DNA from: Tortispora ganteri
Taxonomy: Eukaryota
DNA length: 64,000 bases
Assembly (NCBI GenBank): GCA_003707115.1
Contig: PPNB01000008.1
Span: forward strand, 62,001 to 126,000
Reading direction: 5' to 3'
The position numbers and the translations under genes were made by a program. Position 1 is the first letter of the stretch; each line of letters opens with the position of its first letter. Under the pieces are notes generated by a model, which was not told the origin of the DNA, did no database searches, and saw only the letters and a program-made list of their open reading frames with translations. This document shows, one piece after another, positions 1 to 64,000 of the stretch.

Positions 1-2094
1 GAGGAGGTCATGGAAATGATTCTGAAGGGTAACGAAAATCGTACCATGTCACCTACTGAAGCAAATGCCACGTCTTCTCGCTCTCATGCCGTTCTTCAAA
101 TTAATATAGTTCAACGTGACCGTACCGCAGCCTTAACCGAAGCGCATACATTTGCAACGCTCTCTATCATTGATCTTGCCGGCAGTGAACGAGCGTCAGC
201 GACGAAAAATCGCGGTGAACGTCTTCTTGAAGGAGCAAATATTAACAAATCGTTGCTTGCTTTAGGAAATTGCATCAACGCCCTTTGTGACCCAAAGCGT
301 CACAATCATGTTCCTTATAGAGATTCTAAATTGACGCGTCTTTTGAAATTCTCACTTGGAGGAAATTGCAAAACAGTGATGATTGTTTGTGTCAGTCCTT
401 CCAGTCAGCATTATGATGAAACGTTGAATACTCTAAAGTACGCAGACCGCGCTAAGAAGATAAAAACCAAAGTGACGAGAAATGAACATAACCTGGATCG
501 CCATGTAGGTTCATATCTAAAGATGATTGCCGAGCTACGTGCCGAAATCAGTGAGCTGAAAGAGAAGTCTGTTCATGATAATTCGGTTTTAAGGAAGCCA
601 ATGGGTAAGCTTGAAGAAAATTGGGATCGAGCTTTCAAAGCAGCGACTGCTAAACTTCTCAATCTTCATAATGATCAAATGACTACACGCGAACAGAGGG
701 TCAATCAAATAAAGAGACAACGTCAGTGTAAATGGCAGATAATGCTTTTAAATCATTGGATTTCAGCTGCGGATTTGTTACTTAATACTCCAGAATTTAC
801 ACCTTACATCCCTGAAATGTCGAACGCTGTTAGTGAAGCAGAGACTCTTCTTGGTAATTTAACATCAGAATCAGAAGCACTTGCTTCTAGCATTGGCACT
901 ATCGCTATTGGTGAGAAAAAATTTGATGATCAAGTGAGCTCTTTAACCAGAAAATTGCAAGAAACTGACAAGTGTTCACCTATATATTTATCTGCGTTTA
1001 CAGCATATGCAGAAAAACTTAAAGTGATTGCTGAAAAGCAGATTGCAGAAGGTAGTGTATACGAACCGGCTACTGATTCAGAAGGTCCGATTGCATACAA
1101 GGATGCGATAACTTCTCTATCATCGCGTCTTTCAAGTATAGTGTTGAACTGTACACAGAATCTGAGCATTGAAGGAGAGCAAGTGCTGCGTGGACTCTCA
1201 GAAGATCTTATGGGGTGGTATAAAAACATAACTTCATGCGTGGAAAAGAGTGAAGATGAATTGATGAATAATTCATTGGCATTTAGGCCGATTATGCCTA
1301 GTGCTGATGCACGGCTCCTGAGCCCAAGCAGAAAGCAGCATAAGACATTTGGCGTTCGTCAACTTGGCAAAGTTGTAATACCACTTTCACCTTCAAAGAC
1401 ATTGAAACGATCTGCAGTTAAAGCAGGAGTGGTGATTTCTTCACCTAAAGCAAGGAAGAAATCAACGAAACAAGTACGCTGGCGCGATGAGAAACTACAA
1501 GAGTGCCTTTCTCCCGTTAAAAATTTTCCAGAAGATACTTCAGATGTTAATAAAACAAGGCAAGAAAAGTCTCTGCCTCCATATAAAGACACTGCTACCA
1601 ATTCGAAATTCAGTGAGGCGCATGCTAAAGAAAAGAAGGATCAAGAGGATGAGAATGTGGATTCAGACATCGATGAGTTGCCTGAGATTCCCAAGCTGAA
1701 TTTTCCCAACCTTGTCAAGATGAGGAGTGAGAATGTCGAGATGGTTGATGAACCTGCGGAGATCAAGGCAGTCACGGAGACTCTGTTGTCAGTGACAAAA
1801 GAATTTGACTCAGCGAAACCGGTGTCGCATGTGAACGTAGCACTCGGACAGGATTCCAACAAAATCCAACGGCAGCTAGATCGTCCTATAAAACGGCACA
1901 GTTTGTCTGTTGATCTGAGAAGCACACCACTGGATAAAGAGAATGCGGCAGGTATTGCTGAAAACCGCAGAGTGTCTTCTTTGGGGCTGCCATCACGATT
2001 AATGGGGCACACTGCTGCAAGCGCAATGAAGCAAGTAGGGATCAACAGGGCGAATGCTGATGTTAAGACAACTAGGCCTGCGCCTTGGAGATAA
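1..2094 (+). CDS. KIP3: Kinesin-8 motor protein, 5'-truncated by the window edge
   Basis: NATSSRSHA (switch I), DLAGSER (switch II), [14 protein letters not shown] and the kinesin-8 neck [13 protein letters not shown]; the frame is open to base 1. Confidence 0.9.
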
Positions 2095-2466
2095 GCATTA
2101 GAGATAGTACCCTACACTAATATATGACCTTCATAATATAAAGGCACTGTGTAAAGCAGGAAGTAGATCAGAAGATGCGGAATTTATTTTACGGCTAATA
2201 GAGTTTTGACGTGGCTGAAATTGTAAGCAGTAAGTGGAATATATAAGCAAGCAGTATATCTTGAAGACATTGTTAATAGTGGCAATTATGTAGAGCGTTG
2301 CGATTGTTATTCTTTTACAGGAAAACAAAGCTTGCTTAAGTGATTGATAGCGTTGAGAAGAAGGAGGAAGTCCCAAATTTCCGAGTAGGAAGACATTACG
2401 GAGCAACATAAACTGCGACAAAGGATTACTGTGAGGAGCTGCTAGAAGGCGTTTTAAGAGCTGACA

Positions 2467-3741
2467 ATGATAGATTTTTTTGTAGGACATCCAACTACAA
2501 GATTGCTTCCGACTAAAGAGTTTCTAGCAGCGAGCGCAAGCTTGTTGAATCAGGATTCACCAGGCGACGATCATGACCTCATGGAGAGGCACCCAATGAA
2601 TTACGGGTCGGATCAAGGTGCTGTCAGTGTACGGAAAAAAATTGCCGCTTGGTCGGGTAAGAAGTACCATGAGACGATTGATCCTGAAAATATTATTATT
2701 ACGAATGGAGCGAGTTACGGGGCTATGAATGCATTGAAGATGTTCACAAATGCGGAGTCTGGATATACGAAGCAGGCATTCGTGATTTCGCCTACGTATT
2801 TTCTGTTTAATGCTATCATTGTGGATGCTGGGTTTGGTGGTAAGACGACATCTGTACCTGAAGGAGCTGAAGGCTGTGATATTGAGTTTCTCGAGCGAGA
2901 ATTACAACGTTGCGAAGAGAATATTCCGGACGTACCGCTAGAGAATGCTCTACGACATGTTTCTGACAACATGAGGAAAGACCGGATTATGTACAAGTAC
3001 TTCTTATACGGAGTTCCTACGTATTCGAATCCTTCTGGGATGGTTATGTCGCTCGAGTGTCGTAAGAAACTGGTCGCTCTGGCGCGTAAATACGACATGT
3101 TGATCTTGACAGACGATGTATACGATTTTCTATCGTATGATGAAATGCGATGTGAGAGCCCTCTGCCGCGACTTGTGAGTATCGATAGAAATAGTTTGCC
3201 TTCAGGGTCACCAGGAAACGTGATATCCAACTGCTCGTTTTCGAAGTTGCTCGGGGGAGGAGTGCGTTGTGGTTGGCAGGAGGCTGCTACCGAGCGTATT
3301 CCACATATTTTGATGCTTGGCGGCGCTAACTGGTCTGGTGGATGCCCCTCGCAGCTAAACTCTTTTATTATAGGAGAGATGATCGAGTCGGGCGCTCTGG
3401 ACAAGATCATAGATGGGCTCGTTACGGTTTTTGGTGAACGTGCTCACAAGTACACGACGTTCATGAGGAAATATTTGCCTGAAAAGACGAAGATTACAGG
3501 CGGTCAAGGGGGATATTTCTATTGGGTTGAACTGCCCGAAGAGATCGACGCTGCAGAGCTTGTAAAGGAAGCAACTAGACGCGGTGTGAGATTAGCGTCT
3601 GGAGGATTGTTTGAGACACCTGGAAAATCTTTAGGGTGGAGTAGATCGGCTATTAGAGTGTCATTGAGCAATGTTGATATTGCTGAAGCAGAAGAAGGAT
3701 TCAGAATATGGGGTGAATTGTGTAAGGAAATGATGAACTGA
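2467..3741 (+). CDS. PLP-dependent class I/II aminotransferase (YER152C-like)
   Basis: N-terminal FFxGHP, YSNPSG, DDVYDFL and the SFSK PLP lysine followed by GVRCGW. Confidence 0.85.
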   Translation: MIDFFVGHPTTRLLPTKEFLAASASLLNQDSPGDDHDLMERHPMNYGSDQGAVSVRKKIAAWSGKKYHETIDPENIIITNGASYGAMNALKMFTNAESGYTKQAFVISPTYFLFNAIIVDAGFGGKTTSVPEGAEGCDIEFLERELQRCEENIPDVPLENALRHVSDNMRKDRIMYKYFLYGVPTYSNPSGMVMSLECRKKLVALARKYDMLILTDDVYDFLSYDEMRCESPLPRLVSIDRNSLPSGSPGNVISNCSFSKLLGGGVRCGWQEAATERIPHILMLGGANWSGGCPSQLNSFIIGEMIESGALDKIIDGLVTVFGERAHKYTTFMRKYLPEKTKITGGQGGYFYWVELPEEIDAAELVKEATRRGVRLASGGLFETPGKSLGWSRSAIRVSLSNVDIAEAEEGFRIWGELCKEMMN

Positions 3742-3803
3742 GTGCCAAAGAGTCAATGTTAGTAGCCGCACCACCATCAACCTTAAACTGAGACATTTCC
3801 ATC

Positions 3804-4910
3804 ATGTCTAATGGATGCATAGACAGCATTAGCGGTATAGAAAGTGACTCTTTGCGCGTGGTTTCTTTGTATTCGAGCAAAAAGTATAATAGAAAAGCCA
3901 CAGAGACAGCATTAAAAGAAATAAAAACCACACGGTTTAAAGAATTGCGGATCTTAAGCTGCAGGAAAGTATTCGAAAGCATAGGCACGCCTGCTGAAGA
4001 ACTCACAAAAATCTATCATAATATTATTACCGAATACAATGGAAGCTATGATCGTATATTAGAGCCTGTTGCTGATCGACAATGCAAGATAGAAGAAGAT
4101 TTGGACGATGTTGAGCGGCTGGCCTTGTCAACGTTGAACGCATCTAAAACGCGAATCAGGAAATTGCAACTGGAATTCAGCATGTTGCAAAGGAAGAAAA
4201 ACTATAAAACAGTGGAACTTGCCGAAATGGTAGAATCGTGCTACAGAAGCGTATCCTCTATCTCTAAAAGACTCGTGGAGCTAGAAGCAGCACTTCCAGA
4301 GTACGACAGACTATCTACCGTGGACAGCCCGCATGCAGTGCATTATCCTATACTACATAAACAATTACGGAAACAGTTGTCTATAATACGTGAAAACAGC
4401 GATTCTGGAAGATCGACACCTAGTTTCACTAGTGGTATATCAGCTTCTAGTGGCGCGCGACCGCCACTGAGACATAAACCTTCTATCCCATCTAAACTGC
4501 TCACATACAACAAGTCCACACCTACAGTCCTGTCTATCCCACAGCAGAGAATTGCAGAACAAGCTGGAGCGCCACTGGTAACGTACAGTGAGGCTCCTTA
4601 CTCACCGTTAGTACCTCCGAAACCCATAAAAGACATCAACATGTCCTCTCCGCTGTTCGACAACAAAGGAATCAAACCGCGGACGTCTAGCGCCGCGACA
4701 GGGATCACGTTCGACGGGCGGGCGTCTAGTCTGCTGCCCGCGAGAGAAGCAGACACACTAAGTACAAAAAGCGTAATCGGTGCAGGCAACCGAAGAGCGC
4801 TCTCGATCTTGAGTAAGATCACTGGAAGGGCCGGCGGTGAAGAGATTCACAACGCCGCCAATGCATCGGCGGCAAACCATTTAAAAAGGCTCATGGGTAG
4901 CAGGTCATAA
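3804..4910 (+). CDS. Coiled-coil protein, probable BLOC-1 subunit Vab2-like
   Basis: Helical N-terminal half ending LPEYDRL...HAVHYPILHKQL, resembling the LP..L.....HYP.L motif I recall from yeast Vab2; low-complexity S/P tail. Confidence 0.55.
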   Translation: MSNGCIDSISGIESDSLRVVSLYSSKKYNRKATETALKEIKTTRFKELRILSCRKVFESIGTPAEELTKIYHNIITEYNGSYDRILEPVADRQCKIEEDLDDVERLALSTLNASKTRIRKLQLEFSMLQRKKNYKTVELAEMVESCYRSVSSISKRLVELEAALPEYDRLSTVDSPHAVHYPILHKQLRKQLSIIRENSDSGRSTPSFTSGISASSGARPPLRHKPSIPSKLLTYNKSTPTVLSIPQQRIAEQAGAPLVTYSEAPYSPLVPPKPIKDINMSSPLFDNKGIKPRTSSAATGITFDGRASSLLPAREADTLSTKSVIGAGNRRALSILSKITGRAGGEEIHNAANASAANHLKRLMGSRS

Positions 4911-4950
4911 TAAATTCTGAAAAAAGATAGAATTATGTGGTCAAACCGTT

Positions 4951-5742
4951 TCATGTTTTTGATTCTATTGGTTCAAGAACTTTGTCGGCGATTTCTGCGA
5001 ATTGCACAGCCAGCGCAGATTCTGAGTATAAGCTAATCAAATTACTGTCTTGCTTTTCGACTAGCTCTACGAGCTGCGGATCTATAGGAACTGAGCCCAA
5101 GAAGACGAATCCGTTATCTAGGGCGAGTTTCTTACCTCCACCGGACGAAAAAATATATGTACATTCCGAGCAATGTGGGCAGACATATCCGCTCATGTTC
5201 TCTATGACGCCGAGCACAGGGAGGTTTACTTTCCGACAGAAACTAATTTCTTTTCTGACATCTGCAGTAGCGACTGACTGTGGTGTAGTAACGAGGACGG
5301 CACCATCGGGTTTAAACTCTCTGAGTTGTTCCATGACGGCGATGTGCTCATCGGATGTGCCTGGCGGTGTATCGATGATTAAGTAATCAAGGTCGCCCCA
5401 ATACACATCTGTGAGAAATTGCCTGATCATTGCCGTTTTCTTAGGTCCCCTCCATATTACAGAATCGCCTCTATTGTTTAATAGAAAGCCCAGCGACATT
5501 ACTTTTAGCAATTTGTGCGCTTGAATAGGTACCCAGCCAGCTGTAGATTGCAGCACCTGCTTACCTTCTAGACCGAGCATTCTCGGTATAGAAGGTCCCG
5601 TCAGATCTATATCGAGGATCCCCACATTCTTTCCTTTGTTTAACAAACTTATCGCTAACTGAGTCGTAACCGATGACTTTCCTACGCCGCCTTTGCCACT
5701 CAGAACTAGTACAATATGCTTGACGCCGTCAATCCCCGACAT
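4951..5742 (-). CDS. CFD1: Cytosolic Fe-S cluster assembly P-loop NTPase (Nubp2)
   Basis: [47 protein letters not shown]; lacks the N-terminal Cys cluster of Nbp35. Confidence 0.93.
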
Positions 5743-5857
5743 TGGTGAAGGAGAGGTTTTACTCCCAGCGAATGTAACTTTCTACGTCTACTGCCGCCAC
5801 CTTATATCACTAAAAATGTCACAGAAACGTCATTTGTTATATATATATATATATCTA

Positions 5858-7447
5858 TTAAAATTGATCTGCCATACTAGAGGCTCTGCGAAGATATCCA
5901 CTGTACTTGATCAGTAAACTACCAATCAGCGTCATCGCAATGGAAATACCCGCCATCATTGTTGATGCACGGTCAATGCCCAGGTTGTGAAACGTGCCGG
6001 AGCCAAATAGCGGGAATGCCGCCGCAATGCATGATCTCCACACACAATTTGATATCATAACCGCTGACATATGACTGTAATACGCATGACCAATGTATCC
6101 GACAATTGGCTGGAACACAAACAGTACGCCAACCGGATAGATAGCCGCTCCTATTGTCGGGGCAATCCACGGAATGTCCGGCCGCGCAGTCCACCCGAAT
6201 ATTAACAGTCCAATAGGAATAAGGAGCGTCGGAAGAATCATTGCCTTAAAGTACACTTCAGGACCTTCAGTTTTTAGTCGCGGACTGATATAGTACTTCA
6301 AGCATAGATAGTAGAAAGAGAAGCCTATCACACATCCTACGCCGAGTGCAATGAACAGGATACCTTGTATTCCTTGATTGAAGTGGTACATGCCACCGTA
6401 AACCAGTGGGAATGACTCAAACCATAGGTAGAAAAGCCCGTACGTGAATCCGAGGAACAGATTCGTGTAAATTATAAGCGGTTCAAAGGACGCTCTCGCC
6501 GGCAGAATGAAGTTGTCATATAATTTTGTCGTGAGCGAAAACCCTTCACGGTTTTGTTCCCATACTGTCATGTAGCGATTGTCTCCGGTTTCTTTGCGAA
6601 TCTTTTTAGCTCTATTCAGAAGGATATGTTCTCCATACGTCTCTGGAGCTGTGAATAGCATGAGAATGAACCCGATACCACCAGAGCCCGTCAGAAAATA
6701 GAAGGGCCATCTCCACGAAGAGTTCATAACTGCATAGCCAATGATCACAGGGCCAAGAACAGGTCCTAACACAGCAGCACCTGCCCAAAGGAGTACCAAG
6801 TACGGCAACAATTCTCCATTGTACATATCGACAAACGAGTTTACACCGATTGACAATGCAGGACTAGCAAAGAAGCCAGCAAAGAATCTGCAAAACATTA
6901 ATGCTGAGTAGGTACCATTTACCATTGTGAATGGAATCTGAAGAACTGCAAACATGAGCAGCGAAAAACTGTATAGAGCGTTGCGTCCAACATGGGGCAT
7001 GTCGGCAAATGGGCCTAAGAAGAGCGGTCCAATGCCGTATCCTAATACGAAAAGTGACAATCCAAGCACTGCTTTAGTTGAGCTGACATCATAAATTTCC
7101 ATAACTTGAGGAATACATGCTGCATATACCGAGGAGCCGATATAAACAGCTACAGTTTGGTAGAAAATCATACTGGATACATAAACCTTTATTGCTTTGG
7201 GCCAGTTGTGCGGATCATCAGGATCGTCCTCTCCCTTCCAGGAAACTAGAAATCTTTCCTTGTCATCTTCATTCAAGACAAGGCCTGTCGTGAGATCTTC
7301 TTCGATCTTTTCAGATATTGAATGATCGCTTGGGGTACTCAATTGACTGTCGCCTTCTACAACAGAGTCAATATTTGGGAAAAGCCACCCATTAGTGGCA
7401 GTGTGAGATAGTCTAGCAAAAACTGAATGTGTTAGCAAGAAACTCAT
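5858..7447 (-). CDS. MFS drug:H+ antiporter, DHA1 family (Flr1/Mdr1-like)
   Basis: WKGEDDPDDPHNW, LSLFVLGYGIGP, WRWPF and PETY motifs; about 12 hydrophobic segments. Confidence 0.9.
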   Translation of the reverse strand: MSFLLTHSVFARLSHTATNGWLFPNIDSVVEGDSQLSTPSDHSISEKIEEDLTTGLVLNEDDKERFLVSWKGEDDPDDPHNWPKAIKVYVSSMIFYQTVAVYIGSSVYAACIPQVMEIYDVSSTKAVLGLSLFVLGYGIGPLFLGPFADMPHVGRNALYSFSLLMFAVLQIPFTMVNGTYSALMFCRFFAGFFASPALSIGVNSFVDMYNGELLPYLVLLWAGAAVLGPVLGPVIIGYAVMNSSWRWPFYFLTGSGGIGFILMLFTAPETYGEHILLNRAKKIRKETGDNRYMTVWEQNREGFSLTTKLYDNFILPARASFEPLIIYTNLFLGFTYGLFYLWFESFPLVYGGMYHFNQGIQGILFIALGVGCVIGFSFYYLCLKYYISPRLKTEGPEVYFKAMILPTLLIPIGLLIFGWTARPDIPWIAPTIGAAIYPVGVLFVFQPIVGYIGHAYYSHMSAVMISNCVWRSCIAAAFPLFGSGTFHNLGIDRASTMMAGISIAMTLIGSLLIKYSGYLRRASSMADQF

Positions 7448-8919
7448 GGTTTTAATTTGAACTGCAAAATAAGGAAGAATTTGCTACATATTTATATATG
7501 TCAATTGGGATGGAGTTTAGATGAGTAATCATTCGCAAGTTTACTTGGCATTGCAAATCTTACTAAACTTAACGGTTTTAGAACGCTAAAGAATCACTAA
7601 CGCACTCAATCATTGATTCTAGCGGTCTATCTTATCACACTTTGGTTGGCTTTAAATTCAATATTAAAGGGGTTAAGGTGATGCTTAATAAGCGGATCAA
7701 TTTAAGCTTCTGTCAGTCCTTAACTCAGCCAATAAAGTGCATGTAATACTCCCAATCTCGGATTTAAGTGGGTTTTAAATATTTTATCTGCTGCGTTAGA
7801 TCCGCAGAGAATTTCGATTTCCAATGTTGCAGGTTATATGCTCCTTTATTAGGATTTAAGGGACTGATTATGAGTCAGAATTGGAATTTCCAAATTATTG
7901 AAGTGTTAGAAACGGCTAGTCCAACTATTATACGTGCAGAATCAACATATGGGAACAATGACTAATGAAGCATTTAGCAATTGGAACAATTATGCAACTT
8001 CGCGCTCTTCAGCCAATGCATCTTCGTCTAAGCGTGCCATTCGAGAATAATGGTTGTCGACGATATTGAAATACACACTCTTGGACTGCCACCTGGGGAC
8101 TTTGTGCACATGCATCAAATCTGTTTCTTCGACTGTCTTATTTGAAGGCTATAGGCGAGCACAAAAGAGAAACAAATATTTTACAGACAGCTGCCATTGT
8201 GAAGTATCAATATGGCAATGCTCTAATGGCAAGATATCACTGTAGTATATCCAAGAGATAATTATTCTGAAAATCTCAAGAATGAGCCTGCATACTAGCA
8301 AGAAACCGATACCGAAACCATTGCTGAGTAGCCGTTGGGTTTATCTCTACCAGTGCATTCAATGAATACAGCAAGCATAAGATATCACGCGGTGGTGCCA
8401 TAGAGCATAATATTACGACCGTAAAAGTCCGATGCAGAGACCTTTATTGATATGAAAAAGGCGAAGTACGTTTTTGCAGACGGTGAGGTATAGTTGGACG
8501 AAATCGCGTATGCCAAGAAGTACAAGTGATTGTGCTCATAAGATTCGCGTAGAAACTCGCTGATGAAAAACTGTTGCAGTTTTACAGATAAATTATGGAA
8601 TTGTGGGTCTGCTATCGGATATGACTGTACCAGTGGGCCATGCGACCGATAGATTTTTGCGTTCAAGAGAACATCAAGAGGAAATTGGCTCGCTTGTGAG
8701 GCGGGGAGCCGAGAACAGATTAAACGAGACCTTCGTGACCTGGACAAATCATGGAATAGCTGCCCAAATATCGAAATATAGTAGTTATTTTTAAATTTAC
8801 TAAGAAAAATCGAGGCAGGCCAAAAAAACTCCACAGCTGGGCTGTGATCATGCTTGAACTAGTGGATATGTAGATACCTTTTTTGTATAGAATTAGACTT
8901 TTTCGCCTAACATACATAC

Positions 8920-9252
8920 ATGCAACAAGTTGATAAGTGGCCTGAAGACGCGTTATTAACTGCGACAGCGACCGCGCGATCAGCCTATCTAGATGGTGGA
9001 AACTACGCTTTATATTTGACAAATGACGCTATAACTTTATGGAACAATGCAGCGGCGTCAGGCAGAAAGATCCTACATGCGGACATCGCTCTACTCGCGA
9101 CTACAGACTATGGTTTGTATATACAACTAGACGGCGACGAGCTGCGCGAAATAGAAATAACTATTGATATTGGCGAAGATAAAAAACAGGAAATAGTATC
9201 CGCATGGTTGAGTGCAACTCCAAATTTTTCTGATGACTCAGATTCAAACTGA
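8920..9252 (+). CDS. Small pICln/Lot5-like (Voldacs PH-fold) protein
   Basis: LYLT..AITLW...GRKI..ADIALLA...LYIQL pattern and acidic tail resemble ICln; ATG in A-rich context after a TATAG element. Confidence 0.55.
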   Translation: MQQVDKWPEDALLTATATARSAYLDGGNYALYLTNDAITLWNNAAASGRKILHADIALLATTDYGLYIQLDGDELREIEITIDIGEDKKQEIVSAWLSATPNFSDDSDSN

Positions 9253-10782
9253 TTATGTTGTAGTATGAACGTCCCCTGATCCTCCAGGACTCAATGGGTA
9301 CACTGCCCTTCGTGGCGGCTCCCTGGGTCCTAGGGGACGATATGATTGCAGCTGCTGAGGTCCATTTTGCGTGGAAATCACCTGTGATCGCATTGGGTAC
9401 ATGTTTGGATAGTTTGATTGACCAGTGGTGGGCCTTCCAGCTGCCGTGACTGGTCGTACTTGCGGGGACATCCCGCCCCGCGTGTACGGCCTACCCCCGC
9501 GCGTACTGTTCATAGGAATACGCGTCATGTTAATATCGGGTTTTCCGGGGTACGGAATTGTGCTGACATTCAGCCGCCGCTGATACTGCGGCGATCGCGG
9601 TTTCATGTCTTCGTCTTGCAGATGCATCGCTCCCGGCCGACAGGGATCTGTCTCTCCCGGGGCGACTATAAGAACCTTTTTTGGCCAGCTGTCTTGTCTG
9701 GGTTGTTTTCTTGTACTGTCAATTGTTTGCTTGGACTGCGTAAACCTTCCTTCAATGTCATCATCTTGCACTGTCATCTGTGCATCTGACGTTGACACCG
9801 ATCTCGGTTTTTCATCTGGTTTTTCATCTGGCTTTTCATCTGGCTTTTCATCCGGCTCAGAAATAGCAATAGTTTCTGAAGAGCCTTCTCTTTCACTATT
9901 CTGGCCAGCAGTGACCGTGGACCAGTTGATATCGGCCGATATACTCTCTGAACTGGTATCAAACGTTTCAGACTCCGCCATCTCGGAGAATTTATCCCAG
10001 TCTGTAGCACCTAGCGATGATACCTCATTGATGGGCGGCAGAAGATTAGCACTTGCGCTGGCGTTCTTGGTCGGACTAGCTTTGGAAGCAGGAGACCCTT
10101 TATTATGCTCATCCCCAGACTGAAATTCTTCATCGAGGTCCTCGTCCAGCTTGAGTCTCTGTCGCCTGGATAGCATAAATGCTGCAAGAAGAGATCCCAC
10201 AGCTACTCCACCTGCAAAACTGCCAATGCTTGCTCCAATAATTGTCAATGTATTAGATAAACTGCTCGTCTGACTGTTTAATGTACTGTCGCTAACACCG
10301 CTAACAGTCGCGACTATCAGCGACGTGACACTGATTTCTGCGGTCACAGACGGTGTTGCTTGTTCTATGTACGCTGTTGCAGTTTGTTTTTCGTCTGGTG
10401 TGCCAGCTCGAACAGTCGTTGCAGGTATAGGAGGATGAGGAGGAGTTGTTAGATCTGCATTTCTAGTGTGGATTTGCAGTGTTGTATCTTCAGCAAAAAC
10501 TGGCTCTGTTCTAGGAATTGTGGTCGGTAGATCGTTATCAGTGACTTTAGAGTCAGGAGGCCTTTCAACGGCTGTTGGAACTGGATGGTCTTCTGAAGCA
10601 GCGACATTTTCTTGATCGGCAGTGTCCTGCACACTGGGTTCGTGTGTGATTACGGGGTCTGTTGGCACCAGGATAGGTTTTGAGTGCCTAGATTTGTCTA
10701 CGACTGCCAAACGGGTAGCTGCATGCTTGCGACGCCTTGGTAGCTTTGAATGAGGGCTCTTGTTGGGGAAGAATAGTGCCAT
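9253..10782 (-). CDS. Hypothetical single-pass membrane protein with T/P/S-rich N-terminal region
   Basis: 509-codon ORF with one hydrophobic segment (LTIIGASIGSFAGGVAVGSLLAAFML) followed by basic SRRQRLK. Confidence 0.75.
   Translation of the reverse strand: MALFFPNKSPHSKLPRRRKHAATRLAVVDKSRHSKPILVPTDPVITHEPSVQDTADQENVAASEDHPVPTAVERPPDSKVTDNDLPTTIPRTEPVFAEDTTLQIHTRNADLTTPPHPPIPATTVRAGTPDEKQTATAYIEQATPSVTAEISVTSLIVATVSGVSDSTLNSQTSSLSNTLTIIGASIGSFAGGVAVGSLLAAFMLSRRQRLKLDEDLDEEFQSGDEHNKGSPASKASPTKNASASANLLPPINEVSSLGATDWDKFSEMAESETFDTSSESISADINWSTVTAGQNSEREGSSETIAISEPDEKPDEKPDEKPDEKPRSVSTSDAQMTVQDDDIEGRFTQSKQTIDSTRKQPRQDSWPKKVLIVAPGETDPCRPGAMHLQDEDMKPRSPQYQRRLNVSTIPYPGKPDINMTRIPMNSTRGGRPYTRGGMSPQVRPVTAAGRPTTGQSNYPNMYPMRSQVISTQNGPQQLQSYRPLGPREPPRRAVYPLSPGGSGDVHTTT
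9808..9855 (-). repeat. 12-bp coding tandem repeat, about 4 copies (PDEK)
   Basis: ttttcatctgg(t/c) units translating to EPDEKPDEKPDEKPDEKP. Confidence 0.9.
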
Positions 10783-11090
10783 TTAGTTCAGCATATAATG
10801 ATGCAAGATGTGGTCAATGAAGGTATTAACTGCGCATATAGGCTGGCCCGTGCGCGCTTAGGTGGACACAGCGACTACGCCTATATGCATCCTGTATATA
10901 ATATGGCGAAACACGTTAAATCCTCTCTATAGGCTCGTCGCCGATCAGTTAACATGACTGCGATTACCTCTAAACCTAGAAAACCGTCTACTGCATTTTT
11001 AAGCCTTTGCACACCTCCCAAACCTCATCTCATCAAACTGCTACACCCACACTGTCTTTTTTTTGCATGGACATTAACTTTGCATAAAGC

Positions 11091-12374
11091 ATGCCCTCCT
11101 TTATAGAATTGGCCATATTATGGTTATTTGTTGTTTTGTATATATTTGTTCTATGTGTAGCATCGATAGGGGCATATAGACTAGTGGCGGAATTTAGAAC
11201 TTCGAAACCTTCAGCTGCATCGGTGCCTGGCGTGCCCGGCGTGCCCGGCGTGCCCGGCGTGTCTATACTTAGACCGGTTAAAGGCACCGAAAGCGCCTTT
11301 ATTTCATGCATGAAATCCACATTTGAGCAGGATTATCCTAATTTTGAGATTATCTTTTGCATAAAGGATGCTGGTGATCCGGCTGTCCCGGTCTTAGAAC
11401 AACTGTGCAACCAATACAAGAATGTACCCACAAGGATTCTCACGGGCCAAGCTGCTTCTTATGGACAAGACGGGTACGGTCCTAACCCAAAAATAAACAA
11501 TCTCGCACAGGGATTTGACCAGGCAAAACACGATATTTTGTGGATAATTGACTCGAACGCATGGGTCGATCCGGGAACGCTAGGACGTGCAGTGGACAAG
11601 TTCCGCGGAACTGTCGGTTTAGTGCACCACCTACCTGTCGCCGTCAGTTTCTCTGGCTGGCTAGGATCGCGACTTGACGAAATGTACCTGAGCACTGGAC
11701 ATGCCAAATTCTACACAGGTATCAATGCCATTGGCGTTGCGCCCTGCGTCATGGGTAAGTCAAATCTTTTTAGAAAGTCGTCGCTGCTCGCTGCGTCCCC
11801 TGACGGGTTCAGGTATTTTAGTCACTTTATTTCTGAAGACCAAATGCTCTCAGAAACGCTATGGAAACACGGCGAGCGCACCTGTTTGGTCTCTGATCTA
11901 GTGATACAACCTACCAAAGACGAGACGTTCGTGGAATACTGGTTCCGCCGATTGCGCTGGATACGTATACGGAAGTACGTCGTAACCGGCGCAACGCTTG
12001 TGGAACCCTTTACGGAAAGCATAGTGAGCGGAATATACGGTGGACTGGCTATTAGCGCGCTTACTGGAATTTCGGCGTGGTCTTATTTTTGGCTCCATAT
12101 GAGCCTATGGTGCCTCATGGACTACACTGTGTACTACTCGATCCGCGCACGCGCTACACACGAAATCAAGACATACTACGACTCGCCCGCTACGATTAAT
12201 GATATGACATTTGCGAGATGGCTCTATATATGGCTCGCTAGAGAGGTTCTTGCGCTTCCTATATGGATGGCTGCGATGTGCGGCTCGTCCATCGTATGGC
12301 GTGGCCAGCGTTTCCGCATCAATGCCGACAACTCTGCAGAACCTGTGTCCAAGTTTGATCCCTTGTCGTTTTAA
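11091..12374 (+). CDS. HSX11: Ceramide glucosyltransferase (GT21)
   Basis: N-terminal TM, PGVSILRPVKG, GPNPKINNL, WIIDSN, CVMGKS, SEDQ and RRLRWIRIRKY. Confidence 0.92.
   Translation: MPSFIELAILWLFVVLYIFVLCVASIGAYRLVAEFRTSKPSAASVPGVPGVPGVPGVSILRPVKGTESAFISCMKSTFEQDYPNFEIIFCIKDAGDPAVPVLEQLCNQYKNVPTRILTGQAASYGQDGYGPNPKINNLAQGFDQAKHDILWIIDSNAWVDPGTLGRAVDKFRGTVGLVHHLPVAVSFSGWLGSRLDEMYLSTGHAKFYTGINAIGVAPCVMGKSNLFRKSSLLAASPDGFRYFSHFISEDQMLSETLWKHGERTCLVSDLVIQPTKDETFVEYWFRRLRWIRIRKYVVTGATLVEPFTESIVSGIYGGLAISALTGISAWSYFWLHMSLWCLMDYTVYYSIRARATHEIKTYYDSPATINDMTFARWLYIWLAREVLALPIWMAAMCGSSIVWRGQRFRINADNSAEPVSKFDPLSF
11223..11258 (+). repeat. 9-bp coding tandem repeat x4 (VPG)
   Basis: gtgcctggc followed by three gtgcccggc units. 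Confidence 0.95.
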
Positions 12375-12626
12375 TTGCTGGAAGACATAATTACGAAATG
12401 CATAATTTTGAAACTTTATAACACATGAACTCATATGATCTGCCAAATATATAAATAACAGTTATTATTTCATACGGCTATTAGAGTTCATCACGAGCTT
12501 CTCTCTCCACCTTTAATTGGATTGAAACCAGTGATGCCCACCTAGGAATTTATCGCTATCAGGCCGAAGAGCCGACTTTAACATCCGGCTTTACCCTTAT
12601 ATATTGCTGATAAATCTCTATTAGTC

Positions 12627-15512
12627 ATGAAATTTGGCCAAACACTTCAAGATGAGCAAGTACCTGAATGGCGGTATCAATATCTCGACTATAGAAGCGG
12701 CAAAAAGTTACTGAAGACGATTCAGGCCAAGCATACGGACAGCCCCAGATCATTTCGAAAAAGAGCTGCTTCTGTGTTGTTTACCCCCTCATTGCGTACT
12801 AAACGTGACTCTCCCGCCAGTTATAATGATATAAATCGTCTAAATCGCATAGAATCTGCTGAAAGCCAATCTTCTTTTTACCGCCTGCCTGAGCCTCACG
12901 TCGATGTTGATCGCTCTTTGCACCAACCTTCGAGAGGCTCGCCTGCTGAACACGGCACTACCCCTCATGACCTGCTGGATACCTGCGATATTGCTACCAC
13001 CTCAACTACGCCTATACAGATTCCTACACCACGTGGCATAGGTAAAGAAACATACGGTATCTACGGCTCGCTCATCGCGACTCCTCCCGACCATTTACAC
13101 GTACCACCAGAAGCACACAACACTCCCGTGGATTCCACACAGACGACAGAAGAGTCTGAGAGAGAGATACTTCCACTGCGCGAACCTTTAAAAAAGACTA
13201 GGAATGGAGCTTCATCTGTCTCTTTTGACTCCAAGCCGTCACCGCAGATTCAGCATACTTCTGCCTCCAGTTCGACTAGACACCGTGCGTCTGGACCAGG
13301 ATCGTCTTCAGCTGATGGTGCAGATACTCTAGAACTAGCGTTTGACTCACCGGAGAATCACTTCAAGGACTGGATTGATGATCAAATTGCCAAAATGAGT
13401 ACTTTTGTAGCCCAGAAACAGACAGACGCTGCCCTCCGTTTGAACCTGCTTCGCCTTCAGCTTCACAAATTGAGAGATGAGAAGCTGAAAAAAAAGTCTC
13501 TACAGGTGCAACAACGTTCCAGTGACCAATTTGCGCCTAGTAATGCTTCATCTCCCTTTAGAAAGATCTTGTCGCGAATGTTTGACCCTTACATCATCCC
13601 TTCTTTACCTTCACTTCACTTTTTCAACCCGATCGCCATGAAAAGGAAGGTCAAATCAGCGCAAGACGCCCGCGATTACGACAGGTCAAACTATACACCG
13701 CCTTATGTCTATGCTAAAAGACAACTACAACAGGCTATGCTGGAGTATTACAGAGGACTCGAGTTAATACACTCGTATATCACTCTGAACAAAGAAGCAG
13801 TCAGGAAGATTGTTAAGAAGTTCGACAAGACTTCTGGCCTAAATTTCTCACCTGTTTATGCCAAGAAAATTGAGAAAACGTATCTTGGTAATACTGACCG
13901 TATTGAGGAATTGATGCGTGACACCGAAGATCTGTATGCGCGATATTTCCAAGGCGGAGACCGCAAGAAGGCTCTAGTTAAGCTTCGTGCACCCCAGGTG
14001 CAAAACGCACATAGCGGTTCTGTATGGATAACTGGATTCTCTACTGGTGCCAGTTTGGTTCTAATTATTGATGCCGTGGTTGTTGGTTTACAGAAGACTC
14101 TAGGTGGAGATATTGATATTGGTGCAAAACTGCTTCAAACTTGGGCTGGGTTTATGCTTGTGGTTTTATTCAGTTTACTTTTCACAGTTAATTGCGTAGT
14201 ATGGAACCGCTATAAAATTAACTATCCGTTCATTTTCGAGTTCAATCCTCGCACTGTTTTGGATTACCGTGAATATATGGTGTTGCCGGCGTTGTCATTT
14301 CTCTGGCTGAGTATATGGGCATGGCTATGCTTTCGAAATTTTTGGCCAGATAAGCTGCCACCCCAATACTACTCATTGATATATTTGGTTACTACTTTAG
14401 TAGTGTGGCTTATGCCGTTTCAGGTATTCTACCCTAGTACTCGCAAATGGCTAGCTGTTTCATTATGGAGACTTTTGCTTTCAGGCCTCTTCCCAGTCGA
14501 ATTCAGAGACTTTTTTATTGGTGACGTATTAATGTCTTTAACTTACTCTTTGAGTAATGCGGGCATGTATTTCTGTCTTTTCAGTAAAAACTGGGTTGTT
14601 GGTACTACATGCGATTCGGCTCATTCGCGACTGATGGGTTTTCTTGCAGCTCTGCCTCCAATCTGGAGATTTAACCAGTGTATGCGGCGCTATGCAGACA
14701 CAGGTCAATGGTTTCCTCATTTGGCCAATGCTGGTAAGTATGGGTCCACTATTATCTACTATGCGTTGCTCAGCGTATGGCGTATTAATCAGAACAATAC
14801 TACAGAGGCACTCTTCATATCAATTGCTGTGATATACACTATACTGAACTCATTTTGGGATATAGTTATGGATTGGTCATTGTTTCAGATGAATTCAAAA
14901 TACAGGTTCCTCAGGAACGAGCTGGCTTACAAGAAACCCTATGTTTACTATATCGCCATGATCCTTGATCCTATATTGCGACTACTATGGATATTTTATG
15001 CGTTTTTTCCTGCAAGTATTCAACAGTCTCAAGCAGTTTCATTCTTTGTTGCGTTTACTGAGGTTTTCAGAAGATTCATGTGGTTAGCTTTGCGCGTCGA
15101 AAATGAACATTGTGCCAATGTAGGAAGGTCTCAAGCGTACAAGGATGTGGACTTGCCGTATACTATTGCTCTACAACGAACAGATAGTACTGACAGGTAT
15201 CCACTCATCAATATGCAGAGCAGCGACGCAGAACGGGCTGAAGCTCAGACCACTGGCGCTACTACGACTGGAGGGAAGACTTACTTTACAGAGGGCAACC
15301 GACCAAGAAGAAGGTCTATATGGGCACTTACTGAAAATGGTTGGAACTCACCTTCATCGACTGCTGCCGCAGTGTCGCAGGCATTCCAGAGAGCACATAC
15401 GCAAGATTTTGAGCGTCGGAAACAACCTGATCGAGATCTCGTAGATGATGATGACGATGATGAAGAGGACGAAGACACGGAAATGGCCGATGCAAACCCC
15501 TTGGCTCAGTAA
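12627..15512 (+). CDS. SYG1: SPX-EXS phosphate exporter family protein (XPR1 homologue)
   Basis: MKFG..L, YLDY..GKK and RKIVKKFDK (SPX); INYPFIFE, VEFRDFF and RVENEH (EXS). Confidence 0.93.
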   Translation: MKFGQTLQDEQVPEWRYQYLDYRSGKKLLKTIQAKHTDSPRSFRKRAASVLFTPSLRTKRDSPASYNDINRLNRIESAESQSSFYRLPEPHVDVDRSLHQPSRGSPAEHGTTPHDLLDTCDIATTSTTPIQIPTPRGIGKETYGIYGSLIATPPDHLHVPPEAHNTPVDSTQTTEESEREILPLREPLKKTRNGASSVSFDSKPSPQIQHTSASSSTRHRASGPGSSSADGADTLELAFDSPENHFKDWIDDQIAKMSTFVAQKQTDAALRLNLLRLQLHKLRDEKLKKKSLQVQQRSSDQFAPSNASSPFRKILSRMFDPYIIPSLPSLHFFNPIAMKRKVKSAQDARDYDRSNYTPPYVYAKRQLQQAMLEYYRGLELIHSYITLNKEAVRKIVKKFDKTSGLNFSPVYAKKIEKTYLGNTDRIEELMRDTEDLYARYFQGGDRKKALVKLRAPQVQNAHSGSVWITGFSTGASLVLIIDAVVVGLQKTLGGDIDIGAKLLQTWAGFMLVVLFSLLFTVNCVVWNRYKINYPFIFEFNPRTVLDYREYMVLPALSFLWLSIWAWLCFRNFWPDKLPPQYYSLIYLVTTLVVWLMPFQVFYPSTRKWLAVSLWRLLLSGLFPVEFRDFFIGDVLMSLTYSLSNAGMYFCLFSKNWVVGTTCDSAHSRLMGFLAALPPIWRFNQCMRRYADTGQWFPHLANAGKYGSTIIYYALLSVWRINQNNTTEALFISIAVIYTILNSFWDIVMDWSLFQMNSKYRFLRNELAYKKPYVYYIAMILDPILRLLWIFYAFFPASIQQSQAVSFFVAFTEVFRRFMWLALRVENEHCANVGRSQAYKDVDLPYTIALQRTDSTDRYPLINMQSSDAERAEAQTTGATTTGGKTYFTEGNRPRRRSIWALTENGWNSPSSTAAAVSQAFQRAHTQDFERRKQPDRDLVDDDDDDEEDEDTEMADANPLAQ

Positions 15513-15713
15513 ATTGAAAAAAAAAACTAGCGAGAAACAACTAACGAGAAAAACTACTGAGACATTATTTCAGATTTATAAAATTAAAAATTCATTCAAA
15601 TTTACATCGTAAATCTCATCTATATGTGACAATAAGTAAAAATAACAGCAATATTTTTGAGTTTAAAGTTCAGGCTTATAGTAACCATGTCCCAACTGTA
15701 TCTTACTTACTAT

Positions 15714-15786
15714 GCCTCCTTGGCTCAGTGGTAGTAGCGTCGCACTTGTAATGCGAAGGTCAGTGGTTCAAATCCGCTAGGAGGCA
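15714..15786 (+). tRNA. tRNA-Thr(TGT), intronless
   Basis: GCCTCCT/AGGAGGC acceptor stem, A box TGGCTCAGTGG, anticodon arm TCGCA-CTTGTAA-TGCGA, B box GGTTCAAATCC, downstream T runs. Confidence 0.95.
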
Positions 15787-16125
15787 TTATGTTTTATATT
15801 TTCTTTTTATCTATTTTTTGGTTTTTTGGATGTTTATAGTAAGATATATAACTTATTAAATTAAGCCGATTCTACTACTTATTCATTTAGCTCAATAAAT
15901 GCGCTTATTTAGCAATAATTATACATCAATAGTGATATTTAAGATATTTGTGAGTGATATCCCAAAGATGGCGTATATAATAAGCTCTTAGAAAGCGGCG
16001 TCAATCTACGTAAAACCTTCTCATTTGCCTCCTCTCATTTTTGATCTTCTTTCTAGTTCATTTATATACAAGTTTTTTCTTTTATCGGGATTTTTTTTGC
16101 TTTAATATTATAGACTGATTCAGTT

Positions 16126-17520
16126 ATGCGGGGATTATTGTCCCTCGCGGCCTTAGCCGCTACGGCTGTTGCTTTTCCAGCAGATCTGTTGGATATGATT
16201 GATTTGAAAGTAGCATCATGGTCCACATATACCGATCCGGACATCGGTTCTCTATCTGGCGGGCTGATCGCCCTGATAACTTTGGCATCAGTTGCGGGCA
16301 CTGCATGTATCCTTGTATTAATAATAATGTTCTTTACGAGTTCGACCGGCCGAATCTTTCTTGGTAACCTAGCACTTCCGGGCGAGTACGACGATGAGCA
16401 GACCTTTCTGCGCGACGAAGAGGAAGCTTTAGAAGAAATGGACGATATATCTCGTTCTAACTATCTTCAGGCACGCAGTTTCCAAGAAGCAAATCCACCA
16501 GATAGTGTGCAGACCGACATCAGTCTCAGCCAACACATGGCCATTCAAGAGAAAGGTGTATCTGCGTGGCAATTTGAACCTGATTTCGAAAACGGAGCAA
16601 CTTGCATGGTTGAAGCACACACCGAAGTCATTTTCAGCGACGCCGATTGCTCGGTGCAAACAAATCTTCCAATACCCCGTCAAAACGAAGTATACTACTG
16701 GGAGGCTAAGCTCTACGAGAAGCCTTCCACTTCGGTAGTTTCTATTGGTTTAGCTACCAAACCATACCCTCCTTTCAGATTACCAGGTTATCACCGCTAC
16801 TCTGTGGCATATGATTCGCTTGGCAATAAACGGCTTAATCAACCATTCAAGCCTACCAAAAAATATGGCCCTCCGCTCGTTGAAGGAGACGTAATAGGCG
16901 TGGGATACAGCCCACGTTCTCATACTGTCTTTTTTACGAGAAATGGACAAAAACTGGATGACGCTGCGCATAATATGCGACAAAATTTATTTCCAACTAT
17001 CGGCGCTAACGGGCCATGTGTCGTTCATGTAAATTTTGGACATGCTGGGTTCGTATATATCGCTGCCAATGTTAATAAATGGGGACTTGCACCAGCACAT
17101 GGTAACCTCGCGCCACCGCCACCTTACGGCGTTGAGCATGGCTCAATATTACTTGAAAGGGGATCGGAAGCATATTCGCAACAACACAGAATTCAGCCTG
17201 GCCCATGTACACGTCCGCGACTTTCGTCTCCGCGACGAAACACGCGATTCAACGATATAAATCGAATATCGTCTTCCGACAGGGAGGAGTTCCGGCGCCC
17301 TAATAGCATCCGCCTCAATGTTATCGACCCTTTACAGTCAGATACAGTTCCTGATCAACGTAGCGATTTCTCTTACAGGCGGGTGCCAAGCATTAATTCC
17401 GGAAGAGTTTCTGCTCCTCCACAGTACGCGGATCATAGTACTGAAGCCGGACTTCACCCTTTTCCGAACAGCCCGCCTCCGCCATTTGAGGACCACAATA
17501 GTGGCACTCAATCGAATTGA
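16126..17520 (+). CDS. SSH4: SPRY-domain membrane adaptor for Rsp5 (Ssh4/Ear1 family)
   Basis: Signal plus TM segments, IQEKGVSAWQFEPD, YYWEAK, KPYPPFRLPG, GDVIGVG, FFTRNG and the PY motif PPPPY. Confidence 0.85.
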   Translation: MRGLLSLAALAATAVAFPADLLDMIDLKVASWSTYTDPDIGSLSGGLIALITLASVAGTACILVLIIMFFTSSTGRIFLGNLALPGEYDDEQTFLRDEEEALEEMDDISRSNYLQARSFQEANPPDSVQTDISLSQHMAIQEKGVSAWQFEPDFENGATCMVEAHTEVIFSDADCSVQTNLPIPRQNEVYYWEAKLYEKPSTSVVSIGLATKPYPPFRLPGYHRYSVAYDSLGNKRLNQPFKPTKKYGPPLVEGDVIGVGYSPRSHTVFFTRNGQKLDDAAHNMRQNLFPTIGANGPCVVHVNFGHAGFVYIAANVNKWGLAPAHGNLAPPPPYGVEHGSILLERGSEAYSQQHRIQPGPCTRPRLSSPRRNTRFNDINRISSSDREEFRRPNSIRLNVIDPLQSDTVPDQRSDFSYRRVPSINSGRVSAPPQYADHSTEAGLHPFPNSPPPPFEDHNSGTQSN

Positions 17521-17607
17521 GACAGACACGACCAATACGCATCAATTAATTATATTAATGGAGAACTGGACAGAATAATTGCGATTCAGGTGTGACTTCA
17601 ACTGTAG

Positions 17608-19878
<2,271 letters not shown>

Positions 19879-19939
19879 TTAATAGAAATGTGTATTTAAT
19901 AAGTAGTACCGCGTACTTCCCACTTTACTTTTAACCTTC

Positions 19940-20866
19940 ATGCCTTGCATGGTAGCTGTGCATATTGGCGCAGGCGTACATAATGTTTCACGATACAATA
20001 AATACCGTGATTTGATTAGAAGAGCGTGTCAAGCAGGGATAAGATGTGAGAATGCACTAGACGCAGTTGTGGCGTCAGGATCAATACTTGAAGATAGTGA
20101 TTTGACAAATGCTGGATGTACGTCTAATCTTACAATTGACGGGACTTTTGAGTCAGACGCGGCTGTAATGACAGACATAGACGGTGTGATGGCATCAGTA
20201 GGCGCGGCATGTGACGTTGTGGAACCATTACGATTGGCACAGATTCTAGCACAGTCAAAAAGTGCAAATGATCTGGTCGCGCCGCGTATGATTGTCGGGC
20301 TTGGGGCCAAACAGCTAGCCCGAACGCATGGACTGCGGCTACTGGAAACCTTAAAAAATACAAATAATGATAATGTTACAGATACAATTGGCATAATAGC
20401 ATTAGATGAGTCTGGATGCCTAGCGGTGGGCACCAGTTCCGGTGGGCCGTTGAATAAAACCACCGGCCGTGTAGGCGCAGGCGCGCTGCTTGGAGCAGGT
20501 CTATGGATATGTAAGAACGAGATACATAAAACGGCGGTGTGCATGACAGGCGTTGGCGAAGACATTATTTCGAAATGTATGGCCCATACTATTAGCGAAA
20601 GGTTACTGAAATTTGAAGACGAGTCTGAAATGATAAGTGACTATTTCGCGAAAGAAGTGCTAGACCAGCCGTGTCAATTGGGCGTACCCATGATAGGTAT
20701 TCTTGCAGCGAAAGTGTTGGAAAATGGTAAGATAAGTGTCGTTTATGGACATTGTACAAAGTCCATGGTGGTAGGGTATGGACGTCACGCAGATGCTATA
20801 GAATTTGAATTCTCACAGACGCAGCGAGCAGGAAATAGTTATGTAGTAGGTGGTGCAATTGTGTGA
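19940..20866 (+). CDS. Ntn-hydrolase, asparaginase-2/Taspase1-like
   Basis: AVHIGAG, LEDSDLTNAG, autocleavage site D-T in VTDTIG, and SSGG..K.GRVG. Confidence 0.85.
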   Translation: MPCMVAVHIGAGVHNVSRYNKYRDLIRRACQAGIRCENALDAVVASGSILEDSDLTNAGCTSNLTIDGTFESDAAVMTDIDGVMASVGAACDVVEPLRLAQILAQSKSANDLVAPRMIVGLGAKQLARTHGLRLLETLKNTNNDNVTDTIGIIALDESGCLAVGTSSGGPLNKTTGRVGAGALLGAGLWICKNEIHKTAVCMTGVGEDIISKCMAHTISERLLKFEDESEMISDYFAKEVLDQPCQLGVPMIGILAAKVLENGKISVVYGHCTKSMVVGYGRHADAIEFEFSQTQRAGNSYVVGGAIV

Positions 20867-21871
20867 TTTTGCGTGTTGACCTTTTTTTTCAACTTCTTTT
20901 TTGGAACAACCTGTGGTTTAATAAAGAACTTAGCAAGCTCTTCTGGATCGTATTTGCTGCCGCACACCATACACGACTTCGTGGAAGGAACTGAGCAGTA
21001 CACTGAGAGACAAACACTGCACACATAGCCTATGCTGACGACTTTCTGGTGACAAAAGCAAGAAGCTCTGAAATCTACATTGCTTTGAGAAGGCAACGCC
21101 AAGTAATTGCGAATAGACGGGTTCGGCGAGTATACGGACATTAAGTACTGCAAAATTCCTGAAGGGTGATCTGGTCGCAAGAATGTGCCTGAAGTTGCAT
21201 CTGCTATTTGCTCTAGAAACACCGAACTTCCATTTAGTTTGCATATATCAACGGGTATACTGAGTTTTTGCGCTGTGAACATGGCATTCATGCAAGCAAT
21301 ATATTGCGATGGTTCGTCTTCAGAGACACTTATTGCCAATATCCGCGACTGATAGCCGCCATGCCCGATGCTGTGAGCCGATAGTTTGTTGGCATAAGAT
21401 AGAGCCATAGACAAAGCTCCAGCGAACTTGACTGAATTAGATGTACTGTTCTGAGAATTTTCAAGTGAATTAATTAACGCGTCGATGATTACTTGGTTGA
21501 CTATTTGGAAAGGCCGGTACATTTGACCATCCGCTTCGATCCTGGTAGAGTCAGTTAACTCTGTGGCTGGGTACAAGATCTTTGATTTATGAGGCCCGCA
21601 AGAAACTACTAACACCTTATTTGATTCTTTTAGCGATAAATGTGCGTTAATAAACACAAGAAGAGAACTTATAATGCGGCGAAAGTCTACCTTCTCCCTG
21701 ATTCGTGCCCATTGTGCGCCATTAACATCAATAATGATACCTAGCAACGCCGCTTTTGCAGCTTTTTAGTTAGAATTAAAGATTTAAAGAAAGATTATTA
21801 TTGAATTAGAACTCACCAGTTTCACTGCTGGATGTTTGCTGTGCATGCAATGACGAATCAATAGCATCCAT
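20839..21871 (-). CDS. TFB4: TFIIH subunit p34; two exons (21817-21871 and 20839-21761)
   Basis: vWA core (FINAHL, ALSMALSY) and zinc finger VDFRASCFCH...GYVCSVCLS; exon 1 MDAIDSS... splices in frame. Confidence 0.9.
21762..21816 (-). other. Spliceosomal intron, 55 nt, in TFB4
   Basis: GTGAGT donor, CTAAC branch point, AAG acceptor; restores the frame to an MDAI start. Confidence 0.85.
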
Positions 21872-22029
21872 GGAGTTAGATCGAAAGTTGAATAGGTAGA
21901 AACTCTATTTTGATTACATTCTCAACTACACATATATGTTCTTTTTATCTTTTCTTTTATATTCTATTACGAACTGAAACGACGACTCTCATACGTCTGA
22001 CGATAACTACTCACTGAATAATAAACTGT

Positions 22030-23154
22030 CTAAGGATTGCTATCAGAACAGTCCGAATCAAATACGGGTAGTTTAGGGAGAGCATTATGGTACCATGATC
22101 CGGCAGTGAATGCAAATTCCTCGTTGCACGTATAATCTCTGTTTGTTGCACCATATATCTCGCCTAAAGCGTTCAAGACATCTTTGATTTGTTTTGCGTA
22201 CGTGCGACCTTTTGTGTCGACGTTTGCGTCTGACATAGCCGCATTCCAAATAGCAGCGCCTCCAATCAAATCTGCCTCGAAAGCCTTGGTCTCAAACGGT
22301 GAAAGTTCAGTGTTGAACATCTCATACAGTGCCTCAGGAGTAGTATAATCATTGATCGTGTCAGGATTGGCGTACAATCCAGCATAAAACTTGATGTTGA
22401 TATTGGCAAACTTGTTTGTGGACAGATGGTACCCGAACAGATGAATGTCCTCTTCATATACATCAGCCTGACATTTGTACAGATCATAAAATCGCGGGAA
22501 TATAAAGTCAATATCGGCAACGGCAAGCATGTTGTGATACCAGGTACGGGCGTTTAAGCATTCAGGAGAGACACTGACATATACCGGTTTGGTGCTATGC
22601 AGCTCACTCTTCATGTTCATGTAAAACTCCGGGGAGAACGGTTCAATGGGGTTTTCCTGGTAAGTGGGATTAATGTGGATGTCGAAACCATCAAGCACGA
22701 CATCGCCGAAGGGGCGCCGGTAAGCGGGGATGGTGTCAACATTCATGTAAAGCTGATCTAGCTGCTCTACCAGTCTTGAAGGATAATCTTCAGCGATAGG
22801 CGAGCCATTTGAATCGACCAAGTCAATAGAGAGTAAAACAATTTTGTTTTTTGACTGGCAGAACTTTATGTCCTCTGCAAGAGCTTCGAACTCTTCGGGA
22901 TAATTTTCACGGTTACATGGTGTTACTCTTTCGTCGTATTTGCACAATAAGGGGATGTTTAAATTGTCCAATTCGTTTGATAAATTGCCCAAAGAAGATA
23001 TGACTAAAATATCAACTGAATCATCTTGACAGTATTCAGCGAGGGACGTCTTTGCTGGTTTTTGACCCCAATACAGAGCAACATTTGTTCTGGATAAAGG
23101 ATTGAAAGCTAAAACTTCTAGAGCAAAGCAGAAAACAATTAAAAAGCGGATCAT
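22030..23154 (-). CDS. Secreted GH18 chitinase-like protein, predicted catalytically inactive
   Basis: Signal peptide, YWGQ, AEDIKFCQ, RPFGDVVL; catalytic motif reads DGFDIHIN instead of DxxDxDxE. Confidence 0.85.
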   Translation of the reverse strand: MIRFLIVFCFALEVLAFNPLSRTNVALYWGQKPAKTSLAEYCQDDSVDILVISSLGNLSNELDNLNIPLLCKYDERVTPCNRENYPEEFEALAEDIKFCQSKNKIVLLSIDLVDSNGSPIAEDYPSRLVEQLDQLYMNVDTIPAYRRPFGDVVLDGFDIHINPTYQENPIEPFSPEFYMNMKSELHSTKPVYVSVSPECLNARTWYHNMLAVADIDFIFPRFYDLYKCQADVYEEDIHLFGYHLSTNKFANINIKFYAGLYANPDTINDYTTPEALYEMFNTELSPFETKAFEADLIGGAAIWNAAMSDANVDTKGRTYAKQIKDVLNALGEIYGATNRDYTCNEEFAFTAGSWYHNALPKLPVFDSDCSDSNP

Positions 23155-23979
23155 TTTAGACTGAAGATAAAATGAAGAACAGGAAATATTGCATATTTAT
23201 AGGTATATCCTGATTATTATTTGTTTCAGATTTGTAATGGCTATACGAGTATTACATTTACTTACATGTTTCATGGAGTATTTACTGCTATAAAAAACAT
23301 ACCTTTTAGGTATAAGTACCAAATTGAAATATTTACATAGGTGACTTTCCTATATTGAACGATTCACTGTGACTGCACCAAGACCAATTATCTTCAAAAG
23401 AGAATTTCGAGAATCACACCCCTAAACAGGGATTTTTTGTTGATCAGTTTTTAACTGTTTTTTGGTTTCTATTTAAACTCTAAAAATGGTCTTGAAATGC
23501 ATATATTTCAATGAAAAATAGAAAATAATATATTTACTACAGCGTCACCAATAAATTCGCAAATATCGTCGACAGTAATATCCAGTTGAGACTTTGTTCA
23601 ACGTCCAGTCAAACCGTGAATGTATTAAGGTTTTAATGACATTATAAGTAATCGCGTTTAATCGCAATCACATCTTTAATCACAGAGAGCCACTTTATAG
23701 CAGCACCAAACAAGAGTGACAAAAATTATTAAAAATAAATATGAACTTTAGCATCTAATTATTGCCGTTAGATTATGAGCCGTACATGTGATATCAGCGT
23801 AGTTGAAATATAAGTGAGAAATCCTTTTGAACTATATTCTTATTTAAGTTATATGAAAGGTTGCTAGTAACACTAGTTCTATCTACACTTTGACACACTC
23901 AAAGAGATGCCGTTTTCAATAACATTACACTTGTTTTAGCAGAAATGTGAATTGATTATATGTAAGAACTTGTATATAC

Positions 23980-24975
23980 TTAAACAACTTTTTGCTTTTT
24001 TGCCTCAAGCTCAAGGAGAATTGACTTCAAACGATTTGCAAACGTCTTGCCGTTCTCATCCACATTTATATCGGAACACGTTGCCTCCCAGATTGCCACC
24101 CCAGCGAAGTTTTCTTGGTTAAATGACGAAGATAATTTATCACTGAGAGTATTGAAATTTAAAGCATTTCTAATAGTAGCAGGCGCTGCGTCAAATGTGG
24201 CAAATATTTTGATATCTTTGTTCTTCGATAGCTTGTTCTTCTTATCTGCTACTTTGTTGACCCAATCTTCGAGGTTGAACTCGTCAGAATTAATTGAACA
24301 TGATTCTTCAAAAGAGAAATAAGGTAACACGAAATCGAAATAATTTTTTGCAAGTACTTCAGTTGTCCAGGGCTCAGTTAGACTGCATCCTTTCATTGAA
24401 AGACCAATGTACTTATTGGAAAACTTGGAAGACTGCTTAGACATATTCTCTCGCAGCTCTTTAACGAAAACATCTTTTTCATTCATGGCCATACTGGTAG
24501 AATTGAAATTGATTGTAAACCCATCAAATGCGAAATCGCCAATAGGACAAGGCTTTACTAAAAACGAATCGCACAGTTTTCCTGCCACAGATATCATCTC
24601 ATCAGGCGTCATAACTTTTGGAACGTCCGGTTGAATTATTGACAATAAAACTGGTTTTCCCTGCGACTGACAGAATTTGATATCTTCTTCTAATTCTTGC
24701 ATGCGCTCATTGCTATTCTCCTTATTGCAATAGGTATCATCACAAAATGTAGATAATCTCAACGTGTCGTATTTTTGGGGATCAGTGAAGTCTGCCAAAT
24801 GCATAAGAACAATCGCATCATTTGTATCATCTGTGCAATATTTTCTCAATCGTGATTGCTCTTGCAATTTTCCTACACTGTTTTGACCCCAGAACAGAAT
24901 GACGTTTGAATGACTGTTCAGATCAAAAGCCTTGATACCGACAGAAAGGAATATCAATAATACAAAGTACTGCAT
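23980..24975 (-). CDS. Secreted GH18 chitinase-like protein, predicted catalytically inactive (start moved to MQYFVLL)
   Basis: Signal peptide, FWGQNS, EDIKFCQSQGK, NFAGVAIWEA; catalytic motif reads DGFTINFN. Confidence 0.85.
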   Translation of the reverse strand: MQYFVLLIFLSVGIKAFDLNSHSNVILFWGQNSVGKLQEQSRLRKYCTDDTNDAIVLMHLADFTDPQKYDTLRLSTFCDDTYCNKENSNERMQELEEDIKFCQSQGKPVLLSIIQPDVPKVMTPDEMISVAGKLCDSFLVKPCPIGDFAFDGFTINFNSTSMAMNEKDVFVKELRENMSKQSSKFSNKYIGLSMKGCSLTEPWTTEVLAKNYFDFVLPYFSFEESCSINSDEFNLEDWVNKVADKKNKLSKNKDIKIFATFDAAPATIRNALNFNTLSDKLSSSFNQENFAGVAIWEATCSDINVDENGKTFANRLKSILLELEAKKQKVV

Positions 24976-25759
24976 ATTGGAGTTTTGGTTTTCAAGTGAA
25001 TTTGTGTAAAAGCCTTCAGCTATACACACATATATATATGCATGTACATTGGCTCTAGTATTACCTTATTGGGTTATCATTATACATATCTACGACTGCG
25101 GAATATTTAACAATATACTCCACCTTTTGGTGTACATACAATTCCGCTTCGATGATATCTTGATGTATAATTAGTACTTGATCTATAATGGGAAGTGCAG
25201 CCGAGAATTCAACTTGACCTTGAATTTATACCAGCGTCTTTACGTTTGCAACGGAGATTATCATCACGGTTTTTAATGAAAGGAGAGGTTTTAATGTGAG
25301 AATTTTCTTTCTGCTACTCATATGCGTATCATCACCTAAGAGCGATCTAATTTGGAACTAAGTACCGTTAATGAATGAGATCGGATCAGGTTTTTGGATC
25401 TTGTGTTGAGCAGAAATAATCAGTGTTTCTGGTTAACTCGTTTATTCATTTTACAATTACTTGATACGGTAGTTAATTAATGCTTAGGTAGCACAATAAG
25501 TGGTATCACCAACACCTTTTTGGGCTAATGTGGCATCGCTAGGTACAGAAGAAAAACAACCTCATTAAGAATAAAGTTACAACAACGATGAAATGATCAA
25601 CAGTGTATCTGCAATAGGCAATACACGAAAGTAATGATTTTATGTATACTTGATAATAATACGAATTTTGAAGCTAAGATTACAATTTTCCTTTTCAAAA
25701 TAGCCAATAATCATAATAAATAACACATATGTTGTTTTTAAAAAATAAATATCAAAAAT

Positions 25760-28093
25760 TTACTCAAAACTTCCTGAAACGTACATCGTTAAGTAGTTCA
25801 GATCTTGTCGAGGAATTCTGTCAATGACGATTCTGTATTTACCATTCTCTAGACGCTCTAGTTTGCCAAGAGTGCTGCCCCTCACTATATGGTCAGAAGT
25901 AAACTCAAATGTGAAGCCCTCAGACAATGTATTTCCTGTATTCTCAACGACATTAATGACTGCGCCGAACGAGTTCTCGCCAATCACTTCAGGCTCGATT
26001 TGTACGCTTATACTGTCTGACTGAGGTCCAATTATAGAATGAGAATGCACTGCATTATCCGCAAGGGCTCTGAGTTTGGGATGAAGGCGATGGAGAGGCA
26101 CAAACTCGCGTTTGGTCTTGCTAGAGGTGGAGGGACATACGGCTTCAGATCCAGTTGCGTAGTCGCAGATGATAGACGAACCAAAAGGCTTGCAAGCGGT
26201 TCCAGGAGCACATGCACGAACCACCCATTCGTTGTGGGCGCAAACAGCAAAATCAGTGCCGCTGCAGCGGTACTCGCCGTCAGTAGAACAGAAAGATCCA
26301 GAGTCTATGCAGCCAGTTGCAGTAGTAGGTGGTTCTTCTACCGTGGTATGTTCAGCAGCTTCAGTAGTAGTATCCGGAATATTTGTGACGGTGACGACAG
26401 GATCATCAGTTTCAGTGGTAGGAGGGTCGACAGGATCAGGAGTTTCAGTGGTAGGAGGGTCGACAGGATCAGGAGTTTCAGTGGTAGGAGGTTCGACAGG
26501 GTTTACAGGACCAGCACCTTCTCCTGGTGTAACACTTTCAGGCTCCCGAATAGTAGTAGTCCATGTGTTTTCGGTCGGATAGACAGTGATAGTGATAGTG
26601 ACACCTTCAGATATCGTAGTCTTAACGACTACATCAGTAGTGTAGGCGTTTGTAGTCTCGTACGTCGGAGCAGCAGCCGTAGTAGTGTCAGAAGTTTGAT
26701 CAGCAGTAGACTTGTGCGTTGAGGCTGCAGCAGTGGTATCAGGAGTCCACCAAACTTGTGTAGATGTTTCATCAGCAGCAGTGGTATCAGGAGTCCACCA
26801 AACTTGTGTAGATGTTTCATCAGCAGTGGTATCAGGAGTCCACCAAACTTGTGTAGATGTTTCATCAACAGCAGATGTATCAGGAGTCCACCAAACTTGT
26901 GTAGATGTTTCATCAACAGCAGTGGTATCAGGAGTCCACCAAACTTGTGTAGATGTTTCATCAGCGGCAGTAGTATCAGGAGTCCACCAAACTTGTGTAG
27001 ATGTTTCATCAGCAGCAGAGGTATCAGGAGTCCACCAAACCTGAGTCGAAATCGGCGCAGTAGTACCGGCAGCAGCTGCAGTTGAAGTGGCTATGGGAAC
27101 AAGTACAGCAGACGATTGGTCAGATCCGGAACTTCCAGAGAGGAGGTAGTTCTTAGCATGTTGCGCGTAATTAACATCGCTGCTTACCATATTGTTGTAA
27201 GCCTGAGAAGCATCCCACATCATGACACCTCCAAAATTTGCAAAATTCTTTACCTGGTCAATGTAGCTGTCGAGTTCAGAGGCGGAAACGTAACCTGATC
27301 CAGCCGCTGTGGAGGAGGCAGGTACACCAAGGAAGATCTTAGCGTTCGGGTTGTAGGAGCCGCCACTAGTGACTTGATTTTGCCAATAGTCAAAGTTGAA
27401 AGACGTAGTACCTACTCTGCAGTAATTGTTGTAGAATTGAACAAACAAAAAGTCAATATATGACCGTTGAATAGCATCACCCATCCATGCGTCAGGATAA
27501 GGGCATTGCGGGGCAGCCCCAATATAAATGTTAGAGCCACTAGAGGAGGCAAGTGAACGTAATTCTGTTACTAAAGCAGCATAACCGGTCGAAGTACCAC
27601 CTTCAATGTCAAGATCAAAACCATCGACCACTGAGTCGCCAAAAGGACGTGTACTGGAAGTACCTGCACCAAAAAGATCCCATAAAGTTTGAGCAAATTC
27701 TTTAGCCTGAGTGTCGGAAGTAAAGCCATAAGATCCAGCAGCTCCACCAAGAGATAAAAGAACAATTTTTCCGTTGTTTTGACATGTTTTAATATCTTCA
27801 GCAATAGTATCGCACTGCAAAAGTGATGTACCCGGGAAATAAGTTCCCTCGCAAGCATTTGCGAAGTTAACCTCGGGAAGGCCACCAGCTCCGAAGAAAG
27901 TCATCAAAAAGGATAATATAATAATATCAGTAGTATCATCTTGACAGTAATAAGAAAGACGTTGTTGAGTACTAGAACCGCCTGCGGAGTTCTGGCCCCA
28001 ATACAAGACCATATTGGTTTTCGCATTGGCGTCAAAGGCTAGCACAGTTGAGGCACAAGTAATAATTGCCAATGCTACTTTTGAGAACAGCAT
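25760..28093 (-). CDS. CTS1: Class III GH18 endochitinase (Cts1-type) with repeat stalk, CBM19 and C-terminal extension
   Basis: Signal peptide, YWGQNS, SLGGA, intact DGFDLDIE, APQCPYPD, QFYNNYC, GGVMMWDAS; Cys-rich CAHNEWVVRACAPGTAC module. Confidence 0.92.
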   Translation of the reverse strand: MLFSKVALAIITCASTVLAFDANAKTNMVLYWGQNSAGGSSTQQRLSYYCQDDTTDIIILSFLMTFFGAGGLPEVNFANACEGTYFPGTSLLQCDTIAEDIKTCQNNGKIVLLSLGGAAGSYGFTSDTQAKEFAQTLWDLFGAGTSSTRPFGDSVVDGFDLDIEGGTSTGYAALVTELRSLASSSGSNIYIGAAPQCPYPDAWMGDAIQRSYIDFLFVQFYNNYCRVGTTSFNFDYWQNQVTSGGSYNPNAKIFLGVPASSTAAGSGYVSASELDSYIDQVKNFANFGGVMMWDASQAYNNMVSSDVNYAQHAKNYLLSGSSGSDQSSAVLVPIATSTAAAAGTTAPISTQVWWTPDTSAADETSTQVWWTPDTTAADETSTQVWWTPDTTAVDETSTQVWWTPDTSAVDETSTQVWWTPDTTADETSTQVWWTPDTTAADETSTQVWWTPDTTAAASTHKSTADQTSDTTTAAAPTYETTNAYTTDVVVKTTISEGVTITITVYPTENTWTTTIREPESVTPGEGAGPVNPVEPPTTETPDPVDPPTTETPDPVDPPTTETDDPVVTVTNIPDTTTEAAEHTTVEEPPTTATGCIDSGSFCSTDGEYRCSGTDFAVCAHNEWVVRACAPGTACKPFGSSIICDYATGSEAVCPSTSSKTKREFVPLHRLHPKLRALADNAVHSHSIIGPQSDSISVQIEPEVIGENSFGAVINVVENTGNTLSEGFTFEFTSDHIVRGSTLGKLERLENGKYRIVIDRIPRQDLNYLTMYVSGSFE
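26397..26500 (-). repeat. 30-bp coding tandem repeat, about 3 copies (PVDPPTTETP)
   Basis: Repeated tttcagtggtaggagggtcgacaggatc units. Confidence 0.9.
26726..27046 (-). repeat. 48-bp coding minisatellite x7 (TQVWWTPDTTAADETS)
   Basis: Seven gtatcaggagtccaccaaac cores spaced 48 bp apart (one unit is 45 bp). Confidence 0.97.
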
Positions 28094-28346
28094 AATTAAA
28101 AATTTCAGGGTATCAGGATTATATAAATGAAAGACAAAAGTTAGATTGGAATGAAATTAACGAATGTAATGCCACAAAAGTAGGGGGGTATCGAATAAAG
28201 ACAGTGGCTACCAAGTATCTTCGTGTGATGGATAGATTAGTTTGTTATACTTAAACGAAGAAAAAAAAGAGAATGATCGGAAGTGAGATCTAATCTTGTT
28301 ATATAAGTTTTTTGAGCATTTTAGTTGAATCATTCGAAAGTAAAGA

Positions 28347-28892
28347 GGCTGGCTGGTTTCAAAGAAGGTATAGTCTAAAACTGTAGTACCTTTGCTTCCT
28401 TAATTGGGATGAGCAATAAACTTTATTAAAATAACAACCCATAAATTTTTTCTTTTTGCTTATAAATAACAAATTCTTAGTACATGATATTTTATTTTTT
28501 GTTTATTTTCAGAGTTACATATAAAAGATTACAATAATGAATTATTATACCATTTCTACAATTGAATGTCTGTACTTGGTTGATTTTCAATCCTGGATTC
28601 GAATTCACGTCCCACCTCGAGGAGCTAATTTAAGCTGTCAAATGAACTCTATATTTGATAAAGTTAGCCAGCCATCGACTTTTTTATATTCAATCGAAAA
28701 TAAAAAGCAAATTACATCATGAATATAGCTTAATATACTAAAGATCTCGGTATATAGAGAGATCTAATATTATTACTTAAAGTTATTGCAAAGATTCACC
28801 CTCAGCTTTTTCTGGAGCAAACGTTTCTCTCTTTAGAACTCGGCATATTTATTAAGAGGATCTATTTCCACCGCAATTGATCTTCTACCAGC
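28347..28892. promoter_or_regulatory. Cluster of CCAGC (Ace2/Swi5-type) motifs upstream of the chitinase
   Basis: GGCTGGCTGGT at 28347-28357, GCCAGC at 28667 and ACCAGC at 28887. Confidence 0.45.
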
Positions 28893-29504
28893 CACGAGGT
28901 AGATGTACATTTTTTAGTACTATAAGTGTAGTTAACGTTCTATTTTAGATCTAGCATTAGGCTCTTAGTGTAGTTAATTTCCAATATTAGAACTGCCTTA
29001 GAACCGATTGCTTTTGGTACTAACCTAGTTAGTGTGCTCACATGTAGACTAATGTAAAGCTAAATGATCCAACTGAATTGAGAAAAAGAAATCAAAACTC
29101 ACTATTAGGTATGATATCATAATTATAAAATATCTTTGCTCAGTCTTGAAGTCTTATTGCTCAGGGTATAAATTTATTCCTGTAACTTAATTGCGTACCA
29201 GGTTAATTCGTGCTTACATTTCCCCCGTTATACACTAAAATTTAGGTAATTTCTAGCAAGCAAATACCGATATAAATTTTTGGCAACTTTTAATCGCTAA
29301 TTAAAATATTAAAAAGACCGTATTTACTGTATTCTGTCTATATACAGCTACCTTTATCATGATATTGAAACTTTATTCCCATTAAGGTTCTCTTTAGTAT
29401 GGTCCTATACAGCTTATTAACGGATCCGGCCCGAGAACTAGCAGGAACTAGTGAAAATTCTGAAAAAATACTGATGCAAGTAGTATCTGTCAGTTAAGAT
29501 CATA

Positions 29505-30389
29505 CTAAAAGTACTTCTTCTCTGATTCCGAAAAATCATCTGGCAGTTCGCTGCCAGAACGTTCGAGTTCCAGTTGCTGATCAAACAGTTTCTGGGCCTT
29601 TTCGGTGTCATCGTAGTCAAAAGTGTCATCATATTCCGATTGAGGCTTACTTTGCATAGAAGATGTCTTTCCATTCCTAATATTGTCCCATGCAGAGTTG
29701 GAAGCGCCCTGGTCCTGTCTAATTACATCCCAGGCTGATTTCTCAGATTGGGCGGGCGCGTTGGAAGACTTGGAAGTGTTTGCAAATGTAGGTGTCCATT
29801 GCTGTGATTCAGACTCAATTGCTGTACTGTTAGAATCGACTTCAAAATCAGCCATAGATGACGCTTCGCCAGATGCTATTTTCTCTTCACGGATCCTGAT
29901 CATTTCCTGGCCAATAAGCTTGTCCATTTCGGGATTACTTTTCAATTTCTCATCAATGATATTCAGTAGTTTAGGATTCTGCGAAGTAGCTACAAAATAA
30001 GGTGTCCAAATAACTCCGCCATGTAACCGGATGTAATTCATAGTGACATTCATATTAGGCGTATCCGTGTACCGGGCGCTAAGTTTCGCTAATCCAATAG
30101 CTTCAGCGACATCGCCACCGATCATGAGACCCATAAAGGAACCAATCAGTGTATTTATAGATCTTCTTTGCGGATTGGCATTACGTGTGCCGACATTGAC
30201 TATCATACCAAATATGAGCGAACCTGCAAAAAGTCCTATCATCCGGCTTCGATCTACCTTCCAGAGTGCATCCGCCACTTCCTTACGCTGGTTCAGGCTG
30301 AGACGTCTTTCTGCAGCATAAAACCTTACAAATTCGTCATTCTCCTTCACTGCAATTGGGTAATGTTCTGTATTATTCGAATCAGACAT
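29505..30389 (-). CDS. Mitochondrial membrane protein, DUF1689/YIL077C-like
   Basis: Two hydrophobic segments, WTPYFVATSQNP and tandem SAWDxIR motifs as recalled for YIL077C. Confidence 0.65.
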   Translation of the reverse strand: MSDSNNTEHYPIAVKENDEFVRFYAAERRLSLNQRKEVADALWKVDRSRMIGLFAGSLIFGMIVNVGTRNANPQRRSINTLIGSFMGLMIGGDVAEAIGLAKLSARYTDTPNMNVTMNYIRLHGGVIWTPYFVATSQNPKLLNIIDEKLKSNPEMDKLIGQEMIRIREEKIASGEASSMADFEVDSNSTAIESESQQWTPTFANTSKSSNAPAQSEKSAWDVIRQDQGASNSAWDNIRNGKTSSMQSKPQSEYDDTFDYDDTEKAQKLFDQQLELERSGSELPDDFSESEKKYF

Positions 30390-30651
30390 AGCCCTAATAA
30401 TTGGTTCTCGATCTGTCTTCTGGTTGTTCAGTCTGTTGGCGGACCCTTCCTCCCCAATAGCCTGTAGGTTTCCTCGTTGCTATGAGGGGGATTTAATAAT
30501 AGCCATTTATTCCACGGCTTAGCCAAAACAGCTAGATCTATTCATCTACAAGATCCAGCTGTTTATGCATCAACAAAGAGTAAATACGCTTTTGTAGTCG
30601 GTTCTTGAAGTAATATATGTTTTTAGGTTCGTCACACAACGTACAAAATAT

Positions 30652-32160
30652 CTAGAGAGAGAGGCCTTCCTTTGCAAGCTCCTCCACTATAACCTCTTTC
30701 ACTAATTCTGTTTTCGCGGCAGGAACTTTAATAACACGCTTCTCCTTCGTAGCAAGCTCTTTGAAGTCTTCAGGGAGAATTTTGTCAAAATCATAGCCTG
30801 TGACATCTTTGAGTGCTAGGTCTACAGCTTCAGCGAACTTCGCAGGATGAGCAGTGCATAAGCATACCGTAGTAACACCAGCTGGTAGACTCATACCGGC
30901 AGTAACGCTGACAGCTGAGTGAGGGTCAAGCACGTATCCATTGTATTTTGTATAAACTTCGCGAATTGTAGCAAGTGTGGTTTCATTAGACACTCTATCG
31001 CTCGAGAAACCCACTTGAGCGGCTTTGTAGACGGACTCCGGCGCCTCAAATGCACCTTTTGTCTTAACATCTTTCATCCACGAGCTGACGAGCTTTCCAG
31101 CTTCTTCATTAGTCGCGCAGTGGTTTTCACGTGCAAGGTACCAAAGCAGACGCTCAAAGTTACTGCTTACCAAGATATCCATCGCGGGCGAGTAAGTTTC
31201 GGCGACAGGAGCCACCGATCCGTCAGCAGATTTTTGCTTCTCGTATTTTCCGGTCTTCCAGAACCTGTCAAGAATATCGTTCTCGTTAGTAGCAACCACT
31301 AGACTCTCAACGGGCAGACCCATGCGTTTCGCATAGTACCCGGCAAGAATATCGCCAAAGTTGCCCGTAGGAACGACATAGCGCACTTTAGGTACGCCAA
31401 GTTGAATGTAAGAGTACACATAATAGGATATTTGTGCCAGAATACGAGCCCAGTTAATGGAATTAACAGCACCTAAGTGATACCTGTTGTTGAACTGCGT
31501 GTCACCAAAGAGTTCCTTCACAATATCCTGGCAATCATCGAACGTTCCAGAGACAGCTAGGTTGTGCACATTAGGGTCAAGAACACTAGTCATTTGCGCC
31601 TCCTGAATAGGCGAAATTCTCCCTAGCGGGTGGAGGATAAAAACGGATACGTCCTTTTTGTTTCGTAACCCGTAAATCGCAGCCGAGCCAGTGTCGCCCG
31701 AGGTAGCGCCGACTACGGTGATATGTTCACGCGATTTGTCATTTTCATCTTTGCCCTTGTTGCGACGAGTGAGAAAATATTCAAACAGGTTTCCTACAAA
31801 TTGCAGAGCGACGTCCTTGAAGGCGTAAGTAGGGCCGTGAAACAGTTCAAGAAGATAGAGGTCGTGATCACTATCAAGGGGCTTGACAGGAGTAACGTGC
31901 GGGTCCCTGAAAGTGGAGTAACTAGCGTCTACAAGTTTTTTGAGATCGTCTGCGGGGATTTCGTCACGAGAAATATATAGTGAGAGGATTTCGAATGCAA
32001 CTTGCTGGAAAGAGTAGTCTTTCCATGACGCCAAATCAGGAAGGCTCGCGAACGCCGATGGAATGTAAAGTCCGCCGTCAGGCGCAAGACCAGTCATAAC
32101 TGCTTCCTCAAAAGAAATCAGTTTGTCTGAGGACCTTGTTGATAGATATTTTTGAGACAT
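30652..32160 (-). CDS. THR4: Threonine synthase
   Basis: YLSTR, GLAPDGGLY, ELFHGPTYAFKD (PLP lysine), ATSGDTG, NSINWAR and TAHPAKF. Confidence 0.97.
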   Translation of the reverse strand: MSQKYLSTRSSDKLISFEEAVMTGLAPDGGLYIPSAFASLPDLASWKDYSFQQVAFEILSLYISRDEIPADDLKKLVDASYSTFRDPHVTPVKPLDSDHDLYLLELFHGPTYAFKDVALQFVGNLFEYFLTRRNKGKDENDKSREHITVVGATSGDTGSAAIYGLRNKKDVSVFILHPLGRISPIQEAQMTSVLDPNVHNLAVSGTFDDCQDIVKELFGDTQFNNRYHLGAVNSINWARILAQISYYVYSYIQLGVPKVRYVVPTGNFGDILAGYYAKRMGLPVESLVVATNENDILDRFWKTGKYEKQKSADGSVAPVAETYSPAMDILVSSNFERLLWYLARENHCATNEEAGKLVSSWMKDVKTKGAFEAPESVYKAAQVGFSSDRVSNETTLATIREVYTKYNGYVLDPHSAVSVTAGMSLPAGVTTVCLCTAHPAKFAEAVDLALKDVTGYDFDKILPEDFKELATKEKRVIKVPAAKTELVKEVIVEELAKEGLSL

Positions 32161-32575
32161 AGCAGTTACTTTTAGGGCGGGTTATGACTCCGGGTTGTCT
32201 AATTGAGTAGTCGTTGTCAAGGGATAAACTTACGCAGCTTTGACTTTTATTGCGGAAGGGTTCAATATGAACTGCACTTTATGACCAATCACGGGTATGA
32301 ACTTATGATTCACTAAATGTAATGCCAGACGTCAATTATAAGCAGTTAAATGATGTGAATTATCAAATAATATAATAGAAGAGAATTTGAGTAGTTTAGG
32401 AGCGGATATGTCAATAAAAGCCAATATTTCTCAAAGAGGAATGGTGGAGATTAACAGGCCCCTTAAACTAAGATCAATTAATGAGGGACCAAATCTGGAC
32501 CCACTATGAGGGTTGTAGATGTTATTATTTAGATAAGTGGATTTTACACTTGATTGTTTTATTATTACAATTGAA

Positions 32576-34522
32576 ATGAGACTTGATACAGTTTCATATG
32601 TATATGCGTTCATGGGAACGTCTATTGGCCTTGCCTTAACGCCTGACCCAATTGACTCCACAGAGCCTGGCGTATCTTCGCCGCTATTTGATCCGATCGA
32701 AATCAGTCCTCCATTGAGTCCTGAAGATATTCGTAACCTATTTAGCCCGGAAGAGCTTGAAGAGATCAAGCGTCTAGCTAATATGACACAGACGCCCGAC
32801 TTTTTAGGCATGTTCAATACCACAGATGATCAGTTCCTGAACGAATCGTTCACACAGATCATCGCAAGGTCACCAGAGACGTTTAGACAGTTGTTAGTTG
32901 CATCTAATCAAGACAGGGCCGCAGAAATGGATGAATCTTTAATGACAGTGCAGGCTCTTCCTGAACACGATGCAGAGCCAGAACCGCGAACTTGGGAATA
33001 CGAACGAATTCCATGGTGGAATTTCTGGAGGAAGGCTAAAGGCCCTTCTCAATCAGAACTGAATTACTACAAGGAAGATGTCGTGAATTTACATCAACAA
33101 CTGCTGGAACTAGCTGCTGACCCAGAAGACGCGCACAGAGAGACTATACGGTACATCACCGATTTGTTATCGTCTCTTAATTTCACAGTTGAAATATACC
33201 CATTTGTAAATGAGTACGGAGAACTGATTAATTGCAGAGAACTCGCTGAATACAGGCCCATTACAGTTGAAGAGTTCCTAGAACTCCCTAATGCCGTCAA
33301 AGCAAACGTTTATGCTTACTACGGTAATCGCACCAGCGCGAGGACTGTTATGGTATCGCATATTGGTGACAATTGGGGCACACAATTGGACGGCGCCAAC
33401 CCGTATAATGTAGAGCCGGAAACACCTTTCAACCGCCACGACCACAAAATTTACGGGACAGGATCTGCCCGGTCGAAGGCATCATTGGCAACAGTTTTGA
33501 CATCTTTTATCAGTCTTTACGCGGAAAACGAGGTTTACCCAGGCGACCTTGCTCTGCTATTTGTTGGCGGAGATGGTGCTCATGGACATGCTATGAGCTG
33601 TGCATCAAATGCAATCCAAGACATTCCTCCTAAAACAGTGCTTTTCTCTACGCAATCTTCTAACAGACTAGTTAGTGCCTACAAGGGACTGATTTGGCTG
33701 AAGATAAAAGGTATAGGCACACCTTCACCAGGCGCTAAAGCGCACAACGGACTGAGCGCCTTGAGCGTGGTATTATCTGCTGCAGACAAGATTCAGAATC
33801 TGCCCATGCCGCGGTCGGCGTTCCTTGGAAAAACCGTAACCAAAATATCTAATATATTTGCCGGTGACCTGACTGAGAACGCACCTACCTCTGCAGTTGC
33901 AGATGTTCTGATCCGCACAACTGCACACACTGACAGGATCTTGCGCATGTTGCGCGGATGTGTGAAAAACCTGACTGGAGTCTCGTTAGACATAAAGGCT
34001 GTCTATGAGCCACTGATTTTAAGCTCATGGGTCTCTGGATTTAAGGCTACTGTCAGCGATGCGCTTACGGACATACCTTTCTTCCGTGTTTCCGATACTG
34101 ACGAGACACCGAATTTTTATGCATATGGCCCGGGTGCGCCAGACACCTACAAAGCAGGTGACGAGAATATACCTGAATATTCGCTATTGAAGGCTGTGTA
34201 CGGGTACCGCAAGCTGATTCAGGCGCTTGGACGGAAACATAAATGGAGCACTGAACCTCAAGAAGGTCGAATAGTGCTTCTGCAAGAACTAGCACACTAC
34301 CTGAAACACATAGGCGCAGTTAAGAAGTACTGTGCGCAGGATTTCCGTCCTATTGACACAGAACTCGCCAACAGGATTTACAACCACCTTAACGGTAACA
34401 AGGAAAATATGCGAGCTGTCAGCTCTGTGGAAGGTGTAGAGGATATGGTTGTTATTGAAGACCTTGATATGGATAAAGACCAATGGGTCAAGCTATCAAA
34501 TGAGCTGATTGACCAAACATAG
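32576..34522 (+). CDS. Secreted M20 (ArgE/DapE-like, fungal type) peptidase homologue, predicted inactive
   Basis: Signal-like MRLDTVSYVYAFMGTSIGLA; NVYAY, GDLALLFV, TDIP, YGPG and AVYGYRKLI follow the fungal M20 layout, but the metal ligands are substituted. Confidence 0.8.
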   Translation: MRLDTVSYVYAFMGTSIGLALTPDPIDSTEPGVSSPLFDPIEISPPLSPEDIRNLFSPEELEEIKRLANMTQTPDFLGMFNTTDDQFLNESFTQIIARSPETFRQLLVASNQDRAAEMDESLMTVQALPEHDAEPEPRTWEYERIPWWNFWRKAKGPSQSELNYYKEDVVNLHQQLLELAADPEDAHRETIRYITDLLSSLNFTVEIYPFVNEYGELINCRELAEYRPITVEEFLELPNAVKANVYAYYGNRTSARTVMVSHIGDNWGTQLDGANPYNVEPETPFNRHDHKIYGTGSARSKASLATVLTSFISLYAENEVYPGDLALLFVGGDGAHGHAMSCASNAIQDIPPKTVLFSTQSSNRLVSAYKGLIWLKIKGIGTPSPGAKAHNGLSALSVVLSAADKIQNLPMPRSAFLGKTVTKISNIFAGDLTENAPTSAVADVLIRTTAHTDRILRMLRGCVKNLTGVSLDIKAVYEPLILSSWVSGFKATVSDALTDIPFFRVSDTDETPNFYAYGPGAPDTYKAGDENIPEYSLLKAVYGYRKLIQALGRKHKWSTEPQEGRIVLLQELAHYLKHIGAVKKYCAQDFRPIDTELANRIYNHLNGNKENMRAVSSVEGVEDMVVIEDLDMDKDQWVKLSNELIDQT

Positions 34523-34636
34523 CCTTAATAATTGCATTGCATTATATACATGCGACACTAGGATGTACCAACGTTGCTATGTGAAACTGTGAAGGAGTTC
34601 AGAATATCGCCCGACTTCGCGCCATTTGACTTGTAT

Positions 34637-36361
34637 ATGATCTGGTTTACGCTGATTGCGGCCGTTTTGGTTGCCTTGTTAGCATTCAGGTATACTAATA
34701 ACTCGTATATTCCTCGAATAAAAGTAACAGTACCTCCAGAGACCGAAGCTGGCTGGAAAGCGACCGAGAAACCGAGTCCCGACACAGAGACAATCATATG
34801 TAGATGCCCCTCTACAGGCCAGGTTCTTGGTCAGTATGCTTCTATGACGGGCAAAGATATTGACAATGCAGTTAAGCGGGCAGCTGAGGCTCAAATTAAC
34901 TGGGCGAAAACGTCTTTTGATGAACGCAGACAAGTTCTTAACACCTTGCGCCAATGTATTCTCGACAATCAAGCAGAGATCGCACGAATTGCTTGCCGAG
35001 ACAGCGGCAAAACTATGGTAGACGCGGCAATGGGTGAGATAATGGTCACTTTAGAAAAACTGAATTGGGTGTGCTTATATGGAGAAAAATCTATACGGAA
35101 ATCGGTGCGTCCAGGATCTAGCAACTTCTTTATGAAGTATAAGTCTGCACATGTGATCTACGAACCGCTAGGTGTTGTATCTGCATTAGTCTCGTGGAAC
35201 TATCCTCTACACAACTTCATTGGGCCCATAATTGCAGCGTTATTTACAGGAAACGCTATAGTTGTTAAATGCTCCGAGCAAGTCGTATGGAGTTCCAAGA
35301 AATTCCTTCAGATCATTCACAATGCTCTTAGATTGAACGGGTTCAATGAGAATGTAGTGCAATTGGTCTATTGTCTTCCTGAATATGCAGATGAACTCAC
35401 AGCACATCCAGGTATTTCTCATATCACATTTATTGGCTCTCGTCCTGTGGCTCACAAGGTTGTAGCCGCTGCTGCGAAAACTCTGGTTCCTGTGGTCGTT
35501 GAACTCGGCGGAAAGGACCCCCTTATTGCTCTGGATAGCTACACAGATATCAAGTCGCTTTCATCTGTAATAATGCGAGGAACATTTCAGTCATCAGGTC
35601 AAAATTGTATAGGTCTCGAGAGAATTATTGCTCAGCCTAAGAATTACGAATATCTCAAAAAGATTCTTTCGGAACGAGTGCCGAAATTGCGCGTAGGTGC
35701 ACCTCTAGACGAAGATAATATTGACATGGGGGCGACTATTGCCGACATATCACCTCGTCTAGATCCCCTGATTGCTGACGCGGTAGCTAAAGGTGCAACA
35801 CTCGTATGCGGCGGTAAGACTTATAAGCATCCGCTGTACCCGGAAGGCACATATTATTCTCCTACTTTGCTGACAGAGGTTACTAAAGACATGAAAATTG
35901 CACAAACAGAAGTATTTGGACCGGTACTGACCCTAATGAAAGCAGAATCCGAAGAAGAGATAGAAGAAATAGCTAATTCAACAGAATACGCACTAGGTGC
36001 AGCTATATATGGTTCTACCTCTGACCCGATCCTCAAGAGACTTGTGTCTAATGTAAAAGCGGGAAATATTGCAGTCAACGATTTTGCCACATTTTACGTC
36101 TGTCAACTGCCGTTTGGAGGCTGTAAAGGATCAGGGTACGGCCGATTTGGAGGCGAAGAAGGACTAGTGGGTCTCTGCAACATCAAATCCGTATGTACAG
36201 ACGCATATCCATTTATTAGCACTAAAATACCCAAACCGTTAGACTATCCTATTCCTAATATACATACAGCATGGGACTTGGTAACAGCGATTAATATGGG
36301 TTACTCAGGTATCAAAGATATTTGTTTGGCTTTGTTTACATTGGCGCAAAAAACATTATAG
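34637..36361 (+). CDS. MSC7: Membrane-anchored aldehyde dehydrogenase (ALDH15/22 type)
   Basis: N-terminal TM, SWNYPLHN, ELGGKD, catalytic GQNC, EVFGP and LPFGG; first ATG at 34637. Confidence 0.88.
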   Translation: MIWFTLIAAVLVALLAFRYTNNSYIPRIKVTVPPETEAGWKATEKPSPDTETIICRCPSTGQVLGQYASMTGKDIDNAVKRAAEAQINWAKTSFDERRQVLNTLRQCILDNQAEIARIACRDSGKTMVDAAMGEIMVTLEKLNWVCLYGEKSIRKSVRPGSSNFFMKYKSAHVIYEPLGVVSALVSWNYPLHNFIGPIIAALFTGNAIVVKCSEQVVWSSKKFLQIIHNALRLNGFNENVVQLVYCLPEYADELTAHPGISHITFIGSRPVAHKVVAAAAKTLVPVVVELGGKDPLIALDSYTDIKSLSSVIMRGTFQSSGQNCIGLERIIAQPKNYEYLKKILSERVPKLRVGAPLDEDNIDMGATIADISPRLDPLIADAVAKGATLVCGGKTYKHPLYPEGTYYSPTLLTEVTKDMKIAQTEVFGPVLTLMKAESEEEIEEIANSTEYALGAAIYGSTSDPILKRLVSNVKAGNIAVNDFATFYVCQLPFGGCKGSGYGRFGGEEGLVGLCNIKSVCTDAYPFISTKIPKPLDYPIPNIHTAWDLVTAINMGYSGIKDICLALFTLAQKTL

Positions 36362-36363
36362 CT

Positions 36364-38520
36364 TTACACATTCCTTTCAGCAAAACTCTGGATCATACCC
36401 CACTCTGTTGCAGGATACTCCACTATTTTCACACTACCATCGTTTTCGACGATGGTGTTCCCTTGAATATATTGCGATCTTGGACGACGGTTAGCTAGCA
36501 CTATTGGTCGAAATTTAGCCATATCTTCGCTCACATTCGACATAGACAGAAAAAATTCAGATCCACCTTGATAGTCTGCTGTAGTTTTGTAAATGTGCAG
36601 TTTCTGGAGATACTCTCCAACAGCTTTTACGCCATGGGAAAGAATCTTGGAACGATCCAAGATAATATGGAGATCGCTGAAGTCCTCTTTAGTGTAGGCT
36701 AATTTGATAAAATCGTCGCCTGAGTTCATGAAACACTTTAGAATAGAGAATCTAGCCTGCATATGAGGCTGTCCCCACTTCTTGGAAGACGGATCCCAGA
36801 AAAGCAGCGCCTGCAATCCCGCTCGAGCCATAAGCAAATAAGCAATGTAAAGAACGTCATCGGCGTTATCTGTGTGACCAAATATACGCAGAATATCTTT
36901 TTGTGCACATAAGTACATAGCGACACATTCGGCCCGACATTCCTCATATGCACCTGCAATTCCGCCAAAAACGCTGCTCCAAGTTTGGCCGGGTTTATAG
37001 TAGGAAGTCACTGGTTTGCCGGTGAGAGGAGATACAGGAGGAGAATTAATATCAAAATTGAAATTTCCAGGCGAAGTCTCGCTTAAAAGTTTTCCAGAAC
37101 CGTGTCCAAGCAGCTCATGAATGCCTACTTGTACTTCGAACGCCGGGCCTCTATACTCGTTGAAGAGATTGACATCCTCGTCTCTGAGAAACGGGTACTT
37201 GTCTTCCTTTGGCGATGAAGACAGGATATTCCCTAGGGACACATTTTTAAAGCCGTAGTTCATTCTGACGTCGTCGTAATTCGGAATATTTATACCGGCG
37301 GGTATGCCAGAACCTGCGAAAGTGAGGATTTCCAATGAAGTAAAGTCAGGTGGCTCAAAATGGTCCTTCTCAAAAGCCTTCGGCCAGGGAAGAAGCTTTA
37401 TATATGTTTCAGCGCTATTTACAAGCTCAGCAAAAGCCTTTGTTCTTTCCTGGTTTACCATTGCAACAAAGCCTTCCCATTCGCCACGCACACCTACTGG
37501 ATCTCTGTAAGTTTCAATGAAGCCGATATCAGTTTCGACACTTGGATTGGTGTCTTTAATCCAAAATATCTGAGACTTTTTGTGCGCCTGCATGTCGCCG
37601 TTGCGAAAAGCAACTTCGTACTGATCAAGCATATCCTTTTGGATTGAATTTGCGGCATAAGTTCTAGCGGAAGCAATAGAGTTAGCAATATATTCCATTT
37701 CGTTAGAGTGGTCCCCGTATACGACTTCCAAAGAGCCCATTCCTTCAGGAAGAGGGATAGAGGACGGTAACGGTCCAGTTTTTGAGGAAGCTACAAGCAA
37801 TTGGAACTGACCTGAGGGCTGCTTAGCGACCCGTGTGTTTTCGGGCATGATATCTAGTTTATTCAAAACAGATCCAATTTTATCTAGCTCTTCAGAAGTG
37901 ATGTCACCAATATAGTAAGCGGTTACATGACCCTTATCTGGGTATCCAAGGATATTAGCGGCTTCTGGTTCAGTGGCGTAAAGCGCGGAGACGTATTTGG
38001 AGAAGAGCTTTGAGCCGTTCGGAGATACGGAGACAATTGATTTAAAGGAATCTTCGGGCAGGCGAGGAATAAATTTGCTGTCACCAAAAGACTTATAATT
38101 ACCGAGATTGCTCAAGAATTGACTAGCGTACTCCAGCCACGCGGTGATATCTTCTTCAGAAACCCCTGAAGAATGTTTCAATTTATCTAAATTTCCATCA
38201 ACTGCGTTGTAAGTAGATACAATAGCGTCGTAAATTAGTTCACTTTCAGGACTCACTTGTCTAAGTACGACTCTGGTGCCGTAATGAGCAGCACGAGACA
38301 TGTAGTGAGCATAGAGTTGCTGTTTAGGCGTGAGTTTATCGAAGTGTTGTTTAACGTCTAAGTAAATAATTGGTGCCGAAGAATCAGCAAGTAGATGAGA
38401 ATTAGATGCCATTTTTCTAGTGTTTGATGGTGTGAAACTGCTAATAAACTGACGCAAACGTGGTATAGCTTTTAACATAACATTCTCTTTCTGAGGTGGA
38501 ACTGGGGAACACGATTTCAT
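36364..38520 (-). CDS. DPP3: Dipeptidyl peptidase III (M49); start ambiguous (38520, 38478 or 38412)
   Basis: HELLGH, EECRAE, GFIETYRDP and WGQPHMQAR. Confidence 0.95.
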   Translation of the reverse strand: MKSCSPVPPQKENVMLKAIPRLRQFISSFTPSNTRKMASNSHLLADSSAPIIYLDVKQHFDKLTPKQQLYAHYMSRAAHYGTRVVLRQVSPESELIYDAIVSTYNAVDGNLDKLKHSSGVSEEDITAWLEYASQFLSNLGNYKSFGDSKFIPRLPEDSFKSIVSVSPNGSKLFSKYVSALYATEPEAANILGYPDKGHVTAYYIGDITSEELDKIGSVLNKLDIMPENTRVAKQPSGQFQLLVASSKTGPLPSSIPLPEGMGSLEVVYGDHSNEMEYIANSIASARTYAANSIQKDMLDQYEVAFRNGDMQAHKKSQIFWIKDTNPSVETDIGFIETYRDPVGVRGEWEGFVAMVNQERTKAFAELVNSAETYIKLLPWPKAFEKDHFEPPDFTSLEILTFAGSGIPAGINIPNYDDVRMNYGFKNVSLGNILSSSPKEDKYPFLRDEDVNLFNEYRGPAFEVQVGIHELLGHGSGKLLSETSPGNFNFDINSPPVSPLTGKPVTSYYKPGQTWSSVFGGIAGAYEECRAECVAMYLCAQKDILRIFGHTDNADDVLYIAYLLMARAGLQALLFWDPSSKKWGQPHMQARFSILKCFMNSGDDFIKLAYTKEDFSDLHIILDRSKILSHGVKAVGEYLQKLHIYKTTADYQGGSEFFLSMSNVSEDMAKFRPIVLANRRPRSQYIQGNTIVENDGSVKIVEYPATEWGMIQSFAERNV

Positions 38521-39102
38521 GTACCAGCTAGACAGAGCCGTGTGCGGTGCAAATTAATGATAAAATTACAAATGAGTAAATTTTAATTAAGACAACTGGT
38601 TTAATAAGAGATAATGAATTATAACTATTTTGCCTCTTATTAGAGCAGATCTTCTATTGGTACAATCTTATACTCAATGTGAGTGGTTGGCTATGATACT
38701 ATCATATGCTGATAATATTGAACTCCATGAACTTCAATTGTATATACATACACAAATTAAATCTACAAATAGTACACCAATATGAATTATCTTAATATAT
38801 ATAACATGTATAAGACTTGATAGCACTACAATGGACTCTATATACTATTACTGAGATACTTTCACGCTTCACTTGACATAACTTTACACGTGTCTTAAGG
38901 TTCTAGATTCCAACAATAGTATCACCTACTATCTGAATTACAAGAACTATATATCTTAGTCATTTATTATGAATAATACATATTCAGACTATTAGTTGGA
39001 TAAACATATAGCGACTATGAGTCTAGTAATATTCCACTGAATTTACCCGGCTTTTAAGTAAATACACAAGAACTGTTAGTTCTCTGCATTAGATTATACA
39101 CC

Positions 39103-40407
39103 ATGAATACTGAGATCCACGATCTAAAAGAGGCAGAAAAGACTGATTTAGTCAAAGAAGATTTGAAAAATAATGTGCTTATTGATTTTAATGCTAGACG
39201 CTGCGCACAGGCGGTTGTAAACAGCTTACATTATCTTATGGAACTGGAAACCACATTTTTAGCCGTTCTAGCTAACTTTCTTGCGGCCTATGCCACTTCG
39301 AAGAGATGTAATAAGAATATACTGGATTTCATGCAGCCAGAAATCTTGCCAATACGACAAATACACGGCTCGCTTGTGTTTGCTTTGATAACAAGTGCAC
39401 GAACTGCGACTACTGATCCCATCAGATCAGCGGTCCAACTTGTTGAAGAGCTATATACTGCTGGTTACGAGCTATTACAATTTTCTTTAACTTCGGCTTT
39501 CCTAGACAGCGTCATTGAAATCTTAATAGATCATTATATCTTGAACCAAGAAGACGATCCTTTTAGGTCGCTTTTTTCAGATGGAACTGCCGTCTTGCAG
39601 ATGTTCTATATTGAACATGTCATTGAAACTTACTCGAAAACTATATCTGATTTAGCTGCCAATACAAAGGATCTTAATACAGATTTGTACGAAATAATCA
39701 TTGAGACGGAAACCAAATTCCAAAAACTTTCAGCAAATCTTGAACAGTTGACACATGAACGTGAATGCAAACTAAGACTATGGCATATGCTAATTTTGCC
39801 TTCATCTGCTCCATTCCCTGCCCCATTTCTTGGACGGCAAGTGCTTGCTGGTGTACTGCACCATGCTTATACAACAAGTACTTCACTAGTGCATGGCTTT
39901 TGTGCGGCCTTGCTGTTTCCGTATTACCTAGTAATGGCACAGGTGCTCCCGGATAACAGATGTTGCACTATGTTCATGATACCGCTCTCATTTATACAAC
40001 TTAAAAGCAGCAAAGACGGTAGTGGCCTATTGTCTTTGTCAAAATGCTCATTTAAACTAACCGCCAACGACGAAATTGATCTTGTTCTTACAGCACCTAC
40101 ACCTGCAGACAGAGATATATGGTTTTCTGCTATATCTGCTCAATTTACGATGTCGAAGTCCAATAAGGACTACACAATTTTAGATAGCTACAAAGAGTCG
40201 AGCAGTATATTGAATTATCTTCAGATACCAAACGATACGAAGATACTAAGTCAATGCTATATAAAATTTGATGGTTACATAAACGATGAGACTGAAAACC
40301 AGAAACTAAAAGAAGTGAAGAGCCTGAAAAACAGTTCAGCTATTTTTCGAATTCAGCTAGAATCTAAAGATCGTTTAGTTGTCGAAACTTGCTTGAAAGG
40401 TATATGA
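39103..40407 (+). CDS. Divergent DH-PH (RhoGEF-like) protein
   Basis: LMELETTFLAVL resembles DH helix 1; LGRQVLAGVLHHAY...LTAPTPADRDIW resembles a PH domain with the conserved terminal Trp. Confidence 0.55.
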   Translation: MNTEIHDLKEAEKTDLVKEDLKNNVLIDFNARRCAQAVVNSLHYLMELETTFLAVLANFLAAYATSKRCNKNILDFMQPEILPIRQIHGSLVFALITSARTATTDPIRSAVQLVEELYTAGYELLQFSLTSAFLDSVIEILIDHYILNQEDDPFRSLFSDGTAVLQMFYIEHVIETYSKTISDLAANTKDLNTDLYEIIIETETKFQKLSANLEQLTHERECKLRLWHMLILPSSAPFPAPFLGRQVLAGVLHHAYTTSTSLVHGFCAALLFPYYLVMAQVLPDNRCCTMFMIPLSFIQLKSSKDGSGLLSLSKCSFKLTANDEIDLVLTAPTPADRDIWFSAISAQFTMSKSNKDYTILDSYKESSSILNYLQIPNDTKILSQCYIKFDGYINDETENQKLKEVKSLKNSSAIFRIQLESKDRLVVETCLKGI

Positions 40408-40523
40408 TCAAGATACAACGTCATGTGAAGTTACTCAATACCCCACTCTGTCAACATATTGCATATTGCATACCACATACCTCTATACCAAAACCGATAC
40501 CAATACAAATGACCTTTAGTTGC

Positions 40524-40859
40524 TCAGTTTTTACTGTCTTTGCGAGCCATTTCTGTCTTAGCGAACGGTCGTTGCTGATAATGGCCTTTCTGAAGAATAT
40601 GTTTCAAAACCTCTTCTTCTTTAGAAGTACCGAATTCATTTTCTAATACCATTTTTGAGGCTGTTCCAACAATGCCCTGAGAACCGCCACCTTTTGTGGT
40701 GAAAGTAGTGAAATTAGCAACGACTTCCACTAATGGCTTGCTATTGTCTTTCCGCCACTCCATTAGCGATTCTTTGTCAATGACAATAACCATGAAATCT
40801 TCTACCTCTCCTTGGTAGAAGACATAGTGCATTATAGGGGTGTCAACTGAAGCTGGCAT
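40524..40859 (-). CDS. RTC3: SBDS N-terminal-like domain protein
   Basis: VFYQGE..DF, PLVEVV and GTASK..LENEFG..EEEV..IL.KG. Confidence 0.88.
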   Translation of the reverse strand: MPASVDTPIMHYVFYQGEVEDFMVIVIDKESLMEWRKDNSKPLVEVVANFTTFTTKGGGSQGIVGTASKMVLENEFGTSKEEEVLKHILQKGHYQQRPFAKTEMARKDSKN

Positions 40860-40990
40860 TTTTACTGATAATTGGAGTTTGAAATGTAGTTTAACCGGTT
40901 ATACGTACGACCTGTTCTTTATATATCGGAGCGTTTAAAGTTGTCGCATCACTAAATATTGAAGCTTATTTTACGTGAATCTCGTGACAG

Positions 40991-40998
40991 TGACGTCA
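40991..40998. promoter_or_regulatory. CRE site TGACGTCA upstream of RTC3
   Basis: Perfect ATF/CREB palindrome about 130 bp upstream of the ATG; minus-strand TATATAAA at about 40918-40925. Confidence 0.55.
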
Positions 40999-41505
40999 GA
41001 TCTTTTGCGTGGGTTCTTTAAAAAATTCCGTTCTTGAAGTCTATTAACTGAATGATTGCTTTTATATTCTCATATTTGTTATTCCATATTGTTTTTTTCT
41101 TTTGATATATACCAATACCCTGTTGAATGCGATTAGCAGAGTAATGCAGTCCGATAGCGGTCTGTCTGGAGTTACAAAGCAAGGTTGAATCGCGGAACTC
41201 AGGCAATTACTACCCAAAGACAGCGGCTAAATGTAGTAGCCACGACGAAAAGTGGAACGCGCTATTGGCCTTGCATATCCTCTTGAAATAAACCAATCTT
41301 TAAGCATCTTAAAGCAAGCAAGCGCCAATTCTTACCTTGCTCAGGGCGCATGATCGGTTTAAAGTTTAAGGTTTTAGGATGAATGCATTGATGTGCAAAC
41401 GCTTGTATAAGGAGGACATTTTATTAGTTACAAATAATAGCAAGCCACTTTATGCAATTTTCTCATTCTGCAAGAAATATATAGCGAAATTGAGAAGTAC
41501 TCAAT

Positions 41506-42015
41506 ATGAAAATTGTTACTGATATGCTTACTTTGGACACAGATACTATGTCTTCTAGCCGGATACAGTGGGTATGCGTAGTACTGTGTGTTCTAGGCGC
41601 AGAGTTGGCGTGCAAAAATGATATAGCAAAGGTTTTGAACGAGATAACTTTGGATAAATCTGAAGACTTTATAGAAATCTTGAGACACAAAATATGGAGA
41701 GCTAATTTGGAAACATCAATCATAGGAATTATAGAGACCGCTGTGTTCACATATACTGTCTTTTCAGTTTCATTCCATTCGCTTTACGTTTCAGCTGCGG
41801 TACTGGCTGCTCTACTCTTTATTTATTCGATCTTCAGAGTTTTAGACCGTCATAGTACAGATGATATTGAAAAAGCCACCAAAGACATATATTTGAAACA
41901 GCTATTACAATTACAGAACGACTGGGCAGGTGACCGTTGTGTCCATGCATCATATTTAATATGCACACTTGTCATTGCTCTCATAGCCGTGCTCTGCCAT
42001 GATCTGCCATCTTAA
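41506..42015 (+). CDS. Hypothetical small multi-pass membrane protein
   Basis: 169-codon ORF with about 4 hydrophobic segments; the start may be a downstream Met. Confidence 0.6.
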   Translation: MKIVTDMLTLDTDTMSSSRIQWVCVVLCVLGAELACKNDIAKVLNEITLDKSEDFIEILRHKIWRANLETSIIGIIETAVFTYTVFSVSFHSLYVSAAVLAALLFIYSIFRVLDRHSTDDIEKATKDIYLKQLLQLQNDWAGDRCVHASYLICTLVIALIAVLCHDLPS

Positions 42016-42165
42016 TACCGCTATGACTTTTTTCTTATACTTGCTTAACGTTTTTTTTTAGTTTTATCTCTTCTGCACTATCTCTAATGAACTTGCTAGC
42101 TTATGATCTCGTATTCTCTTCTTTCCCATTTCACACTTACTTCCCTTCTCCACTAAATATTCCCT

Positions 42166-44316
42166 ATGTTCAAGCTATCGGCCGAGTTGAAAGGCCACAA
42201 GTCTGATGTAAAGGCGCTAAAATTTGCCAATAACACGCTCATATCTACTTCTCGAGATGGAACAGGTAGGAAATGGGTGCTATCCGCGAGCCCTTTCGCC
42301 ACCTCAGAATGGACTTCTACAACGCTCTACACATCCGACCGCTTTGTCAATGCCACTATATACATGCAGGACATTAATGCTGTAGCATTTGCTGGTCAGG
42401 AATCAATAATATCGATTGTGTCCATACAAGACGGCTCTCAGCTGGCTCTTCTACCCGGCCACACCGCAAATGTTTGTACCCTCGATTACCGCGACGGCCT
42501 GCTAGTGTCCGGCTCATGGGACTACACCGCAAAAGTCTGGGATACTCACCAGGATATATTTACGCTATCGGGCCATCAGGCAGCTGTATGGGCAGTGCTT
42601 GCCCTCCCAGAGCGCCAATTCCTTACAGGATCTGCAGACTCTACTATCAAGCTCTGGAAAGATGGTAAATGCATTAAATCTGTCACAGCCCATTCCATGC
42701 CTGTCCGCGGCCTATGCCTCTTGCCAAACCATAATATTGCCAGCTGTAGTAACGATTTGACACTGAAGATATGGTCCCCTGAACTTGAACTTGTGGCTGA
42801 ACTCAAAGGCCACCAAAATTTCGTCTACCAGGTCGCCGCCCTCTCTACTGGTGAACTTGTGTCCGTGGGCGAAGACCGATCGGTACGTATATGGAAAGAC
42901 TACAAATGTGTACAGACTATTGTTCTTCCTACAGTTTCTGTGTGGACTGTCGATGTAAACGAGAACGATGACATAGCAGTCGGTTCTTCCGACTCTATAA
43001 TACGCATTTTCTCCAGATCCTCCGACCGCTGGGCTCCCAATGACCAACTCCGTCAATTCGATGAAGCGGTTGCGTCCACTGGAATATCAGTACAAGAACT
43101 TGGGCGTATACAAAAGGATAAATTCCCAAGTCTAGATGCTCTCAAAACTACTTCAGGAACCGAAGGTGACACCATCCTTGTCAAAGATCACACAAATGTC
43201 GTATCGATGCATCTCTGGACAGACGGAAAATGGAAGAAAATCGGTGAGGTGGTGGATGCAGCAGTATCCGAAAGGAAACAACTTTATGAGGGCAAAGAGT
43301 ATGATTATGTGTTCGATGTCGATATCGAAGATGGGAAACCTCCCTTAAAGCTGCCGTATAATGCCAGCGATAACCCGTATACAGCAGCATCTCAGTTTTT
43401 GGCTAAATATGAGCTGCCTTCAACCTATACTGAGCAGACTGTTCAATTTATTTTACAAAATACACAAGGGAGCCAGCTCTCTATGACCAGCACTACAACA
43501 TCTTCCACAGCTGCACCTTCGGCACCAGCACAGGTAACTACTGCTCCCCTTAAATCTCAGGACAAGATGTTGCCTATAAAGGAATATCTGACTATCGAGC
43601 AAGGCGCAGTAGATACTATTCTTAAGCGAGTTGGAGAGTCTAACTCGAGTTCTTTGTCGCCATTGCCAGCTGACGACCTACAAGCATTACCTTCACTTGC
43701 TCGAAACGTCAAAAATCCGATGTACAGCTCTGCGTTATCAGCAATTGCTATGGAAATAGTTAGAAATTGGCCAGGAAAAGAGAAACTTCCTGGACTAGAC
43801 CTTATGCGTTTAGCTGCGCCGTACATTGAGAGCGAGGCGATACCGATTATCCTGGATGGAATTCTAGAGACCGAAGGTTGCTTGAGTACCGAGTTTCCTG
43901 GAAATCTCATGACTTCTTTAAGGCTTATAGTGAACCTATTCAAAAGTGGTGGCGCTGTTAATATTATGACGAAACCTACATCCATAAAGATTCTTTCAGT
44001 TGCAAAGTCTGCCCATGATATGATTGCGCCAAAAGCTATGCCGGTAACATTGGCTACGTTGTATTTGAATTTTGCGGTGGCATACGTTCAGTCCATGAGA
44101 GATAGTGATGTTGGGACTCTTATTTTAGAAGGATTGTCAGATTTTATCGCATCTATGAATCAGGGAGACTCGGAAGCGGTGTACAGAGCTGCTGTGGCTG
44201 GCGGAACAATGATAGCCGGTACAGAATTGAATACGAACAAGCTGAAAGATCAAATAGTTTCGCTATCAGGTGACGAAAGGCTTAAATCGGTGGTGAGGGA
44301 GTTATCCACTAACTAA
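42166..44316 (+). CDS. DOA1: WD40-PFU-PUL ubiquitin/Cdc48 cofactor
   Basis: WD40 repeats (SGSWD, GH..AVW), PFU domain YEGKEYDYVFDVDIEDGKPPLKLPYN and a helical PUL domain. Confidence 0.95.
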   Translation: MFKLSAELKGHKSDVKALKFANNTLISTSRDGTGRKWVLSASPFATSEWTSTTLYTSDRFVNATIYMQDINAVAFAGQESIISIVSIQDGSQLALLPGHTANVCTLDYRDGLLVSGSWDYTAKVWDTHQDIFTLSGHQAAVWAVLALPERQFLTGSADSTIKLWKDGKCIKSVTAHSMPVRGLCLLPNHNIASCSNDLTLKIWSPELELVAELKGHQNFVYQVAALSTGELVSVGEDRSVRIWKDYKCVQTIVLPTVSVWTVDVNENDDIAVGSSDSIIRIFSRSSDRWAPNDQLRQFDEAVASTGISVQELGRIQKDKFPSLDALKTTSGTEGDTILVKDHTNVVSMHLWTDGKWKKIGEVVDAAVSERKQLYEGKEYDYVFDVDIEDGKPPLKLPYNASDNPYTAASQFLAKYELPSTYTEQTVQFILQNTQGSQLSMTSTTTSSTAAPSAPAQVTTAPLKSQDKMLPIKEYLTIEQGAVDTILKRVGESNSSSLSPLPADDLQALPSLARNVKNPMYSSALSAIAMEIVRNWPGKEKLPGLDLMRLAAPYIESEAIPIILDGILETEGCLSTEFPGNLMTSLRLIVNLFKSGGAVNIMTKPTSIKILSVAKSAHDMIAPKAMPVTLATLYLNFAVAYVQSMRDSDVGTLILEGLSDFIASMNQGDSEAVYRAAVAGGTMIAGTELNTNKLKDQIVSLSGDERLKSVVRELSTN

Positions 44317-44350
44317 AATTATTATCTGCAGATGTTAACATTTATTTCTG

Positions 44351-44849
44351 CTATTGATTAGGTTCGTTCCAATATGCATCCATTTCTGCATCTAGTTGGT
44401 CTGATGTTTTGTTTATAGATTTCGAACGACTCTCTTGCTTTTCATAAGGTTGAGAAGAGCGCTTGTGTGGTTTAGAGAAGCCACTGCTGGCTGTCGATCG
44501 CGGTTTGAGCCTGCCTCCGAGGGACGATTCTTCTATCTGCACGCCTGGCGCCTCAACGATCAATTTGAGGTAATACCCGCCTGCTTTTCTACCATCATAA
44601 GCGTCCATCAATTCCAATGCTTCGTTTTCGTTATCAACGTATACAGTTGCTGTGCCTGTATTGTAACCTTCGTAGTCGCAATCCATTTTTATTGCACGGG
44701 GGTTGAGCACGTAAGAGACCAGCTCTTCGAGGTCCTGTTGTGATATTTCAGCATGCAAATTACTGAATTTAACCTTGAAATATTGTTTTAATTGGTGATC
44801 ATCCTATTTGTTAGCGACCAATATATTTTAAAGTAAATACACTTACCAT
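44351..44849 (-). CDS. Yra/ALYREF-like RRM mRNA-export adaptor; exon 1 is ATG only (44847-44849), exon 2 is 44351-44803
   Basis: After splicing reads MDDHQLKQYFKVKFSNLHAEISQQDLEEL (RRM), with GTATV and a C-terminal LDAEMDAYW motif. Confidence 0.8.
44804..44846 (-). other. Spliceosomal intron, 43 nt
   Basis: ATG|GTAAGT ... GCTAAC-AAATAG|GAT, in frame. Confidence 0.88.
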
Positions 44850-44904
44850 TATAGAGTCGTTATCGAAAGTGGAAGGTGCGTGGGACGTAGATTGTACCAT
44901 CACA

Positions 44905-45543
44905 ATGGCGAGTCGAAAGGAAAGTGCGATACTTCGGCAATTCGAAAAGCCACAAGTTCGAGAGAAAAGGATTCAAAATAAAAGAAGACCAAAAGTGACA
45001 CAATCCGTTGATACCGTATCGGAATGTCTAAAATGGCGGAATGAAGTGATTAGAGAGATCAGCAAGAATCTAACAACTATTAACGATTCAACAGTATCAA
45101 TATCGCTTATAAGGGATCTTAATGATACAATTAATAAATTAATGAATGAGAAATATGCATGGGAAGCAAGGATATTAGAACTAGGAGGTCCTAATTATAT
45201 AGTCTCTACAGGTAAACGCGGGTACAAATATTATGGACGAGCCAAAGACTTACCTGACGTACAAGAAATACTGCAGTCTCAAGTCGATTCTAATGAAACT
45301 ATTGAAGATATTAAACCTGAAGAAGTTCATCTGTCTGCTGAGTACTACGGATACATTGATGAAACAGATCTGGTCGAATATGAAGCTGCAGAATCGCAAC
45401 GATGGAAACACCGTTTAGTGCAGTCAACAGATCCCGCCTGGATATCATTACCCACGAAAATAGTGATTCCTGATCGATCAGAGATTGAAGCATCTATTGT
45501 TCAGTTACGTAAACAGGTTTTACGTGAACAATACCTAAAGTAA
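44905..45543 (+). CDS. ISY1: NineTeen-complex splicing factor
   Basis: KWRNEVIREIS, IRDLNDTINKL, ELGGPNY, GYKYYGRAKDLP and YYGY.DE. Confidence 0.92.
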   Translation: MASRKESAILRQFEKPQVREKRIQNKRRPKVTQSVDTVSECLKWRNEVIREISKNLTTINDSTVSISLIRDLNDTINKLMNEKYAWEARILELGGPNYIVSTGKRGYKYYGRAKDLPDVQEILQSQVDSNETIEDIKPEEVHLSAEYYGYIDETDLVEYEAAESQRWKHRLVQSTDPAWISLPTKIVIPDRSEIEASIVQLRKQVLREQYLK

Positions 45544-45642
45544 TGTATATAATTATGTGACATTTTGTATTAGAATTATTCTATTATGATATACCAATAG
45601 CCATAACCTTAAGTTAACTAATTTGACACAGAGTATAACTAA

Positions 45643-45714
45643 TCCGAAATAGTGTAATGGCTAGCACGGTCCGCTCTCACCGGGCAAATCGGGGTTCAAT
45701 TCCCCGTTTCGGAG
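45643..45714 (+). tRNA. tRNA-Glu(CTC), intronless
   Basis: TCCGAAA/TTTCGGA acceptor stem, anticodon arm GTCCG-CTCTCAC-CGGGC, T arm GGGGTTCAATTCCCC, T-rich terminator. Confidence 0.95.
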
Positions 45715-45775
45715 TATTTATTTTATTTTCTTTATTTTTTTTTATTCTTTTTCCGGGCTATAACAATATGCTGAT

Positions 45776-46789
45776 ATGACAGAATTCGTTGCAAGAAATG
45801 CGTTTAATTCAGCAACAAGTATCGCCAAAACATTTACATTCAAGCACCAAAATGTGGCCTTGAAACATATGGCCGATGTGAATGCGGTCGATCTGGTCAT
45901 GGAGATCAGAGATGCTAGAGCTCCACTGAGCTCGTCAAATCCATTATTTGATAAAATGTACCGTTCAAAACCGCGACTGCACGTTTTTTCGAAATTTGAG
46001 AGATCAATATATTCTGAAAAACAGCTGGCTGATTTGTCCGATAAACAAAACGCAGAATGCGTAGTCGGCGATCTCAGAGATGCGCGATCTCACCGCGCCA
46101 TTATAAAGCATCTTAAGCACAAATACACTAAAATAGATAATCCGTATATGCCTTATATGGGTATGAACGTTATGGTTGTTGGTCTGCCTAATGTCGGTAA
46201 GAGTACGGTAATAAACGGTCTCAGATCTAGAGGAACAAATAACAAAGGATTCTTGAAAGTTGGAAACTCACCTGGAATCACGAGAAAAGTGACAGGAATG
46301 ATCACAATTAGTAACGATCCAGAGATATATGCCTACGACACTCCTGGTGTTGCATTACCAGCGGTCCTTGATCTTGAAACGCTGCTTATTTTAACACTTG
46401 TGGGCTGTATATCTGATTCATCAGTGGATCCAATCTTAACCGCAGACTACCTTCTCTACGCCATGAACCTTCAGCCGAACCATATTCGAGACAAAAGTGA
46501 CAATGGATGCTGGTACTCAAAGTTCATGAAAAACTGTACTAATGATATCAGTGAACTTTTGAAGGCGGCATCGAGCGTTTATAAACCAGAATCTAAAGAG
46601 ACCGACTATACAGGTACTGCTATACGATTACTACAAGAATGGCGTGTTACTAATTCAAGATATAGGAGGATAGGATTTGATGATATTAGCGATAATGGTT
46701 ACAATTCTTGGTGTGAAAGACAAAAAAAGTTGCTGGAACAACCTGCCGCTAGAGAAATTCTAAGATTTTTTAGGAAATCCTGCAAATGA
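45776..46789 (+). CDS. MTG1: Mitochondrial circularly permuted GTPase (RbgA family)
   Basis: EIRDARAPLSS.N, GLPNVGKST.IN, PGITR and DTPG. Confidence 0.88.
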   Translation: MTEFVARNAFNSATSIAKTFTFKHQNVALKHMADVNAVDLVMEIRDARAPLSSSNPLFDKMYRSKPRLHVFSKFERSIYSEKQLADLSDKQNAECVVGDLRDARSHRAIIKHLKHKYTKIDNPYMPYMGMNVMVVGLPNVGKSTVINGLRSRGTNNKGFLKVGNSPGITRKVTGMITISNDPEIYAYDTPGVALPAVLDLETLLILTLVGCISDSSVDPILTADYLLYAMNLQPNHIRDKSDNGCWYSKFMKNCTNDISELLKAASSVYKPESKETDYTGTAIRLLQEWRVTNSRYRRIGFDDISDNGYNSWCERQKKLLEQPAAREILRFFRKSCK

Positions 46790-46818
46790 ATAAGTTTGAG
46801 GTTATAGACACTTTCAAA

Positions 46819-47190
46819 TCATTTTCTGAACCCAAAACATAATTTCATTTTATCAAATATAAGACCAAAACATGATCTATTAAGTATTTTCTCGGCAACT
46901 AGTTCTCTACTGACGGCCTGTTCAGTGTCTTCTGAAGGTATTGACTCAGGCTCAGGACTGACTTCTTGGAGGTTCTCAAGGTTTTGCTTCAAATTTTGTT
47001 TTTCAGTTCTTATAGACTCATTAGATGTGTTTTTGCAGGATGTGGCTCTGAATATGGTATCTGGGTTTGCTGGTTTACTGATCTGCTTGAAGTACCAGTG
47101 TATACGCTTGTACACATTCTCTTCGTCTATAGGACAGTAAAATATGTTATGAACGTTGCTTGATGCTCCTATTGATTCAGATAGAGTCAT
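46819..47190 (-). CDS. Hypothetical 123-aa protein
   Basis: Open frame filling the MTG1-TEL2 gap; ATG at 47190 in ACAATG context; no family recognised. Confidence 0.45.
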   Translation of the reverse strand: MTLSESIGASSNVHNIFYCPIDEENVYKRIHWYFKQISKPANPDTIFRATSCKNTSNESIRTEKQNLKQNLENLQEVSPEPESIPSEDTEQAVSRELVAEKILNRSCFGLIFDKMKLCFGFRK

Positions 47191-47288
47191 TGTTATATGA
47201 AGATAAAGAAAAACTAAGTAAGAATTCGAGGATGAGTTTTTGACGCCGCATATAAAAGCGCATTTCTGTGTGTATGCTTTCATGCATA

Positions 47289-49844
47289 TTAATAGTCCAA
47301 ATACCGACCAACCATAACGACCTTATTTGTTACAATAAATGCGTCTAATTTATGTGCCAAACCTGCGCAAAGTCCTTTTACATGATCATCAGGAATATTT
47401 CGAGTGTTGTTCTCTAGCCATTTAAGCACCCACGACAATTCGGATCCAAAGTTATACGCTAGCTGCGATCCATCGTTCACCTCCATAATAATCATTACTG
47501 CAGTAATAGAGACTTCAGTTAGTTCGCTGATATCTCCTTCATCGCCTTTGCTCAGTGCTAGGGAGATAGCATCTAGATAGCTTTGCACAAAGGTTAGTAG
47601 CTCACTAGTCATATCGGTGATATCGGTAGACGATGGATACGATGCGTGAATAATGAGCATTAATGTTCGCATATAATGAATTAGGAGCGGTGTAGTGCTT
47701 TGTGATATGATGACTCTCGAACGAGAGTGAAACCATGCACGAGTTAACGGAGAAAAGAATACCGGACTAGCAATTTTCGAAAATCTAGTAGACGTAATAC
47801 TAGTCCGTGGTGCTTCATCTGGTCGTTTATTCAATTTTGATGATATCCATTGCACTTCGCCACCACTTATTAGTTCGCTTTTAATATTTTCTGCCGTTTC
47901 TTTCAAAGCAAGATTCTGCAGATCAGACGTCACAGCTTTTAATTGATTTGAACGAGATTCAAAACGCGAAAGAATAGAAGAAGGTAATTGTTTCAAAACG
48001 ACATTTGATCCGTGAAGCATATTTACATCAGGAAGTTCAGCTAGTCTTCTGCTGGCAAGCGCCAGTGCCGACAAGATCGATATTCTTTGCTGAAGAGAAA
48101 AATCACCAGTAAACAATATTCTCACTAGTTCAGGAGCGACATGTTCCGGGTCAGAAGCAGTTAACTCAATCATACAATCCAATTTTAATTCTTCAAAATT
48201 ATCCAGTTCATACCTGTTGCCTAAAATGGCTATCGCATGCGCAAGCCGAATGCTATGAGCGAGAACTTCTGTACCATTAGTGCGTTTGTTAGCAATTAAG
48301 CTGGCACCATACTTTAATCCAATTTCAATTTTTTCACCAGAATCGTCTGATTCAAAGTATTCTATCAGTGTTTTCAGGTAAATAGGCGGAGAAACGCTAG
48401 ATTTAGACTTTGAAATTGTAGGGTCATCATCAGAGTCCTCAGGATCGTCATTGCTGTGTAACAAGTCAAAAGCGGGGAACTCATCATCTGATTCGTGCAG
48501 TAAAAAGACATCTTGCTTTTGGTTTTGTGATACAGTCAAAGAAGATTCCACAGGTACATCATTTTGCAGCTCTATTGCCGAGCTCTTAGAGCTATAGACA
48601 GGCTTTGTGGCTGTGAATGCCGAGATCAGATCAATGCATTCTTCGATAGGCAAATTTTTCTTGTCGTTGATAGAAAGTAGATCTTCAAGTTGCTCTCTAT
48701 CTAGCTGATTAATGGTATTTGAAGCCTCGAAATCGATATGCGACGCTGGATTAGCTTTCTTGGTTAATAGTTCTGCAGCAGTCATCCCTATCGCTCTGAC
48801 ACGAGGCGTCTGAGCAGAGAGGTAGTTTGAGGTCATTTGTGTAAATGTCGATGAACGCACAAATTCTGAAAGGTTAACAGCATTAGATCTTCCTGATGAC
48901 AGCAGTATGAGCCTGAGAAGACATTCTTGGACGGCAATTGGCGTGCGAGTTACCGTGGAGCGTCTGCTGAGTAGGTCCGTAGTTTCTCCGAACAATGCAG
49001 CGACACTATCGTCCGGAAGACTAGCACAGTACACACGACAAGCAAAGTAAGGTAGTGGATTAGTAAATATATGGCGAACAACAGCAGGAACAAACCGTTG
49101 TAAGTTCATTGAAGCCAGTAGCGAGGCAAATGCAGGAACAAGCGATACATCGATAGCATAATCATGCAGGACAGCCAAGAACCGATCTAGTAGTCGCTGC
49201 TGAATATGTTCCTGCTGAAGTTCAATTAATAAAGTGAAATATTTGAAAGAGTTAGCAGATTCTAAAGATGCGGCTATGAGCGATTTTGCTGAAATTGACG
49301 ATAGACGTGCGCAGAGAGGAGCCGCCGCTTGTAGAGGCAAGTCAGATTCCCGGAGCATGTGAAATAGATGTATCGTATAGAGGTCTAGAGATGATAGTAT
49401 TGTTTTATCATCTTCACGGGCTAGTAGACGTGTAGTAGCATTTATAAGTTTACCGCCAAACAACAGAGACACGCATTGGTTCCACACTGGTGAGCAGTGG
49501 GTAGCAGCGTATATGGATCTGAGAGTTTCCGCAGTCAACGACTTAACAATAATAGAAAGATATATACGGTTGAGGGGGTCTATTTGAGGACTAGAATTAA
49601 TAGCTAGTAATAGTGCGTTAAGGCCTGGAAGGGTATGGAACAAATCATCTATGAGTGATTGGCGTGGTAATGAAGAGTATATTTGGGGTATAGATATAGT
49701 TGTAAGCGTTAGGTAGAGCTGTGAGACAGCAGGAGTAGGATCATTCAAATTTTCTAAGACATTTAATGACTCAAGACATTCAATTATCTGCTCCAAAGGA
49801 GGCTCAGACTTTAAGATGGATATCGAGTATTCAACTCGAGACAT
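47289..49844 (-). CDS. TEL2: TTT complex subunit, telomere length regulator
   Basis: Helical repeats, NYLSAQTPRVRAIGM, acidic SDDDPT followed by PPIYLKTLIEY, and GDFSLQQRISILSAL. Confidence 0.9.
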   Translation of the reverse strand: MSRVEYSISILKSEPPLEQIIECLESLNVLENLNDPTPAVSQLYLTLTTISIPQIYSSLPRQSLIDDLFHTLPGLNALLLAINSSPQIDPLNRIYLSIIVKSLTAETLRSIYAATHCSPVWNQCVSLLFGGKLINATTRLLAREDDKTILSSLDLYTIHLFHMLRESDLPLQAAAPLCARLSSISAKSLIAASLESANSFKYFTLLIELQQEHIQQRLLDRFLAVLHDYAIDVSLVPAFASLLASMNLQRFVPAVVRHIFTNPLPYFACRVYCASLPDDSVAALFGETTDLLSRRSTVTRTPIAVQECLLRLILLSSGRSNAVNLSEFVRSSTFTQMTSNYLSAQTPRVRAIGMTAAELLTKKANPASHIDFEASNTINQLDREQLEDLLSINDKKNLPIEECIDLISAFTATKPVYSSKSSAIELQNDVPVESSLTVSQNQKQDVFLLHESDDEFPAFDLLHSNDDPEDSDDDPTISKSKSSVSPPIYLKTLIEYFESDDSGEKIEIGLKYGASLIANKRTNGTEVLAHSIRLAHAIAILGNRYELDNFEELKLDCMIELTASDPEHVAPELVRILFTGDFSLQQRISILSALALASRRLAELPDVNMLHGSNVVLKQLPSSILSRFESRSNQLKAVTSDLQNLALKETAENIKSELISGGEVQWISSKLNKRPDEAPRTSITSTRFSKIASPVFFSPLTRAWFHSRSRVIISQSTTPLLIHYMRTLMLIIHASYPSSTDITDMTSELLTFVQSYLDAISLALSKGDEGDISELTEVSITAVMIIMEVNDGSQLAYNFGSELSWVLKWLENNTRNIPDDHVKGLCAGLAHKLDAFIVTNKVVMVGRYLDY

Positions 49845-49880
49845 GTTGAATCAGAAAATAGAGTTTTTGTCCAGGCAGAG

Positions 49881-51467
49881 ATGGAGCCCCCCATTTATAT
49901 TTCGACAATGATTACTAAATGGAACGTTTTTAATATTCCAGATGCCATTATAGACGGGCTGACGGTATTTAATATAAATAAAGAGAATAGTTACGAGGTT
50001 AACGATATTGAGCAAACGGAATATAGTGATATCAGCGATATCAGCGATGAGGAAACCGAATCACTAGCGCAAAAGACAGATGTGCTGAGTATCAGTTCGA
50101 AAATCAGAGCCGAATACGGAACTCCTGTTTTAGAAAATGAAAATGACACTGCTGATTTAATTGATACAAAGTCTGCAGTATCATACTTTAAATCAAGTTC
50201 TCTTCCTGATTCACAGTTGCTGGGCATATATACTTCAGTATTTCCTCGTTCAGCGATCGATGATCCATTCAAGTACTTGAAATCGCAGAAATCATCTCCA
50301 GGACATTCAGTTATTCTTTTCATTGGTGGCGGCCATTTTGCCGGTATAGTGGTAAAACACGATCCGAAACATACGATCCTGGCGCACCGCGCTTTCCACC
50401 GGTACACCACCAGAAGAAAACAGGGTGGCTCACAATCAGCTAATGACAATGCCCATGGCAAAGCGCATTCCGCAGGTTCAAATCTCCGAAGATATAATGA
50501 GCAGGCGCTCTTGCAGGAGGTGAGAGATCTGCTAGAGTTGTGGCGTACATACATCCAGTCTGCCCAGAACATCTACATCAGGGCCGCCGGCGCCAGCAAC
50601 CGAAAGATCCTCATGGGATATGAAAATGCTCCTATTCCTAATAAAGACCTTAAAGTGCGTTCACTTCCGTTCTCTACTCGTAGAGCCACCATTCCTGAAA
50701 TCACACGCGTGTGGGAACTGCTAACGTACACTTTTGTCGCAGACACTGAGACGATCCAGAAACAAATACAGGATAAACTAGACGCACAGGCTGCAAAGGA
50801 CTCACAGGACGATAAAAAATTACATGAATCGGGTACTCATGTTACGGAGGCCAAACCTAAGCACGAAAAGAGTGAAATGGAGGTTCACACCAATCAATTG
50901 ATCAGCAATGTAAAGCGATCGCGGTCTGCGGCTATTAAGCTGTACCTAAAGTCCAACAATCTCTCTCCAAATGTGATGCTAGAACCACAAGATCTGTATC
51001 ATCATACGCCTACGCTACTGCATTATGCTACATCCATTGGTCAGAAGCATGTTATACGATACCTTATTTCTAACCTGCATGCCGATTTAACTATTCAAAA
51101 CGACTCTGGTCAAACTGCATACCAAATGGCTTCCCCAACCATAAAAAATTTCTTTAGAACTCTCAGATTTGAGTTAGGAGAGGAATTTACCACGTGGGAA
51201 ACCTCGCATGTGGAATCTGCAATAGATCCGGCCACGATACCACGAGACTTGGAGTCGGAGAATGAATCTAGAACCAGTACTTTTGACGAGCCTTTGAACG
51301 TGGACAAGATAATGAAAAATACCATTAAAACTGCGAAATCAATTGGGGTCAACACTTCACTTCCTCGAAATTTAACTACATCAATGGGTTTGTCGGCTGA
51401 GGCTCGAATTCAGCTAGAAAGGGAACGCAGAGCAAGAGCTGCAGAGGAACGATTTAAGCGCAGTTAG
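49881..51467 (+). CDS. VMS1: VLRF1-ankyrin ribosome quality control tRNA hydrolase (ANKZF1)
   Basis: GGGHFAG, FHRYTTRRKQGGSQ, AHSAGSNLRRYNE, ankyrin TPTLLHYA and a C-terminal VIM RERRARAAEER. Confidence 0.93.
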   Translation: MEPPIYISTMITKWNVFNIPDAIIDGLTVFNINKENSYEVNDIEQTEYSDISDISDEETESLAQKTDVLSISSKIRAEYGTPVLENENDTADLIDTKSAVSYFKSSSLPDSQLLGIYTSVFPRSAIDDPFKYLKSQKSSPGHSVILFIGGGHFAGIVVKHDPKHTILAHRAFHRYTTRRKQGGSQSANDNAHGKAHSAGSNLRRYNEQALLQEVRDLLELWRTYIQSAQNIYIRAAGASNRKILMGYENAPIPNKDLKVRSLPFSTRRATIPEITRVWELLTYTFVADTETIQKQIQDKLDAQAAKDSQDDKKLHESGTHVTEAKPKHEKSEMEVHTNQLISNVKRSRSAAIKLYLKSNNLSPNVMLEPQDLYHHTPTLLHYATSIGQKHVIRYLISNLHADLTIQNDSGQTAYQMASPTIKNFFRTLRFELGEEFTTWETSHVESAIDPATIPRDLESENESRTSTFDEPLNVDKIMKNTIKTAKSIGVNTSLPRNLTTSMGLSAEARIQLERERRARAAEERFKRS

Positions 51468-54352
51468 GTCCAATTATTACAGATCATGATCGCTGTATCA
51501 CGCCATTAACAGTAACTTAAGGTATAACGTTACTATTATCTGTTTTCTGCAATGTTTATAGTAAGTCTCATAGACTATGTTTTCCTGAAGCCACGAGACT
51601 AGCATTTTTGTAACTTTATTCTTTCATTGAGATATGTGGTCTTATAATGTCGTGTTTATGCCTATCAAAATATCAAACTGGTACTTTGTTTACCGCATGA
51701 CATTGTCTCTGACGGCATTATGTCAATCTTAGGCAATTGTTACTTCTCAGTGCTGTGTCTGTGAAAATAGTGAAAGTTTATATCATAAGTGTAGTTACGT
51801 CATCTCTCAAATTCTGTTGTAAAGCATAACAGCTCGCGATACACGCGGCCCACCCAAAAAAAAATATAGAGCGTTATTCTGACTATTTTTGGCCTTTATG
51901 GAAATTCGTAAAACTTTGAAGTTCTCACGCAAACGCACTGTGTTTAACTTTGTAGTTATCAAGTTCGAGCGATATTAAAGTTCTTCCATGGTTGAACTTT
52001 ATGTTAATTGAAATGCACGCCTGGTAAAGCAAGCGTGGGAAACGCACATGTATGTATGTGAATACTCAACCTCTATGAGCGAAAAATAATATACCCACTT
52101 AACAAATAGCCTATTAAGGCTATCATTATGCATATGTCAAATTCACATAGATCTCGAGTTGTACTTCCAGTGTAGATTTTTTACACCATGACCGTTGCTT
52201 AGCATTAACAAATAGAACGGAACTTCGGCGGAGGTAAGAAGCTATTTAAGAACAATAAAGTTTAGCTGTAGAACGCAGGGAGCGCCTGTGATAATCACAA
52301 TAAAATGTGCCTGATACGTTGCAATGGACCAAGCATACCGCACAGTACTATATTGAGCGCTTACTGCATATCACGCAAACAAACAAATCCTAAAAAACGG
52401 CACAAAGTACCGACATATTATGCACAGTAATCAGCTTATTCGCTCCACGTGTCCAGTCATGAGAAGATTTAACGACCTCGTTCCTTTTACATTATCCCTT
52501 TTCGACAAACTCATAGAATAACTTTAATTTTGACCATGCTGTTCAACCTAAAGTTTCTTTATCTGGATGAGGGGTTCTTATGCCCATGGCGTAAGCACTG
52601 AGATTAAGCCAACAAAATACGGCACCAATTACCGCCAAGCAATTACATACAGTGTAAACCGACAGATGTCATAAGGTCAGGAAAAGGCGACTATCGCTGT
52701 ATTGTAGAACTGAGCCGCTAGATAAGACACATTAAGGATCAGGTGCCAAAAGCCAAAAGTCATTGAGCGATAATTCGGAAATACCACGGGGTATCCTTGC
52801 CAAAGAAAATAAGCGCAGCATATAAGATACAGAGCGCAAATAGACCGACACATGGATATGACAGCATGCGGACTCTCTATTAAACCCCACTCACGTTGTC
52901 GGTGTCTGAAAAACTCCTAAATTCAAATAACAGAAAATTCACGCACATGCTCACTTGATTCTTGTAAATATCGTACCGAGTATACTAACCAAGTATACCC
53001 CTCTTTTCATAAAATACAAAATGAAAATACACAGCCAAGCGCTAGGCGTTTTGGAGAGCGGTAATGATCTGCTACCGTTTGTGACGGCGCCAGTGGTTGC
53101 CTAATTAGGCAATATATTCGGGCCTTTCGGCTTCTGTAGTCAACGATTATATGTATGTCCCAATTATACCTTAATATGGGCCGCTCCACCAAGATCTAGG
53201 ATCTGATATCTCTAGAGGTATCACCAACTTGTATCTGACCGTAGATGTCGATGTAACGGAAAATATGCTTGCCATTCTGTACTTTGAAAACGAACGCAAG
53301 GTAATAATCTGATAATACAGAATTTACAGCGCTTCGGTTAATTAGTTTAGAAAACATGTGAACAGGTCGGTTAGATTAACCATTCAAATCCGAATTTAAA
53401 GTTGATATGGAAGCTTTCCAAGAACTTTATTATAGTTCTTGTAAGAAAGGGAAACCAACTTTATTGTGATTAACCAATGAAGCAAGCGCTGAACTTATCG
53501 ATCTGCTTTAAACTATCTCATCCGCTTGCTTCCAAACATTGGCTCAGCCAATGGAGTAACCCAGATCCAATAACGATGATGTAAGGCATTTTTTGGGTAT
53601 GCGCAAGTGGAAATAAGAATAAACTTCTTCTATAACGATTAACCCTGAACCTGTAGAAGCTTTTGATCCCGATCCCGATCGCTCACATAAATATATATGG
53701 TTGATAATTTCCTGTACTTTGTATCTGAAATAAACCAGAATCAATCTAGCCTTGAAATTGATTGACAAGACAATTAATTACTGATCTTTTCTTTGCATTC
53801 ATATCACTCTTATAAGATATCACGTGCATCAATACAATGTAAGTAATGATAACATGCTCCTTGTTGTGATTTCTTGTGATTAGCACATGTGTGCGATACA
53901 CCCGAAGAGAAATAATTTATCACAAGTTATTTCTTTCCTAGTGAATATATCCCCGCCACCCCGCTCTGTTTACTGGGGGTCCAAATCTCTGGAGAACGCG
54001 CAAAATAAAGCTCTAATATGCAAACAAACTTGTATGCACGTGGGATTTCTTGTAGTTATTCAACGGCAACGATTTCCCAGCAAACTTTATTTTACTGCGA
54101 GAGAGAGAGAGAGCGGCTATGCTGCAATCCGAGCCAATATGACCTAGAAATCTGAATGCGGGTCGCTCGTGAGCGGAAGAGAAAGGTTAAGGGTATCGAT
54201 GAAAGATCTCGTATCCCCCCCCTTTTATCTATCCTCGTGGGAAATCATGTTTAATAAATGAACTGTAAAGTTTTCGCATATTATCCCAGAGTGGAACAGA
54301 GCGGGCCGCGCGTGTGATGTTCTGAATTATCTGCAGCTTATTAGAACGGGGG

Positions 54353-54360
54353 TATTTAAA
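54353..54360 (+). promoter_or_regulatory. Candidate TATA element of the C2H2 transcription factor gene
   Basis: TATTTAAA followed by a leader free of ATGs outside the predicted intron. Confidence 0.45.
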
Positions 54361-54501
54361 GAAAACTGCTTTGAGCATTTCACTTTATCAAAATCATTTA
54401 TTAATTTCTCGTCAAGAAACTAACCGAAAATACAGATTCCGCAATTAATACTGCATAAGTTTCAGCGTTTAACACTCTTTTTGTTGCTCGATATTTGAAC
54501 A

Positions 54502-54651
54502 GTAAGTAAAACACAAACAACGAAAACAATTACCGATTATAAATTCTCTCCGCAGAATTCAGGTAATTAGAACATTAACGTTCGTTATCGAACACATCTA
54601 ATCGCCCTTCGGTTAAGGCCACACAATGATTATGACATACTAACCAAATAG
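54502..54651 (+). other. Putative 5' UTR intron, 150 nt
   Basis: GTAAGT donor, perfect TACTAAC at 54638-54644, TAG acceptor 7 nt downstream. Confidence 0.7.
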
Positions 54652-54991
54652 CAGTTAACCGCTCTGGTGAATCAGTAAAGTTCAAACTCTCTTTTGTTTT
54701 GGGCCTAGATAATTAACGCTTTAGGCAAATCATTGTCCCGATTTATTAATTAATAAAGTTCGCGGCACATCCAGATCTTTCAGCACTTAAAGCAGAAGAA
54801 GCACTTTAATTGCTGATTTATTATCTTCATTCTCATTGACCCGTGAGTATTTATTAGTGGAGATTACACATCAATCTCCCGGTTTACTCACGTAACGGAT
54901 TTAATTCAGCCTGAATATCTAATTTTGCTCATCTTATCTCGAAGTTTAAGAATCCAGAGACCAGCTCTCAAGCATATTACTGCAAAACAAC

Positions 54992-56227
54992 ATGAACGCC
55001 AGCAAAGAGTATTCGTATATCGACTCACTTCTTCCTGCTTCAGCCAATTATGGAAATAATGCGCTAGATAGCTTAGCCGTTAACTCTGACATCATTGCTA
55101 ATAATAATAACAGCAACAACGAAGCACTGCAACAACTTTTACTTCAAGGAATGTGGTCCAATACGGACCAAGAGATACCCGAACTATTAAACAATTCTTC
55201 AACCATGTTATGGCCTCATGAAATAAAAAACTCTTACTCAACTCCTTTTGAAGCTCCTAGTGTGGATCCATTGCAATTTCAAAGCTTCGCGGCTGAACGC
55301 CACAGCACTGACCCTGAACCACTTGCGACTGAGGGGTATTATCAGCACAACTTTAACAATAATAGTATAGGTATTCGCAGTGAACATCCTTCAAGTTTTG
55401 CTTATAGTGATGCAAAGGTAGCGTTTTTCGATAGCGCTCACGAGAATGATATAAACACTTTCAGTTCATTGCATGACACATTGGATTTCGGCGGATTCAG
55501 TACTACTAACTTGCATCAAACCGATGTGCATTCTTTTACAGGAGCCGGTTTGAATCCTATCAGTTTCGCCGGCGACAATATTATCCCAGCATTTTGTGAT
55601 ACTGAGGCAACTGAACAGGGTTCATTATCTCCATATAGCGATTCAGTTACATCCAGCATTGACCGTCTGAGCGCTTCACCAATTCTGCAGCATTCTCCTA
55701 CATATGTGAGAGGCATTACGGGAAATGAAGTCGCTCATTTAGATAACCAGTCTGAGCCAGACTTAACGCCTACCGCTGCTACCAATACATCACCTAGTGT
55801 CAAGCTTGGTCGGCCCGTTAGTCGTCGTGGAAGAAAGGCAGGCAAATCTAAAACCAGGCACGCATCACACTCTCCTGATTCACAAAAGTGCAAAGTGTGT
55901 GGCAAAAATTTCACCAGAGATATGCCGCGGCACATGCGTATTCATGAGCCGGTGGCTAGATTTATTTGCCCTTACCCGCGTGACCAGTGCTCTCACAAGA
56001 GAGGTCAGTTCAATCGCCAGTATGATTTCAAGAAGCATTTGTTACATGACCATTTTATCTTCGATGATCCATCTGCACGCAAGGTGCATACCCTGACAGG
56101 TAAGCTATCGTGTTATGGACAATGTTTGTGCGGTGAACGGTTTGTTGGAGGTAAATGGCTTGACGAACACATACTGGCAGATCATATGCCATGCACACAC
56201 CTACGTGCATGCATCAAATCACAATAG
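54992..56227 (+). CDS. C2H2 zinc-finger transcription factor
   Basis: CKVC...HMRIH, CPYPRDQC...HLLHDH and a further CLC...H..H/C module; basic NLS-like RRGRKAGKSK; N/S/D-rich N-terminus. Confidence 0.88.
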   Translation: MNASKEYSYIDSLLPASANYGNNALDSLAVNSDIIANNNNSNNEALQQLLLQGMWSNTDQEIPELLNNSSTMLWPHEIKNSYSTPFEAPSVDPLQFQSFAAERHSTDPEPLATEGYYQHNFNNNSIGIRSEHPSSFAYSDAKVAFFDSAHENDINTFSSLHDTLDFGGFSTTNLHQTDVHSFTGAGLNPISFAGDNIIPAFCDTEATEQGSLSPYSDSVTSSIDRLSASPILQHSPTYVRGITGNEVAHLDNQSEPDLTPTAATNTSPSVKLGRPVSRRGRKAGKSKTRHASHSPDSQKCKVCGKNFTRDMPRHMRIHEPVARFICPYPRDQCSHKRGQFNRQYDFKKHLLHDHFIFDDPSARKVHTLTGKLSCYGQCLCGERFVGGKWLDEHILADHMPCTHLRACIKSQ

Positions 56228-56867
56228 AATTTTTTACATTGTTTGGTGTTGTTAAATTTCCTGTTTATTTTGGTATTTTTGTTAGCTGTTTCTTTTCGCC
56301 AATGTTTTATTTTTGCATGATTCCTCGGGGGTACGGACTAGCGAGTCAAATTATGTGGCACCAATTTGACCTGACAGAACGTCAGTTTTGCCCGGATGTC
56401 TTCCCCATTCCTATATATTATTCATCATTTAGTAGTAGCACTATATGATTTTACTTGAATGTTTTAAAACATTTTAAAACGTAAGAAAAGCCGTAATTAA
56501 TATATAAACAAAATTGCTTAAAAAAAGTGGTACCACTTTGTGCTAAGGCGCCAGTGGCTTTGGCAGATACAAGTACTAAAATGTAACCTTAAATGGAGAT
56601 CTTTCTACTCAGCATGTCAATGTGCGGCTGAAACTACCATAGCAACAAATTGACCCAAACCCAGCCTCTTTACCAGCTACACCCGATTTTTAAATCAGAG
56701 GGCGAATTTTATCGGAAAACTATTCATTTTCTTAGGTAAAGAATTACTTTGCGAGTCAGCCGCTAATTTTTACTATCTATTCTTCCAATCTACTCTATTG
56801 TGCTAGATTTAACGGTGTTTAACTGAACATTTGATCTATCGCGTTTGCATCTTGACTTTCTCATACA

Positions 56868-58268
56868 ATGAACCAAGTTTCCGATAAATGGATCGGTGCC
56901 AAAAAGGCGCTTGTACGAACCCCGCATATGTTCATAGGCAACAAATCCAAGGAAGATCCTTTAATAATTGAATGGTCCAAGGACCTTGTAGTTGCCTCTA
57001 CGGGACTCAGCGAAATTGCCCACGATTGCAAGAATTTCGTTGAAGCTTGGCAGAAGATTCTGTCTGGTCAATTGACCTACTCGGGATCGATCCACACTGT
57101 CTATGACGATATTCCGGACGATAGACCGGATGTGGATAGTGGAAATACCCCGGAAGAAACCATGAACCGCTTGGATAATTACATTGACGCAATGGAAACC
57201 CTTCACGAACGTGCTGAACCCCTCATACAACTATTGCACGTACGAATTGTGCAACCCTGCGAAACTGCCCGTGAATATGTCGAAGTCGCCTTGAAAGAAC
57301 TAAAGAAACGTGCTCACAAGAAAACCGACTATGACCGCCACCACGATACCGTTGAGAAACTTCAGAAAAAGAAACCGCTATCCGATAAAGACAGGCTTGC
57401 TCTCGACAAAGCAGACATTGAACTCAAACACTCTACTCGTATTTTTAACGAGCATGACAAGGCTGTACGAGAAATGGTACCTAAACTTATTACTCTTCTA
57501 GAAGATCTCACTTCCTCCTTGCTTACGCAGATGACAATGCTACTGTCAGATCTTTTTCGCCGTATGCAGGACACTGTGCAATCGTACGCTGCTGCATCTG
57601 GACTAATACGTTCCGGTACTGTTGATTCTGATGGCGGAGAAATACAGGATGGTTCTCACGGGCTATACATTCCTGCCGTTGAAGATATCGAAAATACTTG
57701 GAACGAAAAAGTGAGTCCGATAGTTCATCAGATCGAATCACAATTCCGAATACTACTGGACTCTGAAGTAGGCAGTACTAAATCATTGTCGAAGACTCTA
57801 ATGTCAAACACTACAAAAGGTGTCACAAAAGCTGGCCAATTTACTCTTTCTGGTGCTAAGTCTGCTGCGCGATCTACAAGGGACCTTAAAAGACGGAAAC
57901 TACGTGCGGCTGATCCGATCAATGGTATTTTCCGTTATAGTTCTATACGGCTAGAAGAACTGACTACAAACGGTAAGAAATTAGATGTTCAAGTTACGGC
58001 AGACTTGGACGAATCTCAAGACGATGAGGTTTCTGAAGCGACAGATTCTTTAATGGCTACAACTATCAGCGAACCGAAATCTTCTGGCGTCGACTCAACC
58101 GACAGTCGTAAACTCGAGGAGAAACTGTCTACTCCTGATTTATCGAAAAACACTCCTGTTACACCACAGAATGAGTTGCCGTCCGATCCCATGTCGAACC
58201 CAGAACTGTTATCCAATCCGTCACCGCTTGTCGATTCACTAGAATTTGAGGAATCTAGATCCAAGTGA
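56868..58268 (+). CDS. N-BAR domain protein (Rvs167/amphiphysin-like) without SH3
   Basis: WIGAKKALVRTP amphipathic helix and KKRAHKKTDYDRH BAR signature; acidic disordered tail. Confidence 0.75.
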   Translation: MNQVSDKWIGAKKALVRTPHMFIGNKSKEDPLIIEWSKDLVVASTGLSEIAHDCKNFVEAWQKILSGQLTYSGSIHTVYDDIPDDRPDVDSGNTPEETMNRLDNYIDAMETLHERAEPLIQLLHVRIVQPCETAREYVEVALKELKKRAHKKTDYDRHHDTVEKLQKKKPLSDKDRLALDKADIELKHSTRIFNEHDKAVREMVPKLITLLEDLTSSLLTQMTMLLSDLFRRMQDTVQSYAAASGLIRSGTVDSDGGEIQDGSHGLYIPAVEDIENTWNEKVSPIVHQIESQFRILLDSEVGSTKSLSKTLMSNTTKGVTKAGQFTLSGAKSAARSTRDLKRRKLRAADPINGIFRYSSIRLEELTTNGKKLDVQVTADLDESQDDEVSEATDSLMATTISEPKSSGVDSTDSRKLEEKLSTPDLSKNTPVTPQNELPSDPMSNPELLSNPSPLVDSLEFEESRSK

Positions 58269-58594
58269 TTCTATGATCTATTTGCGATATACTTTTTACA
58301 ATTTTATTATTGATTACTTAGCCACGTGCCTAAGAACCCTGCTTAGGCTCTACCTGCCAACTCACAGTTTTATAACTTTTGTTTCCTCTTATTTGATGAC
58401 TCACAAACCTTAAATAGATTTCAAGACTCGTGATTCGTGAATCTCTTTTTTTTTTTTTCTCAAAGCGGCCCCTAAACTGAATATTTATATATATGCCCTT
58501 TATGCAGGTGCCCTATACACAGCTATCAATAATACATATATATACCGGTGCACCACTGCATTAGACTTCACTCTATTATAGAATAGTTGCAATA

Positions 58595-58860
58595 ATGGCG
58601 TACATAGAAATCCCTGAAAATCAGACCTCCGCTTCGATGCAAAATATTCCTCCTGCCGAGAAATCCGCGCCTTCACCTGGCTTCATTTCTCAGCTATACG
58701 CTCCTGGTAAGTCTTTATTACTCTGTGAGTTTTCATCGATCACCGCTAACACTTTCAAGGCCAAAGCGCGTCTTTGAGGGAAACTAAAGAGATCCCTGTT
58801 ACTGCTCTGTACCCATCGGCGCTCCGAGGCCCTACTCCTAGAGCGCAAAGGTCGCAATAG
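58595..58860 (+). CDS. Spliced 70-aa microprotein (exons 58595-58706 and 58760-58860)
   Basis: TATA-like TATTTATATATA at about 58482, ATAATGG start, and intron GTAAGT...GCTAAC-ACTTTCAAG giving a continuous 71-codon frame. Confidence 0.6.
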
Positions 58861-59401
58861 ACAGACACATATATATACCCCACCCACCCAAACACATCGC
58901 TTTCATTATGAGCAATGCATGCAATGCTTGCATAACTTTATCCACAGCAATATAAAACATTTGATTCTATTTATGTTCAAAAACAGCGTCTTCAGCGGAA
59001 CAACTTCAATATGATCTTGTCTCGATTGCGATTGAACCTTATTGACACCTACCAGATCTGTGCATTGAGCTGTGTCTCGACGCTCTGTCTGCAGATTCAA
59101 ACTGTTGTATAGCTGTAAAACTAAAATTACCAGTATGAATCTGGACAATCGTTTAACTACTATTAGCACTGTAGACTTCAGGGCCGTTACCATTGCTATA
59201 TTCGAGGTACTCTCGAGGACTCCCCATCGTCCAAACTTGGCATAGGGCTAGGGGAATCTCTTTACTTAAACCTTACTCTCTTATCAAGGCGGACATGTTC
59301 TTCGATATACTGGCCTGATTTTTTCACACAAAACGCTGTGCGAACTAGTTTACTTCGTATTTAGGAGTCAATTTACTTTGTAGTGACTGTAGAAATCAGT
59401 T

Positions 59402-62400
59402 ATGGTTTTGCATTTTGGAACAGAGTACGATACTGCCGAAGAGCAGCGTCTTCGGCAGGATACGAACAAGGAAAGGGTAAGTTGATTATTTAGCAGAAGA
59501 CAGGCTGCGGCGTTCCCTCGCCGACGTCCTCAGTTGAGATGGGAACATATTTAACTAATATTCTAGTATTGGAAAAGATGGGGTCCGTATTTGTCTGAAC
59601 GGCAATGGGCCACTGTGCGCGAAGACTACTCAGCGAATGGCGATGCATGGAATGACTTTCCTCACGAACAGGCACGGTCCAGGACATACCGATGGGGTGA
59701 GGATGGAATTGCTGGTGTTTCCGACAATCATCAGATTATGTGTATTGCATTTGCTTTCTGGAACGGGGAAGACGAGATTTTGAAAGAAAGAATGTACGGC
59801 CTGACAGGGCACCAGGGCAACCACGGCGAGGACGTCAAGGAGCTCTACTACTATCTAGACAATACGCCTACACATTCCTATATGAAGATGCTCTACAAGT
59901 ATCCTCAGAAGAAATATCCCTACCAAGAACTCATTGACAAGACAGCTGAACGGTCTCGACTAGAACCAGAGTTCGAGCTGATTGATACTGGTATACTAGA
60001 TGAGGACCGATACTTCGACATATACATAGAGATGGCAAAGAACCCAGAAAATGAAGAAGAACTCTACTTCAGAGTGACTGCTCACAATCGCGGCCCAGAT
60101 CCAGCCCCCTTGCATATAATCCCGCACGTATGGTTTCGTAACACTTGGTCGTGGGGTTACGAAGATCGTACTGAGGTACCAACGATCAAGTTGATCGACC
60201 AACAATCTACCGGCATGGTATATGAGACTTACTGCAGCAAACATGGTTATAGATACCTTCGATTTGACACTAGTCCTAATACTACAGACGATATAGAGGA
60301 AGACGTCGCTCCGGTGCCTTTGTTTACCAACAACGAAACTAACCGCGAGAGGCTTTTCAAACAGGAAAATGACTCTCCTTACACGAAAGATGCCTTTCAC
60401 AGGCATATAGTCGACAATGAAAAGGGAGCAATTAATCCCGAGAACACTGGTACGAAATCTGCGGCCTGGTACAGTTTCGTCGGAGATGGCGGTATTCCTC
60501 CGGGTGAAAGCGCCGTTGTGCGTTTTGTCTTTACTAACGAGAAGCCTACATGCACCGAGCCTGGCATGGAAGAAATTGCAGATGCGCAGACTGACGAAAT
60601 GATCGATGAAAGGTTTAATGAGGCTGAAGAGTTTTATTACCATATCTCGCCTATAATCCCCAATGACGATCTCAGAAACATTCAACGTCAAGCTCTTTCA
60701 GGAATGCTGTGGACGAAGCAATTCTACCACTTTGTATGGGAAGAGTGGGCGCACGGCGATCCTGCAAATCCAGCTCCCCCGCCGGAACGCGCAGGTATTC
60801 GAAATGCGCACTGGAAGCATCTGTATCTTGATGATATACTATCGATGCCTGACAAATGGGAATACCCATTCTTTGCCGCTTGGGATACGGCATTCCATAC
60901 CATCCCTTTGGCAATGGTTGATCCTGAGTTTGCCAAGAAACAGTTAGATCTGTTTACGCGAGAATGGTACATGCACCCTAATGGTCAGATCCCAGCATAC
61001 GAGTGGAACTTCTCAGATGTAAACCCACCCGTACACGCTTGGGCTGCTTTCAGGGTTTACAAGATAGAGAGAAAAATGTATGGAAATACTGATGTGGACT
61101 TTCTCGAAAGAGTGTTCCAAAAGTTGCTGCTGAACTTCACGTGGTGGGTAAACAGAAAAGATGCGGAAGGAAAGAATGTCTTTGAAGGTGGGTTTCTTGG
61201 ACTTGATAACATAGGCGTATTCAATCGTTCTGAACCTCTTCCTACAGGAGGTACGCTAGAGCAAGCTGACTCTACTGGATGGATGGCCTTCTATTGCTTG
61301 CAGATGCTCAACATTTCTTTGGAACTTGCCAATCATCGTAAAAGCTATGAAGACATTGCCTCCAAGTTCTTTGAGCATTTTCTTTTCATTGCAGACGCAA
61401 TGACATTCCGCACTGGAACCAAGAATGAGGTTATGGAGTCGTCACTGTGGAACGAGGATGACGGATTCTATTATGATTGCATATCATGGGGTGAAGAAAA
61501 TCGAATCCAACTTCCGGTTCGTTCTCTTGTTGGACTCATTCCTTTGTATGCTGTCTCTACACTAGAGCCAGAACAGCTCGCACGATTTAGCTCGTTCAAT
61601 AAGAGAGTACAATGGTTTGTCAACAACCGCCGTAAGATTTCGAGCCGCAATATTGCGTCCATGGAAGATCGCGGCAAGTCCGAAAGGATGCTACTTGCTT
61701 TGGTCTCAAAAGAACGTCTTGTGCGAATTCTGCAGCGCTTATTTGACGAAGATGAGTTTCTGTCTGAGTTTGGAATTCGCTCGTTGTCTAAGTTTCACGA
61801 AAAGAACCCCTATGTATGGGACGCCAATGGAGACAAGCATATTGTGGACTATGTGCCTGGAGATTCAAATTCCGGCATGTTTGGTGGTAACTCGAACTGG
61901 AGAGGTCCTATCTGGTTCCCCACCACATTCCTCATTATCGAATCGTTGCAACGATTTTACCTCTACTATGGTGACAGTTTGACGATCGAGTACCCTAAAG
62001 GTAGCGGTGAGCAGAAAACTCTTGCCAATTTAGCCAACATGATCCAGAAACGTCTGATTAGCATTTTTGCTAAAAATGAAAAGGGCGAAAGAGCATACAA
62101 CGGAGGAAACGAAAAGTGCAATAGCGATCCTAATTTTTCCGAAAATATCCAATTCAATGAGTTCTTCCACGCAGACGAAGGCAGAGGACTTGGTGCTTCT
62201 CATCAACTGGGATGGACAGGCTTGATTGGCAAGATTATTTATGATTTTTCCTTTTCTCTACCGCAGAATGCACCGCGAAGCAAACAGAAAGCGGCTGAGT
62301 TCTTCTTTGATGATATTTTGTACCCTCCCGTCGAGGAACGGAAATCACGCCCCTTGAATCATTTCAGACGCCGTTCAAGCAGCGCTCGTGTAGGTACTTC

Positions 62401-62542
62401 CATGCTGAACCGCACAGAATCCTCTAATAAACTGAAAGAGGATCTTGAGAAGGAAGCTGAATACCGTGAGAAGATTATTGAGGCCCTGGATAACTTTTAC
62501 TTGCGATCCAAAGATGACGCAGAGGAGAGTTATGATTTGTAG
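59402..62542 (+). CDS. GH63-like (MGH1/YMR196W-type) glycoside hydrolase; exons 59402-59476 and 59567-62542
   Basis: Spliced N-terminus EEQRL...ERYWKRWGPYLSERQW, MPDKWEYPFFAAWD, GGNSNWRGPIW and GLGASHQ.GWTG. Confidence 0.9.
59477..59566 (+). other. Spliceosomal intron, 90 nt
   Basis: GTAAGT ... ACTAAT-ATTCTAG, phase 0; joins family-like N-terminal sequence. Confidence 0.88.
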
Positions 62543-62717
62543 GAGGCTATTTACGTATAAGATACAGTGTTTAGATCGAAGATTTTGTTTTTAGGCTGGC
62601 AACCTTAACACGACTGCCGTTCCACTAAGAAATATAGCAGGTAATGTAAAAATAAAGTCCTGCGATAGAACGGAAATATATTGATATGATGACCCGACTG
62701 CAGGTTTGCAAAACATT

Positions 62718-64000
62718 CTATTTAGCAACAGTGGTATAATCGACATGACCATGGTTCATTGCAAATTCAGAGTCCTGGACAGCAGCGTATTTGCGTGTCC
62801 TAAAAGCTGGATCCCCTATGTTAGACTGAGATGTGTTTTGAGCGGAATAACTAGCACCAGACTTACTAGTGTTTCCATTACCAGTTGAACGGACACCAAG
62901 TGGGTTCTTCGAGAAAGACAGCCTAATGCCCCCTTTGACGGAGTTCGAAAGGCCCTTACCATAGAGTTCGTTAAGCGACTGTGTAGCAAATATAACATTC
63001 TCAAACTCCACAAAACACATGGGCCCATTGCTTCTCACCCTGAAGCTGAGACGCTTGTAGCCTTCTTGCTTGGAAAACAGCTCACGCAGCTCATCCTCAC
63101 TAGCATTCATGGGAAGGTTTCCAACATAAAGAGTGTTACAGGGGGGGTTCTGATCGGCAGGATTGATGGGAGGCACTAGACGACCTCCTGCTTGAAGATC
63201 TTCAATAGTAGTTGCGGTACTAACAGCACTAGCACCCGTAGGTAAAATCACCGAAGATGGATTTGAAGCAGTAGGCTTCAGAGACATTCCTGGTTTCGGA
63301 TGTGACTGAAGTTGCCCCTGAGATTGAATAGATTGCTGTGTCTGATTCTGAGATTGAATTTGATTCTGAGACTGTTGAGAAATCGATAAGTGTTCTACTG
63401 CTCGAGCAGCCGCGACACCAGCAGGATGTTCCTGTATAGTAGCACTAGTGGAGTTCGTTTGAGATCCATCAGGTTTTCTTGGGAAATTTACAGCAAATGG
63501 AGAAGAAGGGGGTAGAGATCCTGAAGGAGAGATAGGACTGGCAAAAGGAAAGTGGTGTGGATTCGGGATGCCAGGGCTCGCGAGGGAAGACGCTTGACGA
63601 AAAGAGCCGCCAGACACGGCAGGCATGGAGCTGAATCTCTTGGGAGGCGGAGGCATTCTGAGCTCTAGATTTGGCCAGGAAGAGGTATCCTTATGTCGCA
63701 TATCAGATTCATTATCGATAGAGTCAGTATCATTTGATACGCGCTTAATTTGGCTGATTGAATCAAGCGACCCTAGACTGTTCTGGGGTGATGTTCTCAG
63801 TGGAGAAAAATAAGAGGATCGATCTGTGTTGGATGACGAAACATCAGCGCTACGTAAGGGGCGCCCGCCAGACACTGGTTTGACGGGAACAGTGTGTTCT
63901 TGCGCATTCATATCCGTGAAAAGACTAGGTGTAGCAGGATGGAGCTGTTGACCGGGAAAAGAGCCATCAGAGGATAAAAAGGCTGATGATGGTACAGATG
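62718..64000 (-). CDS. WHI3: RRM RNA-binding protein, 5'-truncated by the window edge
   Basis: [46 protein letters not shown] and a Q-rich tract; the frame stays open to base 64000. Confidence 0.92.

Follow-up and report, generated by a model that had tools for sequence, protein, structure and literature searches.

Two putative GH18 pseudoenzymes with rebuilt grooves, apparently kept by selection beside a Cts1-type chitinase gene in the yeast Tortispora ganteri

Results

A chitinase gene with two Glu-less neighbours

The window, a 64,000-nucleotide stretch of Tortispora ganteri DNA, contains three GH18 open reading frames that lie in the same orientation on the minus strand, none of them with an internal stop (Table 1). 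We refer to them as gene 1, dead1 and dead2. An earlier sequence-only reading had described one active enzyme followed by two dead copies, and its account of the locus held: the frames and their lengths, the motifs of gene 1 (SLGG and DGFDLDIE), dead1 (SIIQ and DGFTINFN) and dead2 (SIDL and DGFDIHIN), and the marks of a full-length barrel in both dead copies (Y/FWGQ, EDIKFCQ and G..IW) were all found. The absence of a stalk and CBM19 from the dead genes was borne out as well, since a tblastn search of the whole window with gene 1 residues 323-777 returned only gene 1 itself and no remnant near the dead genes. Signal peptides of all three products were recognised by the hydrophobicity of the N-terminus and by where the mature protein starts. 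Each gene has an orthologue in T. caseinolytica, and the three orthologues carry the consecutive accessions ODV91677-79, which indicates synteny in this related yeast.

No Glyco_hydro_18 match was listed for any of the three proteins in the Pfam copy used, and a PA_Ig-like match of dead1 was discarded as noise (E 0.074, 13 bits against a cut-off of 27). In Atlas, the top-ranked clusters for dead1 were those of plant GH18 proteins (0.94), a signal at family level only. The codon usage of the dead genes resembles that of their neighbours. Horizontal transfer of the dead genes is not supported, since their composition is like that of the neighbours and their best matches are fungal.

Table 1. Features of the GH18 locus in the T. 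ganteri window.
Feature	Position	Strand	Description and evidence
Gene 1	25760..28093	-	Intact Cts1-type class III (fungal group B) GH18 chitinase, 777 aa; ScCts1 E 1.9e-88
Gene 1 catalytic barrel	27131..28036	-	SLGG and DGFDLDIE; 17/17 groove and catalytic positions at consensus
Gene 1 Ser/Thr stalk	26321..27130	-	Contains 48-bp and 33-bp coding repeats
Gene 1 CBM19 chitin-binding module, Cys-rich	26129..26320	-	Pfam PF03427 E 7.1e-5
Gene 1 C-terminal domain, after KR dibasic site	25763..26104	-	Weak CBM2-like lead
dead1, secreted (predicted) Glu-less GH18 barrel	23980..24975	-	331 aa; sequence, model, orthologue ODV91678.1
dead2, secreted (predicted) Glu-less GH18 barrel	22030..23154	-	374 aa; sequence, model, orthologue ODV91679.1
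dead2-specific C-terminal tail	22033..22152	-	40 aa, two Cys, both kept in orthologue; low model confidence

Judged by its sequence, gene 1 is an ordinary Cts1-type chitinase, the type known for mother-daughter cell separation (PMC7730094), and no other intact class III gene was found in the genome. It has the layout of a Cts1 orthologue, namely a signal peptide, a class III domain, a Ser/Thr stalk and a CBM19 (23.2 bits against a Pfam cut-off of 20.1). The SLGG motif lies at 27743-27754 and DGFDLDIE at 27602-27625; the DxxDxDxE motif and the Tyr and Trp of the -1 subsite are in place. The stalk repeats comprise 6.6 copies of a 48-bp unit (26727-27040) and 3.2 copies of a 33-bp unit (26395-26500). 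Beyond the KR site lies an additional domain of ~115 aa that is conserved in the T. caseinolytica orthologue. Its likeness to CBM2 (Atlas feature score 0.82) is a lead only, and comparison with the PDB gave nothing better than E 0.65.

Barrels without the catalytic glutamate

The best PDB sequence match of both dead proteins was ScCts1 (E 4.9e-16 for dead1 and 7.7e-21 for dead2). In dead1, SIIQP stands in place of SLGGA, the catalytic motif reads DGFTINFN (24502-24525), Tyr219 replaces the groove Gln, and a new Cys135/Cys143 pair is present. In dead2, SIDLV stands in place of SLGGA, the motif reads DGFDIHIN (22669-22692), and the groove floor is made up of His160/Asn162/Arg221/Tyr223. Both proteins thus lack the catalytic Glu, which has become Asn, together with the preceding Asp, and the resulting N-x-N and H-x-N are the same in both species. 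Predicted structures gave complete (beta/alpha)8 barrels of the hevamine/Cts1 type (class III, fungal group B) for dead1 (pLDDT 89.3, pTM 0.90) and dead2 (pLDDT 75.6, pTM 0.81). Both models match ScCts1, with Z 32.0 and rmsd 2.2 over 274 aligned residues for dead1 and Z 26.7 and rmsd 3.2 over 276 for dead2. Sequences and models therefore agree with the earlier claim of full-length barrels: dead1 and dead2 are class III GH18 proteins that would have no catalytic activity, and both are probably secreted.

A rebuilt groove with variable loops

We compared 17 groove and catalytic positions, of our own choice, with those of 110 intact enzymes. The intact enzymes keep 14-17 of them, while the four dead sequences of the two species keep 3, 5, 6 and 6; the copies in the window keep 3 and 6, so that 11-14 are changed. 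Both Gly of the Gly-Gly-Ala loop occur in 110/110 intact enzymes and are replaced by bulky residues in the dead copies, where the -1 subsite Gln has become Tyr or Arg. The strand-8 Trp and the strand-1 W-G-Q are retained in all four dead sequences, and dead2 additionally retains Tyr28, Asp158 and Tyr223. Replaced positions were identical between orthologues at 36/42 and 24/31 in the dead pairs. Such a conserved rebuilt floor could belong equally well to a new site for a small ligand and to a groove that has been filled; the changes themselves suggest that the groove is occluded in the dead copies.

The loops on the groove face changed most between the dead orthologues (70/207 residues, against 47/181 in helices and 23/107 in the opposite loops), a contrast chosen post hoc that gave p 0.027 against the opposite loops and p 0.10 against the helices. 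In intact enzymes, the groove-face loops are instead the more conserved class (0.39 vs 0.55 and 0.57), and the active orthologue pair showed no class difference outside the strands (8/104, 8/93 and 4/49).

If dead1 and dead2 were chi-lectins of the MpChi/YKL type, still binding chitin or chito-oligomers to soak them up, to shield the wall or to act as decoys against toxins that target chitin, then the chito-oligomer groove should be largely retained. The class III fold, the lost catalysis and the residues kept in the groove agree with this idea, and MpChi and MrChi are a fungal precedent; MpChi with two substitutions binds chitin (PMC8960721). TCLL has a similarly rebuilt groove, where its authors judged chitin binding to be impossible (PMC3662789), but it binds a GlcNAc monomer at non-canonical pockets. 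In the Tortispora copies, however, the changes extend well beyond the Glu into the chitin-contacting groove, no CBM19 is present, and conservation is lowest in the groove-face loops. We consider chi-lectin roles such as the sponge or wall shield put forward by the sequence-only reading unlikely. Since the groove was rebuilt and not merely disarmed, chito-oligomers are most likely no longer bound in the canonical subsites.

The dead2 floor resembles, we presume, His/Tyr/Asn/Arg lyase sites. A new carbohydrate specificity or chemistry would suit this floor, for instance one for anionic sugars like the uronic acids of plants. The orthologue has the same four residues, rotting cacti are the habitat of most Tortispora species, and pectin-degrading enzymes have been gained by other yeasts of cacti (PMC11449361). 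Against this, the Arg may salt-bridge nearby Asp residues and shut the groove, which is what arginines do in XIP-I, and dead1 carries a different, mostly hydrophobic set. We regard a new specificity as distinctly unlikely.

Constraint on the dead copies

The protein-level tests of constraint were made on one orthologue pair per dead gene (T. ganteri vs T. caseinolytica). Identity was 93% in the catalytic domain of gene 1 (ODV91677.1), 73% for dead1 (ODV91678.1) and 75% for dead2 (ODV91679.1, with zero indels over 374 residues), so that the dead pairs, at 25-27% divergence against 7%, evolved some fourfold faster than the catalytic domain of gene 1. The mean BLOSUM62 score of the differences was 0.32 and 0.16 in the dead pairs, against -0.42 and -0.49 under neutrality, and the observed score was reached in 0/2000 neutral simulations for either pair and in 0/1000 at each of four transition biases. 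Columns conserved across the family changed less often than others (13/76 vs 63/208, p 0.017; 8/83 vs 69/234, p 1e-4), as did strands (10/93, p 2e-4 vs the rest), and signal peptides changed at 4/32. The neutral model, which leaves out indels, gives stop-free frames a chance of 0.02 and 0.01.

If the duplicates were relaxed or decaying, with at least one of them being lost and dead1 first, this would explain the fast divergence and the T. caseinolytica dead1 model, which lacks exactly 25 core residues including strand 6 and one disulfide Cys. The gap stems either from a real deletion or from an intron placed by the gene model, perhaps to skip a lesion. A real intron in the window copy of dead1 was rejected: of the nearby GT-AG pairs none excises 75 nt, and the segment forms strand 6 in the model. 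Decay is nevertheless quite improbable, given open frames on very long stems, neighbour-like codon usage and no frameshift or neutral spectrum of the kind that marks a pseudogene. The substitutions are conservative, the strands are conserved and dead2 is indel-free; therefore, despite the gap in ODV91678.1, sequence comparison indicates that dead1 and dead2 are pseudoenzymes kept by selection, as had been proposed, and not decaying copies.

Pseudoenzymes often regulate active paralogues, and the tandem with the active gene is kept in two species, but co-secreted regulators that inhibit, position or stabilise the cell's own Cts1 at the septum are very improbable: fourfold faster change is unexpected for partners of a conserved target, the upstream regions of the genes have no DNA match to one another with an E below 0.33, and ACE2-like hexamers (in raw counts without a chance control) number 4 upstream of gene 1, 1 upstream of dead1 and 0 upstream of dead2.

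Origin and relatives of the dead lineage

Because twelve rare residue states, including Glu to Asn, are common to all four dead sequences, the sequences point to one origin of dead1 and dead2. The earlier view of them as copies of gene 1 fared less clearly. Descent from gene 1 was not rejected (AU test, p 0.17 and 0.34), but trees do not group the dead lineage with its neighbour, which at ~30% identity ranks 17 and 45 of the 110 intact enzymes. A tandem origin from the Cts1 neighbourhood is what we infer.

Four GH18 genes were found in the genome, two of them dead, and no further dead copy. A word-indexed search (0.55-1.75x query length) returned one match for dead1, its T. caseinolytica orthologue, and two for dead2, its orthologue and one intact Mortierella chitinase. 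In a full profile search, the two orthologues scored 529-541 bits, and among the best 150 of 1275 matches no other single-domain protein exceeded 175 bits; two multi-barrel proteins reached 308 and 196. A Glu-less match, P0208, may resemble the fission-yeast chitinase. Six metagenomic loci were obtained from 181 candidates: five held a single intact chitinase, without a dead neighbour that carries the motifs, and the sixth was a 1 kb fragment. Glu-less class III GH18 proteins also occur in Scheffersomyces amazonensis (KAK6200450.1) and Ambrosiozyma monospora (GME75635.1). The earlier claim of no budding-yeast precedent thus stands for descriptions, none of which we found in the literature searched, and falls for sequences.

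Discussion

Animals, plants and a few fungi that are plant pathogens have non-catalytic GH18 proteins, with known roles as lectins, inhibitors and effectors. The scenario that we favour starts from a class III chitinase gene next to Cts1, in the simplest case a tandem duplicate without stalk and CBM19, which would have lost the catalytic Glu once and then duplicated to give dead1 and dead2. Both products would still be secreted, folded and under purifying selection, and chito-oligomers would most likely no longer be held in the canonical subsites. The barrel would then serve as a scaffold whose fast-changing groove-face loops bind protein, and the products would inhibit enzymes or serve as paralogous decoys, much like the plant XIP-type GH18s. 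We propose an inhibitor or decoy because the rebuilt groove and variable loops resemble plant XIP/TCLL-type proteins. Dead class III GH18s of plants are xylanase inhibitors (PMC3045311), and PsXLP1, a dead Phytophthora paralogue, is an inhibitor decoy. The protein ligand and its identity are guesswork, and we hold the protein-binding role tentatively, at somewhat less than an even chance. We note that relaxed constraint explains the variable loops equally well, and that with the kept Trp and W-G-Q some sugar stacking may remain.

In a more far-reaching form, which we consider doubtful, the proposal would make this the first repurposed GH18 family of budding yeasts, a counterpart of plant XIPs from a cell-separation chitinase locus whose diversifying groove-face loops, in rotting tissue, bind and neutralise the enzymes or toxins that competitors, insects or host plants produce. 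Bolder still, the conserved dead2 floor would be a new anionic plant glycan site, perhaps with new chemistry.

With two of its four GH18 genes dead, conserved and heavily rebuilt, a free-living yeast offers an independent case of GH18 repurposing in a small system, two secreted single-domain proteins beside an active relative. If protein binding is true, it would be a new type of inhibitor or decoy in yeast ecology. Databases label dead1 and dead2 merely as glycoside hydrolase family 18, which is a caution for annotation.

Comparison with known systems

Gene 1 shares its layout and motifs with ScCts1 and other fungal group B enzymes (PDB 2UY2; AfChiA1; MpChit35, 9HJ7). These are also the best fold matches of the dead barrels (Z 32.0 for dead1, 26.7-26.9 for dead2), which differ in lacking the catalytic Asp and Glu, the Gly-Gly-Ala loop, the stalk and CBM19. 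The budding-yeast proteins KAK6200450.1 and GME75635.1 likewise lack the Glu, but they keep SLGG and 9 and 13 of the 17 groove positions, have long Ser/Thr tails, and do not group with the Tortispora dead pair in trees. The Moniliophthora effectors MpChi and MrChi are fungal secreted GH18 proteins with a broken catalytic motif as well; with one or two substitutions each, they have kept the ability to bind chitin oligomers, in contrast to the extensive changes in the copies of this saprotrophic yeast. The aphid CHL family (bioRxiv 10.1101/2025.08.07.665532) is similarly lineage-specific, highly diverged, secreted and without DxxDxDxE; it is an animal, salivary family tied to plant avirulence, with a function that is hypothetical too.

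PsXLP1 (GH12) is a dead paralogue of a secreted glycoside hydrolase that was kept for protein binding, though of another family and 67% identical to its active paralogue. Close mimicry of Cts1 is less likely, since the dead copies are only ~30% identical to it. By their sequences and models, dead1 and dead2 are like the plant proteins XIP-I, XAIP, CaclXIP, concanavalin B and TCLL, each a secreted single class III barrel with a rebuilt groove and no chitinase activity expected, and the plant non-catalytic proteins appear in their fold lists at Z 22-27. XIP-I, however, keeps the Glu. Fungal chitinases outrank all plant entries by sequence and fold, which argues against descent from plant class III chitinases; because fungal structures rank above plant ones, the dead copies are of separate, fungal origin.

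Organization of the GH18 array

The three co-oriented GH18 open reading frames proposed in the sequence-only reading were recovered where it had placed them (see table). Gene 1 carries intact SLGG and DGFDLDIE motifs, a Ser/Thr stalk rich in repeats and a CBM19 module, and by analogy with Cts1 is probably an ordinary cell-separation chitinase (PMC7730094). In its neighbours these motifs are altered as that reading had it, to SIIQP and DGFTINFN in dead1 and to SIDLV and DGFDIHIN in dead2. ScCts1 was the top PDB sequence match of both. A search of the whole window found no stalk or CBM19 remnant elsewhere, in agreement with the claim that both copies lack these parts. The signal peptides it had assigned correspond to a hydrophobic N-terminal stretch in all three proteins that ends at the mature barrel start, a putative signal peptide by hydropathy. 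Housekeeping genes flank the array, Tfb4 at one end, DUF1689 and threonine synthase at the opposite end. Since Pfam matches the Tfb4 frame only from profile position 84 onwards, a 5' exon is likely to lie in the interval that separates this frame from dead2.

Genes and features of the array, its surroundings and one unlinked locus (L004, outside the window)
Feature	Position	Strand	Description
Gene 1	25760-28093	-	777 aa ORF, internal stops 0
Gene 1 C-terminal domain	25763-26104	-	beyond CBM19, after KR dibasic site
Gene 1 stalk repeat	26727-27040	-	16-residue unit with Trp-Trp pair, 6.6 copies
dead1	23980-24975	-	331 aa ORF, internal stops 0
dead2	22030-23154	-	374 aa ORF, internal stops 0
Tfb4 ORF	20839-21522	-	
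M20 peptidase-like ORF	32576-34522	+	648 aa, hydrophobic N-terminus
Unlinked GH18 gene	L004 1378-2610	-	410 aa, DGIDIDWE intact, without obvious signal peptide

The C-terminal domain of gene 1, kept in Tortispora caseinolytica, gave a weak CBM2-like lead (Atlas 0.82) and may be released by cleavage as a separate module. The stalk repeat, with fewer copies in T. caseinolytica, has an aromatic content unusual for a Ser/Thr stalk. The genome holds at least four GH18 genes, a lower bound for an assembly in 1044 contigs; the fourth is an unlinked intact enzyme of another type. The M20-like frame gave a weak Pfam match (E 8.7e-6) and nothing among PDB sequences at E 0.001. Its metal-binding motifs look degenerate against what we take to be the consensus. 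Paralogues at two other places in the genome share 29% and 26% identity with it, and one of them (locus L013, 463 aa) is similarly degenerate-looking and apparently secreted; together they are possibly a second secreted pseudoenzyme family.

Orthologues in Tortispora caseinolytica

The nearest named relative of all three genes was the budding yeast T. caseinolytica (Trigonopsidales). Because its orthologues carry consecutive accessions in the window's gene order (ODV91677.1, ODV91678.1, ODV91679.1) and come from contigs of identical length, the array is present in a second species, as read from accession order and not from DNA. The T. caseinolytica clade is given as ~11 million years old and the genus as ~180 million (part of PMC11449361). 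The active barrel is 93% identical between species (21/301 positions differ), dead1 73% (76/284) and dead2 75% (90/358). The dead2 alignment is gap-free across all 374 residues; that of full-length gene 1 has 11% gaps, located in the stalk. The T. caseinolytica dead1 model stops 6 residues sooner than the window copy and has a gap of exactly 25 residues that takes in strand 6 and one disulfide Cys. This gap may be a mispredicted 75-nt intron, an intron call that skips a lesion, or a real deletion.

Predicted fold and rebuilt groove

AlphaFold2 predicted complete barrels for dead1 (pLDDT 89.3, pTM 0.90, 75-row alignment) and dead2 (pLDDT 75.6, pTM 0.81, 64 rows, tail low-confidence), from input alignments of mostly intact enzymes that bias towards this fold. 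The best structural match was ScCts1 for dead1 (Z 32.0, rmsd 2.2, 274 aligned) and MpChit35 (Z 26.9) and ScCts1 (Z 26.7) for dead2 (rmsd 3.1-3.2). Top matches of both were fungal class III chitinases; hevamine and the non-catalytic plant proteins XIP-I, XAIP, concanavalin B and TCLL came next, at Z values lower by ~3-6. These models bear out the full-length barrels claimed earlier. A new Cys135/Cys143 pair in dead1 and a two-Cys tail in dead2 are retained in the orthologues.

We scored 17 groove and catalytic positions of our own choice, part of them assigned from what we take to be the ScCts1 and AfChiA1 sites. As reference we took the first 110 of 178 intact enzymes made non-redundant at <80% identity. 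Positions were mapped by motif spacing from the hevamine subsites (accessible part of PMC3662789). All 17 were kept in 89/110 intact enzymes and never fewer than 14, whereas dead1 retains 3/17 (its orthologue 5/17; alignment at dead1 strand 6 is uncertain by 1-2 residues) and dead2 6/17, as does its orthologue. Both catalytic acids, the strand 2 Phe and the Gly-Gly-Ala loop are lost, and the Gln of the -1 subsite has become Tyr in dead1 and Arg in dead2; W-G-Q and the strand 8 Trp remain. The GH18 catalytic Glu is the acid (PMC3662789, same part), so dead1 and dead2 would be unable to hydrolyse chitin, and their description as catalytically dead holds at the level of sequence. Other conserved positions are eroded too (39/68 and 35/68 kept, against a mean of 65 in intact enzymes), and part of the groove change is therefore general divergence. 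New floor residues are mostly common to orthologues (36/42 in dead1, 24/31 in dead2).

Constraint on the dead genes

Selection was tested at the protein level, comparing window DNA with T. caseinolytica proteins, and neutrality was simulated by mutating window codons at random up to the observed orthologue divergence. Mean BLOSUM62 scores of the orthologue differences were 0.32 (dead1) and 0.16 (dead2) against -0.42 and -0.49 simulated, values reached in 0/2000 simulations for each gene and in 0/1000 at each of four transition biases. The chance of a stop-free frame under simulation was 0.02 and 0.01, respectively. Hydrophobic-to-polar changes were fewer than simulated in dead1 (7 versus ~14) and not significantly so in dead2 (16 versus ~20; 147-168/1000 simulations as low). 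Between orthologues, differences were rarer in columns conserved over the 110 intact enzymes than in the remaining columns (p 0.017 for dead1, 1e-4 for dead2). Changes in the dead pairs fell at 10/93 strand positions, 4/32 in putative signal peptides, 47/181 in helices, 23/107 in opposite loops and, most often, 70/207 in groove-face loops; in intact enzymes groove-face loops (0.39) are less variable than helices (0.55) and opposite loops (0.57), a modest contrast examined post hoc across differing divergence scales.

By these tests the fold is under constraint, which is compatible with partly relaxed selection; they are no measure of dN/dS. Relaxed decay of one or both genes, dead1 first, to which the 25-residue gap including strand 6 could point, is unlikely given the conservative substitutions, conserved strands and gap-free dead2 orthologue. 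The same evidence upholds the earlier proposal of selected pseudoenzymes: dead1 and dead2 are very probably selected, non-chitinolytic genes, a conclusion much firmer than any binding role.

Origin of the dead lineage

All four dead sequences have in common twelve residue states that intact enzymes rarely show, among them Glu to Asn and a Cys that has moved, and they form one clade in a 30-row tree (support 99/95, on long branches that can attract). This points to one inactivation followed by one duplication. Descent from gene 1 does not fare as well. The dead lineage joined gene 1 in none of the trees built, AU tests did not reject such a clade (p 0.17 when both dead pairs are placed there, 0.34 when dead1 is), and gene 1 ranked 17 and 45 among the 110 intact enzymes by identity to dead1 and dead2 and 97 of 110 by rare states in common, so adjacency is the sole argument for copies of gene 1. 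Stems of 3.7-3.8 changes per column, versus 0.35-0.40 between orthologues, imply great age or an early burst.

Distribution

Protein searches, a profile search (best 150 of 1275) and 6 metagenome loci yielded no further close relatives of dead1 or dead2. In a search-derived, biased sample of 250 other class III domains, the catalytic Asp or Glu was missing from 7, the Glu from 6. Four of the 7 are named, among them the budding yeasts Scheffersomyces amazonensis (P0163, KAK6200450.1) and Ambrosiozyma monospora (P0243, GME75635.1, on a 2.7 kb contig); Glu loss thus recurs in yeasts. Both proteins fall outside the Tortispora dead group and keep 9/17 and 13/17 groove positions, respectively. As they retain SLGG, they appear more promising as chi-lectins than the Tortispora pair, and groove rebuilding as deep as in that pair was seen nowhere else in the analysis. 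P0163 has a hydrophobic C-terminus resembling a GPI signal. P0007, P0127 and P0129 are chitinases whose single chains hold 3, 5 and 2 class III barrels in tandem, and some of these barrels have no catalytic Glu.

Full-text literature searches, with most subscription journals outside their scope, turned up no description of dead1, dead2 or any budding-yeast GH18 pseudoenzyme. In the part of the cactus-yeast paper covered (PMC11449361), a chitinase KEGG term had near-zero weight, and 'chitinase' and 'CTS1' were absent from 12 of 19 supplements (files 13-19 and the figshare data lay outside). The absence of a budding-yeast precedent holds for descriptions in the literature searched and fails for sequences. 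Dead1 and dead2 are a real, conserved and apparently undescribed budding-yeast GH18 pseudoenzyme pair, found in two related genomes only.

Possible function and comparison with known systems

Our preferred, though tentative, reading is that dead1 and dead2, putatively secreted barrels unable to hydrolyse chitin, act as protein-binding scaffolds. The constrained core would serve as the scaffold and the variable groove-face loops would bind a changing protein target, a division that fits the observed pattern of core constraint and loop variability. It is rather unlikely that they are chi-lectins binding chitin or chito-oligomers: W-G-Q and the strand 8 Trp remain, but a pure chitin sponge should keep its groove, and the sponge proposed earlier is weakened by its loss. 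The Moniliophthora sponge MpChi, by contrast, has two substitutions and keeps oligomer binding (parts of PMC8960721 and PMC13220806). A new glycan site in the rebuilt groove is distinctly unlikely, and regulation of gene 1 highly improbable. TCLL also has a rebuilt groove, judged unable to bind chitin there, and binds GlcNAc at other pockets (PMC3662789, in part). For the protein-binding scaffold, the models would be the XIP-type GH18 inhibitors, in which the barrel binds protein (part of PMC3045311), and paralogous decoys, in which a dead paralogue does so.
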